NCBI GenBank assembly: GCA_965220065.1
Contig: OZ244804.1
Coordinates: 1,344,915-1,408,914, forward strand
DNA length: 64,000 nt
Direction: 5' to 3'
From: Candidatus Poribacteria bacterium
GTDB taxonomy: Bacteria > Poribacteria > WGA-4E > WGA-3G
Below the pieces are notes generated by a model that worked only from the letters and a program-made list of their open reading frames with translations, did no database searches and was not told where the DNA came from. Shown piece by piece: positions 1 to 64,000 of this stretch; position 1 is the stretch's first letter; every line of letters starts with the position of its first letter. A program made the position numbers and the translations under genes.

Positions 1-72
1 TTATGGCATGTCGCCGAACAGCAGTGGTTTGACACGCATCAGCGGGACACTGAAAGTCTTATTATAGGAAGA

Positions 73-1281
73 ATGGTCAAATCTCGCCAAGATGGCATCT
101 TCTCGGTAGGAGGATTGACGGGAGCAGGAATTGCTGATATTCAGCAGAAATGGATAACTTCAAATCAGATTGACAATCAATATTCAGCCTATCTCAATAA
201 GCACTCCTTTGATAAATTTTCGCCGTACATGTCCCAAACTGGTGGGCAGGGAATAGTTTTCAGTCTACTCGATAGACTGATTCCCCTATCACCTCAAATC
301 AAGTTATGGTCATTCTATGTGCTAACGGCGCTGCTCTCGGCAATCGCATTGACCGCGATTGTAGGCTGGTTCTATGAGGAGTTTGGCGGATGGGTCGCTA
401 TCTTCGTCGTAGGTTCGGCGGTACTCTCCCAATGGCTGACGGTCTTTGGTAAAAATCTGTGGTGGAGTCTGTGGGCGTTCTACCTGCCGATGATTGTCGT
501 CATGGTCCTCCTTAAACGCCACAGGGTTCCATCGAACCGTCAGTTTATCAGGTTTGGTATCCTCATCTTTATCTCGGTTCTCATTAAGTGTTTCATCAAC
601 GGTTTCGAGTACATTACGACTACGCTATTAATGATGATGACACCATGTATCTATTATGCCGTCCTTGACAGATGGAACAGGCACCAATACCTGAAATGGA
701 CGCTTGCAGCCGGACTCGGTTCGTGTGTCGCAATTTTTTTCAGTGTCGTAATATTATGTTTCCAGATCGGTGCTGCGAAGGATGGGTTCATGGACGGCGT
801 TGGGCATGTGCTCTGGTCTTTTGGTAAGCGCACTTATGCAGAACCCCAAGACTATCCGGAGGTGTATGCTGCCAGTCTTGAAGCCGGGACGATAGGAGTA
901 GTCATCACTTACGTGAACGGTATTTTCTTTGATCTCAATAACTATCTTTCTATAACGAACGCCTTCGTCTCTGACTTCCTATTGAAAATCCGCTATTATT
1001 ATCTGATAGTGCTGTTTATTGTGATGTCTGCACTGCTGTTTTGGCAGAGTAAAAAGATGATGGCAGAGCGACGACAACACTCTATTGCATTAATCTGGAC
1101 AACGTGGTTTTCGATTCTGGCACCGTTATCGTGGTTCGTTATTTTCAAGGCACATTCATATATTCATACGCACATGAGTTTTCTGCTGTGGCAGATGCCC
1201 TTTATGTTCTTCGGCTTTGCTGTGTTCGGATCTGTCGTTGTAGCATGGACGAAAAATAAAACTGAATCGAATCAAGGTTAG
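73..1281 (+). CDS. Polytopic integral membrane protein, hypothetical. The reading frame is open from window position 1 with no upstream in-frame stop, so the gene may start before the window.
   Basis: 402-aa ORF with about 9-10 hydrophobic segments. No recognisable catalytic motif. Confidence 0.45.
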   Translation: MVKSRQDGIFSVGGLTGAGIADIQQKWITSNQIDNQYSAYLNKHSFDKFSPYMSQTGGQGIVFSLLDRLIPLSPQIKLWSFYVLTALLSAIALTAIVGWFYEEFGGWVAIFVVGSAVLSQWLTVFGKNLWWSLWAFYLPMIVVMVLLKRHRVPSNRQFIRFGILIFISVLIKCFINGFEYITTTLLMMMTPCIYYAVLDRWNRHQYLKWTLAAGLGSCVAIFFSVVILCFQIGAAKDGFMDGVGHVLWSFGKRTYAEPQDYPEVYAASLEAGTIGVVITYVNGIFFDLNNYLSITNAFVSDFLLKIRYYYLIVLFIVMSALLFWQSKKMMAERRQHSIALIWTTWFSILAPLSWFVIFKAHSYIHTHMSFLLWQMPFMFFGFAVFGSVVVAWTKNKTESNQG

Positions 1282-1423
1282 GTGGCATTGAAGAGAAAGA
1301 AGAGGACCTTATTTGAAAGGTAAAGAACTTAATGTACTATCGATTTGTAAAATAAAACGCAAAAACAATTAGCACAAGTCGTTAATGTAACGCTGATATG
1401 GTGTGTGCGGAGATAGGTAAAAG

Positions 1424-3649
1424 ATGGCAAAACTTACATCAATTTTGGGAAGTGTGTTATTTCTCGTACATGCAGCTTTTGGGCAAACAACAGGCCAGAT
1501 TTTAGGAACTGTAACGGATGAAGCAACTCAGGAACCACTTGCTGGTGTCAAAATTGTTATCGTGGAAACCACATTGGAAACAATGACCGGTAAGGACGGT
1601 TCTTACAAGCTGATCGATGTCCCCCCTGGACAGTATGAAATCAAAATCAGTCGGATTGGATATGAATCGGTATCTTTAAGTGCCACCGTTTCTCTCAATG
1701 AAGGTGCCAAACTCGATATTTCCCTAAGTGAATCAATTATATCTATGCCCAAAGTCGTTGTGTCATCCGAAAAGTTAGCTGAGAGAACTTCTGTCAGTGA
1801 TATGGCACTGACGAAACGGATGTTGCAATCCAGACATGGCCTGATAGAGGACCCCATACGTGTCATTCAGACAATGCCAGGGGTAACGACACCGGGTGAT
1901 CTATTTTCACCTTCTCAAATTTACATCCGAGGAGGTGCTCCAGAGGAAAATCTTTTCATGCTTGATTGGGTTAGGGTGTACTGGCCCTGGTATTTTGGCG
2001 GGATGAAATCCATTTACAACACAGATATTGTGGAAACCGTTGAACTCTTGACGGGCGGTTTTCCTGCGAAATATGGTAACGCGCTTTCGTCGGTATTGAG
2101 TATAACCACCCGCGAGGGGAATCGGGAACGAATTTCTGGAGATTTTTCCTTCGGTTTTATAAATACTCACGGGCGCATAGAGGGACCCCTCACATCAAAG
2201 GCATCTTATCTCGTTACTGGTCGCCGCACCTACCTTGATCTAATACTCAAGGAAAGTGCTGAGTTTCCTGTACCATCTTTCGCCGACTTTAACTTCAAGT
2301 TCAGTTACGAACCAGCCGCTGGACATCACATTGACGTGAATGGTTTTCTATCCGAGGAAAATGTTGACTTTATCGCTGCCCATCCGGACCCAGGTTCACC
2401 GGATAGGATCCTAACAGATGGCAACTTAAATACCCAGAGCATTGAATGGAAGGCACTCTTCAACGCTAATCTTTACTCCAGGTTGTCCTTACTTCGAGCG
2501 CAGCCGACGTACAGTGTGGGAGTTGGGAGAAACCTTAATTTTCAGATTGATGGATCAACGATTGGAGTTCGAGAAGACTTGACCTGGGGACTTCATCCAA
2601 ATCACGAGTTAAAGACAGGTTTTGAACTAACACAGACGACATTTGAGACATCAGGGAACATCCCCCTGGACCCCTCGGAGATTGATCCAACAGATATCTC
2701 TGTCCAATTGACCTCCTACGATTTTTCACAAAACACATGGTCCGGCGGCGGCTATCTACAGGATTCATGGGAACTCCTTCCGGTGTTAATCTTGGCTGGA
2801 GGAGGGAGATTTGATTATTTTTCCCTCAACGAGAAGACAGACCTGTCTCCCAGGTTCTCCATACACTATAAACTGGATTCAAAAACTGCCCTGCGGGGAG
2901 CTTGGGGGTATTATTATCAATTTCCGAATTCGCAGGACATCAACAGAGCACCTGAGCTTCAATCCTCACTGGCGATTCATTATATCGTCGGAATTAGTCG
3001 TGAATTTAATAATGCATTTCACGGATGGGTTGAGGTTTACCAGAAGGACTATCAAAATTTGGTCGTGGTCAATACTCTGGAAGATTATTCAAACGATGGG
3101 CACGGATTTGCTAGAGGAATTGAATTTTTCCTACGAAAGAAAACCGGTTCACTCGTGGGTTGGCTGAGTTACGCCCTGTCGGTGGCAAAACGCAAGTGGT
3201 ACTTAGACACACAAGAATATGATTTCGACTTTGATCAACGGCATCTTTTATCATTAACACTTTCATACAATTTTTCCGAATCTTACAAGTCGAAGTGGTA
3301 TATGCCCGCTGTTATCGCATTAACATCTCGATATGCCAGTGGCCGTCCCTACACTCCTATTGTCTCTGCCGGAAGAAATCTAAACGGTGGATGGGTGCCG
3401 GTCAGAGGAGAAACCAACTCCCGTCGTTTTTCATCTTTCGAGAATCTCAATTTGAGAGTGGAATGGCAATTTTCGATGAGCCGTAAACTTCAAGCCACCT
3501 CCTTCATTGAGATATGGAATGTGTCTAATCGTAGAAATGTCCTCGGATTCAGTTATCAATATGGCGAGGAATATCTGAATAATGTAAACGCTCAACCCTA
3601 TTACACAACACCATTCCTACTGGCAGGTGGTTTCAGCATTGGGTTTTAA
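1424..3649 (+). CDS. TonB-dependent-receptor-like outer-membrane beta-barrel with an N-terminal carboxypeptidase-regulatory-like domain
   Basis: Signal peptide. N-terminal 'GQTTGQILGTVTDEATQEPLAGVKIVIVE...KDGSYKLIDVPPGQYEIKISRIGY' (CarbopepD_reg-like), followed by plug-like and barrel regions. The C-terminus ends '...GGFSIGF', i.e. a terminal aromatic residue typical of OMPs. Confidence 0.65.
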   Translation: MAKLTSILGSVLFLVHAAFGQTTGQILGTVTDEATQEPLAGVKIVIVETTLETMTGKDGSYKLIDVPPGQYEIKISRIGYESVSLSATVSLNEGAKLDISLSESIISMPKVVVSSEKLAERTSVSDMALTKRMLQSRHGLIEDPIRVIQTMPGVTTPGDLFSPSQIYIRGGAPEENLFMLDWVRVYWPWYFGGMKSIYNTDIVETVELLTGGFPAKYGNALSSVLSITTREGNRERISGDFSFGFINTHGRIEGPLTSKASYLVTGRRTYLDLILKESAEFPVPSFADFNFKFSYEPAAGHHIDVNGFLSEENVDFIAAHPDPGSPDRILTDGNLNTQSIEWKALFNANLYSRLSLLRAQPTYSVGVGRNLNFQIDGSTIGVREDLTWGLHPNHELKTGFELTQTTFETSGNIPLDPSEIDPTDISVQLTSYDFSQNTWSGGGYLQDSWELLPVLILAGGGRFDYFSLNEKTDLSPRFSIHYKLDSKTALRGAWGYYYQFPNSQDINRAPELQSSLAIHYIVGISREFNNAFHGWVEVYQKDYQNLVVVNTLEDYSNDGHGFARGIEFFLRKKTGSLVGWLSYALSVAKRKWYLDTQEYDFDFDQRHLLSLTLSYNFSESYKSKWYMPAVIALTSRYASGRPYTPIVSAGRNLNGGWVPVRGETNSRRFSSFENLNLRVEWQFSMSRKLQATSFIEIWNVSNRRNVLGFSYQYGEEYLNNVNAQPYYTTPFLLAGGFSIGF

Positions 3650-3687
3650 CCGACGAAGGAAACAGGAAAAAGTAGTATGGAGGATGT

Positions 3688-5508
3688 ATGAGCATTGCTA
3701 ATCGATTGGATCGGTGGGTTGGTAGAGACCGATTGCGTCCCAACGAAATAGATGACAATCGCTTTTTAAAAGCGGTGAGTCTCTTCGCAGATACGGCTAT
3801 ACAATACGGACGAGATAGGTACAGTGGTAAAGATATGCCGCTCTTTGCCGATTGCCTCCATACCGACCATTTGAAAGCACCCAGATCCATGACGTCTCAT
3901 CGCACCGGCACAGAGCCGAAACCAGCGGTCTGGAGTTTCTTTCAAAATCAGCAGAACCTAATGCGGTTGCTGGCTTCTTTAAGTCAGTTCACTGGGGATG
4001 GCAAATATGTCTACGCCGCCGGAGAAGCCGCCGAATACATGTTCAGCAATTACTGGTATCCAGAAAGTGGCGTTCTGCATTGGGGCGGACACGGCTATGT
4101 CGACTTAGTAACCGGGAATAGGTACGGGATGAAGGGTGTTGTCCACGAGATAGAGGACGTATACCCCTACTGGGAATTGCTGAGAGCCGTGAATCCTGAC
4201 CGGGGCGAGATGTTGATGAAAGGGATTTGGGAAGCGAATATCAAGGATTGGGATGCCTTACACTACAACCGACACGGCGATTTCAGAAAGCAGGTCGCTC
4301 ATGCCAAGACTTGGAACAGACCGTGGGATGGATACAAGGCACCCGAAATCAGTGCGGATCTCTCGTTTATCAGTGTGGCACTGGATCTGGCTTACGCCGC
4401 GTATAGCTTAGGTTATCAAAAGCAGGAGGAGGCACCGCGGATTTGGGGCGAACGCCTCTTAAATCTGATTATACAACAGCGGGATCCAGAGACCGGCATC
4501 TGGCCCAATCTGGTGCATCCGCAAAGTGACAAACGCGGGCTTAACATATTCGGCAGAAAATATCCGCAGGCGACCGAGCCGAGAGTCTATGTCGGCAATC
4601 AGTTGAACCACACCATCACCCAGATGATGGGTATGCTGACAATCGTAGAAAATGCCGAAAAGTATGGACGGATCGGCGAAATGGCGCACATCAAAGAGGC
4701 GGTTGAGCAACACATCATCGGTTTCCTAAACGCCTCCTACGATCCGAAAAACAACACGCTGAAAAGCATTGTTATTGATGGAACGGATCTGACAGGTTTT
4801 CGGATAAAGGGACCCTTCAGGATAGAGAAGCTTTACTTTGGCGCGAAAGAAGGCGGCGCATTTCTGCCGCAGAACATCACACCGCTCTTTACCGCCGTCT
4901 GTGCGCGTGGGTATCGGGTTTCTGGGGGAAAAAGTGCGTTCAGAGACTACCTACGCACGATGTTTAAAGCCTTCGGACTCGGGGACGTCGGTGCTGACAA
5001 AAATAGTCAACCGCTGTTGAACCTTGATACAACCGCCTTGGAACCCGCTTATATCTTCGCTCTGGTGGATCTGTACCGTATAGAGCCGAAGACAGAATTT
5101 CTGGCGATGGCGGAGCGAATCGGAGATAACCTACTTCAAGGTAGACAACACCCCGATAGCGGACTTTTTACACTCGAAGATGACTTTACTCTCTACAGCA
5201 AGATCATGGATAGACCGGAATTGCAGGAGGCTCATGAAGGAAAAACCGTGATTGAGATTTTGGAGGACAGTCATAAAACAGCGAATCTGGATGCAATGGA
5301 GCCGTTGGCACTGCTCAGCATCTACGCCGCACAAACCGGACGGTACGACATCATACCTGGATGGACAGCGGGTGGACTCTACCTCAAGGTGAGCAGTGTC
5401 GGCCATATTGTAGGCAAAGAGATACAGTTGTGGTTTGATAAGCCAGCACTCAAGCAATTTTACAAAGACAGTAATATCAACTGCACTTGGTCTATTGACG
5501 AAGAGTGA
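3688..5508 (+). CDS. Hypothetical 606-aa protein. It may be a glycan-active enzyme (lyase/hydrolase-like), but the family is not recognised.
   Basis: GGAGG RBS then ATG. Starts 39 bp after the OMP gene, so it is probably co-transcribed. No signal peptide. Motif 'HWGGHGYVDL'. Confidence 0.45.
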   Translation: MSIANRLDRWVGRDRLRPNEIDDNRFLKAVSLFADTAIQYGRDRYSGKDMPLFADCLHTDHLKAPRSMTSHRTGTEPKPAVWSFFQNQQNLMRLLASLSQFTGDGKYVYAAGEAAEYMFSNYWYPESGVLHWGGHGYVDLVTGNRYGMKGVVHEIEDVYPYWELLRAVNPDRGEMLMKGIWEANIKDWDALHYNRHGDFRKQVAHAKTWNRPWDGYKAPEISADLSFISVALDLAYAAYSLGYQKQEEAPRIWGERLLNLIIQQRDPETGIWPNLVHPQSDKRGLNIFGRKYPQATEPRVYVGNQLNHTITQMMGMLTIVENAEKYGRIGEMAHIKEAVEQHIIGFLNASYDPKNNTLKSIVIDGTDLTGFRIKGPFRIEKLYFGAKEGGAFLPQNITPLFTAVCARGYRVSGGKSAFRDYLRTMFKAFGLGDVGADKNSQPLLNLDTTALEPAYIFALVDLYRIEPKTEFLAMAERIGDNLLQGRQHPDSGLFTLEDDFTLYSKIMDRPELQEAHEGKTVIEILEDSHKTANLDAMEPLALLSIYAAQTGRYDIIPGWTAGGLYLKVSSVGHIVGKEIQLWFDKPALKQFYKDSNINCTWSIDEE

Positions 5509-5641
5509 GCCAAACAGGTCATTAAATTCCACACACATTCCCTTAGAATATCCAGCACAGCAGCAAAAAACTTGTAGGGCAAGCACTATACCTGAACCCT
5601 ACAAGTTTTAGTAAGCACTGCATCCAGAACGAAATCTATTT

Positions 5642-6052
5642 TCACTGTGAATAATCGTTCCGTTTTGCTGGATCCTCCGTGAAGTACTCGACGAATTCCC
5701 ATTCAAAACCATCCGCATCAATGAAATAGATCCGCTTTCGGTGGGGATGGGGTTCGACTTTGTAACCTTCTTTATATCCAGCAGCGAGCATACGCTCCCG
5801 AATACCTTCAGCGTCATCGACAGAAAAACCGAGATGGTTCACATAGGTCCCTTCCCGGTTACCTGTAAACGGATGCTTGCGGTCTGACAAGGCAATGTAA
5901 AAATCGTCAGTCCCAAGATGACACCATTTCGTTCCGTTCGCATTATCACCACCGCCCCTGACTCGGAAATCTGGAAAGGCAGTTGTTAGAAAATCGATCG
6001 CTTTTTCAAGGTCATTCACGCTCATGTTGGCGTGTTCGAGATAACGGTTCAT
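5642..6052 (-). CDS. VOC (glyoxalase / bleomycin-resistance / dioxygenase) family protein
   Basis: 'MNRYLEHANMSVNDLEKAIDFLTTAFPDFRVRGGG...' The start was reassigned to the ATG at 6052, which is preceded by GGAGGA. The ORF-track start at 6082 is a TTG. Confidence 0.7.
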   Translation of the reverse strand: MNRYLEHANMSVNDLEKAIDFLTTAFPDFRVRGGGDNANGTKWCHLGTDDFYIALSDRKHPFTGNREGTYVNHLGFSVDDAEGIRERMLAAGYKEGYKVEPHPHRKRIYFIDADGFEWEFVEYFTEDPAKRNDYSQ

Positions 6053-6090
6053 TTTTAAATCCTCCTGGAATTGAAAGTTCAATTGTATGC

Positions 6091-6108
6091 TATAGTTTGG
6101 ACAAATCC
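6091..6108. promoter_or_regulatory. 18-bp motif TATAGTTTGGACAAATCC (copy 1), about 40 nt upstream of the VOC start. Candidate operator shared with the Rieske gene.
   Basis: An exact 18-mer copy occurs at 8164-8181. The core TTTGTCCAAA is a 10-bp near-palindrome. Confidence 0.35.
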
Positions 6109-6235
6109 TTGGAAATTTTAGGGGTGCAATGAAGTTGGAAAATCTTCGACAATGTGAATTTTCAACGAATTTCCGTTCAACCCAACCTACGAAAGAAAAG
6201 TCGAACTCATGTTAGTGTATAATGCAAGAACGACA

Positions 6236-8077
6236 TCAATCGTCGTTGCGTTCACTTAGCAACTCGCCTCGTGCGAGCCGTTCTGCGTTTTCCGTAGACC
6301 ACAAGATATTCTTCATCAACTTCTGCGCAGTAATGTAGCGGGTCGCTGCCAATAGATGCATTCGCTGTTCTTCCACATCAACCGACAACTCATAATGTCG
6401 GAATGCGACTTCCAGTACTTGGAACATGTGCAGTTCTGCATCTTCGCGGAGTAGGATGTGTGAGAGTGCTTGCTTCAATGGCGTAATCTCATGTCCCTCT
6501 TCCAGATACTGATTCACCAGAATTTCTGCCTCATAGACTTTCTGGAAGTCCGCAAACTCTTGTAGCCTTTTCAGCATCTTATCAACGGAGTCATAGGTTT
6601 CATCAAGTCGCTGTCCCGGTTTCGGTATACGGGCAGCAGGCATGTTCAACCAACGCAGATATGACAAGAAAACGACACCGTGAAAAATACCACGCAGTAA
6701 GTGGGCACTCGGTGCATAATCAAAGGCGTGGTAAAGCGCGTGCGCGTAAGAGTAAATATTCGCTACATCGTGCCAATCGCCTTCGTTCTTTAGATGAAAA
6801 CGAGCCGTCCGAATCGCAGAAGCGTAGGTCATTGCTCGGCAGATGTCTCTCGGATTCACACCCGCACGAAGTTTTTCTTCGACAGCAACAACAATCGGCT
6901 CGAAATCGTCACCGAGGAGCGTCTGTGTAAACGCTGAAATATCGAGTTTTGCTTCGTTGGCTTGGTTGTCCTGCCAGATACTATCAAGTCGCTCAAAGAG
7001 AGATTCTAACACAGGCACGGCGTCTGCCCAACGTGAAGTCTCCTCATGGCGGGTTCGGCTCACCAGATCGACAATAATCGGGCGTAAAATTTCGTGTGCC
7101 CCTTGCCAGTCGACATAATCTAACGCCTCGAACATCTTGTTGGCAAAATCGAGGGCATGCCCATCGCCCGTAAAGTAGAAGTCGGTCGCCGCAGTGTAGA
7201 CGAAATCTGCGATCACCGATTTATCGTAGCCGCGGTCATTAAGTGTCAACAAAATGCGTTCTGCTGCCCCTGAATGCCGTTTATCCACAAAGTAGCGGAA
7301 CCATCGCTTGAGTGTTTCAAGGTTGTGTTCCTCACTCATTGCAGGGAATGGTGCACGATAAGGGCGAGAGCTTCCTGTTGTTCGACGACTAATCTGAGTT
7401 AAGCCGTGTACGAGAAATAGGTTGTGATCATTTGGGTCTACATCGTCCCATAAGTTTGCAGCCAAGGTAAGAATAGCGACACCAGACGACCATCCCTCGC
7501 TACTCTTGTGTGCGCCGTAGTGGAGTCCTTGATGAATAATTTCACTGGGTGCCGCGCCCGCGTCTCGAAGTGCAGTGACGGCTTTTGCGATAAAGAAGGT
7601 GCTGCGGTCTTTGAGTCCTCGTTCAAGTGCCCGCTTGCCGCGGTCAATGACACGTCGTTTTGCCGCCTCTCGCTCTCCTTTTGCCAATCCGACATATAGG
7701 TGACCGTCATCTCGCAGTTCGACGGGAAAGGCTTTGAGGTCATCGCCGAAAGCCTGAAAGCATCCGCCGGATTTGAGGTCAAATTCCCAGTGATGCCAGT
7801 GGCAGATCAGTACCCCATCTCGGATACTGCCTTTGGACATAGGATACCCCATGTGTGGGCATCGGTTATCAACAGCGTAAAATTTATCTTGGTATTTGAA
7901 AACAGCCAAGTGTGTGCCGTTGATATGGAATGGCTTACCTTCCACTTCTTGAAACTCATCAGGGCGACAGAGTTGATGGTATTCAAGCTCGGTTTTCTCT
8001 ACCACTTCTACGGGAAGTGGATCAAAGTGAATCGAACCGGCACCGGTTTCTTCAGGTGTAAAGGTTGAAGTACGCAC
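6236..8077 (-). CDS. Rieske [2Fe-2S] domain protein with a ~480-aa C-terminal helical domain of unknown function
   Basis: Rieske ligand motifs 'CPHMG...(17 aa)...CHWHHW'. GTG start preceded by GGAGG. No Rieske-oxygenase alpha-subunit catalytic domain. Confidence 0.7.
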   Translation of the reverse strand: MRTSTFTPEETGAGSIHFDPLPVEVVEKTELEYHQLCRPDEFQEVEGKPFHINGTHLAVFKYQDKFYAVDNRCPHMGYPMSKGSIRDGVLICHWHHWEFDLKSGGCFQAFGDDLKAFPVELRDDGHLYVGLAKGEREAAKRRVIDRGKRALERGLKDRSTFFIAKAVTALRDAGAAPSEIIHQGLHYGAHKSSEGWSSGVAILTLAANLWDDVDPNDHNLFLVHGLTQISRRTTGSSRPYRAPFPAMSEEHNLETLKRWFRYFVDKRHSGAAERILLTLNDRGYDKSVIADFVYTAATDFYFTGDGHALDFANKMFEALDYVDWQGAHEILRPIIVDLVSRTRHEETSRWADAVPVLESLFERLDSIWQDNQANEAKLDISAFTQTLLGDDFEPIVVAVEEKLRAGVNPRDICRAMTYASAIRTARFHLKNEGDWHDVANIYSYAHALYHAFDYAPSAHLLRGIFHGVVFLSYLRWLNMPAARIPKPGQRLDETYDSVDKMLKRLQEFADFQKVYEAEILVNQYLEEGHEITPLKQALSHILLREDAELHMFQVLEVAFRHYELSVDVEEQRMHLLAATRYITAQKLMKNILWSTENAERLARGELLSERNDD

Positions 8078-8163
8078 GATTTACCTCCTGACACGTAGTG
8101 TCCAATTCAAGGACATTCGGTGTAAAGTTTTTCATTCTTTATTTCGTCCTGACTATAATTATC

Positions 8164-8181
8164 TATAGTTTGGACAAATCC
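8164..8181. promoter_or_regulatory. 18-bp motif TATAGTTTGGACAAATCC (copy 2), about 85 nt upstream of the Rieske-protein start
   Basis: Identical to 6091-6108. A degenerate inverted partial copy lies at 8407-8432 (ATTGTCCAAAG...TATAG). Confidence 0.35.
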
Positions 8182-8287
8182 AATGAGGTTGCTGCCCGAT
8201 TCTCATGGCTTTTCTGATTTTTCTTCGGTTTCTATAGAAAACCCCAACTCGTGGAAAATAAACCTGAATCTGAAAGAGCGTCAGCCC

Positions 8288-8391
8288 CCGGTGAATGCCA
8301 TAGGGAACCTTCATACCGTTGATTCCGGGATGAAATGTGTGTAGAAACGCCCTGTCCCCCAAGGTCTAAGCCTCCGGTGAATGCCATAAGG
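8288..8391. promoter_or_regulatory. Pair of direct repeats CCGGTGAATGCCATA(G/A)GG spaced 86 bp apart, in the Rieske/bEBP divergent control region
   Basis: Copies at 8288-8305 and 8374-8391. A related palindromic variant CCGATGAATGCCACACGCGCATTC lies at 51006-51029. Confidence 0.3.
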
Positions 8392-8684
8392 TGTATCCCT
8401 CTAAAAATTGTCCAAAGCTTAGAATTGTATAGTCTAACTCAAATCGGGTTAGCTACCTTTTGCCTTACAATGGTAGAGCAAGTTTGATGCCAAGTGTTCA
8501 GGTTCCTATACAATTGAGATATATCAATGTTTTACAGGGCAAAATGAAATTTCAGATTTTACCGATATATTTCAAATCTGAAACAAAACCGGAGTTAATT
8601 GCTGAGGGAGCTTAGAAATAGGACTGACGCAAAATTGAATTGAAACGCCTATCTTCGGATAGCACAAAGGGTTCCTATCACGGG

Positions 8685-8713
8685 CCCGGTGTGGTTACAA
8701 ACCGCACCTACCA
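8685..8713. repeat. REP-like hairpin, family 2 (CCGGTGYGGTTNNNAACCGCACCTACC), copy 1
   Basis: Near-perfect 9-bp stem GGTGTGGTT/AACCGCACC. Related copies at 15096-15125 (inverted) and 54661-54690. Confidence 0.5.
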
Positions 8714-8785
8714 GCGGAGTATGTAAGTGTTAAAAATATAGGTTATTGCACAAATGAAACAATTTTCATTTATGAAACAAAATTC

Positions 8786-8814
8786 TTGACATTCGCTTTA
8801 TCCTGTGATAATCT
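8786..8814 (+). promoter_or_regulatory. Putative sigma-70 promoter for the Rieske-bEBP gene
   Basis: TTGACA (8786-8791), then a 15-17 nt spacer, then tgTGATAATCT, an extended -10-like box. About 45 nt upstream of the ATG at 8857. Confidence 0.35.
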
Positions 8815-8856
8815 GTAACCTATAGATAACGAATTCTATTCACGCGTGGAGGGAAA

Positions 8857-11022
8857 ATGGTGAAGTGGATTAATGTAGTTAAAACATCTGAAATTGAACC
8901 GGGACAGAATATCATCATCAAATTGGACAATGAAAACATTGCAATCTTTAACACGGGTACAGAATTTTACGCTATCAATAACACCTGTCCGCATCAGGGC
9001 GGACCGCTCAATGAGGGAACCCTGGCGGGTGAAGTCGTTACCTGTCCGTGGCACGGTTGGCAATACAATTTGAAAAGTGGATGCCCTATTACCACGCCGA
9101 ACCTCCGAACCTATCCGCTCCGACTTGATGGAGACACCCTTCAGATCGCAATCCCCCCTGAAGCACCAGCAAACAACACACCCGAAGATACCGTTTTTAA
9201 TCAAAGCATTGAAACTGATCAGGTCTATGGAATCCTTGAGCAGATTCAGCTTGGAAAGACACTCGATGAAGTGTTTGAGAATATCTACGCTGGACTTCAG
9301 AACATAGTGCCGCACAATCGATTAGGCATTGCACTCATTGATGAATCTTCCGGTGATTTAGTGCAGTGCAAAACGAAATCCAACAGAAAAATCTTGCTGG
9401 ACAACGGGTTTTCAGCAAAGATCAAAGGATCAAGCCTTGAGCCTATCCTCAATTCAGGTGAAGCCCGGATTATTGACGATTTTAAAGAAATTCTCGCAAG
9501 AAGACCGACGCACTGGACAAGATTGATGGTCCAAGAGGGGATGCGCTCCAATCTGACACTTCCACTCAAGGTACAGGGTAAACCCATTGGGGTCGTCTTT
9601 TTCACCAGTGAAAAACCCCGAGCATTCTCCGAAGTGCATATTGGGCGACTGAAACCCATTGCCGGACAACTCTCGATTCTGATTGAAAAAGGGAATTGGA
9701 CAGACGAACTTGCCGAAAACAACAGACGATACCGCACACTTTTTGAGATGTCCAACGACGCAATCTTCATTTGTCCATCACTAACAGAGGACTTCGTTAC
9801 CGTAAACGAAAATTTTTGTGCATGGCTTGGTTACACACATCAAGAACTCGCCAATCTATCCCTGTGTGACCTAATGCCTCCCGATGAATTTCAAAACACC
9901 CGCGAAACGCTCAAAGAACTCGACCAGCAGAACCCAATCACTTTCCAAACGGAACTGTCCCGTAAAAACAAAAACCGTTTATCCTTGGAAATTCGCGCCA
10001 TCCGAATTGCGCATGACGAAGGAGAATTCATCCAGGGGTTTGCGCGCGATCTCTCGGAGGTAAAGGCACTCAGTGCTCAACTGAAGGAACACCATTCGTT
10101 TGGGAACCTCATCGGGAAAAATCGGAAAATGCAGGAGATTTTCGGGTTAATTCAACTCGTCGCACCCATGAAAACGACCGTCCTAATTCAAGGTGAAAGC
10201 GGTACCGGCAAAGAACCGATCGCTCACGCAATCCACGACAATAGTGAGAGGGCAAAAAAGCCTTTTATCCGCGTCAATTGCGCTGGCTTGGTTGATAATT
10301 TATTGGAGAGTGAACTCTTTGGACATGTCAAAGGGGCATTTACTGATGCCATCGCAACGCGCGAAGGGCGATTCGCAGCTGCGGACGGGGGCACCCTTTT
10401 TCTTGATGAAATCGGTGAGTTAAGTCTCGGAACACAAGCAAAGTTGCTCCGCGTCTTGCAAGAGGGCGAATATGAAATGGTCGGTTCAACTGAGACAAAG
10501 AAAGTAGATGTCCGCATCATTGCAGCCACGAATCGAATCCTGAAAACAGAAATTGATGCTGGACGTTTCCGCGAGGATTTATACTACAGACTCAACGTCG
10601 TCCCGATTACCCCGCCTCCACTCCGTGAAAGACGCGATGACCTTCCACTCCTCGTTGAACACTTCATCGAAAAATTCAGTCAGCAGACACAGAAACCGAT
10701 TCATCGCACCTCACCCGATACTCTTGAAATCTTAATGGATTATGCCTACCCCGGCAACGTGCGGGAGTTGGAAAATATTATAGAGCACGCATTCGTTAAA
10801 TGTCAGGGTGGAAGCATTGAAAAGCAACATCTACCGCTCGATCTTATTTCTTCGAGAGACGATATTGTTACGCAGGCACTCAGGGAGAGCAACCCACTTG
10901 CGGCATTGGAACGTGAATTAGTTCAACGGGTTTTGGAGGAGTCTGATGGAAAGCCACAACTTGCTGCCCAACGTTTGGGGATTAGTCGGACAACCCTATG
11001 GCGCAAACTTAAGGCGGTATAG
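8857..11022 (+). CDS. Sigma-54-dependent transcriptional activator (bEBP) with N-terminal Rieske [2Fe-2S] domain, GAF and PAS sensor domains, AAA+ sigma-54-interaction domain and C-terminal Fis-type HTH
   Basis: Rieske 'CPHQGGPL...CPWHGWQY'. Walker A 'GESGTGKE'. 'GAFTDA', a variant of the GAFTGA sigma-54-contact motif. 'FLDEIGEL'. C-terminal 'LAAQRLGISRTTLWRKLK'. GGAGGG RBS. Confidence 0.8.
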   Translation: MVKWINVVKTSEIEPGQNIIIKLDNENIAIFNTGTEFYAINNTCPHQGGPLNEGTLAGEVVTCPWHGWQYNLKSGCPITTPNLRTYPLRLDGDTLQIAIPPEAPANNTPEDTVFNQSIETDQVYGILEQIQLGKTLDEVFENIYAGLQNIVPHNRLGIALIDESSGDLVQCKTKSNRKILLDNGFSAKIKGSSLEPILNSGEARIIDDFKEILARRPTHWTRLMVQEGMRSNLTLPLKVQGKPIGVVFFTSEKPRAFSEVHIGRLKPIAGQLSILIEKGNWTDELAENNRRYRTLFEMSNDAIFICPSLTEDFVTVNENFCAWLGYTHQELANLSLCDLMPPDEFQNTRETLKELDQQNPITFQTELSRKNKNRLSLEIRAIRIAHDEGEFIQGFARDLSEVKALSAQLKEHHSFGNLIGKNRKMQEIFGLIQLVAPMKTTVLIQGESGTGKEPIAHAIHDNSERAKKPFIRVNCAGLVDNLLESELFGHVKGAFTDAIATREGRFAAADGGTLFLDEIGELSLGTQAKLLRVLQEGEYEMVGSTETKKVDVRIIAATNRILKTEIDAGRFREDLYYRLNVVPITPPPLRERRDDLPLLVEHFIEKFSQQTQKPIHRTSPDTLEILMDYAYPGNVRELENIIEHAFVKCQGGSIEKQHLPLDLISSRDDIVTQALRESNPLAALERELVQRVLEESDGKPQLAAQRLGISRTTLWRKLKAV

Positions 11023-11181
11023 TTGAGGGTTCGGGGCAATCACTTTGTGGTGGACCTTAGAAGAAATCCGGGTGTTTGAAATCCAACCCCGACACGTTTT
11101 TCATTGACAACTTCATGGAAGTTAACATATCATATCCGATGAGCGTTGACCCGTTGCTATCGTTTAAAAGGAGTCGTAGAA

Positions 11182-11985
11182 ATGTCGAAAGCCCTCTCCC
11201 TTGTGGCACATAACGATTTAGAGAGCCAAGTTGAGGCATTGGAAAGAGATGGGTATGTCTATTTCCCCAACGTGCTTGATGCTGATGAAATCGCTGAATT
11301 GCGTGCAACCATGGATCGATTAGAGGCGATCCCAGAATCTCACGATCGGGACGAAACGCCTCAAAATGGCGACGCATTCCTCCACAAGCTCATTAGCAAC
11401 TCGTTTAATCGAGACCCGTTGTATCTCCAATTCCTTGACAGATCCCCCGTTTTTGAAGTCGCTGAGGCGGCGCACGGCGAGGATTTCCATTGCATCGGCA
11501 TGCATTCGTGGCTGACGGGACCCGGACGCCCGGATCAGGGGTTACACTCGGATTGGTTGCCGATCCGTCTACCGGCAGATGTTCGTTCCGATCCACGCGT
11601 CAAAATCCCGATCTTCATCACCACCGCCCATTACTATCTCAATGATATGTATGAAGAATTGGGACCGACGAAGTTTGTGCCGGGCAGTCACCTCTCTGGG
11701 GGTTCCCCAAATGGAGCAACAGAATGGAATAACCGAGGAGAGGAGAGTATCTTGTGCAATGCGGGGGACGTCGTGCTATTCCGTAGTGAAGTCTGGCATC
11801 GTGGCTCTGCCAATACCAGTGACGAAGTCCGTTATCTCATGCAGGTACACTATGCGCAGCGGATGATTACACAGAAGTATCCACCCTATCTGAACAAATT
11901 TCAGTTCAATACATCGATTCTCGCCCAAGCAACCCCTCGACAGAAGCGGCTCATGGGCGACCATCGACCGAGTAATTACGATTAA
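11182..11985 (+). CDS. Phytanoyl-CoA dioxygenase (PhyH) family Fe(II)/2-oxoglutarate oxygenase, paralog 1
   Basis: The start was moved to the internal ATG (MSKALSLVAHN...), which has an AAGGAG RBS, by alignment with the paralog at 15220. About 80% aa identity to that paralog. Confidence 0.8.
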   Translation: MSKALSLVAHNDLESQVEALERDGYVYFPNVLDADEIAELRATMDRLEAIPESHDRDETPQNGDAFLHKLISNSFNRDPLYLQFLDRSPVFEVAEAAHGEDFHCIGMHSWLTGPGRPDQGLHSDWLPIRLPADVRSDPRVKIPIFITTAHYYLNDMYEELGPTKFVPGSHLSGGSPNGATEWNNRGEESILCNAGDVVLFRSEVWHRGSANTSDEVRYLMQVHYAQRMITQKYPPYLNKFQFNTSILAQATPRQKRLMGDHRPSNYD

Positions 11986-12217
11986 ATATGAGAAGCAACG
12001 AAGGTTGCTTCTCAGTGAGAATGTCCATTCAGAATTATTAAGGAACCTTTCATAACCGTCTGAAGTTGGATTCTTATGCTTTTTCGATCTTTACTTTGAT
12101 TACAGTATAGGTCAATCTAATTATAGTGAATCCGATAATCTCACAAATCACAGTTCAGACAATATTTTTATTATCAAATTCACGTTAGAGTAAAAAACTT
12201 TAACAAAGGAGTTATCA

Positions 12218-12793
12218 ATGAAAACGCGTTTAATCTCCATCGGTGTAAAGTCCGTATTTCTTCTGCTGATAAGTATTTCTATCCTATTGATGGGGTGTGA
12301 GAGAATGCCCCAACAGCCAGGAATTCTTTCGGCTCCATCCGCAAAACAAGCAACCGCCATGATTGACGCATTGGGCGACAGTGGCGTAACGGGAATGGCA
12401 GTCTTCACACAAAACGGCGACCAAATTACGTTTATGGCTGAGATTCAGGGCGCGACGCCGGGTCTCCACGCCATTCATATCCACGCATACGGTGATTGTA
12501 GTGCGCCCGACGGTACATCCGCTGGTGGTCACTGGAATCCCACAGATGTTGCACACGGAAAATGGGGAGAAGGTGAGTTTCATCTCGGGGATATCGGCAA
12601 TATCACCGTCGGGGCAGATGGAACAGGTCGTATTACATTGACGACGGATCTTTGGGAAATCGGCACCGGTTCCGACATAGATGTTGTCGGCAAAGGTATC
12701 ATTGTCCATGCGGACGCGGATGATTTCGTTTCGCAACCTTCAGGTGCTGCAGGTGCACGTATCGGATGTGGTGTCATTGTATTGGTGGAATAA
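12218..12793 (+). CDS. sodC: Cu/Zn superoxide dismutase, lipoprotein-type
   Basis: Signal peptide plus lipobox 'LLMGC'. Metal-binding region 'HAIHIHAYGDC...GGHWNP...GDIGNI...IVHADADD...GARIGCGVI'. Confidence 0.85.
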   Translation: MKTRLISIGVKSVFLLLISISILLMGCERMPQQPGILSAPSAKQATAMIDALGDSGVTGMAVFTQNGDQITFMAEIQGATPGLHAIHIHAYGDCSAPDGTSAGGHWNPTDVAHGKWGEGEFHLGDIGNITVGADGTGRITLTTDLWEIGTGSDIDVVGKGIIVHADADDFVSQPSGAAGARIGCGVIVLVE

Positions 12794-12985
12794 CCCAAGT
12801 TGCTACTTATAAGATTTTAGGCATGTGGACCCCGCTTGTATTGCAAATCGTGGCGTATTTTCGGATTTTTGTAGCGTAAACTTTCAGTTTGCGCACGGAT
12901 ATGCACAATCTAAAAGATTATGCTACAAACTGGCAACTTCGGTCATTTAACCGCAATCCTCTGTCTGAAAAGGAGATATGAGCGC

Positions 12986-15028
12986 ATGAAAGTAAAAAGA
13001 ATGCTCCTTTTTACTTTAACGCTCCTAATAGTTTCGAGCGTCGGTATTCTTCCTGGGTTGGCGCAGTATGTCGCATATACCCAATTCAGTTTACCCGAGG
13101 GTGCCATCGCGCGTATCGGTAAAGGCAGTGTAGGAGCGGGAACATATTCTCCAGACGGTTCAACGTTTGCCGTAGGAAGCAGTATCGGTATATGGCTGTA
13201 TGATACCAAAACATTCCAAGAACTTGAGTTGATCAGGGGGCAGCGGAGTTGGTTCTCAAGCATAGCATTTAGTCCAGATGGTTCAACGCTTGCCACTGGA
13301 GGTGGGGATATGGATCGGACGGTGCGTTTGTGGGACGTTGCGACAGGTTCGATCAAAACCACACTCACCGGAGGGCATTGGGGCGGGATCTATAATATAG
13401 CGTTCAGTCCGGACGGTTCAACGCTTGCCAGTAGTGGGGGTAAGGGTATAGACGATACGGACGGAACCGCGTGTTTGTGGGACGTTTCAGCGGGCACCCT
13501 CAAATTCACACTCACCGGACATACGTATCATGTCAACATATCGCTCAGTCCGGACGGTTCAATGCTTGCCAGTGGGGATGGGTATAGGGCCGGAACGGTG
13601 CGTTTGTGGGATGTTTCAACGGGCACCCTCAAAGCGGAACTCACTGGGCACACGGAATATGTTTCAAGTGTATCGTTCAGTCCAGATGGCTCTACACTTG
13701 CCAGTGGGAGTGGGGATAACACAGTACGTTTGTGGGACGTTTCAACGGGCACCCTTAAATCCACACTCACCGAGCATGGATTCCTGGTCGGGCGTAGGTC
13801 CCAGGTCATCAGTGTATTGTTCAGTCCGGATGGCTCTACACTTGCCGGTGGGAATTGGGACGGTAGGATTCATTTATGGGACGTTGAGACGGGTGCTGTT
13901 AAATTTACACTCACCACGGGTAGGGCTTATAGTATAGCGTTCAGTCCAGATGGCACAATGCTTGCCAGTGGAAGTCAGGTGTGGGACGTTGCGACGGGCA
14001 CTCTTAAATCCAGACTCACCGGACATACGAGCGGTATCAATCGTATATCGTTTAGTCCGGCTGGTTCAACGCTTGTCTGCGGGCATGGAGGGAATACGAT
14101 TCGTTTGTGGGATGTTGCGACGGGCACTCTCAAATCCAGATTCATCGGACATACGGGTAGTGTATCGTTCCGCCCGGATGGCACAATGCTTGCCAGTAGA
14201 TATGAGGGTAACAAGATTCGTTTGTGGGACGTTACGACCGGTGCCGTCAAGGTGACGCTCACTGGGCATACGGACACAATCGATAGTGTATTGTTCAGTC
14301 CGGATGGTTCAACGCTTGCCAGTTGGAGTCCAGATGATAGGTTGCGTTTATGGGACGTTTCAGCGGGTGTACTCAAAGCGACACTCGACGGATATGGGGA
14401 TTGGAGTGGATGGGTATCGTTCAGTCCGGATGGCTCTACGTTTGTCACTGTGAGTCGGAGTTGGGACGGTCCGGTGCGTTTATGGGACGTTTCAACGGGT
14501 GCGGTCAAAGCGACACTCGAGGGGCATAGAGACCTCGTCGTAAGCGTATCGTTCAGTCCAGATGGCTCTATAATTGCCACTGGGAATGCTAATTCGTATG
14601 GCGGAACGGTGCGTTTATGGGACACTTCGACGGGTGCGGTCAAGGCGATACTCGCTGGACATACGACCGGGATCAGGAGTGTATTGTTCAGTCCAGATGG
14701 GTCTACACTCGCCAGTGGGAGTTCGGATCACACGATTCGTTTGTGGGATGTTTCAACGGGTGCCCTCAAATTCATACTCACTGGACATACAGGTGAAGTC
14801 GGGAGTGTGCTGTTCAGTCCGGATGGGGCTACGCTTATCAGTGGGAGTTCGGATCACACGATTCGTTTGTGGGATGTTTCAACGGGCACCCTCAAATTCA
14901 TACTCACCGGACATACAGGTGAAGTCAGGAGTGTATTGTTCAGTCCGGATGGGGCTATACTCGCCAGTGGGAGTTCGGACGGAACAGTCCTGTTGTGGGA
15001 CATCACGCCGAAAATCTCAGAACCGTAA
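12986..15028 (+). CDS. Secreted WD40-repeat protein with about 14 blades (two beta-propellers)
   Basis: Signal peptide MKVKRMLLFTLTLLIVSSVGILPGLA. Repeated 'FSPDGSTLASGS...VRLWDVSTGTLK' units. AGGAGA RBS, ATG at 12986. Confidence 0.8.
   Translation: MKVKRMLLFTLTLLIVSSVGILPGLAQYVAYTQFSLPEGAIARIGKGSVGAGTYSPDGSTFAVGSSIGIWLYDTKTFQELELIRGQRSWFSSIAFSPDGSTLATGGGDMDRTVRLWDVATGSIKTTLTGGHWGGIYNIAFSPDGSTLASSGGKGIDDTDGTACLWDVSAGTLKFTLTGHTYHVNISLSPDGSMLASGDGYRAGTVRLWDVSTGTLKAELTGHTEYVSSVSFSPDGSTLASGSGDNTVRLWDVSTGTLKSTLTEHGFLVGRRSQVISVLFSPDGSTLAGGNWDGRIHLWDVETGAVKFTLTTGRAYSIAFSPDGTMLASGSQVWDVATGTLKSRLTGHTSGINRISFSPAGSTLVCGHGGNTIRLWDVATGTLKSRFIGHTGSVSFRPDGTMLASRYEGNKIRLWDVTTGAVKVTLTGHTDTIDSVLFSPDGSTLASWSPDDRLRLWDVSAGVLKATLDGYGDWSGWVSFSPDGSTFVTVSRSWDGPVRLWDVSTGAVKATLEGHRDLVVSVSFSPDGSIIATGNANSYGGTVRLWDTSTGAVKAILAGHTTGIRSVLFSPDGSTLASGSSDHTIRLWDVSTGALKFILTGHTGEVGSVLFSPDGATLISGSSDHTIRLWDVSTGTLKFILTGHTGEVRSVLFSPDGAILASGSSDGTVLLWDITPKISEP
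13090..15000. repeat. Intragenic tandem ~126-bp DNA repeats encoding WD40 blades
   Basis: Recurrent 'ttcagtccggatgg(c/t)tc(t/a)ac(g/a)cttgccagtgg...gtgcgtttgtgggacgtt' units. The antisense ORFs in this span are artefacts of the repeat. Confidence 0.6.
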
Positions 15029-15095
15029 GCCTTACAGTGGATGTCAATTTACACACTCTGGGCACTTCCATCGGTAATATTTATTTTCCCCAGGT

Positions 15096-15125
15096 CCGGT
15101 AGGGCGGTTTGTAACCGCACCGGGC
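15096..15125. repeat. REP-like hairpin, family 2, copy 2 (inverted orientation)
   Basis: 'ccggtagggcggtttgtaaccgcaccgggcatcgg' is the reverse complement of the 8685 copy. Confidence 0.45.
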
Positions 15126-15219
15126 ATCGGTAAAAATTACCCGATTAAATTCTTAATCTTCATTAGGGGTGCGGCACTTTAGATGAACGATTTTCTATCG
15201 TCCGAAAGGAGTACTAAAA

Positions 15220-16023
15220 ATGGCGAAAGCTCTCTCACTGGTGGCACATAACGATTTAGAAAGCCGAGTTGAAGCACTCGAAAGGGATGGGTATGTCTAT
15301 TTCCCCAATGTGCTTGACGCTGAGGAAGTCGCCGAATTGCGAGCCACTATGGATCGGTTAGAAACGATCCCTGAATGTTTGGATCGACACCAAACACCTC
15401 AAAATGGCGGCGGATTCCTAAATAAAATCATTAACAACTCGTTTAATCGAGATCCGTTGTATCTCCAGTTCCTTGACAAATCACCGATTATTGAAGTTGC
15501 CGAAGCGACGCACGGCGAAGATTGTCATTGTATCGGTATGCAATCGTGGATAACAGGACCGGGACGTCCGGATCAGGGGTTACATACCGATTGGCTACCA
15601 ATCAGTCTACCGGCAGATGTTCGTTCCGATCCACGCGTCAAAGTTCCAATCTTCATCACCACCGCGCATTACTATCTCAACGATATGTATGAGGAATTGG
15701 GACCGACGAAGTTCGTGCCGGGTAGCCATTATTCCGGATGTTCTCCAAACGGACAAACCGAGTGGAAAGGCAGGACGGAAGAGAGTATCTTATGCAATGC
15801 TGGGGATGTGGTGCTCTTCCGTAGTGAAGTCTGGCATCGGGGTTCTGCGAATACGAGTGCTGATACCCGTTATCTCTTGCAGGTGCACTATGCCATGCGG
15901 ATGATTACACAGAAGTATCCGCCCTATCTGAATAAGTTTCAGTTCGATGCATCGATTCTCGCCCAAGTAAACCCTCAGCAGAGACGGCTCCTCGGCGACC
16001 ATCGACCGAGTAACTATGATTAA
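15220..16023 (+). CDS. Phytanoyl-CoA dioxygenase (PhyH) family oxygenase, paralog 2
   Basis: MAKALSLVAHNDLESRVEALERDGYVYFPNVLDAEE... Near-identical architecture to 11182-11985. Confidence 0.8.
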   Translation: MAKALSLVAHNDLESRVEALERDGYVYFPNVLDAEEVAELRATMDRLETIPECLDRHQTPQNGGGFLNKIINNSFNRDPLYLQFLDKSPIIEVAEATHGEDCHCIGMQSWITGPGRPDQGLHTDWLPISLPADVRSDPRVKVPIFITTAHYYLNDMYEELGPTKFVPGSHYSGCSPNGQTEWKGRTEESILCNAGDVVLFRSEVWHRGSANTSADTRYLLQVHYAMRMITQKYPPYLNKFQFDASILAQVNPQQRRLLGDHRPSNYD

Positions 16024-16139
16024 GGTTTTTTAACGATTAAATATGAGCGGCTGCGTCCGTTGTCCTTGCCGTATTTTAATTGTTGGAAATCCTTTTTAAA
16101 CCTAAAGCAGGTGCTTTAACAATATTCAATAGTTAAAAA

Positions 16140-16964
16140 ATGAACACACAACGGACGAGTGACCAGATTGAATTTTACCGTGAAAATGGATTCCTGATTA
16201 TTGACGATTTCCTGAAGGGTTCCGAGTTGTCATTATGGCGGGATGCTGTTGACGAGGCTGTCGCACAACATGTGAACCGTCCTGATGCCTATCACAATCA
16301 AAGCGGAGAAGACAACTACTACAAGAACGTCTTCGTTCAGTGCGTCAATTTGTGGAAGACCAGTGAGAAGATTAAACAGTTGATCCTTGACCCTCGGTTG
16401 GGTAAATTAGCGGCAGATCTCGCTGGCACTTCCGGTGTGCGATTGTATCACGACCACGCCATGGTTAAACAACCGTGGGCGAATCCGACGAACTTCCATG
16501 TCGATAATCCCTATGACCCGTTTTATTCGCATCAGGCAATCATGTTCTGGATAGCACTCGATGATGCAACCCTTCAGAACGGCTGTTTGTATTTTCTGCC
16601 CGGTACGCATAAGACGAGCAATTTTGAGGTTGGCGGAGTTCTCGGACAGGTTGGAATCGGCGAACTGTTCCATGAGTATCCAGAGTGGGCAGAGATTGAA
16701 CCCTACGCCGCTGAGATGAAAGCAGGTGCCGGTGTGTTCATCAGTGGGATGGTCGCGCACGCGGCAGGACCCAATATGACGACGCATCCCCGCCGTGCGT
16801 TTGCTATGCTCTTTATGCCGGAGGATGCCACGTTCAATGGGAAGAAAAGCGCGTTGCCCGATGAAGTGGTTGAGAAATTGAAGGTCGGCGATGTGTTAGC
16901 GGACGATGCGCATCTCCCATTGGTTTTCTCGTATCAAGGGGGAAGTACACTGTCAGGGACGTAG
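16140..16964 (+). CDS. PhyH-family dioxygenase (third, divergent member)
   Basis: 'ENGFLIIDDFL...' N-terminus and an H-x-D facial-triad-like 'FHVDNP'. Confidence 0.65.
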   Translation: MNTQRTSDQIEFYRENGFLIIDDFLKGSELSLWRDAVDEAVAQHVNRPDAYHNQSGEDNYYKNVFVQCVNLWKTSEKIKQLILDPRLGKLAADLAGTSGVRLYHDHAMVKQPWANPTNFHVDNPYDPFYSHQAIMFWIALDDATLQNGCLYFLPGTHKTSNFEVGGVLGQVGIGELFHEYPEWAEIEPYAAEMKAGAGVFISGMVAHAAGPNMTTHPRRAFAMLFMPEDATFNGKKSALPDEVVEKLKVGDVLADDAHLPLVFSYQGGSTLSGT

Positions 16965-17242
16965 TGTTTCATCCAGTTAATTTGAGAGTATGTTCGTAGT
17001 CGTGCGATTTCTCGCACTGCTTTGCAGTGAGAACCCGTCCCAAATGGGCATTGTCCCGCAAGTCCACACGCGACTGGCGCATGGTCTCCCTACTACAAAC
17101 AAAGTTCACCTCCAATTTCACGATAAACAAAGCAATAGATTGGGTTGAGGGCGAAAATCCAACGCTTATCCGCTATCAAAGGCGATAAGAATCTATCTAA
17201 TAGATTCACTTGTAGCGAAATACAGCGAAATCCAACACCTCT

Positions 17243-19315
17243 GTGTGCCTATGGCACTTGGGATTTATAAGAAAGTCCCTTCAAAACAGATCCGAAATGC
17301 CGCACACGAAACCGATCTTATCCCCATCAAGACCGTCCTCATCCGTCAGTTGGCGGTCTATAGCAATTGGACTTCTTCTCATCCCCATCAATTGTTATTG
17401 GATTACCTATATTGAACTGGTACAATATTCCGCACAGCCTACCATCGTCTCGCTTATTTTCACGGTCGTTTTCAATGTGCTTGTGCTGATCGGACTTAAC
17501 CAAGTATTCAAGCGGTTCCTACCTCGGTTCGCGCTATCTCAAGGTGAACTCCTTGTCATCTATGTCATGCTATCGGTCGCGTCCGCCACTGCCGGGCATA
17601 GCATGATGGAGATTTTGGTCTCCACATTGGGGCACGCTTTCTGGTTCGCAACACCAGAGAACGATTGGAAAGACCTATTTTGGCGGTATATCCCGAGCTG
17701 GCTTGCCGTGTCGGACAAGGGTGTGCTTTCGGGCTACTACGAGGGAGATTCTACGCTGTACACAAAGCAACATCTATTGGGTTGGCTAACACCTGTGCTG
17801 AATTGGTTCGCCTTTCTTTTCGTGATGCTGTTTGTTATGGTTTGTATCACTGTCATCGTACGAAGACCGTGGACGGAAGATGAGAAACTGGCATATCCGA
17901 TCATCCAACTTCCGGCTCGGATGACGAGCGACGGTTTCTTTACGAATCGGCTGATGTGGATCGGTTTTGGGCTTGTGGCAGCTTTCGATGTCGTTAATGG
18001 TCTCCATCACGTTTTCCCTGCGATACCCTCCGTCTACGAGAAAGCATACCGTTTCAGATTCACAGAAAAACCTTTCTCCGCAATGGAGTGGTTGCGATTA
18101 GGGATTTATCCCTTTGTTTTAGGCATCGGATTCCTAATTCCGTTGGATCTGTTATTTTCAACGTGGTTTTTCTTTTGGGTGTGGAAGGGACAACAGGTCA
18201 TTGGAAGCATGATGGGTTTAGAAGGGACGGGGTATCCTTACGTCAACTATCAGGGATTTGGCGCGTATATGGGCATCTTCCTAATTGCCTTGTGGAGGGG
18301 TCGGGGTTACCTTCAAGGTTTGCTGGAAGCGAAAACCGACTTTCTTAATGACAATAGTCCACAATTTGTAGCCCATAACGAAGTGGAGGGCGGATCTACG
18401 GGGGGTCCCGCGAATGCACACACCCGCCAGAACGAACCGCAAGGTATAATTAAAAAGCCGATGTCACCCTTGATCCTTGTCCTCGCATTGATTGCTGGTG
18501 TCGCGTTTCTAACCTTTTTCTGTTTAAGAGCGGGTATGTCCCTCTGGGCGATCCTCGTCTTTTTTGGACTCTATTTCGCTTTCTCAACGGCGGTTTCTCG
18601 GATGCGCGCTGAACTCGGATCACCAATGCACGACTTACACTATACCGGACCCGAACGGGTCATGATTGCAGCTGTAGGCACGCGTCCGCTGGGACCGAAT
18701 AATTTGTCGATGTTCTCTTTCTTCTGGTTTTTTACACGCACCTTCGATTCGCATCCGATGCCGCATCAACTTGAAGGGTTCAAACTCGCCTCAACATCGG
18801 GAATCCGGAGCCGTTTTATGCTATTTGCAATCCTTATTGCGCTGTGCGTCGGCATCCTCTCGCAATTTTGGGCACTTATATCCATACCTTACCGACTCGG
18901 TGCTTTACATGAGATGTCCCGCGTGCCAATCATATACGGGTCTGAACCGTGGACGCAGCTGCAAAGATGGTTAGCACATCCACTTGCGCCCGACTATTGG
19001 GCGTTGGGATTTACGGGAATGGGTTTACTGTTCGCGCTGTTCCTTATGTTGATGCGAATGAAGTTTTTTTGGTTCCCTTTTCATCCCGCAGCGTATGCCG
19101 CCGTGTGCGGGAGTTGGGCGGTCAACTACATCTGGTTTAGCTTGGGGATCGTGTGGGTACTGAAATTGCTTCTGTTGAAGTATGGCGGAAGAAATGCCCA
19201 TCGAAAGGCGATGCCGTTCTTTCTGGGATTGATATTGGGGCAATTTACCGTTGGGAGTCTATGGACAATATTGGGCATGGTGTTTAATATACCTGCTTAT
19301 GGAATTTGGCCGTAG
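17243..19315 (+). CDS. Large polytopic membrane protein (about 690 aa), hypothetical. The start is uncertain; an alternative ATG lies at 17297.
   Basis: More than 12 hydrophobic segments. No known motif recognised. Confidence 0.45.
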   Translation: MCLWHLGFIRKSLQNRSEMPHTKPILSPSRPSSSVSWRSIAIGLLLIPINCYWITYIELVQYSAQPTIVSLIFTVVFNVLVLIGLNQVFKRFLPRFALSQGELLVIYVMLSVASATAGHSMMEILVSTLGHAFWFATPENDWKDLFWRYIPSWLAVSDKGVLSGYYEGDSTLYTKQHLLGWLTPVLNWFAFLFVMLFVMVCITVIVRRPWTEDEKLAYPIIQLPARMTSDGFFTNRLMWIGFGLVAAFDVVNGLHHVFPAIPSVYEKAYRFRFTEKPFSAMEWLRLGIYPFVLGIGFLIPLDLLFSTWFFFWVWKGQQVIGSMMGLEGTGYPYVNYQGFGAYMGIFLIALWRGRGYLQGLLEAKTDFLNDNSPQFVAHNEVEGGSTGGPANAHTRQNEPQGIIKKPMSPLILVLALIAGVAFLTFFCLRAGMSLWAILVFFGLYFAFSTAVSRMRAELGSPMHDLHYTGPERVMIAAVGTRPLGPNNLSMFSFFWFFTRTFDSHPMPHQLEGFKLASTSGIRSRFMLFAILIALCVGILSQFWALISIPYRLGALHEMSRVPIIYGSEPWTQLQRWLAHPLAPDYWALGFTGMGLLFALFLMLMRMKFFWFPFHPAAYAAVCGSWAVNYIWFSLGIVWVLKLLLLKYGGRNAHRKAMPFFLGLILGQFTVGSLWTILGMVFNIPAYGIWP

Positions 19316-19379
19316 CATAATGTAGTTATATTTTCTTATCTCGCAAAAATCAATCAAACTAAAAGGAGAGAAAAATAGA

Positions 19380-20507
19380 ATGCAGATTCAAAAAATTCAG
19401 GCGTTTCCACTTGCCTACCCAGAACCACATTACAAGGGTATTGAACGTTACATCACGCTCGCTCGCGTGGAGAGCGACGACGGTCTCGTGGGCTGGGGGG
19501 AGTGTATCTCACAATTCCGAGAAGCGACACTCGCAACAAAGATAATTATTGATGAAGGATTTGCGCCGATGCTTACCGGTGAAGATGCTCTGGATGTGGA
19601 ACGGCACTGGCATAAAATGCTCGATCACATCTGGTGGTATGGTCCCGAAGGCATCGCCGCATTCGCTGTCAGTGCTGTGGACATGGCGTTGTGGGACTTA
19701 AAAGGCAAGGCACTCGGTCTGCCTGTCTGTCAACTCCTTGGGGGGCAACTCCATGACAAGATCGTTGCAATGGCATCCATTATCTTTGATATGGAAGACT
19801 TGGACTGGACGCTCAACGAATTTCGGTGGTTGCGAGAGCAAAACTACCGCGTCGTCAAGGGCGGTTGGGGGATGCGACCAGAGGCGGTATTCGGTCTTGA
19901 TCGCCAGCGTGATATTGAGATGATTCGTCGCGTGCGTGAGGTCATTGGAGACGAACTTGAGTTTGTCATTGATACACCCGGTCACCGTCGCATTTGGGAT
20001 GTCCCGACAGCGATTCAACGTTTCCGAGATCTTGAACCCTATCGGCTCAAATGGATTGAGCAACCCCTACCACCTCAAAACTTTGACGCGTATGCCCAAC
20101 TGCGGTCAGCAGTTATGACGCCCATCGGGACAGGTGAAGATGAATGGGATGTCGAAAGTTACAAACGGCTTATCCAGTCGGGTGGCGTCGATATCGTACA
20201 AATTGATCCGGGGCGTTGTCATGGACTCACCGGCAGCCGACACGTTATCAAACTCGTTGAGGCGGAGAACCTGCTGTTCAGTGCGCATTCGTGGAGCAGT
20301 GCTTTAAACACGGCGGCGAGTCTGCACATGCTCGCGAGTTCACCGCATGCGGATTGTACGGATTTCAAGCCTCACGAATCCCCGATGCAGCATGAATTGG
20401 TCAGTGATCCGTGGGAACAAGAGGACGGATATGTCACCATCCGAGACGTCCCCGGACTGGGTGTCACAGTGCGAGAAGATGTTGTAGAGAAATACGTGTT
20501 CGGATAA
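19380..20507 (+). CDS. Enolase-superfamily enzyme (mandelate racemase / muconate lactonizing enzyme family; sugar-acid dehydratase-like)
   Basis: '...VGWGECIS...' N-terminal capping domain and a C-terminal barrel with metal-ligand Asp/Glu pattern. AAGGAGAG RBS. Confidence 0.8.
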   Translation: MQIQKIQAFPLAYPEPHYKGIERYITLARVESDDGLVGWGECISQFREATLATKIIIDEGFAPMLTGEDALDVERHWHKMLDHIWWYGPEGIAAFAVSAVDMALWDLKGKALGLPVCQLLGGQLHDKIVAMASIIFDMEDLDWTLNEFRWLREQNYRVVKGGWGMRPEAVFGLDRQRDIEMIRRVREVIGDELEFVIDTPGHRRIWDVPTAIQRFRDLEPYRLKWIEQPLPPQNFDAYAQLRSAVMTPIGTGEDEWDVESYKRLIQSGGVDIVQIDPGRCHGLTGSRHVIKLVEAENLLFSAHSWSSALNTAASLHMLASSPHADCTDFKPHESPMQHELVSDPWEQEDGYVTIRDVPGLGVTVREDVVEKYVFG

Positions 20508-20642
20508 CCGAACCACAAGACAAATTAAAAGATCGAAATTTCCGTCTACTCAAGAATACGCGCAGCTCGTAATGAAATGGAGAGGGGATATACGGAAAAG
20601 AACGTTAAATACGAAACCCAACTGACCGAACCGCAAGGAAAA

Positions 20643-21575
20643 TTAAAAATTTGCCTTCACGACACCTTTGATGTAGCTTCCGTCTCCACCCGTTGCTTCT
20701 TTGAGGAGTGCTGGATAATCTTGCAACGGGACGATGTGCGTCACAAGCGGTCTTAGGTCGATGTGGCCACGCTCGAGGAGCCGAATCGCTGGCGGAAACG
20801 TATCCCGTATCTTCGCGCCCGGGGACGAACTCACCAAGTTAAACCCGCCGCCGTGCCACTCAGAACCGTTAATTGTGACTTCCTCTCGAACCCAACCGAA
20901 AAGATTGATATGTCCGCCTCTGCGAACAATCTTCGTCGCGAGATTTAACCCTTGCGGTTTGCCAGAACAGTCGAATATCACGTCAATTGTGCGTCCCTTC
21001 AGTTCTGATACCAGTTCGGCGGCATCGACTTCCGTTGGATTATACGCGAATTGCGCCCCAAGCGATTTCGCCAATTTCAGTCGATCTTCGACGATATCAA
21101 TAGCGATAAGGTCATGCGTGTAGAATTGGCTCAGTGCTTGGATGAACATAAGTCCCATAAAACCGCACCCGATGACTGCAACGTTGTCGGCGGGTAGCAA
21201 AGGTGCAGTGTCCAGCCCCGTTACAACGCATGAAACCGGTTCAACGATCCAATATTCGTCGGCGAGGTCTGATTCTGGGAGTACATACATACGGTCGGTT
21301 GTGCAATTCTTAATACCGTCGAATCCCAACCCCGCGCCTGTAACACGCATCCCTTCCTCAAAATCCCGGACACCACGCCCGACTTTTGTGATGTAGCCAA
21401 CACCTTCGTGCCCCGGTGGTGCCGTGCCACCGTCACGAAAGGTCGCTAAATCCCATGCACAGATCCCACAGGCGGCGCTCTGAATCTGCACTTCGCCAGC
21501 CTGCGGATCGGATACATCAATATCAATAATCTCGACTCCACCGTTTTCTCCATACTTAATCGTTTGTGTTTTCAT
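20643..21575 (-). CDS. Zinc-dependent medium-chain alcohol dehydrogenase (MDR) family
   Basis: 'GHEGVGYITKVGRGV' Zn motif. Rossmann fold 'VAVIGCGFMGLMFIQAL'. Start set at MKTQTIKYG (ATG 21575). Confidence 0.75.
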   Translation of the reverse strand: MKTQTIKYGENGGVEIIDIDVSDPQAGEVQIQSAACGICAWDLATFRDGGTAPPGHEGVGYITKVGRGVRDFEEGMRVTGAGLGFDGIKNCTTDRMYVLPESDLADEYWIVEPVSCVVTGLDTAPLLPADNVAVIGCGFMGLMFIQALSQFYTHDLIAIDIVEDRLKLAKSLGAQFAYNPTEVDAAELVSELKGRTIDVIFDCSGKPQGLNLATKIVRRGGHINLFGWVREEVTINGSEWHGGGFNLVSSSPGAKIRDTFPPAIRLLERGHIDLRPLVTHIVPLQDYPALLKEATGGDGSYIKGVVKANF

Positions 21576-22110
21576 TGGTCCGCCCCTCTTCAGTAATTTC
21601 CCATCCAATGCGCGGTGTATGCCTAACATATCCATCGTTATGAAGGTGACAAAGGATGCCCCAAACCAGTGAGTTACTTCTGGCAGTATCTCTGTAATCG
21701 ACCTTGGGTATACCGAGACGTTGCCTGATCTCTTCAAGTTGGATAGGTCCCTCACATTGTGCCTCGCGTAAAATATGCAGTACCGACTCCTTGAGATCAA
21801 ATAGAGCCATGTGTGCACACCGTTTGTTTGCCTCCACGTATGACCTAAGTATGGTGTTAATCTGTGCTTCGCAGTCAACATTACGGGCTTTGAACCACTT
21901 TAAGAGATCTGGATCAACGCTCATCAAATGAGAAGGAAGAGGTGCCGTTTCCCAAAAAGTTTTATCGGTGGGTTGGGCATCTTTATCACTGAGCGCGTCC
22001 TGATAAACTTCCTCATCGCTCATTGTATCAACTTTTTCCCAATCCGTTTCATCAGTGACATGTGTGAGTTCTTCACGCGTATATTTGACTAAAGTAGATT
22101 TGTCTTTCAT
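21556..22110 (-). CDS. brnA: BrnA-like antitoxin with a ~70-aa C-terminal winged-helix-like extension
   Basis: 'DPDLLKWFKARNVDCEAQINTILRSYVEANKR' matches the BrnA signature. The start overlaps brnT by 38 nt. The 3' end overlaps the ADH start by 20 nt. Confidence 0.55.
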   Translation of the reverse strand: MKDKSTLVKYTREELTHVTDETDWEKVDTMSDEEVYQDALSDKDAQPTDKTFWETAPLPSHLMSVDPDLLKWFKARNVDCEAQINTILRSYVEANKRCAHMALFDLKESVLHILREAQCEGPIQLEEIRQRLGIPKVDYRDTARSNSLVWGILCHLHNDGYVRHTPRIGWEITEEGRTNENTND

Positions 22111-22351
22111 CCTTAGTTGCCTTTCTTGCTGAAATAATACGACGCGTGTTGCCCCGCCACGTATAAATCACATACAAGAGACGACCCGCGCTTCGACCGA
22201 GGACAACAATTCTTTCTTCGCCGTAGTCGTATCGAACATCTACGCGCTCTATCCGATCAGGGTCATCAAAGACGAGGGAAGCGCGTTTAAAACTAATTCC
22301 ACGCTTTTGGATACATTCCTGATTTTTCTGTTCGTCCCATTCAAATTCCAT
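22073..22351 (-). CDS. brnT: BrnT toxin (DUF497, RelE-fold ribonuclease)
   Basis: 'MEFEWDEQKNQECIQKRGISFKRASLVFDDP...RIVVLGRS...LLYVIYTWRGNTRRIISARKATKDERQIY'. Confidence 0.7.
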   Translation of the reverse strand: MEFEWDEQKNQECIQKRGISFKRASLVFDDPDRIERVDVRYDYGEERIVVLGRSAGRLLYVIYTWRGNTRRIISARKATKDERQIYFSQIYA

Positions 22352-22466
22352 TATGGCAGATTTGAGGCGTGCCTTCTCCTAATCCTTACAAACTGTGTAC
22401 AGTATAACGTACTTTGTGTGGATAGTTAAGGGAAATTTAATAGGATAAAGTATTTTCGCAGTTAGA

Positions 22467-23627
22467 CTACCAGTTCGTGTGTGATCCGTCGCGTCGGCGA
22501 AGGTGAGGCGGTTCCGCGAATTTGAAGGTCTGTGACGTTACGAGTTCCTCATCAACGTCAACGCCCAAGCCGGGACCGTCCGGTACCGGTATAACCGCAC
22601 CTTCGAGTTGGTGTTGCACGGGAAATAGGTCTTCGTCATAGTGTCCTGATGCTTCTGTTGGAGAGACTCGGATTTCTAACCAAGCGAAATTGGGAACCGC
22701 CGCTGCCAGATGAACCGTCGCCGCCGTGCAAATGGGACCTAATGGGTTATGCGGCATCAGGTCGATGTAGTGCGTCTCAGCCAAGCCTGCAACCTTCATC
22801 GATTCCGTTAATCCACCGACGTTGCATACGTCAAGTCGGGCAAAATTCGTGATACCGCGCTCCAGATACGGAAGGAATTGCCACTTACTGGAAAATTCCT
22901 CGCCAATGGCGAATGGGACATCGACCATCGTCCGCAGGGATTCATACGCTTCGGGGGTCTCATCTCGGATCGGCTCCTCCAAAAAGTCAAGTGTGCCAGA
23001 AGGCATACGTTGGCAAAAAGATGCCGCTTCCGCAACGCTGAGCCGGTGATGATAGTCGATGCCGAGGACAGGTTCGGATCCGATGGCTTCTCGAAGTGCC
23101 GTCAACCACTCCGCCGCGAGACTGATGGACTCGCGTGGCTCAAAAATATTCTCCTCACCCGGCTTCGCACGATGCAACACGTTTGTTCGGATGACGTTCC
23201 ACCCGTTCTCAAGCAATAAATTCGCGTTCGCAATTAATTCCTCAACTGTAGCCGCGCCCGTCGTTGCGAAGCACGGAACAGCGTCGCGTTGCTTGCCACC
23301 GAGCAGTTGATAAACCGGCACGTTCAACGCCTTCCCGACAATATCATGGAGTGCAATGTCGATCGCTGAGATTGCTCCGGTCAATGCCCGACCGCCCTCA
23401 AAATACTGGCTCCGGTACATCTCCTGCCACAATCCACCGATCCGCATTGGATCGCGTCCAATCAGGAATTCACGATAGTGTTTAACCGCTCCCGCGACAG
23501 CCAATTCTCGACTCGAAAGTCCGGATTCGCCCCAACCATAGATGCCTTCATCGGTCTCCACTTTGACGATGTGTTGATTTCTGTGTCCCACCCAAACAGG
23601 GTACGGTTTGATGTCAGTAATTTTCAT
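22467..23627 (-). CDS. Enolase-superfamily dehydratase (D-galactonate / D-mannonate dehydratase-like MR subgroup)
   Basis: 'MKITDIKPYPVWVGHRNQHIVKVETDEGIYGWGESG...VPVYQLLGG'. Start set at the internal ATG 23627. Confidence 0.8.
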   Translation of the reverse strand: MKITDIKPYPVWVGHRNQHIVKVETDEGIYGWGESGLSSRELAVAGAVKHYREFLIGRDPMRIGGLWQEMYRSQYFEGGRALTGAISAIDIALHDIVGKALNVPVYQLLGGKQRDAVPCFATTGAATVEELIANANLLLENGWNVIRTNVLHRAKPGEENIFEPRESISLAAEWLTALREAIGSEPVLGIDYHHRLSVAEAASFCQRMPSGTLDFLEEPIRDETPEAYESLRTMVDVPFAIGEEFSSKWQFLPYLERGITNFARLDVCNVGGLTESMKVAGLAETHYIDLMPHNPLGPICTAATVHLAAAVPNFAWLEIRVSPTEASGHYDEDLFPVQHQLEGAVIPVPDGPGLGVDVDEELVTSQTFKFAEPPHLRRRDGSHTNW

Positions 23628-23667
23628 GATGTCTCTCCTACGCGGACTTTGTACTGGATTCCTAATC

Positions 23668-23696
23668 CTTATACCAAATTGCTTGGCACTTGTCAA
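23668..23696 (-). promoter_or_regulatory. Putative sigma-70 promoter for the enolase gene at 22467-23627
   Basis: Read on the minus strand: TTGACA, then a 17-nt spacer, then TATAAG. About 35 nt upstream of the ATG. Confidence 0.4.
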
Positions 23697-23783
23697 TTGG
23701 TTTTCGTATTTTTAAACATCAGCCATACTTGAATCAAACAAATAGATATGTTAAAATGGCAGAAACAGAAGGGAGGCATTCAG

Positions 23784-24626
23784 ATGGCTAACGATCACGT
23801 TAAAATCGCGGCATGTCAACTGCTCACAAGCGAAGACGTTTCCGCCAATACCGCAAAAGTGCTTCAGCAGATCGAAACGTGTGCAGAGATGGAGATCCAG
23901 ATTGCGGCGTTCCCCGAGGGGTGTCTGTTCGGTTACTGCTGTCGGACAGATTATTGGGAACATATCTCGCCACAGGTTTTTAAAGAGGCAGAGGCAAAAA
24001 TCGCCGAAGCCGCACGTCGGCACGGAATAGCCGTTATTGTCGGATCCGCGCATCACGATGGAGAAAATTGGCACAACGACCTTGCGATTTTCGATCAGCA
24101 AGGAACCCTCAAATACCGTTACGGCAAAACCTTTCTCGCAGGGGAAAAGTGGTGCACGAACAATCGCGGTCCGCTACCGATTGTGGAACTCGCTGGTGTT
24201 GCGTGTTGCTTTATCATCTGTCACGATGTACGTTATCCAGAGTTAGTTAAGTTACCCGCGGCGATGGGAGCACAACTCTGTATCTTCTGCTCTTGTGAGG
24301 CGGGGTTGCTATCGGAATATAAACTCTCTGCTTACCGCGCAATGCCGATCTCACGGGCGACGGAAAACGGTATCTATCTCCTGATGGCGAATACACCTGC
24401 AAACCCCGATGACATCCGTTCACCCGGATCGTCGCATGGCAACTCGAAGATCATCCATCCAGATGGTAATGTCATCAAGGAGGCAGGATTTTTCGGAGAT
24501 GACATCGTTTTGGCAACAATAGATCTCTCGCAGGCGACAGGTTCGCAGGCGAAACGGACCAGCAATGAAGACACTATCCTACGGGAATGGTTCCGACAGG
24601 GATGTGAATTTGTTGTAAAAGTCTGA
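23784..24626 (+). CDS. Carbon-nitrogen hydrolase (nitrilase superfamily)
   Basis: 'VKIAACQLL...AAFPEG' (catalytic Glu region) and 'CFIICHDVRYPE' (catalytic Cys). GAAGGGAGG RBS. Putative promoter TTGAAT-17-TAAAAT at about 23727-23755. Confidence 0.75.
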   Translation: MANDHVKIAACQLLTSEDVSANTAKVLQQIETCAEMEIQIAAFPEGCLFGYCCRTDYWEHISPQVFKEAEAKIAEAARRHGIAVIVGSAHHDGENWHNDLAIFDQQGTLKYRYGKTFLAGEKWCTNNRGPLPIVELAGVACCFIICHDVRYPELVKLPAAMGAQLCIFCSCEAGLLSEYKLSAYRAMPISRATENGIYLLMANTPANPDDIRSPGSSHGNSKIIHPDGNVIKEAGFFGDDIVLATIDLSQATGSQAKRTSNEDTILREWFRQGCEFVVKV

Positions 24627-24658
24627 AATCAGCAATACATTTATCAGGGATAGGATTC

Positions 24659-25912
24659 ATGCCAAATCACACTGTTCAAATCCGAGCCGCTCGGCTCATT
24701 GATGGGATAAGTACATACGCTAAAAACGACCAAGCGATTCTTGTGACCGATGGTCGGATTGATGCCGTTGGACATCACGAAGAGATTACGGAACAGACAC
24801 CACCGGATGCGGAAGTTATCGACCTTGGGGACGCGTACATCACGCCGGGACTCATCGATGGTCATACACATCTGAGCCTCGCAGGTGACGGTCGGAACTA
24901 CGTTCAGATGTTCTCGGAAACCGATGAGATGATGGTACTGACCGGTGCGATGAATCTGCAACGCCATCTCGCCGCAGGGATTACAACCCTTCGCGAACAC
25001 GGTGCGAGGAACAAGGTAGGATTTACACTCAAGGAAGGGCTTGAACGCGGTTATATTCCCGGTCCCCGCACCTTGGTGAGCGGACGACCGATCACTTGCA
25101 CAGGCGGGCATTTCCACATGTGTAACGAGACTGCAGATGGTGAAGCAGAGATGCGACGCTCAGTTCGTCGCTTGGTTCACGAAGGCGCAGATTACATCAA
25201 GATTATGGCATCGGGTGGAGGAACCGCCGGAACGATTCCCGGACGCGCCAGCTACTCAGTTGCTGAGTTGCATGCCGCCGTTCACGAGGCACACCATTTC
25301 CATCGGCTCACGGTGGCGCATTGTCGGGCGAAAGAATCGATGGTGCGAGCGGTTGAGGCAGGCATAGATCTGATGGAGCATGCGGAATTCCTCGACCCAG
25401 ATGGCGAACTCCGGTTTGATCCTAAAATTGCCGAGATGATGGCGGAATCCGGCATCTGGATTAGTCCAACCCTTCAAGCGTGGACAGGGTATCCGCGCAT
25501 TGTTGAACTCCGTGGAAAACGAGATGCCGATACGATTTCCCCTGATGAAGCAACCGAGTTGCAGCGACTTGAGGCACGGGCGGAAGTCCGTTTAGATGTG
25601 ATGAGACGCATGCTCGACTACGATCTGCGAGAACGGATCGTTCCCGGCACGGATTCAGGGGTTGGTAACCTTGCGTTTGGTCATCTCGATTATGACTTGC
25701 AACTACTTGTTGAAGTTGGATTTACACCGGCAGAGGCACTCATCTCAGCGACCCGTATTTCCGCTGAGGCAATCGGGATGGCGGATGAGATTGGGACGAT
25801 CGCACCGGGAAAAATCGCCGATCTCGTTGCATTCGAGAGCGATCCAACGAAGAATGTCGACGCGTTCAGCCGAGTGACGGCGGTATTTCAAGCGGGACAA
25901 CGGGTGAAATGA
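24659..25912 (+). CDS. Metal-dependent amidohydrolase superfamily protein
   Basis: 'ITPGLIDGHTHL' HxH metal-binding motif. TIM-barrel hydrolase length. Confidence 0.75.
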   Translation: MPNHTVQIRAARLIDGISTYAKNDQAILVTDGRIDAVGHHEEITEQTPPDAEVIDLGDAYITPGLIDGHTHLSLAGDGRNYVQMFSETDEMMVLTGAMNLQRHLAAGITTLREHGARNKVGFTLKEGLERGYIPGPRTLVSGRPITCTGGHFHMCNETADGEAEMRRSVRRLVHEGADYIKIMASGGGTAGTIPGRASYSVAELHAAVHEAHHFHRLTVAHCRAKESMVRAVEAGIDLMEHAEFLDPDGELRFDPKIAEMMAESGIWISPTLQAWTGYPRIVELRGKRDADTISPDEATELQRLEARAEVRLDVMRRMLDYDLRERIVPGTDSGVGNLAFGHLDYDLQLLVEVGFTPAEALISATRISAEAIGMADEIGTIAPGKIADLVAFESDPTKNVDAFSRVTAVFQAGQRVK

Positions 25913-26385
25913 AGCACAATATGCAGTCAAACATTGACCACGCCATCATTCAGGAGTTGTTGACTGATGCGGAAAAAGATGGCGTGCAAAAACTGGTAGT
26001 GGGCGCGGTCATCTCGAAAAATAATAAGTTCCTGCTTTTGGAGCGAGTGCTATCTGACTTCATGGGGGGATTTGTTGAAATTCCGAGTGGTACCGTGGAG
26101 GCGGGGGAGGATTTACTCACGGCACTCGCCCGGGAAGTCCAGGAAGAGACAGGACTTCTCGTAACATCAGTCCTTGAATACCTCGGATCCTTTGATTATA
26201 GATCCAGTTCTGGGAAAAAAACGAGACATTTCAACTTTATTGTTGAGGTCGAGGACAGTGAGGTCAAACTTAATCCAGCCGAACATCGAGCATACTACTT
26301 GGTTGCGTTGTCCGATGCGGCGTTTACAACGCTTAATATCTCAGACGCTACCAAGGGGATTCTCAAGACTGTAGCGCAACGATAA
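25909..26385 (+). CDS. NUDIX hydrolase
   Basis: Nudix box 'GGFVEIPSGTVEAGEDLLTALAREVQEETGL'. The start overlaps the upstream stop (ATGA). Confidence 0.75.
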   Translation: MKHNMQSNIDHAIIQELLTDAEKDGVQKLVVGAVISKNNKFLLLERVLSDFMGGFVEIPSGTVEAGEDLLTALAREVQEETGLLVTSVLEYLGSFDYRSSSGKKTRHFNFIVEVEDSEVKLNPAEHRAYYLVALSDAAFTTLNISDATKGILKTVAQR

Positions 26386-26402
26386 CGCGAGCATTAAACC
26401 GC

Positions 26403-27155
26403 TCAAAATTCGTAGATGTCTGCACGTCGTTTCGCTACCTTGTGTCGCACAAGTGCTTGGAGTTCCTCCGGCATTCGCTCAAACGTTTCAGGAAGAACGG
26501 GTTGATGACCGCCCTCACGCATAAGATTCCACCAAGGCGGATAGTAGGCGATATTCAGCGCCATACGGTGCTGGTCGTCGGTTGTGTTCTCGCCTTGCCC
26601 GTGCCACGCCCCACCGTGCCATAATAACACGGAACCCCGTCGTCCACAAACGGACACTGGATGACTCTCTGCAATATCGGATGCCGAAGGTCTCCGCCGG
26701 GCGCGATGACTGAATGGCACAACGAGGGTCGCACCGTTCTCAACAGTAAAGTCCGTTATCATCCAGATCGAATTAATCATCCACGGCGTTTCAGGTAGAC
26801 GCGCTGGCAAGTCGTGCGTTGAATCGGAATGGATACCGCCCTGTGGTGCACGGGGTTTGACCCATTTTGTACACGCCTCGCCCAATCGTAGGTTATCACC
26901 GAGAAAATGGCGGACGACTTGTAGCACCTGTGGATGTGCGATGCACTCCCAACACATCTCATCGAGATTAACCACGCCGAAAAGGGTTTGATACAAATCG
27001 TCGTTCGGATCCTGAAAAGTATGGCGATTCGCAGGATCTCGGTGGAGTTGGAAGTATTTCTCTGCCATCGTATCGGCTCGCGCTGTCGGAATTGCATCCT
27101 CAATCAGACAATAACCGAATGTTTCGAGATGTTCTATTGCGTCTTGTTGTGCCAT
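26403..27155 (-). CDS. PhyH-like Fe(II)/2OG dioxygenase (fourth family member)
   Basis: N-terminal 'FGYCLIEDAI' and a His-rich C-terminal half, 'HGGAWHGQGEN'. Confidence 0.55.
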   Translation of the reverse strand: MAQQDAIEHLETFGYCLIEDAIPTARADTMAEKYFQLHRDPANRHTFQDPNDDLYQTLFGVVNLDEMCWECIAHPQVLQVVRHFLGDNLRLGEACTKWVKPRAPQGGIHSDSTHDLPARLPETPWMINSIWMITDFTVENGATLVVPFSHRARRRPSASDIAESHPVSVCGRRGSVLLWHGGAWHGQGENTTDDQHRMALNIAYYPPWWNLMREGGHQPVLPETFERMPEELQALVRHKVAKRRADIYEF

Positions 27156-27428
27156 TTATGGAATTCCTACACTTTTTAGAGGATTCTTCAGTATCAGTGT
27201 GTCCTTATTGTGTCTAATTATTGAAGTAACCCATCAATGCCAAGGCGGGACTGGGAAGCGTGTTGGTATTTTACCACGCTTTATCATGTGAGAACAAGCG
27301 GAAAAATTACGAATTTTCAAAACTATATAGGATTTAAGTGGTTGGACATGTTCTGAGAATCCTTGCCCTGACTGAAATTGGCCGCTGGACACTGACGATA
27401 AAAATTCCATGAAAAGGAAATAAAATCC

Positions 27429-28232
27429 ATGAAAAAAGAAAATGAAGTCGAAACTGGTGAATGGAATCGGCTTGTAAAGGATGCTTATAACTCGCTGGAG
27501 TTTTTGGTCACAATGCATTACCTTCGGAAATACCTCCCTGAATCAGGTAGGATTTTAGATGCAGGGGGCGGACCAGGGCGTTATGCACTTGAACTCTGTC
27601 GGGCGGGGTATGATGTCGTCCTTTTGGATATTGACCCAACATACACGACTTTTGCTGCAGAAAACATCGAGTTGGAGCCGAAATCCGTTTCGAGACGATT
27701 GATAGCGTCAATTGTTGGGGATATACGCGACCTCTCAGATTTTAACACGAATGACTTTGATGCGGTGTTATGCCTCGGTGGTCCGCTAACGCACATCAGT
27801 GATGAACTTGAACGAACACAGGCAACCTCCGAATTGGTTCGGGTTGCCAAACCTGGGGCGATCGTTTGCATTGCAGTTGTGGGTTATCTTGCAATGCTGC
27901 GGACGGTTCTCAGTCGGTTCAGTTATGAACTGATAACACCCCCGTACTCGGAACTCATACAGGAAGGAAAAGGGAATAACCTTGTTGGTGGTAACCTATG
28001 GCACTTTTTTCGGGCTTCCGAACTTCAGCAACTCGCTGAATCGTGTGGGTTAATCACACTGGAAATGGTGGGGTGTGAGGGACTTTCAACGGGATTACCT
28101 GAAGTTACCAACACGGTGGCGGAAGATCCAGCAAAGTGGGAACGTTGGGTCGATTTGGTCTTGGAAACGGCAACGGAACCCTCTATTGTGGACATGGCTG
28201 CGCACATCTTGTACATTGGTCAGGCGGGCTAA
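27429..28232 (+). CDS. Class I SAM-dependent methyltransferase
   Basis: Motif I 'ILDAGGGPGRYALEL...DVVLLDIDP'. Confidence 0.75.
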   Translation: MKKENEVETGEWNRLVKDAYNSLEFLVTMHYLRKYLPESGRILDAGGGPGRYALELCRAGYDVVLLDIDPTYTTFAAENIELEPKSVSRRLIASIVGDIRDLSDFNTNDFDAVLCLGGPLTHISDELERTQATSELVRVAKPGAIVCIAVVGYLAMLRTVLSRFSYELITPPYSELIQEGKGNNLVGGNLWHFFRASELQQLAESCGLITLEMVGCEGLSTGLPEVTNTVAEDPAKWERWVDLVLETATEPSIVDMAAHILYIGQAG

Positions 28233-28235
28233 CCC

Positions 28236-29000
28236 TCATTTCTTTTTATTGCAGAACACCAACATAAATCTATTCTCTTCTATTTCCTCTACCGTTTCTA
28301 AAGCAAGGTGTTTCTCAATAATGTACTTGGCAAAGGCAATTGTCCAAAAGTACGTTGGATTCGCGTACACACCTTTGTCAGGAATTGCCCTGATTCCTCC
28401 TACCAAACCGGTCTGAACATCATAGCGATCTGGCAAGGTGTCCTCGCCCGCTCTTTTGATTAATTCATCGTGCATAATGACAACGAAAATACCGTTATCT
28501 GATAGAATCCGTTTAAGCTGAACTGTTAAACTCTCCAGCGTCTGATACGATAAGTAACCGTTATTTTGCGGCAGCAACGCGAGATCGAAAGAATTCTGTT
28601 TGTAGGGTAGAGCAGCTATATTCCCGATATTAAATTGACATCTGCTCTTTCTTTTTTCCGCAACCCTTTTGGCGTGGCGGAGTGGAATCTCTGCGAAGTC
28701 AATACCTGTCGCTATGGCTCCCATCTCTTCCATAGCAAAGGTATACCGCCCTGCATTGCATCCTAAATCTAAGGCGCGCATACCCGGCTTTATCAGTTTA
28801 GGTAGGTGGTTTTTGTATCTGTCAACGGCAAATTGTGATCTTGGATTATCAGGGTCAGTCGTCGGGTGGACACCAGATATATTATAGTGTTTCCGGGTCG
28901 CATCAAATATGTTCATATATTCTCTTCCTTGAAATATGGCTTGCATTGTATGGTGCTGTAGTGTAAATTGGTTAGGTAGAGCATACCAACATTTTGTCAT
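28236..29000 (-). CDS. Class I SAM-dependent methyltransferase
   Basis: 'MRALDLGCNAGRYTFAM...GIDFAE'. Convergent with the previous methyltransferase gene. Confidence 0.75.
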   Translation of the reverse strand: MTKCWYALPNQFTLQHHTMQAIFQGREYMNIFDATRKHYNISGVHPTTDPDNPRSQFAVDRYKNHLPKLIKPGMRALDLGCNAGRYTFAMEEMGAIATGIDFAEIPLRHAKRVAEKRKSRCQFNIGNIAALPYKQNSFDLALLPQNNGYLSYQTLESLTVQLKRILSDNGIFVVIMHDELIKRAGEDTLPDRYDVQTGLVGGIRAIPDKGVYANPTYFWTIAFAKYIIEKHLALETVEEIEENRFMLVFCNKKK

Positions 29001-29118
29001 AATTCATCACGTTGGACAAGAAAAATTTATTATATTGACGTGACTCAACCCTGTGACGGCACACGGAGTGTGCCTACTACCATTAATCGAATTCACGTTG
29101 TAGTAAGGAGTTCTGCAA

Positions 29119-30183
29119 ATGCTATCAACCGAAAACATGGGAGGCGTTGTCGTCACGCCAAGCCAATTAAGCGAGATGCAAGCGGGTGACTACATCTTAC
29201 ACGCCCGCGACGGTGTGCTGAACAAGGTAGAGGTGGAGAAAATTCGTATGCCTTTGGATCCACAGGCGCACTATCAAGGATTGAACTTCCTTCTGACTCC
29301 CGATAGCACCATCTATGCGGTGCAACAGACCATTATCTCCAAATCCACGGATGGCGGCAAGCGTTGGGAACATCTCAACAGAGATCCGTCTGCCTTCGGT
29401 TTCAACGGATGGTTGTTGCAAGCCAATAGACACGGGCAATTAATCAACGTAAATCAACAGGGTGAAGAATCGCCAATTACTGTCTGGCTATCTGATGATG
29501 AAGGTCAAACGTGGGAGCAAACGAGCGAAATAGATGTCACGCCGTTTAGAAAAACCGTCGCTGGTTCAAGTGTGACCCGACTGAGCGATGGCACGCTTCT
29601 CCTACCGATTAAAAGACGGGACGACCCATTCTATGAAGGGACGAACCCAACTTACGTCTTCGTTTCGGACGATGACGGACACACCTTCTCGAACCGCTTC
29701 TTCTTATCGGACTACGGCAACGAAGTCAACATTGCAGAACTATTCCCCGGAAGATTGTTGGCAGTTGTTCGGTATCAGCCGGGACCGCCAGATCAACCCC
29801 ACACGAACAAGACTGTTTTCCTCGCCGATTCGGTAGACGGTGGCGGCACATGGACAAATCTCCGTCAATTGACCAGCGTGCATGGACAATGCCACGGTGC
29901 GGCAGTTGGACTTTCCAATGACAGTGCTGTTGTGGCATACGACCACCGTTATCCCCGCGAACTCGGTAGTGGCAGGGCAATGGTAAGCGACGATAATGGC
30001 GAGAATTGGTCCGATGAAGTCTATTATCTCTGTCACGGGCATGTCGCTGGTTTCCCACGACACATTAGTTTAGACGGGGAAGAGATACTAACCTTCACCG
30101 GCTCTTGCTACGGCGATGTTAGCAAATGGGAAAATGCCACGGGAAACTCCCACTTCTGCGTCATCCGGTGGCGACCGGTTTAG
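29119..30183 (+). CDS. BNR/Asp-box repeat glycosidase-like protein (sialidase-fold), no signal peptide
   Basis: Five S-x-D-x-G-x-T-W boxes (SKSTDGGKRW, SDDEGQTW, SDDDGHTF, SVDGGGTW, SDDNGENW). Confidence 0.65.
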   Translation: MLSTENMGGVVVTPSQLSEMQAGDYILHARDGVLNKVEVEKIRMPLDPQAHYQGLNFLLTPDSTIYAVQQTIISKSTDGGKRWEHLNRDPSAFGFNGWLLQANRHGQLINVNQQGEESPITVWLSDDEGQTWEQTSEIDVTPFRKTVAGSSVTRLSDGTLLLPIKRRDDPFYEGTNPTYVFVSDDDGHTFSNRFFLSDYGNEVNIAELFPGRLLAVVRYQPGPPDQPHTNKTVFLADSVDGGGTWTNLRQLTSVHGQCHGAAVGLSNDSAVVAYDHRYPRELGSGRAMVSDDNGENWSDEVYYLCHGHVAGFPRHISLDGEEILTFTGSCYGDVSKWENATGNSHFCVIRWRPV

Positions 30184-30193
30184 GACCAAGATT

Positions 30194-31318
30194 ATGAAAA
30201 TTACTGGATTTGAGACGATACCGATTCAAGGTCGCGCAATGGTGCTGAAAATGTTCACCGACGCAGGGATCATCGGCTACGGTGAACCCATGAACTACGA
30301 GCATTGGCGCGTTGTCGCCCAAGCCGTGGATGACATGGCAGAATACCTTATCGGTAAAGACCCGCTACAGATTGAAGACCACTGGCAGGCGATGTATCGG
30401 TCAAGTTATAGCCGAAGTATGCCAGTGTTGGTCGGGGCACTGAGCGGTATTGAAATGGCGATGTGGGATGTATTCGGTAAAGTCGTCGGGATGCCGATAT
30501 GGAAACTGCTGGGAGGTTCAGTACGTGAACGGATCCGCGTCTATACCGGTATAGGAGGCACAACACCTGACGAGTGTGCAGAGAGTGCTAAGAATGCAGT
30601 TATGTCAGGATTCCGTGCGGTGAAGATGGGAGCTGCACCACAGCCCGTGCGGTTTGTGGACACATCGAAGACGATTGATGCGATGGTGGCGCGGATAGCG
30701 GCAGTCCGAACAGCAGTGGGTGACGAGGTGGACATCGCTGTTGACTTGCATCGGCGTTTAAGTCCGACGATGGGAATGATTTTGGTGAAGGAATTAGAAC
30801 CCTTCCGATTGTTGTTCGCTGAAGAGCCGTGCCATCCAGAAAACAACGAACCCTTGCTGACGCTGTCTCGATCAACGACCGTGCCGATCGCGACCGGTGA
30901 GCGACATTTGACACGATGGGGGTTTCGGGAGATAATTGAACGCGAGATGTGCGCAATTTTGCAACCGGATATCCGGCACTGCGGTGGGATATTGGAACTG
31001 AAAAAGATTTCAGCGATGGCGGAGATTCACAATATGGCGATCGCCCCACACAACGCCGCCGGTCCTATCGGCGTTGCCGCATCGGTACATGTAATGGCGA
31101 CTGTGCCGAATTTACTGATATGCGAGGGTGGACACCGACGTGGCGAAGGACTATTTTCGACCCCTTTGGTGTTCAAAGACGGATTCATTGAATTGCCGAC
31201 AGCCCCCGGTCTCGGTGTGGATATGGACGATGCCGCTATTGAAGCGATTCGAGATGAGACGTTTCGGTTACGTGGTATGTTCTGGCACTCAGACGACGGG
31301 GCTTTCGCTGATTATTAA
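30194..31318 (+). CDS. Enolase-superfamily enzyme (MR/MLE family)
   Basis: 'MKITGFETIPIQGRAMVLKMFTDAGIIGYGEP'. Start at the internal ATG 30194, immediately after the upstream stop. Confidence 0.8.
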   Translation: MKITGFETIPIQGRAMVLKMFTDAGIIGYGEPMNYEHWRVVAQAVDDMAEYLIGKDPLQIEDHWQAMYRSSYSRSMPVLVGALSGIEMAMWDVFGKVVGMPIWKLLGGSVRERIRVYTGIGGTTPDECAESAKNAVMSGFRAVKMGAAPQPVRFVDTSKTIDAMVARIAAVRTAVGDEVDIAVDLHRRLSPTMGMILVKELEPFRLLFAEEPCHPENNEPLLTLSRSTTVPIATGERHLTRWGFREIIEREMCAILQPDIRHCGGILELKKISAMAEIHNMAIAPHNAAGPIGVAASVHVMATVPNLLICEGGHRRGEGLFSTPLVFKDGFIELPTAPGLGVDMDDAAIEAIRDETFRLRGMFWHSDDGAFADY

Positions 31319-31335
31319 CACAATCGGCTCGCCTT

Positions 31336-31614
31336 TCATAACGTATTATCCCGATCGGTGGGACGTGTGGAGAGGTTCGTTTTTGGCGGTATGTCCCATG
31401 AGATATACCCGCAACGCGGACAGCGCATCTCAAGTTCAACGAGGTTTCTGACAGTACCCGTCCTTTCGGGCTTCCGTCGGGTTTGACATTGTGGACACCG
31501 AACAGCCCGGAATTCATCCACATCGCTTTTGCCGAAATAGGCACCTATCTTGAAGAGGACAAGCAGCAACACGAGAATAAAAACACATACAAAACTAAAG
31601 ATGAGAAAAGGCAT
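31336..31614 (-). CDS. Small membrane-anchored zinc-ribbon protein (hypothetical)
   Basis: N-terminal TM 'FLIFSFVCVFILVLLLVLF', then 'CPQC...(15 aa)...CPRC'. Confidence 0.35.
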   Translation of the reverse strand: MPFLIFSFVCVFILVLLLVLFKIGAYFGKSDVDEFRAVRCPQCQTRRKPERTGTVRNLVELEMRCPRCGYISWDIPPKTNLSTRPTDRDNTL

Positions 31615-31764
31615 TTTTAGGCTCTCGCCAAGCGTAAAACAGCGTTATTGGTTTAACAAGGGGCTTGGTATAAGGTCCGCATTGCGCCGTTGTTGCAATG
31701 CTGCTTGCATCCTGCAGAAATTAATTAAACTTTCGCAAGCGTGAAAGAAAATGAGCACAATTCT

Positions 31765-32334
31765 TTAATCTGTCAGCAGTATGAGTGGCTTAAGGGAGTC
31801 TCTACGAAAGGTTGCTTCTGTAACGGTATCCTCAAAGAACGGATCAAAAAACGCGTCGGCAGTGTCCAAAAACGCTGGTAGGTTGAGCCCCATATAATCC
31901 CCCGATACGTCGTCACATTCAATCACAACCTGCCGCAATTTATCGCGTCCGGCAGTAGAAAGCGTGCGTAGTGGACGCAGCATCCGAGTATGATACTTAA
32001 TAAAGGCTGCCGACACCTGAATTAACCCTTGAAGGAACAGGCGATAGGTGTCTTCTGCTTGGTGCCACAACCCTTCCCACGCCTCATGTGCCTCCCACCA
32101 ATAGGCAAAGTTGTAGAGATCTACACCGTACAGGTAATCTTCGTTCTGTCTCCACATCTCTGGCGACAAAGGTTCAGCATCGTGTTCCTCTTCCACCCCG
32201 TAACTATGTCCAAGTGGATCGCGAATCGGATGCGGCGTGACGCCCGGTATATGGCGATACGGTGGAAACGGCTTCTGCGGACAATACCGCTGCCAGTTTG
32301 CATCAAAAGGTTCGGGTTGTTTAATAACGTCCAT
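31765..32334 (-). CDS. DUF309-domain protein
   Basis: 'YNFAYWWEAHEAWEGLWHQ' signature. Confidence 0.55.
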   Translation of the reverse strand: MDVIKQPEPFDANWQRYCPQKPFPPYRHIPGVTPHPIRDPLGHSYGVEEEHDAEPLSPEMWRQNEDYLYGVDLYNFAYWWEAHEAWEGLWHQAEDTYRLFLQGLIQVSAAFIKYHTRMLRPLRTLSTAGRDKLRQVVIECDDVSGDYMGLNLPAFLDTADAFFDPFFEDTVTEATFRRDSLKPLILLTD

Positions 32335-32349
32335 ATCGTCAGCAACACT

Positions 32350-33729
32350 TTACATTCTGCCGATCCCGATGTAATGAAAGCCTGCCGCTCTCGCTTCTTC
32401 TGGGGAATAGACGTTGCGTCCATCAATGAGAATCGGAGTTTTCATCTGTTTAGCGAGCCTACGGAGTTCAAGTTTGTGGTAGAGTTCCCATTCGGTAACG
32501 AGCACGAGTGCATCGGCATCGTAAGGAAGTTCGTATACATCTTCCGTGAAAATCACTTTGTTATCTTCAGTTTCACTGTTCCCACTTAAGGCGCGGTGCG
32601 CATTTCCGATGGCGATCGGGTCGTGTGCCCGAACCGTCGCTCCCGCGGCAATCAGTTCACGGACAATGTCAAGTGCGGGTGCTTCTCGAATGTCATCCGT
32701 GTTTGGTTTGAAGGCGAGTCCGAGGATACCAATCGTCTTACCTTTGAGTGTGCCCAATGTGCTGCACAATTTTTCGATAACACGTTCCCGTTGGCGGAAG
32801 TTGATAGTGCGAGCGGCTTCCGTAATCGGCATCTCGTATCCAGACTGCGCGGCGACCCCTAACAAAGCGGCGGTATCTTTCGGATAACAACTACCACCCC
32901 ATCCGAGACCGGCTTGGAGGAACCGCTTCCCAATACGTTCGTCCAGTCCGATACCGCGTGCGACTTCTGTTACGTCTGCCGCAACCTCCTCACAAAGCCC
33001 CGCAATTTCATTGATAAAACTAATTTTAAGGGCGAGGAAGGTGTTCGCCGCGTATTTAATCATTTCGGCACTGTTCGGATCCGTTGTCATCATTGGAGGC
33101 AGATGGTAAGAGGATGGACGTGGAAACTCGCTCGGTGGGTCAAAGGTCTGTTCGAGGATCGGTTTATAGAGGCGACGCAAAGTATCAATCGCTGCATCGC
33201 TGTTTGCACCGACGACGATCCGATCTGGATAGAACGCACCCTGCAACGCCAACCCCTCTTGCAAAAATTCCGGGTTTGAAGCGATGGAAATGTTCCCTGG
33301 AATTCCACGTTCCGAAAATACCTCCGCCACAACTTCAGCGACACGTTGATTCGTACCTATTGGGACTGTGGATTTGACAACAAGTGTGTAGTGCCTATCC
33401 GGCAAGCAGACTTGGGCGACCTCCTTGGCGGCTTGTTCCACATGTTGCGTATCGGCTTCACCGTTCTTCTTCGGCGGTGTCCCCACAGCAATCAGAATCA
33501 GTTCTGCCTCCGGCACAACTTCAGCGACACTCGGTGTGAAACGAATCGTGTGCTGCACCTCTTCAAGAAGACTTTGGATGCCGGGTTCGTGAATCGGGCT
33601 TCTTCCGTCGTGCAAAAGGTTGAGTTTACTCTCGTCTTTGTCTACCGCAGCGACATCATGATTCAGGTAGGCAAGCACCACAGTCGTGGTCAAGCCGACG
33701 TATCCTGTTCCTATAATTGCAATTTTCAT
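32350..33729 (-). CDS. ugd: UDP-glucose 6-dehydrogenase
   Basis: 'MKIAIIGTGYVGLTTTVVLA' NAD-binding N-terminus. Catalytic Cys region 'GWGGSCYPKD'. Confidence 0.85.
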   Translation of the reverse strand: MKIAIIGTGYVGLTTTVVLAYLNHDVAAVDKDESKLNLLHDGRSPIHEPGIQSLLEEVQHTIRFTPSVAEVVPEAELILIAVGTPPKKNGEADTQHVEQAAKEVAQVCLPDRHYTLVVKSTVPIGTNQRVAEVVAEVFSERGIPGNISIASNPEFLQEGLALQGAFYPDRIVVGANSDAAIDTLRRLYKPILEQTFDPPSEFPRPSSYHLPPMMTTDPNSAEMIKYAANTFLALKISFINEIAGLCEEVAADVTEVARGIGLDERIGKRFLQAGLGWGGSCYPKDTAALLGVAAQSGYEMPITEAARTINFRQRERVIEKLCSTLGTLKGKTIGILGLAFKPNTDDIREAPALDIVRELIAAGATVRAHDPIAIGNAHRALSGNSETEDNKVIFTEDVYELPYDADALVLVTEWELYHKLELRRLAKQMKTPILIDGRNVYSPEEARAAGFHYIGIGRM

Positions 33730-34252
33730 ATTTTAAACTATCCAACAAAACGTATCTGTCATTTCCAGCACTTGGTGATCAACTTAGTGTTTTACAGTGT
33801 GTGATGGTATCAGAAGTGAAGCGTTTTCCGTTGGTTCAATTATTCCCTGCTCATTCTGCACAAGTGGAGTTGTACAAATTAAGGGCTCTTGGGGAATATC
33901 TATATGAGATTGGGATGGAAACCGTCCCTCTATTACCTTTAGAGCATCTTCAAAAAGCGAGATTTTACTGTCCAGTACTCGCAATATGGCAACCTGTGAA
34001 ATTGGCAGCGTTTTTGAATCATGACCAATCCGAACATGGAAGCGTTTTGGAATTTCAAATGGCTCGGCTATGAGATAATCAAGAAAGGAAGCTTGACGCA
34101 AAAATTCAAGTTTCTCTGCTAACGTTCCTGGGGTGTTTTAGAGTGCCAGTATGTTTTGTCAGCCTCATCCGCTTCCTCAAAAGAGGACAATACAGAAAAC
34201 GTTGCTTTATCCATTTTAAAAGTGTCAATTGCGCGCATAGGAAACCCTCCGA

Positions 34253-35284
34253 TTATTGAACAGGTGGGGGTTCGACGTTTTCCAACAATCTATTGATGAT
34301 ATCCAAACTCGTGATCCCGTCCGCTTCTGCGTTGAAATTCGTCAGAATTCGGTGGCGTAGCACAGGTACAGCGACTGCCTTAATATCCTCATAAGCGACA
34401 TGATAACGTCCTTGTAGAATAGCGCGCGCCTTGGCTCCCAACACGAGATACTGCGATGCCCGCGGTCCGGCACCCCACTGCACCCAATCCTGAATGAAAT
34501 CAAGCGCATCTGAATCAGGTCGTGTCTGCCGATTTAATTCCACTGCATAATCCACGATCGCTTCGGCAATCGGTACTTTCCGGACGACCTGTTGTATTCG
34601 CAAGACCTCTTCTCCTGTGATCACAGGTTCTATCTCCGGTTCATACGCCGCAGTTGTTGTCATCACAATCTCTTTTTCCGCAGTTTTATCGGGATAATCA
34701 AGTGTGATATGGAACATGAATCGGTCGAGCTGCGCTTCAGGTAGCGGGTAGGTGCCTTCCTGCTCGATCGGGTTCTGCGTCGCTAAAACAAAAAATGGGA
34801 GTTCCAATGGATATGTTCTGCCGCCTGCGGTGACTTGGTACTCTTGCATCGCTTGTAGAAGTGCGGCTTGCGTTTTAGGGGGTGTTCGGTTAATCTCATC
34901 AGCAAGAACGACGTTAGCAAAGACGGGTCCATTGATAAACCGGAAGGCACGTTTCCCTGCCTCACCCTCCTCAATAATATCGGTGCCAATGATGTCCGAT
35001 GGCATCAGATCCGGCGTAAATTGGATTCGATTGAAAGGAAGTTCCAGAATCCGCGCGAATGTACTGATGAGTAGTGTCTTTGCTAACCCCGGCACGCCCA
35101 CCAGTAAACAGTGTCCCTGTGAAAAGAGTGCGATGAGAAGTTGCTCAATTACTTCGTCTTGTCCAATGATTCGCTTTCTGAGTTGGTTTAAAATATTTTC
35201 CTTCGCCCCCTCGACTGATGAAGTCAAGGCTTCGGCGGCTTCTATATCTGTTCCGTTCTGTGTCGCTGAGATGTCGTTTTTCAT
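34253..35284 (-). CDS. MoxR-family AAA+ ATPase
   Basis: 'LLVGVPGLAKTLL' Walker A. 'FNRIQFTPDLMPSDIIGT'. Confidence 0.85.
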   Translation of the reverse strand: MKNDISATQNGTDIEAAEALTSSVEGAKENILNQLRKRIIGQDEVIEQLLIALFSQGHCLLVGVPGLAKTLLISTFARILELPFNRIQFTPDLMPSDIIGTDIIEEGEAGKRAFRFINGPVFANVVLADEINRTPPKTQAALLQAMQEYQVTAGGRTYPLELPFFVLATQNPIEQEGTYPLPEAQLDRFMFHITLDYPDKTAEKEIVMTTTAAYEPEIEPVITGEEVLRIQQVVRKVPIAEAIVDYAVELNRQTRPDSDALDFIQDWVQWGAGPRASQYLVLGAKARAILQGRYHVAYEDIKAVAVPVLRHRILTNFNAEADGITSLDIINRLLENVEPPPVQ

Positions 35285-35291
35285 AAGAAAT

Positions 35292-35325
35292 AGCCATCAG
35301 CCATCAGCAGTCAGCAATCAGCAAG
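35292..35325. repeat. Heptad microrepeat (CAGCNAT)x5, on the gene strand GCTGATN, abutting the MoxR start codon
   Basis: 'agccatcagccatcagcagtcagcaatcagcaag'. A similar run lies at 54738-54761. Confidence 0.4.
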
Positions 35326-35388
35326 AGAGGGTAGCTTCACCAGAAAATCTCTTTGCTAATGGTTTCCGAAAGCCGAAAGCCGTTCCTT

Positions 35389-36447
35389 TCAATCGCTTGA
35401 AACCTTCCACATTTGGATCCCGTCAAAATCAAAGTTAACATCAATGACCCGCGCGCCGGCTTCTTCCAGTTTCTGACGGACGCGATGTTCACGTGTAGGT
35501 TCGCAGTAAAATAGTAGGCATCCACCACCACCAGCACCACAAGCTTTCCCACCGATCGCACCGTGCGTCATTGCAATTTTAAAGAGGGATTCTATCTGTT
35601 CATTTGTGACAGAAGGGTGTAACTTCTTCTGATTCTGCCAATTTTGGGTGAGGAGTTCACCGAATTCGGTCAATCGACCGCGCATCAGTGCTATTTTTGT
35701 GGCTTCAGCAATGGCTTTGAGAGCTTCCAATGCGTTGCGGACACCCGGTTGCCCGCTTTTATAGGCATCGGTTACGTTCTGATGTATATTACCAGAGAGG
35801 CGAGATTTTCCGGTATAACAGAGGACAAGATTCTTTTCAAGTTCACAACGGATGTGGGGTGGAAATTTCAATGGTGAGGTCTTCACCTCTTCCCCTTGAA
35901 ACTCCATAAAATGGATTCCGCCGATTGCACTGGCGTAGTGATCTTGCTTTCCGCCGAGGATACCGAGTTCATGGCGTTCAATATTGCTCGCGAGATCCGC
36001 ATACTCATAAGGCAGATAGGTCGCTTCCTTAAGTGCCCCGAGCACACCAACGAGTGCGACTCCCATTGCGGCGGAAGTGCCTAATCCACTTCCCGGCGGT
36101 GCGGTAGACTGCGTAATCAGGTCGAAACCGCCAATCTGTATGGACATGCGTCGCACAGCTGCCTTGACTAAATCAATGTTCCCATCATATTCAAGCTGAC
36201 GTATATCGTCGGCTTCAATGAATGTGTCAAAATCCGCAGAATAGATACGGATGCTTTTATCCAGAACGCGCTGGAGTTCAACAGAATCGTCGTCTGCGAC
36301 TTGGCGTTCACAGCGGAGGGTCGCATAGGCGTATCGGTTAATTGCCCCATTGACGACAAACCCTTTTGACTGTTCGGTAAAGAGGGCTACATCGCTCCAT
36401 CCGCCAGCAAAGTCGATGCGGACTGGGGCTCTCGTTCGGATTAACAT
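35389..36447 (-). CDS. GHMP-family sugar kinase
   Basis: 'PPGSGLGTSAAMGVALVGVL' GHMP motif. Start set at ATG 36447 (MLIRTRAPVRIDFAGGWSD). Confidence 0.7.
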   Translation of the reverse strand: MLIRTRAPVRIDFAGGWSDVALFTEQSKGFVVNGAINRYAYATLRCERQVADDDSVELQRVLDKSIRIYSADFDTFIEADDIRQLEYDGNIDLVKAAVRRMSIQIGGFDLITQSTAPPGSGLGTSAAMGVALVGVLGALKEATYLPYEYADLASNIERHELGILGGKQDHYASAIGGIHFMEFQGEEVKTSPLKFPPHIRCELEKNLVLCYTGKSRLSGNIHQNVTDAYKSGQPGVRNALEALKAIAEATKIALMRGRLTEFGELLTQNWQNQKKLHPSVTNEQIESLFKIAMTHGAIGGKACGAGGGGCLLFYCEPTREHRVRQKLEEAGARVIDVNFDFDGIQMWKVSSD

Positions 36448-36747
36448 GATGAGTCTCCTGACATCAAATTTTAACCAACGCGCTCGGAAGGCGTACCTGT
36501 GATATAAATGATACAGACAAAAGAATGGAAAGGGCACCTACAAACAATATAAGCAAAAAATTGTGTCAATAACTGCAGGCGATCGCGTGGTGTTGGAATA
36601 TGTTGTGAAGGTGGTTTCCGTTATGGAAAAATCCACAGAGACTTTTGTCGATAGGGGTAACGTGAAAAAGCCGCAGGCATCCCTCAATAAAAAAAGGAGG
36701 CACAGCCCGGCGGCTTTTCCAGAAACTGAGCGAAAGGACAGCCAGTT

Positions 36748-37029
36748 TTAGCCGGTAGCGTCGCGAAGTTTCTTACCAGCTTTAAAGACAGGGACTGTCT
36801 TCTCTGGAATATCAATTGGTTCGCCAGTCTGCGGGTTGCGACCTGTGCGAGCTGGACGGTTTTTGGCTTCGAATGTTCCAAAACCAATTAATCCAACAGA
36901 GTCGCCATTACTCAAAGCGTCGCAGATAGTCGCAGCAAAAGCATCGACAGCGGCGTTCGCATCTTTCTTGCTAAGGTCTGTTGATTCTACGATACTGTCG
37001 ACAACATCGCTTTTCATTAATTTTGCCAT
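36748..37029 (-). CDS. hup: HU-family nucleoid protein
   Basis: '...GFGTFEAKNRPARTGRNPQTGEPIDIPEKTVPVFKAGKKLRDA'. Confidence 0.85.
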   Translation of the reverse strand: MAKLMKSDVVDSIVESTDLSKKDANAAVDAFAATICDALSNGDSVGLIGFGTFEAKNRPARTGRNPQTGEPIDIPEKTVPVFKAGKKLRDATG

Positions 37030-37487
37030 GTCAAATGTTCCTCTAATTTTTAGTCCGATTCAGAAAATACTACGTTTTCCAAACAGTTCAAAAAACGAGA
37101 TTCTCACACCTCGAACTCAAAATGGATTTAACAAAAAACTAACAGTAATTATATTATACTATACAAATATAGATATGTCAAGATAAAATTTGGTTAACGC
37201 CGAGAAAGTTAACCTGGATTATAGGAAAAAGCCTATGCTCAACCCTAAATGACTCTATTAGAGATAGAGAAGACCTAACACGGTTAACTTGACATAATAT
37301 ATAGATCCTTTAATTTTAATACCACAGACTTCAGTATTTGTCAAGTTTTTTCTGTTTTTAGGCAACTAATTCCGCTCTAACACGGCATTCTTTCCTGAAA
37401 TATTTGCTTAAAGGGTGTGTTTGTGGTAAAATTATACAAACCTTACTACATCCTGCTTAAACAACATAATAGAGGAAAACATCAGAA

Positions 37488-38486
37488 ATGAGTGAGAGTT
37501 ATCGTGTTGCGGTTGTAGGTGCAACGGGTGCTGTCGGTAACACCCTGTTGCAACTTCTTGAAGAGCGATCGTTCCCAATTGCGTCCCTGAAACTTTTAGC
37601 ATCGCACCGCTCTGCCGGTGAAATTCTATCCTTTAAAGATGATCCCATTATCATTGAGGAACTGACACACGACTCGTTTGAGGATGTCGACGTGGTGTTC
37701 TCATCAGCAGGCGCGTCTGTCAGTCGCGAGTTCATTCCTACAGCTATAAAAAAAGGGGCGCTCGTCATTGACAATACAAGCGCCTTTCGCATGGACCCGG
37801 AAACACCTCTTGTTGTCCCAGAAGTCAATATGGATGCTGCTCGCGCGCATAATGGACTCATCGCCAACCCAAACTGCTCTACCATCCAAATGATGGTAGC
37901 ACTTAAACCGATCTACGACCTTGTCGGCATCAAACGGGTCGTTGTTTCCACCTATCAAAGTGTTTCTGGTAAGAGTGGACGTGCCGTTATGGAACTGGTT
38001 CAGCAAACGACTGAAGCACTCGAAGGCAAGCCCATCACCTTAGATAAATTTCCACATCAGATGGCATTCAACGTCGCATTCGATTGGCCCTTCTTAGACA
38101 GCGGTGACAACGAAGAAGAAGTGAAAATGATAAATGAGACACGGAAGATACTCGCAGACGACACGATTGGTGTCTCCGCTACAACCGTCCGAGTCCCAGT
38201 CTTCTTCGCGCATTCTGAATCGATAAACCTTGAAACACACGAGAACCTCACAGCAGCCCAGGCGAGAGAGTGCCTCGCCACTGCTCCCGGTGTAAAAGTT
38301 GTGGACGATCCCGACAACCAGCAATATCCACTCGCTGTTGATGTCGCAGGGAAAGATGAGGTTTACGTAGGTAGAATTCGCGATGATGCTTCCATAGAAA
38401 ACGGTTTGAACCTCTGGGTAGTAGCAGACAACCTCCGAAAGGGTGCTGCGCTGAATGCTATCCAAATCGCCGAAAGTCTGTTGTAA
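37488..38486 (+). CDS. asd: Aspartate-semialdehyde dehydrogenase
   Basis: 'VAVVGATGAVG' and active-site 'NPNCSTIQMMVAL'. Confidence 0.9.
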   Translation: MSESYRVAVVGATGAVGNTLLQLLEERSFPIASLKLLASHRSAGEILSFKDDPIIIEELTHDSFEDVDVVFSSAGASVSREFIPTAIKKGALVIDNTSAFRMDPETPLVVPEVNMDAARAHNGLIANPNCSTIQMMVALKPIYDLVGIKRVVVSTYQSVSGKSGRAVMELVQQTTEALEGKPITLDKFPHQMAFNVAFDWPFLDSGDNEEEVKMINETRKILADDTIGVSATTVRVPVFFAHSESINLETHENLTAAQARECLATAPGVKVVDDPDNQQYPLAVDVAGKDEVYVGRIRDDASIENGLNLWVVADNLRKGAALNAIQIAESLL

Positions 38487-38501
38487 GGCTGTCAGAAAGA
38501 T

Positions 38502-39641
38502 ATGGAACTCGATCTTGCCATGCTGCCGGACTACCTACGTCAACGACATGCTGAGATCGGCATGTTTGAATCGGAGACGGAACTCTGTATAGAAGAGATT
38601 GGCGATGGTAATCTAAATACAGTCTATCGCGTCTCGGACGTTGTGAATTCGAAGCGTTCGATCGTCTTGAAACACGCGCCACCCTACATTAAGATATTAG
38701 GACCCGAGTATCCATTATCCATCGAGCGTTTGACTTACGAGTCCCGTGCCCTGGACATTTACAACCAGTTCGCAAGTGGAATCGTCCCTGAACTGTACGA
38801 CTTTGATGCTGAAACCGCTGTCATAGCAATGGAGGATCTCCGGGATGCTCAGGTCTTGCGTGCCGACTTAATCGCAGGCAGAGTCAACACCGACATTGCC
38901 GAACAGGTTGGGCGATTTATGGGTACCGTACATAGTCACACCTATATCAAGAACCTTGACAGTACAACCGCACAGCATTATAGACAGCAATTTGCGAACA
39001 CTACCATGCAGTCGATAACTGCCGATTACGTGTTCACTTTTCCGTACACCGAACATGAAACGAATTTCTGGACCCCAGGATTAGAGCCTGATGTCCAGCG
39101 ATTAAAAGCGGATACGGACTTTCTACAGCAGGCAGAAGACCTCAAACAGATTTTTTTAACGGCACAGCAAGCCGTAACCCACGGCGACCTCCATACAGGA
39201 AGCATTCTCGTCCAGAACAACACAGCGAAAGTGATTGATGCCGAGTTTGCCTTTTATGGTCCCGTAGGATTTGACCTCGGATTGTATTGGGCGAACTATC
39301 TCTTATCCTATTTTTCGCATCAAGACACCGTGAGCGTGCAGTCCGCACTCAAAACAGCGATTGCCAAGACGTGGCACACCTACACGCTCGAATTCAGAAC
39401 AATTGATGAGGCGTTGAAAGAACAGATGTTGCAACGAATCTTCCACGAAGCAGTAGGGTTTGCGGGACTGGAAATGCTTCGCCGTCTTGTCGGTGCCGCA
39501 CACGTCAAAGATATAGAGGGTATTACTGATATATCCAGAAAACTACGTGTAGAAAGGGCGGCACTTCAATTCGGATCAACGCTTGTTAAACAGCACCAGT
39601 CCTTACGAGATATGCCAGCGATCCTCGCTATGCTTTTTTAA
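38502..39641 (+). CDS. APH-fold kinase, methylthioribose-kinase (MtnK)-like
   Basis: '[12 protein letters not shown]' catalytic loop. 'GNLNTVYRV' N-lobe. Confidence 0.5.
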
Positions 39642-39702
39642 TCAGGATGGTGCGTCGGTCCCATTATTTGTTGGTAAAGCGGTTTTTGTTAATCCCAAAC
39701 GC

Positions 39703-39790
39703 GTAGCCTGCAACATCGGCGCAGGCAGATTTCGGGAACGCCTGTCAAAATCCAAGCGTCCGTTGTTCCTCCGCAAGGTAAAATTAAAAA
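39703..39790 (+). repeat. REP-like element family 1, degenerate copy (hairpin GCCTGCAACATCGGCGCAGGC plus tail) abutting the cbpA-like start
   Basis: Shares the palindrome and a 'cgttgtt...ccgcaagg...aatta' tail with the copies at 48281, 52290 and 52410. Confidence 0.4.
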
Positions 39791-39792
39791 AT

Positions 39793-40662
39793 ATGAGAGA
39801 CTACTACGAAATCCTCGGCGTCAACCGAGGTGCAACTCCAGAGGAGATCAAAAAAGCCTATCGCAAACTCGCAGTCCAGTATCATCCGGACAAAAATCCG
39901 GGCGACCAGGTGGCAGAAGAGAAATTTAAAGAGGCATCGAACGCGTATTCAGTCCTTTCCGATCCCGAAAAGCGACGTATGTATGATATCCGTGGGCACG
40001 CAGGCGTTGAGGGTATGGGTTTTGAAGGTTACCGAAATATGGACGACATCTTCAGACATATCAATCTCGACGATATCTTCGGACGCGGCGGATTCGGTGG
40101 GTTCGGTGGATTTGGCGATGCATTTGGTGATGCGTTCGGACAGCGGCGCACGGCTGCCCCGCCTCGCGGACGCGACATTCGGATGAACGTCAGTGTCCCT
40201 TTCGAGGATGCCGTGTTAGGCAGCATGAAAGAGGTCAATGTCCAAGGGAAGCCTCTCCGGCTCAAAATTCCGCCGGGGATCCAGGATGAAAAAACGTTAC
40301 GTATTCGGGGTCATGGAGAATCTCTCGGCAGCGGCATTTCGGGCGATCTGTTGGTGACGGTTTCTGTTCAACCGCATCCGACACTGACCCGCGAAGGGGC
40401 AGATCTGTTGACGGATGTAAAGGTCTCTATGACGACAGCGACGTTGGGCGGTTCTGTTCGGGTCCAAACGCTAACGGGGGATGTGGACCTGAAAATCCCG
40501 TCTGGAGCGCAACCTGGACAGCAATTCCGCTTACGGGGACGTGGTGGGGTAGACACCTCCGGTAGAAAAGGCGACTTGCGGGTGCGGTTGGTGGTGGAAA
40601 TTCCGAAATCTTTATCTCGTAAGCAGCGGAATCTGTTGAAAGAATTCGATAAGACTTTATAA
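39793..40662 (+). CDS. cbpA: DnaJ-like co-chaperone lacking the Zn-finger (CbpA-type)
   Basis: J-domain 'DYYEILGV...YHPDKNP'. Gly/Phe-rich '[14 protein letters not shown]'. No CxxCxGxG repeats. Confidence 0.8.
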
Positions 40663-40754
40663 AAAAGTGTGTCTTGGGAAACAACTTTAACAATCGGCGC
40701 AAAAGGCACAGAATTGCAGACGAACTCAAAAAACCGATTTACAAAGGAGAACGA

Positions 40755-41942
40755 ATGATCTCATTATCAGAACGGAGTCAAAACGTAACGCCATCGTCCA
40801 CTTTGGCGATCACCGCGGCAATCAACGCGTTGATCGCAGATGGCGTAGATGTCGTCAAATTCGGGGCAGGCGAACCCGATTTTGACACACCCGATTATAT
40901 CAAAGATGCCGCAATCGCCGCACTCAATGCGGGATTCACGAAATACACCCCTGTCCCCGGCACCCCCGAGCTCCGAGAGGCAATCACAGAGAAATTCAAA
41001 CGAGACAACGGGCTGAGTTACAAACCTTCCGAAGTTATCGTTTCGTGTGGTGCCAAACACACCATCTATAACATCTTTCAAGCCATCTGTGATCCGGGCG
41101 ACGAGGTCATCTTCGCCGCACCCTATTGGGTAAGCTACCCAGAGCAGGTCAAACTCGCCGGGGCAGTGCCGAGCGTCATTGAGACGACACCGGTGCAAAA
41201 CTTCTGCATGGCACCCGATCAGGTCGAAGCAGCTATCACCCCAAAGACGAAAGCGATCCTCGTTAACAGTCCAAGCAATCCGACAGGCACAACCTACGAT
41301 CTGGATACACTCAAGGCAATCGCCGACCTCGCTGTCAAGCACCAAGTCTACCTCATCTCCGATGAAATCTACGAGGCGTTGCTCTACGATGGAGCGACAC
41401 ATCAGAGTCCTGCTTCCTTCAACGAAGAGACCAAAGCGATCACCTTTGTTGTCAACGGGATGTCCAAAGCCTACTCGATGACAGGATGGCGGATCGGATA
41501 CACCGCCGGTCCTGAAGACGCTGTTTCGGCGATGTCGCGTATCCAATCACACAGCACTTCAAATCCGACATCCATTGCACAGAAAGCCGCTGTTGTCGCA
41601 CTCAATGAGCCACAAGATGCTGTTGAAGAGATGCGAAAAGCGTTTGAGGAACGCCGAGATGTGATCTGTCAACGTTTTGATGAGATTGAGGGAGTCAGTT
41701 ATGCCAGACCCCAAGGCGCGTTCTATATCTTCCCCGATTTTTCTGCGCATTACGGTAGAACGCTTGGCGGGCAGAAGATCAAAAATTCAATGGACATAAC
41801 CGATTATCTGCTAAATTCGGCAGGTGTCGGTGTTGTGCCGGGAGACGGTTTCGGTGCGGATAATTATTTGCGACTCTCCTTTGCGACTTCATTGGAAGAG
41901 ATTCATCGAGGACTGGATCGTATCAAAAAGGCGTTAGCATAA
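40755..41942 (+). CDS. aspC: Aspartate aminotransferase (PLP-dependent, class I)
   Basis: PLP-Lys region 'NGMSKAYSMTGWRIGY'. AGGAGA RBS. Confidence 0.85.
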   Translation: MISLSERSQNVTPSSTLAITAAINALIADGVDVVKFGAGEPDFDTPDYIKDAAIAALNAGFTKYTPVPGTPELREAITEKFKRDNGLSYKPSEVIVSCGAKHTIYNIFQAICDPGDEVIFAAPYWVSYPEQVKLAGAVPSVIETTPVQNFCMAPDQVEAAITPKTKAILVNSPSNPTGTTYDLDTLKAIADLAVKHQVYLISDEIYEALLYDGATHQSPASFNEETKAITFVVNGMSKAYSMTGWRIGYTAGPEDAVSAMSRIQSHSTSNPTSIAQKAAVVALNEPQDAVEEMRKAFEERRDVICQRFDEIEGVSYARPQGAFYIFPDFSAHYGRTLGGQKIKNSMDITDYLLNSAGVGVVPGDGFGADNYLRLSFATSLEEIHRGLDRIKKALA

Positions 41943-42049
41943 ACATTTTTTAACTACGACTTATAGCATTATTGACGTTTCGGACGTTATAGACACGCCT
42001 CCAGAGAACTGGCAGGCGTGTCTTTTAGGGACACATAGGAGATAGAATC

Positions 42050-43780
42050 GTGGCAGAACAGACGACACCGAACCTCGTTTTCGTTATTACGGATGACCAA
42101 GGTTACGGCGATTTGGGGTGCACCGGAAACCCCGTTATCAACACACCGAACCTGGATGCACTCGCCGCAGAGAGTGTGCAACTACAGAATCTGCACGTCG
42201 GTCCCACCTGTTCACCGACCCGAGCGGGGATTATGACGGGGCATTATTGCAACTCCACGGGGGTATGGCATACCATTGGCGGACGCTCGCTGCTCCGTAG
42301 CGACGAGGTCACAATGGCAGACATCTTCCGACGCAACGGCTATAAGACCGGTATGTTCGGGAAATGGCATCTCGGCGACAATTACCCGTTCCGTCCACAC
42401 GACAGAGGGTTCGATGAAGCACTCTACCACGGTGGCGGTGGCATCAGTCAAACCCCCGACTATTGGGGCAACGACTATTTCGACGATACCTATTTCCGCA
42501 ACGGTTCAGAACAACCGTTTGACGGTTATTGTACGGATGTCTGGTTTCAGGAAGCAATGGCATTCATTGAGAGGCAGGCTGAAGGCGATCAGAACCGTCC
42601 GTTTTTCTGCTACCTCTCCACCAACGCACCGCACGGTCCATTCCGTGTCCCCGATGCCTACGGTGAGGTATACCGACGGAAAGGCGTGGAAGGCGATCGC
42701 GCGAATTTTTGGGGAATGGTCACCAATATCGACGACAACATGGCGAGACTCCGGCACCACCTCCGAGTCTTGGGGATTGAGGAAAACACGATCCTCATCT
42801 TCATGACCGATAACGGGTCCGCAATGGGATGCGACTTGGATGCCCAGCAGTTTGTCAGAGCTGGTTACAACGCCGGAATGCGCGGTAAGAAAGGATCGCC
42901 GTATGAAGGTGGACACCGTGTGCCGCTCTTTATGCATTGGCCCAGTGGTGGTTTCACTGAAAAGCACGAGGTGCATGAACTCACCGCAAATATTGACCTA
43001 CTCCCGACGCTGATAGATCTTTGCGATCTTGAAGTCTCCTCAAACGCACCCTTCCACGGCACCAGTATCGCACCGTTGCTGAGAAATGAAACGGAGACGT
43101 GGGAAGAACGGGTGATCGTCACCGATTCGCAGCGCGTTGAAAATCCGATTAAGTGGAAAGACAGCGCGACGATGTCGCAACAGTGGCGGCTTATCAATGG
43201 AACTGAGCTCTACGATATACAAGCCGATCCCGGACAACAGCACGACATCGCTGACGAACATCCGGAAGTCGTCGCGGAACTGCGTGAACATTATGAAGCG
43301 TGGTGGAAACTGGTTTCGGAGCGGTTTGATGAGGATTGTCCGATCGTCATTGGGACACAAAACGAACCCGTCACATGCATCACGACCCACGATTGGCACG
43401 GAGAAGGGCAGGCATGGAATCACGGGATGATTCGCCGAGGTTTGGAATGCAACGGCTATTGGGCAATTGAGATCCCTGAAGATGGAGAGTACAGTTTCGA
43501 GTTGCGTCGGTGGCCCCTCGCTGAAAATAGGGCGATAACGGACGGCATTCCGGGTGAGCATATCGATCTCTACAACGGTGGGAAGGCTCTGGCATTCACA
43601 GCGGCAAAAATCCGCGTCGGAGACGAGACTGCAACAAAAGTGATTCCACCGGATGCGAAGGGTGTAACGTTTACGTTCAATCTCACCGCCGGTCAGACGC
43701 GCATGCATACCGAGTTCGCCGACGAAACCGGTGAGTTGGCAATTGGGGCGTATTATGTGTATGCGAAACGGGTAATTTGA
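42050..43780 (+). CDS. Sulfatase (formylglycine-dependent arylsulfatase family), apparently cytoplasmic
   Basis: 'VFVITDDQGYGDLG...CSPTRAGIMTG' (C-x-P-x-R). GTG start with AGGAGA RBS. No signal peptide. Confidence 0.8.
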   Translation: MAEQTTPNLVFVITDDQGYGDLGCTGNPVINTPNLDALAAESVQLQNLHVGPTCSPTRAGIMTGHYCNSTGVWHTIGGRSLLRSDEVTMADIFRRNGYKTGMFGKWHLGDNYPFRPHDRGFDEALYHGGGGISQTPDYWGNDYFDDTYFRNGSEQPFDGYCTDVWFQEAMAFIERQAEGDQNRPFFCYLSTNAPHGPFRVPDAYGEVYRRKGVEGDRANFWGMVTNIDDNMARLRHHLRVLGIEENTILIFMTDNGSAMGCDLDAQQFVRAGYNAGMRGKKGSPYEGGHRVPLFMHWPSGGFTEKHEVHELTANIDLLPTLIDLCDLEVSSNAPFHGTSIAPLLRNETETWEERVIVTDSQRVENPIKWKDSATMSQQWRLINGTELYDIQADPGQQHDIADEHPEVVAELREHYEAWWKLVSERFDEDCPIVIGTQNEPVTCITTHDWHGEGQAWNHGMIRRGLECNGYWAIEIPEDGEYSFELRRWPLAENRAITDGIPGEHIDLYNGGKALAFTAAKIRVGDETATKVIPPDAKGVTFTFNLTAGQTRMHTEFADETGELAIGAYYVYAKRVI

Positions 43781-43785
43781 AGGAG

Positions 43786-44277
43786 TTACTGATAGACAGG
43801 AGAGGTTGCAACGCGGGAAAATAGGTGGGCGAGTTCATCCATCGACACACCAAGACTCTCTTCAAGGTTCTTTTGCGTTAACCTAAGTTGTTGGACACCG
43901 AGGCTCTCTTTAAATTCTTCCTGCGTCAACCCAAAGTCACGATAACCCTGAATGATGGTTTTTAGGTACCATTTTGAAGGTGCTTCAATATCTTTCTCAT
44001 ACGACTCGCGCATCCTGTAAAACATGACCCCGTCTTGGTAATACTTACCGTAATAGTCGGGATAACCTTCGTAGATATCAAGTGCCTCTTCGTGGACCTC
44101 TGTAATCTCCCAGAGTCCGCCGTGGACTGTACACTCCTCTGCACGGATAATATCAGCGTGGTATTTGAAAACAAGGCGAAACCCATCAAGTTGAAACTTC
44201 CCTACGTGTGTTACACCCGGACACCGCTGTTGCATGTGAGAGAGGTTCATGTTGGACCCGTATGCGAAATATATCAT
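43786..44277 (-). CDS. Gamma-glutamylcyclotransferase-like (AIG2/GGCT fold)
   Basis: 'MIYFAYGSNMN'. Confidence 0.7.
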   Translation of the reverse strand: MIYFAYGSNMNLSHMQQRCPGVTHVGKFQLDGFRLVFKYHADIIRAEECTVHGGLWEITEVHEEALDIYEGYPDYYGKYYQDGVMFYRMRESYEKDIEAPSKWYLKTIIQGYRDFGLTQEEFKESLGVQQLRLTQKNLEESLGVSMDELAHLFSRVATSPVYQ

Positions 44278-44325
44278 AGGTTTGCTTCTGCGGGGTAAGG
44301 TCCCTCTGCAAAACAGGGCTTATCC

Positions 44326-45084
44326 TCAAGGTTGTAGGGACTGTCCCTTTAATCTTCCCCACAACACAGGGAGTTTACCTGACGGCTCCACGGCAAAGGC
44401 TGTGTGATAGATGCCATCATTCATAATGCCCTGAACTTCGTCTTCGGTGAGTCCATCGTTGAAGAGTCCGACCTCGTCCATAATAGTCGCAGAGAGGAAA
44501 CCGGTCCCTTTGTCAGTCGCGAGCCACGCCGTCTGATCCTGATCTTGGAGTTGGAACTTCGGCACCTTTTGTGAGACTTTCTCTTCGCCGTTGATGTAGA
44601 TCGTACAGTTGTCTCCGTCGTAGACATTGGCGACATGATACCAGGTTCCATCTTTGACCGTCACGCCACTGGCGACATCCCAAGTGTTCGTCCAACTACG
44701 TAGGAGGTTGCCACCATTTTTGTAAGGGACATAGCGGTTGTTACTCTGATCCCATATCGAGAAGTAGTTTTGTTGACCACCGATGTCGGTGAAGTTTATC
44801 CAGAGGGTGAAGGTCACTTTGTCTTCGATAATACCTTTACCGAGCGGAATAGTGACCGTCCCGCCCTTCTTAATTTCAAGGGCACCATCGACCTTACCCT
44901 TTGCCCATTCGCCTCGCGTAATCGTGCCTTTACGTCCGTTTTCAGAGATGTCTTCAGCGACATCGCCCTTACCTTCGTCCATCAACCAGATACCGACAAT
45001 CCTATCCGGATCAATCTCGGCTTGACTATAACTGATGACCAGACTTAATGCGAGTATCGTGCAGACAAATACTCTTGTTTTCAT
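44326..45084 (-). CDS. Secreted DUF1080/LamG-like jellyroll protein (3-keto-disaccharide hydrolase-like)
   Basis: Signal peptide after ATG 45084 (AAGGAG RBS). C-terminal strand '...LWGRLK'. Confidence 0.6.
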   Translation of the reverse strand: MKTRVFVCTILALSLVISYSQAEIDPDRIVGIWLMDEGKGDVAEDISENGRKGTITRGEWAKGKVDGALEIKKGGTVTIPLGKGIIEDKVTFTLWINFTDIGGQQNYFSIWDQSNNRYVPYKNGGNLLRSWTNTWDVASGVTVKDGTWYHVANVYDGDNCTIYINGEEKVSQKVPKFQLQDQDQTAWLATDKGTGFLSATIMDEVGLFNDGLTEDEVQGIMNDGIYHTAFAVEPSGKLPVLWGRLKGQSLQP

Positions 45085-45233
45085 GGGTTGCGCTCCTTTT
45101 TTGGTCCAGAGAATCATGACCCTAAATTGTTTCTACTGGCAGAAATACAATCGGTATGCTAATTACATTAGACTGATCAAGTATATTGCAAGTTTAATCC
45201 GATTTCCTGTTGTTCTGTTTCCGGGAATATAAT

Positions 45234-45262
45234 TTGACAACGGATGGAAATTAGAGTATACT
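45234..45262 (+). promoter_or_regulatory. Sigma-70 promoter of tRNA-Leu
   Basis: TTGACA (45234-45239), then a 17-nt spacer, then TATACT (45257-45262). The tRNA 5' end is 10 nt downstream. Confidence 0.55.
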
Positions 45263-45272
45263 ATAATTGCTT

Positions 45273-45358
45273 GCCGGGATGCTGAAATTTGGTAGACAGG
45301 CTAGGTTCAGGATCTAGTGTGCATTATGCGCGTAAGGGTTCGAGTCCCTTTCCCGGCA
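45273..45358 (+). tRNA. tRNA-Leu, anticodon CAG
   Basis: Acceptor stem GCCGGGA/TCCCGGC plus A73. D-loop 'AATTTGGTAGA'. Anticodon stem CTAGG/TCTAG with loop TTCAGGA. Long variable arm (class II tRNA). T-arm GGGTTCGAGTCCC. Confidence 0.8.
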
Positions 45359-45437
45359 TTTTCTTTAATTGTGCCTTGCGATTAAACGACGGGGGTTTGT
45401 GCTTTGACGTTTTTCGCTCAAGAGTCGCCTGTTCGCT

Positions 45438-46616
45438 TCATTCTCTTTGCAACGTCTCCGGGACCCACCGCAGGAAGATGGTCACCGCGAGATAACCAAT
45501 GCCCCCCAACGCAAAACCGGAATAACTCAATCCGAACAGATCGGCAAGATTACCGACGATAACCGGTCCTGCCGAACCGCCAAAATCTCCCGTAAGCCGC
45601 CACAAACCTAAAAATTCTCCAGTCCCCTCGCGGGGTGCCAAGTCTGCACCGAGCGTCATCATCGTTCCCGAAGCGATGCCGTTGCCCATACGCATGAAGG
45701 TTGCGGCGAGTAGTAACCACGTAAATGTCCCTGTAAAGGGCATCAACACCATCCCCGTGGCAAAGATACAAATCCCCGGCACTGTCGCATATCTCCGACC
45801 GAACCGATCCATCATATAGCCAGCGATTGGAAACATTGACATATCTACCGCTGAGGAGATCATGACGACCGAGCGAACCTGTTGCGTCGTTAACCCGACC
45901 ACCTCATCCGCATAGAGTGGAATGATGATATTGCACCCGCGGCGCAACGTCTGTACGCACACCTGCCCTATCCCCGCAGTTGCCAGGAGACGCGCATGCT
46001 GGCGCGAGATCTCAAGAAGTTGTTTTAGGTAAGGAGCCCTCTTACCTGCTACTTCGGTTGTGGCGCGCTGCGTCTCGGGAATAAAGAAAAAACAGAGGAA
46101 AAGGTTCAGAATTACGATGCCAGCATAAATGAAAAAGGGGAGACGAAGGTTCACTCCAAGAAAGATAGAGCAGAACTGCCCCGCAAAGGTGCCCATCCTG
46201 TTCACGCCGCCGAACAGTGCAAGCGCTCTCCCACGATTTGCTATTGGGATCACATCCGTCATATATGCATGCCGCGCGAGCATCCACAATGCGTATCCAA
46301 TGCCACCCAGTAGTTGTGCACCGATGAGTTGGAAGAAATTCCTCGCCATTCCCATACCCAGTGTTGATAGTCCTATCAGGACTAAACCGAGCAACATTGA
46401 TGGTTTGCGACCGAGTCTTTCCACTAAAATACCAGCAGGAATATTTCCAAGCACACCAACAGCAAGGACAACCGTCGTCAACGTATAGGATAACTCAAAC
46501 GATTTAACGTAAATCGAGAGCGTTGGTGAGACAATGCCGCCTCCTATTGCCAATAGGAACGCTGGAATATAGATAGGGAGGATTAGCGAGACTCGGCTAA
46601 AGTTACGATTGTTCAA
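45438..46616 (-). CDS. MFS transporter
   Basis: 12 TM helices. 'LGRKPSMLLGLVLIG' MFS motif-A-like. Confidence 0.8.
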   Translation of the reverse strand: MNNRNFSRVSLILPIYIPAFLLAIGGGIVSPTLSIYVKSFELSYTLTTVVLAVGVLGNIPAGILVERLGRKPSMLLGLVLIGLSTLGMGMARNFFQLIGAQLLGGIGYALWMLARHAYMTDVIPIANRGRALALFGGVNRMGTFAGQFCSIFLGVNLRLPFFIYAGIVILNLFLCFFFIPETQRATTEVAGKRAPYLKQLLEISRQHARLLATAGIGQVCVQTLRRGCNIIIPLYADEVVGLTTQQVRSVVMISSAVDMSMFPIAGYMMDRFGRRYATVPGICIFATGMVLMPFTGTFTWLLLAATFMRMGNGIASGTMMTLGADLAPREGTGEFLGLWRLTGDFGGSAGPVIVGNLADLFGLSYSGFALGGIGYLAVTIFLRWVPETLQRE

Positions 46617-46819
46617 TTTGGATAACTTTCAATTTTTAAACAATGAATTCTTGGGTATCGTTCCACGCGCCTCCGCAGTGTCCCTTTCCGGTAACGGGCT
46701 GGAACCTTAGACGAAGGCCCGGTATCAAGTGAAGTCAGAAACCGTGGATTTTCTGAAGCGGGTTAACTTCACCGAAAACCACTGCGTAATGTAATGGAGC
46801 AGTGCCCAGGAGCCCATAG

Positions 46820-47356
46820 TTAAAAAAACGCGTCCGTATAGCATGTATACGTCGCTTCATCAAACAGAACAAACTGAATGGAGGCTGGTGCGGTGTTGCT
46901 CTGTTCCACGAAACTTCTCACCGCGGTCAGTGCAACAAGTGCGGCTTTCTCTGTCGGGTAGCCAAAGATACCGGTACTAATAGAAGGGAAAGCGATGCTC
47001 TGAACGTCGTTTTCTACAGCAAGTCGGAGGCTTTCTTGATAACAACTCGCAAGCAGTTCAGGTTCACCAGAATTCCCGTCTTGCCAAACGGGTCCCACGG
47101 TGTGAATCACGTATTTTGCGTGAAGTTCGCCGCCCGTTGTAATAACCGCTTTGCCGGTAGGACAGCCACCCTCACGTGCGCGAATCTCCGCACAGGCTTG
47201 CTCGATTGCATCACCACCTGCGCGGCGTATTGCACCATCCACACCACCACCACCGACCAGCGCATTGTTCGCCGCGTTCACGATGGCATCAACCTGCGCT
47301 TTGGTTATATCACCTTGGATGAGTTCTAAGTCGGTTTGGGCAATCTGTGCTTTCAT
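46820..47356 (-). CDS. Macro-domain protein (ADP-ribose / O-acetyl-ADP-ribose processing)
   Basis: 'DAIVNAANNALVGGGGVDGAI' and 'GIFGYP'. Confidence 0.8.
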   Translation of the reverse strand: MKAQIAQTDLELIQGDITKAQVDAIVNAANNALVGGGGVDGAIRRAGGDAIEQACAEIRAREGGCPTGKAVITTGGELHAKYVIHTVGPVWQDGNSGEPELLASCYQESLRLAVENDVQSIAFPSISTGIFGYPTEKAALVALTAVRSFVEQSNTAPASIQFVLFDEATYTCYTDAFF

Positions 47357-47376
47357 GTGATTACTTCCTTATTTTC

Positions 47377-48276
47377 TTAACGATTTCTCTGGATAAAACC
47401 GGCTCTGTGGAGTTCCTGTAAAATAAAGGGTTCTACAGGCATATCACTTTGTAGTTGTGCATAGCCAATCCCTTGGTCGGTACAGAAACGTTGCAGTGTT
47501 TCACAAAATGTCTGTTGCTGATTCTGGTATTGTGAGAGCGTTTCGGGATTAATTGTGATGGCTCTCGTTTCACCGGTTTCGGCATCCTCTACCAACCAGT
47601 CTCCTCCTGTAGGTGTGTTTTCCAAGTATACCTGTGGGTTTATCTCCTCTGGACTTGTCAGATGAATGGCTGTGAGTGAGAAGCCGCGTCCTGTAAGCAG
47701 TTTGAAGCCCTGTTCGTAACCATTTGGGTCTAAAAAGTCGGAAAGGACGGCGACCGCGCACGGGTGGCGTTGATACATTGGGAGTTGCCTGAGACATTCC
47801 GTCAGCCGCGTTTGCCCATGTGTTGCAATTGTGTTCAAAACCTGTGTGAGACGTGAAAATTGTGATGTGCTCGATGCGGGTGGCAGTGCCGCCGAGAGCC
47901 GTTCGGCGCAAGTATAGACAGCAATACTATCCGCGTGTCCTAAAGCGATATAGCCTAACGCCGCAGCGATCTGTTTGGCACACGTTAACTTGGTTGGTGA
48001 GCCAAACTCCATAGAACGACTGTTATCAATGAGGAGGGCAAGCGGTAATCCCTCGTCGGCGTGGAAGAGTTTGATGAAGAGTTTCCCTAAGCGGGCGTAG
48101 ATGTTCCAATCGACATGCCGTAGGTCGTCGCCGGGTTCATAAACCCGATAATCGGCGAACTCCATACCTACACCACGGTTCGGACTCCGTCGTTCGCCCC
48201 TGAATTTACCTCGAAATGAACGGTTAGATCGGATATGGAAGGGTTCAAGTTGCTTCAGGAATTGCGGTGTAAGCAT
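47377..48276 (-). CDS. DUF58 (vWA-like) protein
   Basis: 'DYRVYEPGDDLRHVDWNIYAR'. Confidence 0.75.
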   Translation of the reverse strand: MLTPQFLKQLEPFHIRSNRSFRGKFRGERRSPNRGVGMEFADYRVYEPGDDLRHVDWNIYARLGKLFIKLFHADEGLPLALLIDNSRSMEFGSPTKLTCAKQIAAALGYIALGHADSIAVYTCAERLSAALPPASSTSQFSRLTQVLNTIATHGQTRLTECLRQLPMYQRHPCAVAVLSDFLDPNGYEQGFKLLTGRGFSLTAIHLTSPEEINPQVYLENTPTGGDWLVEDAETGETRAITINPETLSQYQNQQQTFCETLQRFCTDQGIGYAQLQSDMPVEPFILQELHRAGFIQRNR

Positions 48277-48280
48277 TTTT

Positions 48281-48362
48281 TGATAATTCGCAAGGCGTTA
48301 AATGAAGGGGTTAGAGCATTGACGTGCTTATGTGCAGAGTCGCCTGCGCCGTTGTTGCAGGC
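48281..48362. repeat. REP-like element family 1 copy (tail then hairpin GCCTGCGCCGTTGTTGCAGGC), abutting the DUF58 start codon
   Basis: Reverse complement 'gcctgcaacaacggcgcaggc...ccccttcatttaacgccttgcgaattat' matches the 52290-52510 units. Confidence 0.5.
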
Positions 48363-48497
48363 TTGCGTCTCCAGCTATAAGGTATTTGACACAATTATCG
48401 GAAATAGGTTTATATGAGTTGGATTTATTCTAAAGGTGATTTAACTTTCAGTGGTAAGTCGCGACTGGGAGGTGGTTCCTACAAGGATGCTACCGTG

Positions 48498-49325
48498 TTA
48501 GCGCAAACGGTCAATAGTCTTTCGATAGCGGGCTTCCATCTCGGATCCTTGAGACTGTAAGTACACCTGTTCGGACCGGCGCGCCGCCTCGGTTGAAGGG
48601 AGAACTGGGATATCAATGTCTGCTGTACTGATTTGGTCGTTGCCCCATTTGTAGGTGACAATTTCACCTTTACTGATGATGAGGTTCATCCCGACATTCG
48701 CCTCTACGATCGGCACACCATTTTCACGCGCTCTGGCGAGCACGGCGTGATTCTGTGACTTGCCCTTTGAACCGTACGACGGAATTAAGAGGAATTGGGC
48801 ACCGTCTAAAACCAGTGTGCGCGCTATCAGCGGATTCCACCTGTCGTTGCAGATTAAAATGCCGGCACGTCCGAAAGGCGTATCAAACGCACGAATCGTT
48901 TCGCCGATGCAATTGAAGTTCCACGACGGATGCGTCCCTTCAGCGAACTGGGTTTTGTGATAGGTGCCGCAGATGTCTCCACTGGTATCAATAAACACGG
49001 CGGAATTATAGACGGAAGAGGTCCCACACCGTTCAGCGAACCCGAAACAGAGACAGGTTTTGAGTTGACGTGCCAATCGACGGAATCGACGGATATACGC
49101 GCCATCAATCGGCTCTGCAATTTCAAGCATCGCCTCTGGTGTGGCTTTGCCTTCAATGACATCCATCACGACGTAGCCCTCCAAAACACCCTCTGTTGCC
49201 AAAATCAACTGTGGAGCGTCCTTAGCGGCTTCAACGAAGAAAGCCTCCAGTTTCTCAGCGTTGGAGGCTTTATCCCATTTGGTAGGTTTCAACGAAATTG
49301 CGGAGACCTTGATTGATTGGTACAT
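48498..49325 (-). CDS. Carbon-nitrogen hydrolase family protein
   Basis: 'LILATEG' (Glu) and 'ILICNDRW' (Cys) catalytic regions. Confidence 0.65.
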   Translation of the reverse strand: MYQSIKVSAISLKPTKWDKASNAEKLEAFFVEAAKDAPQLILATEGVLEGYVVMDVIEGKATPEAMLEIAEPIDGAYIRRFRRLARQLKTCLCFGFAERCGTSSVYNSAVFIDTSGDICGTYHKTQFAEGTHPSWNFNCIGETIRAFDTPFGRAGILICNDRWNPLIARTLVLDGAQFLLIPSYGSKGKSQNHAVLARARENGVPIVEANVGMNLIISKGEIVTYKWGNDQISTADIDIPVLPSTEAARRSEQVYLQSQGSEMEARYRKTIDRLR

Positions 49326-49376
49326 AAAATTAGAAATGTCTGTGAGTCAGATTGCCCCATACGGGTCAATGTAACA

Positions 49377-49619
49377 TGTAGGTTGGGTTGAACGGAATTG
49401 AAAGTTCTATCTTGCATTCCAAACGCCTCTCAAATATGATTCCCTGTTGTATACTATCAAGGACGCAGTGAAACCCAACTTCAGACCGTTAGATCTTAAG
49501 AAGCCACACAGGAAAAACGTTGGGTTTCACTCATTATCTCTGACACAGTAGATATATAACTCAAAGACTATTTTTTTAGATGCTGACGTTTCGTTCCGAT
49601 CCGTTCAACCCAACCTACG
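49377..49619. mobile_element. MITE-like non-autonomous element, 243 bp, with perfect 19-bp terminal inverted repeats and a nested internal inverted repeat
   Basis: Left TIR TGTAGGTTGGGTTGAACGG (49377-49395). Right TIR CCGTTCAACCCAACCTACG (49601-49619). Internal IR AGTGAAACCCAAC (49462-49474) / GTTGGGTTTCACT (49519-49531). A solo TIR-like copy lies at 6150-6190. Confidence 0.45.
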
Positions 49620-49680
49620 ATAGATTCCTGTAGGCGAGGTTTGAAACCTCCCCAGTGGGAAAATATGGAATAGATTAGAC

Positions 49681-50787
49681 TTATTTCGGATAGGCGGTGT
49701 CCAGAGAGAGAATCGCGTAACTGGTTGCTAGGACAGGTAGTGCCTCCATCCAACGACTCTCATCGTTTACCCAGAACCCATCGGGTTTCTGGACCCCGAT
49801 CAGTTTCTCTGCGAGTTCTCGGTACCAATCGTGCGAGATGCCTTTTGCGTCCATAAGAACGGGTTCACCGTAGAGTCGTAACGCCTTTGCCATCGTGTGA
49901 TAGTTGTAGTATAGACCCTGTGCGCCCATGCCGTAGTTTTCTTCCGTTGTGAAATTTTGTTTGATCCACTCGACAGCCGCCTGGACGCGTTCATCGTTCT
50001 TATCTACATTGGCATAGATGAAACTCAACAACCCGGCATACGTCATACTGGCATAGGAGCGCGGGCTTCCCGCGGCATCCGTGCCGGCTTTGCTCTCACC
50101 GTCAGGCGAATAGATAAATCCACCATCGTTGCCTGCCCACGACTGATCATTGCTCTCGCTCCGATTCTGTGTGCGTTCCAGAAACTTAATCGCCTTGTCC
50201 CAAACTTCTTGGTCGTCGGAACCGCTCTCTTTTAGTGCTTGGATGGCAAGGTTCAGGTTGGACAGATCGTGCACGGTTTCACGGCTTCCGTAACCGATCC
50301 CACCGTAATAGACGCTCTCCTCATCTGTGACCTGCAGACTTTTCAGGAAACCTTGTGCCCTTTCAATAATAGATGCATATTCCGAGTTACCGGTTGAGGA
50401 AAGTGCCATTACCGAGATAGCGGTATTGTAATTCGGAAGTGCGGGTTGCATCTCGATATTATAGATCGCACCGTTGGGTTGTTGCATCCCAATCAACTGC
50501 TGAAGTCCCTTCTGGATAAACGGATGTTCTGCCTCCGAGTATTTGTTCTGAGGATGCCGCAAAAAAGCGGTGAGTGCGAGAGCCGTTATTCCCGGATGAT
50601 TGGCAAATAGTCCATCTTCGGCTTGTTGTCCCTTCAACCACACCAACCCACGGTCAATGCTTGCAATGACCTGTTCATTTAGTTCGTGATATTCCGATGC
50701 GCCTGTCTCATGATGTGCAGTTATACCGTTCTGTACGACCGCAAATGTGAGGAATAACACCAGTATCAATCCATGTTGCATTTTCAT
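49681..50787 (-). CDS. Secreted alpha/alpha-toroid protein (prenyltransferase / squalene-oxidase-repeat-like)
   Basis: Signal peptide MKMQHGLILVLFLTFAVV. Repeated 'G..W' / 'QxxDG' toroid-like segments. Confidence 0.45.
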   Translation of the reverse strand: MKMQHGLILVLFLTFAVVQNGITAHHETGASEYHELNEQVIASIDRGLVWLKGQQAEDGLFANHPGITALALTAFLRHPQNKYSEAEHPFIQKGLQQLIGMQQPNGAIYNIEMQPALPNYNTAISVMALSSTGNSEYASIIERAQGFLKSLQVTDEESVYYGGIGYGSRETVHDLSNLNLAIQALKESGSDDQEVWDKAIKFLERTQNRSESNDQSWAGNDGGFIYSPDGESKAGTDAAGSPRSYASMTYAGLLSFIYANVDKNDERVQAAVEWIKQNFTTEENYGMGAQGLYYNYHTMAKALRLYGEPVLMDAKGISHDWYRELAEKLIGVQKPDGFWVNDESRWMEALPVLATSYAILSLDTAYPK

Positions 50788-51049
50788 TCTGTCTCTCCCT
50801 TTCGGCAAGTTGTTAGTACAGTGTTAGCAAATCCGATGCCAATGCTGAAAGCCTATTTTCGCGTGAATTCTCGGAATTCAGCGGAAGATTGCGTCAAAAA
50901 CTGAACGCCACTGTCCATAATCTGAACAATTTTTAATTATTCCTTGCGGTTCGGTCGGTTGGGTTTGGGCTTTTATCGGTCTCTCCGTATATCTGGGGGA
51001 AACACCCCGATGAATGCCACACGCGCATTCAGCGTTGATTCGCAAAAAC

Positions 51050-51068
51050 CCTGCGCCGTTGTTGCAGG
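51050..51068. repeat. REP-like family 1 hairpin (CCTGCGCCGTTGTTGCAGG), truncated copy
   Basis: Flanked by 'ttgattcgcaaaaac' and by the GAATGCCACACGCGCATTC palindrome at 51010-51028. Confidence 0.45.
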
Positions 51069-51174
51069 CTACGTTTTTTGATGCTATCCCAAGAGGGTCC
51101 CTGTGTTAAAGGAAAACCTCTTAACTGATAACTGACAACTGGTAACGGTTTTGAAACTCACGAGCAAAACGCGT

Positions 51175-52209
51175 CTATAGCCGCACGGTTTCGCCCGTAT
51201 CGGCAGATTGCATCGCCGCGTCATAGACCTGCATGAGCTTGCGGATCTCCTCAGGTTTGACAACCAGTTCCACACCCTTGTTCAGCACGTCCGAGATGTT
51301 CTGATAGTAGGATTTCCATGTCGTTTGGACGCTTTCAATGACGAGTTCTCTGTTCTCGCCACCCGCTTCTGTCCAGACCTTGGCATAGTTTTCGGGATCC
51401 TGCTGCGCGGCGTCGATATTGCCGGCTACCATCGGTCCCTCCTGCGGGTCCAAGCCGTATTTCACCAGTCCACCGAGATCCCCGACGATATACCAGCGCG
51501 GTTTCTCCGCTTTGGCGAGGTTGCCAATCTCAATCTGATACCGCACGTCGTTTTGAAACTTAATGATGAGGTTAGCGTAGTTGCCGATATCGATATCCCA
51601 TCTCGAATTATAGTGAACGTCACAGTACACAGATTCAACAGGTGCCGTTACGAGTTGTAGTGCCTGATCCACGAAGTGTGCGGGCCAATCGTAAAGGATG
51701 CCGCCGCTTTGACGCTTGACCCCGCGCCAGCCGCGAGGCGGTCCGTATCGCATAATTGCGACCTGAAAGAGGTAAGGCCTTCCGAGTAGACCGTCGTCAA
51801 TAATCTTTTTGACGGTGTTGTAGTCCCAATCCCATCGGCGATTATGAAAGACACTAAGCAGGACGTTGTTCTGTTCACTCGCGGCAATCATCGTGTCCGC
51901 TTCGGCGGTGTTCATCGACATGATTTTGTCTGTGACGACGTGCTTACCGGCATCCATTGCCTTGATGGAGAGTTCAGCATGTGTGTCATGCGGTGTCGCT
52001 AATACAACGAGGTCAACGGCGTCATCTGCGATGACTTCGTCGATCGTTTGATACATCCGTACGTTTGGGTATGCCTCGCGTGCCGCTTCACGGCGTTCGG
52101 CATCCCGTGTCGCAACCGCATAAAGATTCAGCCCATCCGCCAAACCGACGAGATAGGTATGAAATGCGCGTCCCGCATATCCGTAGCCAATAACGGCTGT
52201 ATTCACCAT
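51175..52209 (-). CDS. Gfo/Idh/MocA-family NAD(P)-dependent oxidoreductase
   Basis: 'MVNTAVIGYGYAGRAFH' Rossmann N-terminus. Confidence 0.85.
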   Translation of the reverse strand: MVNTAVIGYGYAGRAFHTYLVGLADGLNLYAVATRDAERREAAREAYPNVRMYQTIDEVIADDAVDLVVLATPHDTHAELSIKAMDAGKHVVTDKIMSMNTAEADTMIAASEQNNVLLSVFHNRRWDWDYNTVKKIIDDGLLGRPYLFQVAIMRYGPPRGWRGVKRQSGGILYDWPAHFVDQALQLVTAPVESVYCDVHYNSRWDIDIGNYANLIIKFQNDVRYQIEIGNLAKAEKPRWYIVGDLGGLVKYGLDPQEGPMVAGNIDAAQQDPENYAKVWTEAGGENRELVIESVQTTWKSYYQNISDVLNKGVELVVKPEEIRKLMQVYDAAMQSADTGETVRL

Positions 52210-52289
52210 TTTTTAAACGATTAGCCTCCATGTTTTTTAAGTTATCAAATCTGGTTACCGTCGCTCCAGATTTCGGTGCTTTTCTCTTA

Positions 52290-52510
52290 AGAGTGAATGA
52301 TGGTAGCCTGCAACAACGGCGCAGGCGGTCAGTACCAAAAAATCGTTGTTGAACCAAACCAGTCATTTTACGCCTTGCGAATTATTGTGATTGCAGCATT
52401 CACGAAAAATGTATGATGGTAGCCTGCAACAACGGCGCAGGCGGTCAGTACGAAAAAACCGTTGTTAGACCAACCCCTTCATTCTACGCTTTGCGAATTA
52501 TTAAAAAAAT
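52290..52510. repeat. Tandem duplication (2 units of ~116 bp) of REP-like family 1 element, each containing the hairpin GCCTGCAACAACGGCGCAGGC
   Basis: Unit 1 is about 52290-52405 and unit 2 about 52406-52510. Hairpins at 52306-52326 and 52422-52442. Shared tail '...cattttacgccttgcgaattatt'. Confidence 0.55.
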
Positions 52511-53297
52511 CGTTCAGGGTCCAATCGTAGTCCAAATAGCGAAGCTTAACATCCGTCGATTCCAAATATTCTGCGTCTTCAGGTGGTAGATAATCGGCGA
52601 GAAAATCCGCCACATCGTCGTACCCCACCTCGAAATCGTCTTCATACCATTTGAAAATTTTCGAGACGTAGACGCGGCGTTTTGAACGATCAATCCGAAC
52701 CTGTTCAGGATTCCGAATGAAGTTAAGCGTTGCGGTTTCAAGACGCTCCTCAAGCGTCTCGGCAGTATAAGCGCGGTTCCATAGAGGTGGGCAACTGCTC
52801 GAAGCGCATACAAGCACGAAGTGCACACGCGGATCCACAAACTCTGTGCGGATGATGTCGTGCTCAATCTGATCGAGTGTATACATCTTACCCGCAGCTT
52901 GGAATTTCAGCCGAGAGAAAAAACCGTTGAAGAGTTTAACCTTTCGGACACTTGTTATCGGGTAGTGGTTAACGACCCCTTTAATGACGAGTGCATTGTA
53001 AGCGTTAATCCAGAACGTCAGTCGTTCATTATAGGACAACTCCTCTGGATTCGCAAAAGCCAACAGGTCCAGATACGCTATCAGTTTTTCAGGGTTCGCC
53101 TTCAGTTTTGTATAATTGACGCGTCCCTTTTCATCGACATGCTCCCGCAAAACCTGATCGAACAGTTCATGCGAAAATGAAGCATTATCCATCGGTTGCT
53201 GGCTGCGAGAATCCGCTTCGACGCGGAAGTGGTAGAGGAAGAGGACGCTACATACGGATAAAAGTAAGAGGCATACAATTAAAATTCGTTTTTTCAT
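52479..53297 (-). CDS. DUF547-domain protein, secreted
   Basis: Signal peptide. 'LTFWINAYNALVIKG' DUF547 signature. Confidence 0.7.
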   Translation of the reverse strand: MKKRILIVCLLLLSVCSVLFLYHFRVEADSRSQQPMDNASFSHELFDQVLREHVDEKGRVNYTKLKANPEKLIAYLDLLAFANPEELSYNERLTFWINAYNALVIKGVVNHYPITSVRKVKLFNGFFSRLKFQAAGKMYTLDQIEHDIIRTEFVDPRVHFVLVCASSSCPPLWNRAYTAETLEERLETATLNFIRNPEQVRIDRSKRRVYVSKIFKWYEDDFEVGYDDVADFLADYLPPEDAEYLESTDVKLRYLDYDWTLNDFFNNSQSVE

Positions 53298-53412
53298 TTT
53301 TTTAGTGATTGTTAGTTGTAGGTTGTCGGTTATCAGTTATAACAAAACCATAATTACGAATACATGTAAAAAGGCGAGGTTAGGAAACCTCGCCAGCGAA
53401 AGCGCGGTGTTC

Positions 53413-54492
53413 TTATGCGTACTGTTCTAATACGTTTCGGTTGATATCAATACCTAATCCGGGTGCCTGGGGAACGTCAACGTATCCATCAACGGCATTT
53501 ATCGGTTGCTGTGCCAACGCCGTACGGAGACGGTTCTCGGTCATATCGAATTCCAACAGCGAAGGGATCGGGTTGAGTGCTTGGGGTGCATCTGGAAGTG
53601 TAGCTTGCCAGTGCAGCGTCGCCGCGAGGCGGATACTACCGCCCCACATGTGGGGCAATACCCGAACATAGTTCGCACTCGCCATAGCCGCGATTTTTCG
53701 GCACTCCGTAAAACCGCCTGCAATGCTCAGATCGGGTTGCACAATATCCAATCCCCGTTCCTGTAGCAGGTCTCGGAACGCCCAACGTCCCTTCAGCATC
53801 TCGCCACCAGCAATTCTCACCTTCAGTGCGTGTCGAATCTCCCGATAGCCTGTCACATCGTCACTCGTAATCGGTTCCTCATACCAGAAGAGGTCGGAGT
53901 CCAGAAGTTTCTGTCCGACATCAATCGCAGTCCCGACATCGTAGCCACAATTGGCGTCGACAGCGAAGAGGGTATCGTCCCCAATGGCGCGTCGAACCGC
54001 GGCAACGTTCTTCACATCGTAAGCCTCACCGAAACCGACTTTCATCTTGACAGCGGGGAATCCTGCATCGACGTAGCCTTTCGCTTCGTCCATCAACGCT
54101 TGAGTTATGTCGGGTTTGTCTTTCTTGAAGAGTCCACTGGCGTAAGCCGGGATTTTTGATCGAAACGCGCCACCGAGGAGTTGATAGATCGGCATATCAA
54201 GTGCCTTGCCCATGATGTCCCAGAGTGCGATGTCTATCCCGCTCAGCGCGCCGATATCACCGCGCATCGCCTCCCAAATCCGTTCCGTTTCAAAAGGCGA
54301 TTGTCCGATCAGGTGTGCTTCAACTGCTGAGGGGGACGGAACGCTCACACCTTCACCCCAGCCGGTAATGCCAGCATCTGTGCGAATTTCGACAACGATG
54401 GCGGTTCGCGCGTTCGTCCAACCGCGTGAGTTCGCGAAGGGTTCAATGAGTGGATAGCGTAAGTTGTATGTTTTAACGTCGGTGATTTTCAT
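53413..54492 (-). CDS. Enolase-superfamily enzyme (MR/MLE family)
   Basis: 'MKITDVKTYNLRYPLIEPFANSRGWTNARTAIVVEIRTDAGITGWGEG'. Confidence 0.8.
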   Translation of the reverse strand: MKITDVKTYNLRYPLIEPFANSRGWTNARTAIVVEIRTDAGITGWGEGVSVPSPSAVEAHLIGQSPFETERIWEAMRGDIGALSGIDIALWDIMGKALDMPIYQLLGGAFRSKIPAYASGLFKKDKPDITQALMDEAKGYVDAGFPAVKMKVGFGEAYDVKNVAAVRRAIGDDTLFAVDANCGYDVGTAIDVGQKLLDSDLFWYEEPITSDDVTGYREIRHALKVRIAGGEMLKGRWAFRDLLQERGLDIVQPDLSIAGGFTECRKIAAMASANYVRVLPHMWGGSIRLAATLHWQATLPDAPQALNPIPSLLEFDMTENRLRTALAQQPINAVDGYVDVPQAPGLGIDINRNVLEQYA

Positions 54493-54660
54493 AACGTCGG
54501 TATTTGCGATGTGGTTCTAAAGCGTCCTTTGTGTCGTGTTGGTACCTACAATGTCCTTCTATTTTACCACATTTTCACATTTTTTGCAGAAAAAATGGAA
54601 ATAGGATCAGGGTCATTCAGTTTTAAGAAATTATTGGATTTTACGCCTATTTTTCAGGAT

Positions 54661-54690
54661 CCGGTGCGGTTAGAAACCGCACCTACCGGG
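54661..54690. repeat. REP-like hairpin, family 2, copy 3 (perfect stem GGTGCGGTT/AACCGCACC)
   Basis: 'ccggtgcggttagaaaccgcacctaccggg'. Confidence 0.5.
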
Positions 54691-54895
54691 ATGGTTGCTC
54701 AAAATCTTTCTAAAAAACGGAAAACTAAATAGCCCTAAAATAGGATAGCAATCAGAGGTCAGCAGTCAGCCCCAAAGAGGCAACAGGGGCATAATCCAAA
54801 TGGACGGAGTCGGCGTTGGAAACCTCTCCCACAGCGGAAGATTTGTAATTCTGGGAAAGTCGCGATCGGGAGATCGCTCCTACAGAAGAGGGTTA

Positions 54896-55660
54896 TCAGC
54901 GGCCGGCAGTCAGTTTTAGGTTGCCCCATGTTGTTGTGAGTTTGCCGCTAGGTGTTATGGCAAATCCACCACTGTTCGGAATGCTATCGCCAGTGACAGT
55001 TATGTTATCAAAGCGTGCCGTGTAATTCGCAAGACCGAAACCTACACCCCCTGTCAAGAAGTCGGGAAATTCATCAAAATTAAATTCCTCATGTTGAACC
55101 CCCCTGAGGACCAGAAGTTCCGTGGGTTCCATCACTTGCTTTTCATCGATCCAGAAGGTAACGATGTTATCCTGAACGCCTAACTTTAGATGTGCCCACT
55201 TATTCAACCTTAAAAGCGGGTGAGGTTCAGCATGAAGGCGTACAAATATTACATCGTGAAAATTGCCATAGTTGCAATATACCCCTTCCTCAGGGATGCC
55301 CTCACCATCAACCAGTACTACCGTATCAGCAATGCGGCAGGAAACTACCCACGTCCCGTTCACGCGCGCGGCAATCGCGATAGCCCCGATACCGTGTTTT
55401 TTGAGCGGCTTGACATCAAATTCTATAGTATAATCCTCCCACGTTTTATCACCTGTTGTGAGTAAACGCATAGCCGGATCAGGACTTACGGCGTGGAGTT
55501 CATCATTGACAATCTCCCAAGAACCGGGTGCTTCCTTCAACTGGACAAGCTCCCGCCATCCGTCCAATTTCTTGCCATCAAAGGTTTCCAGAAATGTGCC
55601 TGACCAGCCGGAAAAGGGCAAGAGAAAAAGAACAGTGACAATACACATGAATTTCATCAT
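54896..55660 (-). CDS. Secreted DUF1080 (3-keto-disaccharide hydrolase-like) protein
   Basis: Signal peptide. 'GTFLETFDGKKLDGWRE...WEIVNDELH'. C-terminal '...TTWGNLKL'. Confidence 0.7.
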   Translation of the reverse strand: MMKFMCIVTVLFLLPFSGWSGTFLETFDGKKLDGWRELVQLKEAPGSWEIVNDELHAVSPDPAMRLLTTGDKTWEDYTIEFDVKPLKKHGIGAIAIAARVNGTWVVSCRIADTVVLVDGEGIPEEGVYCNYGNFHDVIFVRLHAEPHPLLRLNKWAHLKLGVQDNIVTFWIDEKQVMEPTELLVLRGVQHEEFNFDEFPDFLTGGVGFGLANYTARFDNITVTGDSIPNSGGFAITPSGKLTTTWGNLKLTAGR

Positions 55661-55717
55661 AAGTCTCCTTTAATTTGTGATTAGAAAGTAAATTTTGAGT
55701 GTCGGAAACCACAACTA

Positions 55718-58618
55718 CTATAGTTTTTCGAGGGGGATGTGAAACATCTTGCCATGCCGAGTAGCAATATAAAGTTTATCGTTGCTGACAACAAGAGAAC
55801 CGACCTCATCTGGAACACTTGGGGAAATCTGATGCCATCTCTGACGGTCATTCAAACGATAGACCCCTGTATCACCAGCACCATAAACGTTGGTATGATC
55901 GACAGCGAGTCTATCGATGACGAGACGTTCACCCATTTCATCGGTGAGCACACGCCAGTGTTCGCCGTTCTGTGAAGCCAAGACGCCTTCGTCCGTTGCG
56001 ACATAAACCGTTGATCCCACAAAGACTATCTCTTTGAAATCGATAAAATGGAGCGGAAGGATCGGTGTGAGGTCTTTCCAACTGTTTCCTTCATCAAGTG
56101 ATTGAAACAGTTTACCATTCCGTTTACCGACGTAGACGGTTTCTCCTGAAACTGCTAACTTAAAGCCTTTATCGGATCTGTCATTAAGCGATCCACTGGT
56201 ATCTATTAACCCGGTATCTGTCCATTCCGAGTCGCCGGGTTTCCACCTGAAGAGCCGGTGCTTCCATTCGGCGTAGAACGTCTGTCCACTGACTGCGAAC
56301 CCGCCAATTCGGCTATAGTCTGTAACTAAGGACGCTACTACTTCTGGAAAGTCCTCGTTTCCTTCACTATTACCTGACAGAAGTCCCTGTGTGAGTGCTT
56401 CTGTCCATGCCACCAACTCAGTAGACGAGAGTTCCCGTTCAAAAGTGGGCGCCCTTTGAACCGGGACAAATGTGTTGTCACCTACAGATAATTGAAAAAG
56501 GCGTAGGTTGTCTTTTCCAGGAGCAATTCCATAAAGAGCGTCTCCAGCAGTTTCTAACTGTGAAGCGAGAGAGAAATGAAGCGGAGAAAACTCTTCTTCT
56601 ATCCCTTCACGCTTCTGTTTAGGTGTCTCAATTCCAACGGTTTCCCACACCTCACCCCCGTCAACTGACTGGACGATTCCTCTATCGGTACGTGCATAAA
56701 GTCTATTGTTGACCGTAACGAGATCCTGTATTGTCGTTTCCGTTATCCCATTCGTAAATGGGTGCCATGATTTGCCGCCATCGGTTGTGCGATGAACACC
56801 AAATGAACCGCCCTTGTAAAAAGTGTTCTTGTTTGTCGTTACGACTCCTTGTGGTAAAAACGTTTCGCCGGTGTGCACCAGAGTTACCGCACCAAGTGCT
56901 GTACTCCTAAAGGGGGATTCATTTCCGTGCGTTATTTCAGTCCACGATGCTCCTAAGTCGGTTGAGTGGAAAACCCTCTCTAAATTTGGGCTGTCCGTGA
57001 TGTGTATCTGTACTGTAATATTTTCAATATTTTCGCTTGATTCGAGAAACTTCCATCTTGATGGCTCAGGTCCCGTTACAACATAGAGATTATTTTCAAA
57101 AACGGTTAGAGACAGGATGGCGTGTTGGGACGGATGAACCGATAATCGCTCCCAGATATCTGAATTGAGGCGATAGAGTCCCTTGTTTGTACCAGCAAAT
57201 ATTGTGTTTCCAACCGCGGCTACTGCGTAAACAGTTTCGTCTGTGAGTCCATTTTCCAAAAGATTCCACTGGGCACCAGCATCTGTGGATCGGAAAACAC
57301 CTTTGGTTTGAAGGCCGAGATACATTACAGGACGTGGTTGTGAGTTATATTTATCTGTTTCATTCATGACGATAAGTCCAACGGCATGTCCCTCTGGTCG
57401 GGAGCAAAGGACCTTCCACGTTTCACCATTATTCGTTGAAGCGAATATTTTGTCGGTGGAAACAATATAGAGGGTGTCGGCATGTTCTGCCATTGGCATC
57501 CGGAACCGTCCGCTTGGTATACTCGTATTGATGCGCGTCCATGTGGTTGCGTCCGATGCGAGTCTATAGATACCCGTCGGTGCAGCAGCGTAAAGGACAC
57601 TTTCAGACGTAACGAAAAGATCCAGGACGGTACCTCCGTAGGGTCCATTTGTTTGTGTCCATTGTGAAGTGGAGAACTTAGCGGAATCCTCCTGTGTATT
57701 GGGTGCTAAAACCGTCTCGGTGATTTGTTGACCGATCCCTCTGCTTTCACTCGGAATAGCGGCATGCCCGACCTGACGCCGCACAGCAGGCTTTGAATCA
57801 ACATTAAGCACAATAGGGGCATCAACGATTTCAATTGTGGGTTCAGATTGTGCCTCAAAACTGTAGGGCTTCTGAAAACGGGTAATGTATTGATTGCTTG
57901 CACCCAGCAGCAACAAAACCACGATGACAGTCGCGCCAAAAGCCGTCCACGGGAGCAGGGGTTTCCCAACAGGAGGCGGTGTCGGTTTCAGGTCAGCGAC
58001 CTGCTGCATGATGTTCTCAGTTAGGCTGGTGGGTAATTGGACACCGCCGAGTACATCGCTCACCAAAAGTTCCTCTTTCTCTTGCAAACGCTTTCGTGCC
58101 CGATGCAGTCGACTGTGAATCGTCTTCACAGACACACCCAAGAATTTACCGATTTCCTTCGCGTTCATTTCGCCGAGGTAGTAAAGCGTCACGACCGTGC
58201 GTTCGCTCTCCGGCAGTCTGGCGAGAAGTTTTTTGACGATTTCACTGCGGCGTTCAGAGGTTTCTGTCTCGCGCTGCTCCGATACATAACGGATATAGGA
58301 GAATTTCTCTATTTCTTCCGTAGATGTCCCATCCAGCGATTGCATCGTGGGTTTCTTCTTCCGGATCCAATTCAGGCAAAGTCTATTTGCGATGACATAG
58401 AGCCACCCCGCAAACTGGTTCAGATCCTTGAGTGTTGAGAGTTTTTTGTATGCCTGAAGGAAGGTATCTTGTGTGATTTCTTCAGCGTGATGAAAGTCAC
58501 CAATCTTCCGCCACGCAAGGGCATGGACACTTTTTCTGTATTTCTGAACCAAGGTGCTAAACGCGGTGTCGTCGCCTGACAAAACACTGCGAATCAGTTG
58601 AACATCATCTCTTTCCAT
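55718..58618 (-). CDS. ECF sigma-70 factor fused in one polypeptide to a TM helix and a ~720-aa extracytoplasmic BNR/Asp-box beta-propeller domain
   Basis: Sigma region 2, 'HHAEEITQDTFLQAYKK'. Region 4 HTH, 'AKEIGKFLGVSVKTIHSRLHRARKRL'. TM 'LLPWTAFGATVIVVLLLLGA'. Six or more S-x-D-x-G-x-x-W boxes (STNNGETW, STDAGAQW, STDLGASW, TTDGGKSW, SVDGGEVW, SLDEGNSW). Confidence 0.75.
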   Translation of the reverse strand: MERDDVQLIRSVLSGDDTAFSTLVQKYRKSVHALAWRKIGDFHHAEEITQDTFLQAYKKLSTLKDLNQFAGWLYVIANRLCLNWIRKKKPTMQSLDGTSTEEIEKFSYIRYVSEQRETETSERRSEIVKKLLARLPESERTVVTLYYLGEMNAKEIGKFLGVSVKTIHSRLHRARKRLQEKEELLVSDVLGGVQLPTSLTENIMQQVADLKPTPPPVGKPLLPWTAFGATVIVVLLLLGASNQYITRFQKPYSFEAQSEPTIEIVDAPIVLNVDSKPAVRRQVGHAAIPSESRGIGQQITETVLAPNTQEDSAKFSTSQWTQTNGPYGGTVLDLFVTSESVLYAAAPTGIYRLASDATTWTRINTSIPSGRFRMPMAEHADTLYIVSTDKIFASTNNGETWKVLCSRPEGHAVGLIVMNETDKYNSQPRPVMYLGLQTKGVFRSTDAGAQWNLLENGLTDETVYAVAAVGNTIFAGTNKGLYRLNSDIWERLSVHPSQHAILSLTVFENNLYVVTGPEPSRWKFLESSENIENITVQIHITDSPNLERVFHSTDLGASWTEITHGNESPFRSTALGAVTLVHTGETFLPQGVVTTNKNTFYKGGSFGVHRTTDGGKSWHPFTNGITETTIQDLVTVNNRLYARTDRGIVQSVDGGEVWETVGIETPKQKREGIEEEFSPLHFSLASQLETAGDALYGIAPGKDNLRLFQLSVGDNTFVPVQRAPTFERELSSTELVAWTEALTQGLLSGNSEGNEDFPEVVASLVTDYSRIGGFAVSGQTFYAEWKHRLFRWKPGDSEWTDTGLIDTSGSLNDRSDKGFKLAVSGETVYVGKRNGKLFQSLDEGNSWKDLTPILPLHFIDFKEIVFVGSTVYVATDEGVLASQNGEHWRVLTDEMGERLVIDRLAVDHTNVYGAGDTGVYRLNDRQRWHQISPSVPDEVGSLVVSNDKLYIATRHGKMFHIPLEKL

Positions 58619-58647
58619 CAGGATTCTCCATAATTAACGTTTTCGGT

Positions 58648-60072
58648 TCAAATATCCAACCTAAAGAATTTCAGAAACGCCACGGTTGTTAACGCTGCCG
58701 CAAAGAAGCAGAGCAGCAAAACATCCACTATAGACCGGCGCAACGTTTCACCTAAGGAAGTTACGACCAAATTCGGCGGTGGCGCGATTTTTTCCTCACT
58801 TGACTCAGATGGATTCATGCGAACTGCTATTTGCATTATCTGTGCAAAGGGATCATCTGAGATATGAGAGAAATAATCTGTATTGAGTTGTGCATAGTAG
58901 GATTCACCGGTTTGGAAGTAGGTATTCCTTTTGAGTTTTCCTGTCTGCGTTAAGTTCATGACGAGAAAGGTTAAGGAAGACGTGGGTGTGATTCGGGAAA
59001 GCGTCTCGCCCACGGATTCTTGCCTCAATTTTTCACGTTGATAGGCTCTATCAATCTTGTTCGCTTGATCCTCAAATTTCAGCCGATATTCCTTCTCAAT
59101 AGGTTCGCGGAGTTCTTGTAAAGTATCCTCGCCATCTGTTCTTATCTCAAGGCGGCCTCCTGTGGCATCCATAATTTTTTTTGTGATCTTCTCATCCTTC
59201 TCTGCATTGAGATTGTTGCGGACTGCTGTCTTTTCCATATAGACACTCTGTACTGTTCGAGTGGGTGCGATGAGTTTCGCGGTAACAAAACCAGCCCGTG
59301 GTGCAATCAACACAGCAAATACCCAGAGCGTAAAAGCGACGATGAGTGCCGTTTTGGAATCGTCCAGATAGGTGGAGATCACCGTTCCTATCGCAAAAAA
59401 CACCGCAATATAGAGCATTGAAGCTCCTGTTAGGCTGAGTACCCGTGGAAAAACGTCGGGCTCACCCAATGGGAACCCTTGCCAGACAAGCACGAGTAAA
59501 CCGAACAGGAATGAGACTAAGAACGGGATGACGAAGACGATGTATCCGCCGATCAACTTACTCCATAGAAAAAGATCGCGCGGTAACGCATTTGCTAAGG
59601 TAATTCGCAGTGTCCCGGCTTCTCTTTCCCCTGCAACGGCGTCAAACGTAAACAGGAGGGCGAGCAAACTGAAAACGGTGCTGACGACAAACAGAAAGTC
59701 AAGATGTCCTAAAGCATAAGAAAGTGGTGCTTCCGCCAATGTTGTTGAACCCCGTCTGACACCATTACGGGTCATTCCAAGATAGGTAGGGAGTGCTTCC
59801 TCTAACCCGTTCGCGAAGACGCTCAACGGCGTGGGGTTGAGATATAGTTTGGAAACCTCCTTATCTGGATCCTGGGCATTTGGCGGATCCTCTTTCGCTT
59901 TAGCATTTGCGCGTTTAACTGCCTCCTGATAGTCTACCTGATTCTGACGATAGTGTCGATAATTGATAGAAAGCGTGAGCGGTATGAGCAGGACACACAT
60001 CAAAAGGAGCGCGACGAACCGGACGCTCAAAATGTGATGCATCATTTCTTTCTGAATTAAGGTCATTAACAT
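58648..60072 (-). CDS. Permease-like polytopic membrane protein (ABC-2-permease-like N-terminus, coiled-coil region, C-terminal TM), paralog A
   Basis: Start set at MLMTLIQKEMMHH by homology with paralog B. GGAGA RBS. The conserved upstream 110 bp is shared with 63840-63940. Confidence 0.5.
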   Translation of the reverse strand: MLMTLIQKEMMHHILSVRFVALLLMCVLLIPLTLSINYRHYRQNQVDYQEAVKRANAKAKEDPPNAQDPDKEVSKLYLNPTPLSVFANGLEEALPTYLGMTRNGVRRGSTTLAEAPLSYALGHLDFLFVVSTVFSLLALLFTFDAVAGEREAGTLRITLANALPRDLFLWSKLIGGYIVFVIPFLVSFLFGLLVLVWQGFPLGEPDVFPRVLSLTGASMLYIAVFFAIGTVISTYLDDSKTALIVAFTLWVFAVLIAPRAGFVTAKLIAPTRTVQSVYMEKTAVRNNLNAEKDEKITKKIMDATGGRLEIRTDGEDTLQELREPIEKEYRLKFEDQANKIDRAYQREKLRQESVGETLSRITPTSSLTFLVMNLTQTGKLKRNTYFQTGESYYAQLNTDYFSHISDDPFAQIMQIAVRMNPSESSEEKIAPPPNLVVTSLGETLRRSIVDVLLLCFFAAALTTVAFLKFFRLDI

Positions 60073-60415
60073 TAAGGTGTCTCCGTTTCCAAATCGGGAT
60101 ATGATACGCTTCAACTAATAAAGACACAATTTTAGAGGAAAAACTTGCATAATCTGAAAAAATCAGAGGAATTAAGATTTTAAGGTAAATGGGACTTATA
60201 CGATGGTTTAAAATTGTCTGATACACTGATATTATGAAAACATTAACCCTTTCTGAAAAGAGACAACTGCTATTAGTGGATTATAGCCAATTTCTATTAG
60301 CAAGTTTCCATAACTTCACGCACATCTACTCTGCAACACATACCCGGGATGGAATCATAATCAACTTAATCGGTTTCTGCGACTAGAACACCTTCTCGTC
60401 TGCGAATTCTAATAC

Positions 60416-61171
60416 CTAAAACTTCTTCAACTGTCCCCAAATCATTGCAAGTTTCGATTGAGGTAATACCGATAACCCACCCTTATTTGGAATATTGTTA
60501 CCAATGATGGTGATATTGTCGAATCTTGCCGTGTAATTAGCGAGACCGAAACCGGCACCGCCTGCTGGGTGGTTCGCGATGTTTCCTACCTTTAACATGA
60601 GTTCTTTACCGTCATGTAGGAAGATAAAGGGATCTCCTGTTTCCATAATTTTTCTTCCATTTATCGAAAAAATGAAATGATCTCCTCTAACGCTCAACTT
60701 GAGTTTAGACCATTTATTTGATTTTAAAAGCCGGTGAGGTTTTATTGACAGTGCTTCACCTATGTTTCCAGCAAAATCACGACTGCTACACATCGCTTTT
60801 GATTCAGGGTCGTTTAAGAAGAGATCAGAAATCGTACACCAAACTGTCCGGCTTCTTTCAACCCGTGCGACAATACTGATATTTCCGGGACCGCGTTTTT
60901 CAAGAGGCTTGACGTTAACCTCAATACTATAATCTTGCCATGTTTCATCACCTGTCGTAAAAAAGCGGGCGCCTCCTCCAGGGTTTGTCATCTCGAGTTC
61001 ACCATCAACAATTTCCCATGAACCGGGTGCAGCATCATGCGCGTTAAGTTCCCTCCAATCTTTTAAAGCATCCTCATCAAAAGTTTCCACGAATGTACCT
61101 GCCCAAACAGAGGAGGTGAGGAGAAGTATACCTAATCCAATGCTTAACACTTTCATAATGTTACCTTTCAT
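60416..61171 (-). CDS. Secreted DUF1080 protein
   Basis: Paralog of 54896-55660: 'GTFVETFDEDALKDWRE...WEIVDGELE', with C-terminal '...MIWGQLKKF'. Confidence 0.7.
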   Translation of the reverse strand: MKGNIMKVLSIGLGILLLTSSVWAGTFVETFDEDALKDWRELNAHDAAPGSWEIVDGELEMTNPGGGARFFTTGDETWQDYSIEVNVKPLEKRGPGNISIVARVERSRTVWCTISDLFLNDPESKAMCSSRDFAGNIGEALSIKPHRLLKSNKWSKLKLSVRGDHFIFSINGRKIMETGDPFIFLHDGKELMLKVGNIANHPAGGAGFGLANYTARFDNITIIGNNIPNKGGLSVLPQSKLAMIWGQLKKF

Positions 61172-61468
61172 AGGACTTACACAATATTGATAGAAATAGC
61201 AGGTTTATGAAGTTGTTGTCGTATGTAATGATCGAGTAAACTTTCTTTGAGTTGATAAATCGTTTGACCGACGGTACGGGCGACACGCGTCAAACTCACC
61301 ACCGCTCCGTTGGCTGCGAACGAGTTGAATCGCTTTAGCATACGGTTTTGCCACGACGGTATCGTTAAAAAGGAGGTATCCCTGGGGATGAAAGTCTATG
61401 TCATTTTCCACCGAGCACCAGTGGTGTCTAAGACTCCCTATAATCTGCGAAATCTGCGATTCAGACAC

Positions 61469-62293
61469 CTAAAACGCCTTCCGTTTAATATTGCCCCATG
61501 TCGTAGCGACCTTATCTTTCGGCGAAACCGAGAGCAAGGGACCCCGCATTGTCTTCCTGACTTCATCTTCACTGAGCGCACGATTCCATATCGCGACTTC
61601 ATCGATGGAACCGTCTTCAAAGGCGGACTGTGGCTTATTCTTCACACAACCAATCCGCAAATCCTCTTCATTGACGCCCTTGAAATTAATGTTAGCTTTG
61701 TCTATAGGTTGGATTATAATCTCTCCGTCAAGATACATCTTCACACCTCTACGCTCACAGACCCCCACAATGTGATGCCACTTTTTATCCTCCATTGTAT
61801 TATCAACCATATGGAGTTGCTGGACTTCACCGGTCCCTAATACAATTCCAATACCGGAGTCCCTCTTAAACAATCCAGCACCACCAAGTTCCTTCTCATC
61901 AAAGACTGCCATACCGTATACACTATGGGGGTCCCCGCCACGAGTCCCTTTATCAAACCACTGCGAAGAACGTCCCTTCCAATTCTCGTGATACACCCAT
62001 GCCATCATCGTGATTTCCTCAGTGATTTCTAATTTATGGGAGGCTGGCACATTCACACAATCTTCAGTTTCGCCAGTGATACGGATCGCATTCCCGTATT
62101 TACCCTCGACAAATTTAGCATTTTTGATCACTTCAGCATCCAGACCGTTCCCGGATTCATCAAGGATCTGCTTGCCATTAACGTTGTCAAACGTGAAGTA
62201 AACAACAAGCCCTTCAGTGAGATCTGCTGTAGTATATCTTGCTGTGATAAATATCAAAACAAATAATAAAAGTTGGAGAAATACATGTCTCAT
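61469..62293 (-). CDS. Secreted LamG/DUF1080-like jellyroll protein
   Basis: Start ATG 62293 with a perfect GGAGG RBS. Signal peptide. 'GNGLDAEVIKNAKFVEGKYGNAIRI' LamG-like. C-terminal '...TTWGNIKRKAF'. Confidence 0.6.
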   Translation of the reverse strand: MRHVFLQLLLFVLIFITARYTTADLTEGLVVYFTFDNVNGKQILDESGNGLDAEVIKNAKFVEGKYGNAIRITGETEDCVNVPASHKLEITEEITMMAWVYHENWKGRSSQWFDKGTRGGDPHSVYGMAVFDEKELGGAGLFKRDSGIGIVLGTGEVQQLHMVDNTMEDKKWHHIVGVCERRGVKMYLDGEIIIQPIDKANINFKGVNEEDLRIGCVKNKPQSAFEDGSIDEVAIWNRALSEDEVRKTMRGPLLSVSPKDKVATTWGNIKRKAF

Positions 62294-62408
62294 TTTTGTC
62301 CTCCTATTGGATTTTCCAAACAAAAAGCCTCAATAAACCGAAGTAGAATAAAATAGAGTTTGAAGGCAATTAAATTCCCTCATAATTCCAAACTCTGACG
62401 TTTTCCGC

Positions 62409-63839
62409 TCAAATATCTGTGCGGAAGAATTTCAGAAATGCCACGGTTGTTAGCGCAATTGCGAAGAAACAGAGTAGTATCGCGTCCACAACCGATCGAC
62501 GGAATGTCTCTCCTAAGGGCGTTATCTCTAAAGGGGAGGGTTGTGTGATTTTGACACCCGCATGGTGATGTCCCTTATAGGTATGGTCTGAAATTTTGCT
62601 GAACACCTCCGTGTCAAGTCTATCCCAGTAGCGATTTCCTGCTTGCAAGTAGTTGCTTCTTTTTCCCTTTCCGGTTTGTGTCAAGTTCGTCGCGAGATAG
62701 ATTAAAGAAGATGTGGGTGTCATTCGGGAGAGCGTCTCACCGATTTGCTCTTGTCGTTCTGTTTCACGTTTGTAATCGCGGTCGAGTTTATCAGAGTGGT
62801 TTTGGAATTTTAAGCGATATTCCTCTTCAAGCGGTGCCATGTGCGCATCGATTTTTTCCGCGTTTTTTCCACCCGGCATGATGAACGTGATCCTGCGTCC
62901 CATCTCATCCGTTATCTCGTCCCATTCGAGCTGAGACATTATTTTCTTTTTTTCCTTTTCGAGGGTTGTATTGAAATCTTCTCGCATCGCTGTTTTCTCC
63001 ATATAGACGCTCTGCGGCGTTCGTGTCGGGGCAATGAGTTTGGCTGCCAGAAACCCAACGCGTGGTGTAATCAGTACGGCAAACACCCAAACAGTAAAGG
63101 CAACGATGAGTGCCGTCTTGGCACTATCGAGGTAGATGGAAATCACCGTCCCTATCGCGAAAAACACGGCGATATAAAGTAAGGAGACGAGGGTTAAACT
63201 GAGTACTCGTGGAAAAATGTCGGACTCACCGAGCGGAAACCCTTGCCAAACGATTAAGAGTAAACCGAAGATAAACGACACCAAGAAGGGAACAACAAAC
63301 ACAAGGTATCCGCCGATCAACTTGCTCCATAGGAATACGTCGCGCGGGAGGGCGTTCGCTAAAGTAATCCGCAACGTCCCTGCTTCTCTTTCCCCGGCAA
63401 CGGCATCGAACGTAAACAGCAACGCAAGCAGACTAAAAACTGTCCCGACCACAAAGAGAAAATCGAGATGCCCCAGCAGATAGGAAAGTGGTGAGGCAAT
63501 TAAAGCATCGGGTCCCTGTGTAATCCCATTGCGTGTTATACCCAGATAACTCGGGAGCACGTTTTCGAGTCCGTTTGCGAAAACGCTCAAAGGTGTCGGT
63601 TTGAGAAAGAGTTTGGAAACTTCCTGTTCCGGTTTAGGGGGTGAGTTCGGATTCACTTCCGCCTCTTCAAGGTTTGCCCGTTTAATGGCTTCTTGATAGT
63701 CCACTAAATTTTGGCGATAATTGCCGTAATTGATATGCAAGGTAAGCGGAACAAGCAACAGACACATCAAAAGGAGCGCGACGAACCGGACGCTGAGAAT
63801 ATGATGCATCATTTCTTTCTGAATTAAGGTCATTAACAT
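62409..63839 (-). CDS. Permease-like membrane protein, paralog B (about 70% aa identity to paralog A)
   Basis: The N-terminus, TM core and C-terminal TM align with 58648-60072. Confidence 0.5.
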   Translation of the reverse strand: MLMTLIQKEMMHHILSVRFVALLLMCLLLVPLTLHINYGNYRQNLVDYQEAIKRANLEEAEVNPNSPPKPEQEVSKLFLKPTPLSVFANGLENVLPSYLGITRNGITQGPDALIASPLSYLLGHLDFLFVVGTVFSLLALLFTFDAVAGEREAGTLRITLANALPRDVFLWSKLIGGYLVFVVPFLVSFIFGLLLIVWQGFPLGESDIFPRVLSLTLVSLLYIAVFFAIGTVISIYLDSAKTALIVAFTVWVFAVLITPRVGFLAAKLIAPTRTPQSVYMEKTAMREDFNTTLEKEKKKIMSQLEWDEITDEMGRRITFIMPGGKNAEKIDAHMAPLEEEYRLKFQNHSDKLDRDYKRETERQEQIGETLSRMTPTSSLIYLATNLTQTGKGKRSNYLQAGNRYWDRLDTEVFSKISDHTYKGHHHAGVKITQPSPLEITPLGETFRRSVVDAILLCFFAIALTTVAFLKFFRTDI

Positions 63840-63930
63840 TAAGGTGTCTCCACTTCCAAATCGGGATATGATACGCTTCAGTTAATAAAGACACAATTTT
63901 GAGGGCAAAACTTGCATAATCTGAAAAATA

Positions 63931-64000
63931 TCAAATATCTGTGTGGAAGAATTTCAGAAATGCCACGGTTGTTAGCGCAATTGCGAAGAAACAGAGCAGT
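63931..64000 (-). CDS. Permease-like membrane protein, paralog C (3' end only; truncated by the window edge)
   Basis: 63941-64000 is about 95% identical to 62411-62470. It encodes '...LLCFFAIALTTVAFLKFFHTDI*'. Confidence 0.4.
   Translation of the reverse strand, partial: LLCFFAIALTTVAFLKFFHTDI

Follow-up and report, generated by a model that had tools for sequence, protein, structure and literature searches.

The periplasmic loops of NosY dock a periplasmic partner, NosD, and YxlF and YxlG form an ABC-2-type transporter; in group II energy-coupling-factor vitamin importers, and with MsiK-/MsmK-type ATPases, one energising module serves many scattered membrane subunits. NosY (of NosDFY; PDB 7o0y, 7qba) is an ABC-2 / PF12679-type subunit with six transmembrane (TM) segments that pairs with a separate ATPase. 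Bacillus subtilis SigY (sigY-yxlCDEFG operon, ECF31) has been mentioned together with YxlC and YxlD, and an association with ABC transporters has been noted for ECF257 and ECF258 (PMC7826278, PMC8999054). Finally, membrane-spanning C-terminal extensions are described for the ECF sigma factors IutY/ECF243, SCO4117/ECF52, ECF57 (WD40-like) and ECF01-Gob, IutY being a "one-component" ECF activated by regulated proteolysis (PMC8999054, PMC4937300).

The stretch analysed here (64,000 nucleotides of a sponge-symbiont Poribacteria genome, hereafter the window) carries three permease paralogs, C1, C2 and C3, all on the minus strand. As in sigY-yxlCDEFG, ECF257 and ECF258, an ECF sigma factor probably stands in one unit with ABC-transporter genes; sigY-type operons, however, include an ATPase gene of their own and encode the anti-sigma factor separately, whereas at the C1 locus the sigma factor continues into a TM helix and a beta-propeller, no ATPase is encoded and the permease is present in several copies. 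The 966-aa neighbour of C1 resembles the four extended ECF factors in its order of parts (sigma-2/sigma-4, TM helix, large extracytoplasmic domain) but its sensor is a BNR/sortilin-like propeller, and profile search recognises no anti-sigma domain (ZAS or FecR) in it. We think, with moderate confidence and from sequence comparison, that C1-C3 may be ECF-regulated alternative membrane subunits sharing one ATPase encoded elsewhere. It would be a modestly unusual yet nameable transporter system, with direction and substrate of transport putative.

Layout, age and recurrence of the array

The initial annotation described a tandem array of three ABC-2-like paralogs, and this is borne out by the PF12679 matches and by the full C3 found in locus L001, which comes from the same genome (4 mismatches in 11,592 nt against the window). 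The third copy was said to "begin" at 63931; positions 63931-64000 are in fact the last codons of the upstream gene. As for the DUF1080 genes said to be interleaved with the permeases, one (60416-61171) is indeed of this kind, but the other (61469-62323) encodes a LamG protein, and the second DUF1080 gene lies at 54896-55660, where it probably closes the C1 unit. The features are as follows.

L001 8467-9909, past the window edge: full C3, 480 aa
L001 8169-8195, past the window edge: C3 promoter-like element
63931..64000, minus: 3' end of C3 (last 23 codons and stop)
63840..63932, minus: C2 conserved upstream block, from the C3 stop codon, with promoter-like element and GGAGAC ribosome-binding site
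63890..63916, minus: C2 two-part ECF-type promoter-like element, TGCAAG-N16-GTGTC or, alternatively, TGCAAG-N17-TGTCTT
62409..63839, minus: C2, ABC-2 (PF12679) permease, 476 aa
61469..62323, minus: secreted LamG / concanavalin-A-like lectin protein (PF13385) with an N-terminal signal-like hydrophobic segment (the ENA call places its start at 62293)
60416..61171, minus: secreted DUF1080 / 3-keto-disaccharide-hydrolase-like protein (PF06439)
60073..60165, minus: C1 conserved upstream block, with promoter-like element, predicted 5' UTR of ~55 nt and ribosome-binding site
60123..60149, minus: C1 two-part ECF-type promoter-like element, TGCAAG-N16-GTGTC
60080-60084, minus: C1 ribosome-binding site GGAGA
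58648..60072, minus: C1, ABC-2 (PF12679) permease, 474 aa (ATG 60072)
55718..58618, minus: ECF sigma/TM/BNR-sortilin-like beta-propeller fusion, 966 aa
54896..55660, minus: second secreted DUF1080 (PF06439) gene, starting 57 nt past the stop of the sigma fusion

C1 and C2 are 70.2% identical in protein sequence, in agreement with the "about 70%" first estimated, and the full C3 is 62-64% identical to both. At conserved codons the third positions are only 41-44% identical and the synonymous sites are saturated: these are old, diverged paralogs. The array recurs in at least eight independent Poribacteria assemblies, several of them chromosome-level, with the gene order of the window found again in L002 and L004-L009. 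That it might be an assembly artefact or a collapsed repeat had been envisaged at the outset, and we give this practically no credence: supporting evidence was sought and none was found, an identity of 62-70% between the copies is too low for a collapsed repeat, the order is identical in those independent assemblies, and the window differs from the ENA contig at the 4 positions already mentioned. Within this old array there are patches of high identity. The final 70 nt of C2 and C3 agree at 97%, apparently a local tract of gene conversion, and between C1 and C2 identity reaches 85-97% over the start codon and the first 96 nt of coding sequence, even at synonymous sites; such patches indicate that gene conversion acts within the array.

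Family and architecture of the permeases

The permeases had been left without a family name. C1 and C2 match PF12679 (ABC2_membrane_2) well above its cut-off of 27.2 (112 and 106 bits, E 4e-32 and 3e-30), NCBI calls their relatives "ABC transporter permease", and the best PDB sequence match, and closest solved relative, is NosY (E 0.002 with C1 alone, 5e-16 with the family profile, whose match spans TM2-TM5 including the GE.E.GTL loop). C1-C3 are members of a Poribacteria-expanded subfamily of ABC-2 membrane subunits (type V exporter fold, PF12679, NosY-like). Of the outcome that was to refute the initial annotation, a well-known family with a known partner encoded nearby, the half on the family holds and the half on the partner ATPase, which is not encoded nearby, does not. 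End-to-end relatives of 455-520 aa form 366 clusters (50% identity) at E<=1e-30, a Latescibacterota member among them.

Six TM segments are predicted in C1 (~17-36, 121-143, 169-197, 211-233, 241-268 and 446-470) from hydropathy and from the helices of a low-confidence model (mean pLDDT 56); with this poor model as query, the top three Foldseek matches are NosY. The match of C2 covers positions 1-282 of the 283 of the PF12679 profile and runs over residues 3-475, which places the C-terminal TM within the ABC-2 domain. What had been taken for a C-terminal coiled-coil and TM extension is therefore TM6 of the core, preceded by charged helices that form an insertion of ~175 residues (~271-445 in C1) in the TM5-TM6 loop. 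This insertion is presumably periplasmic, as is the TM1-TM2 loop, which has ~85 residues in the C1-C3 subfamily. NosY, at 276 aa, has no TM5-TM6 insertion. We did not retain an identification of C1-C3 as NosY itself, given the absence of a nos cluster (no nosD, nosF, nosL or nosZ among the Pfam-scanned genes near the array) and a size (C1) of 474 aa with the insertion, against ~270 aa. The gliding-motility permease GldF (TIGR03518) was likewise rejected (20.6 and 16.5 bits, against an equivalog cut-off of 288.5). DUF3526 (PF12040) was not accepted for the insertion, since its matches over residues 330-412 reach 18.6 and 16.0 bits and the gathering cut-off is 25; some relatives carry a precomputed match to it, and the relationship is probably a distant one. 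JGI labels distant relatives "multi-copper enzyme maturation permease", a family-level label that is not evidence of such a function.

Conservation across 121 paralogs is highest (0.84-0.97) in the N-terminal helix and the TM2-TM3 loop (GEREAGTL); variability is greatest at residues 51-70, 111-120, 291-335 and 411-440 of the two long loops. E149, E151, G153 and T154 are near-invariant in a wide family alignment, lie in the TM2-TM3 cytoplasmic loop and align to the corresponding loop of NosY; C1-C3 retain this family-wide motif together with the N-terminal helix, as continued docking of an ATPase would predict.

The sigma fusion and the upstream element

Residues 1-185 of the 966-aa protein comprise the sigma-2 and sigma-4 regions; a single TM helix and a beta-propeller of ~720 residues follow. 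PF04542 and PF08281/PF04545 match over residues 23-180, TIGR02937 (cut-off 42.9) reaches 107 bits, and a hydrophobic segment at ~216-240 is followed by BNR/sortilin/DUF6242 propeller matches; having only sigma-2 and sigma-4 and then a fused sensor region, it is an ECF factor with a C-terminal extension. Its gene starts 29 nt past the C1 stop, and since this gap holds no terminator, C1 and the sigma fusion are probably on one transcript. Across 75 loci, in which 202 full-length permeases and 102 genes for ECF sigma factors were counted, a sigma gene lies within 400 nt on the same strand in 47 permease flanks, and in orthologous loci the gaps from permease to sigma fusion are 7-76 nt. The permeases are genomically linked to ECF sigma fusions.

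The initial annotation also held that each copy has its own conserved expression signals. This is so, in that a conserved, two-part element is found upstream of C1, C2 and C3, and a ribosome-binding site (GGAGA at C1, GGAGAC at C2 and C3) is present. The near-identity claimed for about 110 bp upstream of each start codon applies to C1 and C2, where blocks of 93 nt (60073-60165 paired with 63840-63932) are ~90% identical, the whole alignment of 192 nt (-93 to +98) being 90% identical. It does not extend to C3, which shares a promoter block of 60 nt lying ~300 nt before its ATG, off the window, and has near its start codon only the ribosome-binding site in common with the others. With third-codon positions only 41-44% identical, the upstream block is conserved far beyond neutral sites. 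The window contains exactly two copies of a 37-nt core (0.00 expected) and two matches to TGCAAG-N16-GTGTC (0.07 expected); in the orthologous arrays the element stands upstream of every permease in L001-L008 and of 2/3 in L009, at 77 to 300 nt from the ATG.

What would read this element? The signal first proposed was a sigma-70-like promoter, TTGTGT-17-TATCAT, which overlaps the two-part element. It can be combined with the conversion patches into an ordinary account, namely redundant ABC-2 duplicates with a sigma-70 promoter, upstream identity kept by gene conversion and no special ECF link. The hexamers do exist, C2/C3 and C1/C2 do share their patches of 97% and 85-97%, and a regional promoter scan gave 18 matches against 12.9 +/- 3.6 in shuffled sequence, that is, no excess. 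We nevertheless regard this account as unlikely. Over 18 copies of the element the proposed -10 hexamer reads TATCAT, AATCAT, TATCGT, GATCGT or AATTGT; what is invariant are the half-sites, TGCAAGTTTT and AAAATTGTGTCTT, which fit an ECF-type promoter, while the spacer between them, including its central six bases, varies. C3-type copies keep only the 60-nt block, followed up to the ATG by unrelated sequence of another length, which is at odds with a conversion tract. The one clear housekeeping promoter of the window, that of its tRNA, is a canonical TTGACA-N17-TATACT, which argues that the element is not of the housekeeping type.

The permease element (as TGCAAG-N17-TGTCTT) shares its format with TGCAAC-N18-CGTC, which precedes ~40 neighbouring ECF sigma genes. 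The general pattern TGCAA[CG]-N16-18-[CT]GTC has 130 matches in the loci, where 29 would be expected; 115 of them are on the gene strand, and 40 directly precede ECF sigma genes, at a typical distance of 60-75 nt from the start; the sigma domains of the genes bearing this format are one family, at least 50% identical to the fusion of the window. Validated sigma-E sites of Streptomyces coelicolor have the same layout, for example TGCAAC-N17-CGTCTG (PMC6767563). Measured against the usual marks of an ECF-dependent promoter (a -35 of the type ..AAC and a -10 of the type CGT., 16-18 nt apart, ahead of the sigma factor's own operon), the element agrees in layout, in spacing and in its position before the C1-plus-sigma unit, and differs in its bases (GCAAG vs AAC, TGTC vs CGTC). 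We take TGCAAG-N17-TGTCTT to be a putative ECF-sigma-dependent promoter, with the sigma of the fusions as its candidate user. Placed ahead of each permease, it would make the C1 unit, if C1 and the sigma fusion are indeed co-transcribed, autoregulated, and would put C2 and C3 in the same regulon.

The ATPase

No ABC ATPase was found in the 64-kb window plus 10 kb upstream, either by motif scan or by phmmer with the family's own ATPase, so that the earlier remark on the lack of a cognate ATPase nearby holds for 74 kb. In the 75 loci, 10 of the 202 permeases have an ATPase within 400 nt. One may ask, then, whether the array members are transporters at all, or have become ATPase-independent partners (scaffolds, anti-sigma-like retainers or sensors) of the membrane-tethered sigma factors. 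The tight gaps to the sigma fusions and the missing anti-sigma domain in the latter would suit this, as would the two ATPase counts just given. We consider it distinctly unlikely nonetheless: C1-C3 keep the N-terminal helix as well as E149, E151, G153 and T154, where conservation within the protein is highest; most island permeases adjoin other permeases rather than sigma genes; and the divergence of the permeases does not track that of the adjacent sigma fusions (r = 0.15).

A search elsewhere did find the family ATPase, in relatives. It is an ABC ATPase of 244 aa (PF00005) encoded beside different paralogs and followed by genes for NEW3-domain and TolC-like (OEP) proteins. The 75 loci contain 20 small stand-alone ABC ATPase ORFs, of which 19 closely match the family ATPase and 18, at 230-270 aa, are nearly complete. 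Pairwise identity among these 18 is 88-100% (median 93%), against 22-96% (median 64%) for the permeases directly upstream of them. In OZ242349.1, the nearest complete relative, whose C1 is 97% identical, 1.7 Mb separate the array (2.98-3.00 Mb) from the ATPase (4.73 Mb). The ATPase is thus conserved in relatives and locally absent at the array; the exact ATPase sequence of this 97%-identical relative is absent from the window's own contig, and the presence of the ATPase in the window's own genome is suggested by the relatives.

Our preferred reading, that of alternative subunits with a common ATPase, would accordingly have C1-C3 use an ATPase from a distant locus, one between them. The permeases would not work alone but dock onto the single conserved 244-aa ATPase, each presenting a different periplasmic surface; the locus of that ATPase also carries the genes for the NEW3-domain and TolC-like outer-membrane proteins. 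An energising module encoded at a single locus for many substrate-specific subunits would recall the group II and MsiK/MsmK systems, which differ in being importers with membrane folds unrelated to ABC-2; we know of no description of ATPase sharing among ABC-2 exporters.

A bolder possibility, which we rate as very unlikely, is that a permease and the neighbouring sigma/TM/propeller fusion form one signalling machine, an ABC-2 dimer powered by the shared ATPase. The variable periplasmic insertion would then engage the propeller or a secreted DUF1080/LamG protein, and substrate flux or ATP-driven movement would control the release of the sigma domain. If true, the arrangement would amount to a NosDFY-like mechanotransducer, or to a Bce-like flux sensor, that is coupled to an ECF sigma factor in place of a kinase and exists in many copies in each genome.

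A cognate ATPase in the same operon is lacking for C1-C3, but 19 loci have one beside other members of the subfamily, and on a non-poribacterial contig OEP, NEW3, permease, ATPase and four further permeases lie in one operon.

Architecture and age of the permease array

The three paralogous ABC-2 permease genes (C1, C2 and C3) stand among genes for ECF sigma, DUF1080 and LamG-like proteins, all on the minus strand.

Genes of the array, listed 5' to 3' on the minus strand
63931-64000, minus: 3' end of C3, the remainder lying beyond the window
62409-63839, minus: C2, 476 aa
61469-62323, minus: LamG-like gene (PF13385)
60416-61171, minus: DUF1080 gene (PF06439)
58648-60072, minus: C1, 474 aa
55718-58618, minus: ECF sigma fusion, 966 aa, starting 29 nt past the C1 stop
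54896-55660, minus: second DUF1080 gene (PF06439)

By exact match of its protein, C2 was found on a 5.39-Mb ENA contig of the same genome, from which the full C3 (480 aa) was obtained. The genes upstream of C3 encode a further sigma/propeller fusion, a PD40/Tricorn-like and a trypsin-TPR protein, as well as a third such fusion. Identity is 70% between C1 and C2 and 62-64% between C3 and either of them, and at conserved codons just 41-44% of third-codon positions are identical between copies, which indicates that the duplications are old. The three-paralog array noted in the initial annotation is genuine, since the same gene order is repeated in the independent assemblies of L002 and L004-L009 (loci with the orthologous array). 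Together with the divergence of the copies and the close agreement between the window and the ENA contig (4 mismatches in 11,592 nt), this leaves practically no room for the view that the array was created by misassembly. At 8161-9765 of L005, one member of the array is represented by an ortholog broken into two ORFs, a probable pseudogene that hints at gene turnover inside the array.

The family had been considered impossible to name, but it is in itself of a known kind: PF12679 (ABC2_membrane_2) matches both window copies (E 4e-32 and 3e-30). Because the match of C2 spans nearly the whole profile (positions 1 to 282 of 283), its C-terminal TM is TM6 of the ABC-2 core, and the supposed C-terminal coiled-coil and TM extension has to be abandoned in favour of a charged helical insertion between TM5 and TM6. 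Six TM segments emerge both from hydropathy and from the helices of a structure model, with long loops after TM1 (~85 residues) and TM5 (the insertion, ~175 residues). The model itself, made with 95 close homologs, is of low confidence (mean pLDDT 56, pTM 0.45); it places a helical hairpin at residues 274-361. Among solved proteins, only NosY is significantly related (E 0.002 for C1 by itself, 5e-16 for the family profile); it also provided the top three Foldseek matches in the PDB, albeit with poor E-values that, coming from a weak model, carry little weight. Orthology to NosY was rejected on score and context, and the scores for GldF and for DUF3526 membership were under the cut-off. A profile search for diverse sequences yielded mostly the same poribacterial clade. 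Relatives of 455-520 aa aligning end-to-end form 366 clusters (50% identity) at E<=1e-30 and include a Latescibacterota protein; their source labels read "ABC transporter permease" or "multi-copper enzyme maturation permease subunit". Judged by these alignments, the architecture is not confined to the window.

A two-part upstream element and the neighbouring sigma genes

Each copy had also been credited with a conserved upstream block, and this is indeed the case. C1 and C2 have in common ~93 nt upstream of the ATG, roughly 90% identical (far more than their saturated synonymous sites), and the distal 60 nt of this segment are found by blastn ahead of C3 as well, beyond the window edge at ~300 nt from the ATG. 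In L002-L009, the orthologous permeases likewise have these 60 nt upstream, 77 to ~300 nt from the start codon. The 60 nt contain the element TGCAAG-N17-TGTCTT, of which the window has just 2. In 17 distinct copies of this element, TGCAAGTTTT and AAAATTGTGTCTT are invariant while the six bases between them vary; so does TATCAT, the -10 hexamer of the TTGTGT-17-TATCAT promoter initially proposed. At the level of sequence, invariant half-sites around a variable middle typify a two-part binding site and not a gene-conversion tract.

The setting of these genes was surveyed in 75 poribacterial loci of ~21 kb each, which contain 202 full-length permease paralogs (in arrays that reach ten or more), 64 ECF-sigma/TM/propeller fusions and 38 further ECF sigma genes. 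A same-strand sigma gene lies less than 400 nt away at 47 permease flanks, in either order, the gap often being below 100 nt. The sigma domains of the fusions and of the shorter, 350-450-aa sigma proteins within the arrays belong to a single family (identity to the window's fusion 50% or more), whereas stand-alone ECF sigma factors of 205-217 aa are just ~29% identical to it. The divergence of permeases and that of their adjacent fusions give r = 0.15 (32 pairs). The relaxed motif TGCAA[CG]-N16-18-[CT]GTC was found 130 times in the loci against 29 expected, 115 times on the gene strand and 40 times directly upstream of an ECF sigma gene (typically 60-75 nt from the start codon); two short array sigma genes of other genomes have a near-identical ATGCAAC(A/T)TTTT..TCAAA.TT.TGTCA.

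The layout of the element resembles that of the validated sigma-E promoters of Streptomyces coelicolor, TGCAAC-N17-CGTCTG (PMC6767563). The window's tRNA gene (45273-45358, plus strand; 45234-45358 with its promoter) has a textbook TTGACA-N17-TATACT promoter, so that housekeeping promoters in this organism appear to be canonical. The two-part conservation, the pattern at sigma genes, the sigma-E layout and this tRNA control together lead us to read the element as a probable ECF-type promoter. One could argue instead that a sigma-70 promoter combined with gene conversion explains the upstream identity, and homogenised patches are real (the last 70 nt of C2/C3 and the first 96 coding nt of C1/C2); this would, however, explain neither the sharp bounds of the two-part conservation nor the likeness to sigma-gene promoters, and we consider it rather unlikely. 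With an ECF-type promoter P, three transcription units are predicted: P-C3; P-C2, which may extend into the LamG and DUF1080 genes; and P-C1 followed by the sigma fusion and second DUF1080 gene, a unit that would be autoregulatory. The element is limited within the family: the upstream regions of other paralog groups differ, many having TGCAAC-TTTT-type motifs of their own. Rfam gave no match in 54000-64000 at E<=1, hence the conserved 5' region is no known riboswitch or leader; a generic promoter and terminator scan was uninformative.

Hairpins centred on GGTTTCnAACC (e.g. GGTGCGGTTTCTAACCGCACC) recur at 54666-54680 (minus strand), at ~7975-8000 of L001 (the ENA-contig locus) and in many loci, behind sigma-fusion/DUF1080 genes and ahead of permease genes; some, followed by a T-run, look like terminators, and the rest like dispersed palindromic repeats. 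Two intergenic 98-nt direct repeats (52289-52386 and 52405-52502; 88% identical, 116 nt start to start) each contain a GCCTGC...GCAGGC hairpin.

A probable distant ATPase

No cognate ATPase had been seen nearby, and none is encoded in the window or the 10 kb upstream (motif scan and phmmer). When the 75 loci were searched with a nucleotide-binding domain (phmmer), 20 small stand-alone ABC ATPase ORFs emerged; 19 of them closely match a single 244-aa family ATPase, and 18 are close to full length. This protein (PF00005) is missed by a Walker-A plus LSGGQ regular expression because its signature motif differs (FSKGMRQR). It stands directly behind one permease or closes a permease array, and is followed by a ~785-aa NEW3/NPCBM_assoc-domain protein and a TolC-like OEP protein, which may form the exporter's periplasmic and outer-membrane parts. 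At L052 3944-7887 and L029 12507-16399, the ~785-aa protein downstream of the ATPase is of NEW3/CARDB Ig-like type and the TolC-like protein has ~465 aa.

Across genomes these ATPases are 88-100% identical (median 93%), whereas the permeases immediately upstream of them are merely 22-96% identical (median 64%), which means that one ATPase ortholog adjoins different paralogs in different genomes. At 90% identity, 718 ATPase sequences fall into a single cluster. In OZ242349.1, the nearest complete relative genome (C1 97% identical), the array occupies 2.98-3.00 Mb and the ATPase is encoded at 4.73 Mb; an exact search with this ATPase matched solely that relative's contig, and not the window's own. 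A non-poribacterial metagenome contig has OEP, NEW3, permease, ATPase and four further permeases in a compact operon, indicating that the gene set is a real system in which several permeases per ATPase are normal. In the non-poribacterial metagenome contigs L077 (4434-15845) and L078, where the poribacterial gene set is kept together, the order is TolC-like OEP, NEW3 protein, a 94-aa ORF, permease, ATPase and four permeases, bordered by TonB-dependent receptor genes.

Conservation among 121 poribacterial paralogs peaks in the N-terminal helix, the TM core and the cytoplasmic TM2-TM3 loop, and is lowest at residues 51-70, 111-120, 291-335 and 411-440, in the two long and probably periplasmic loops. 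Such a split would be expected if many membrane subunits fit one ATPase and differ outside. That the array permeases have a regulatory role independent of any ATPase seems to us distinctly improbable, as their cytoplasmic docking elements are strongly conserved.

A possible modular exporter

The propeller of the membrane-tethered sigma factor would sense an envelope or host-derived cue, and the sigma domain would then be set free, by regulated proteolysis if it behaves like known fused ECF factors such as IutY (PMC8999054). It could transcribe the unit that encodes it, together with the remaining permease genes bearing the element; the newly made permeases would join the constitutively conserved ATPase, and the permease swap would alter the exporter's cargo handling or periplasmic partner. 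As for the substrate, the BNR-type propeller and the secreted proteins (DUF1080 and LamG lectin-like) hint at glycans. The two key functional steps, use of the ECF-type promoter and sharing of the ATPase, are ones that we infer from sequence comparison.

Sharing of an ATPase is established for some importers; we know of no case among ABC-2 exporters. If our inference is true, Poribacteria have a modular exporter in which one strongly conserved ATPase, and probably a single outer-membrane channel, serve many interchangeable membrane subunits, each activated by an envelope-sensing ECF sigma factor of its own. This uncultivated sponge-symbiont phylum would then hold a large natural collection of matched promoter/sigma pairs, and the BNR propellers and the DUF1080 and LamG lectin-like proteins would point to a major regulatory investment of these symbionts in the sensing of envelope and glycans. 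Links of ECF sigma factors to ABC transporters, and fused ECF sigma factors, are already known (PMC7826278, PMC8999054), and a full-text literature search found no paper on poribacterial ECF sigma factors or ABC-2 transporters. What seems to be undescribed is the combination of ABC-2 subunit arrays, a single, conserved ATPase at another locus, putative ECF-type promoters for individual paralogs and a systematic linkage to sigma/TM/propeller fusions.

Other genes recur in this neighbourhood. Permease islands of other Poribacteria (L056 684-4177; L036 11606-13168 and 14733-16555) contain tandem membrane-anchored coiled-coil proteins of 190-350 aa and a 520-aa secreted thioredoxin-like protein, without Pfam-style match in our screens and each with a TGCAAC-TTTT-type motif ahead of its gene. 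Pairs of ~613-aa fused ABC half-transporters (a membrane and an ATPase domain in each) recur near some permease/sigma islands, at L021 61-3759, L035 16757-20440 and L037 11598-15299, and in L045, L046 and L062.
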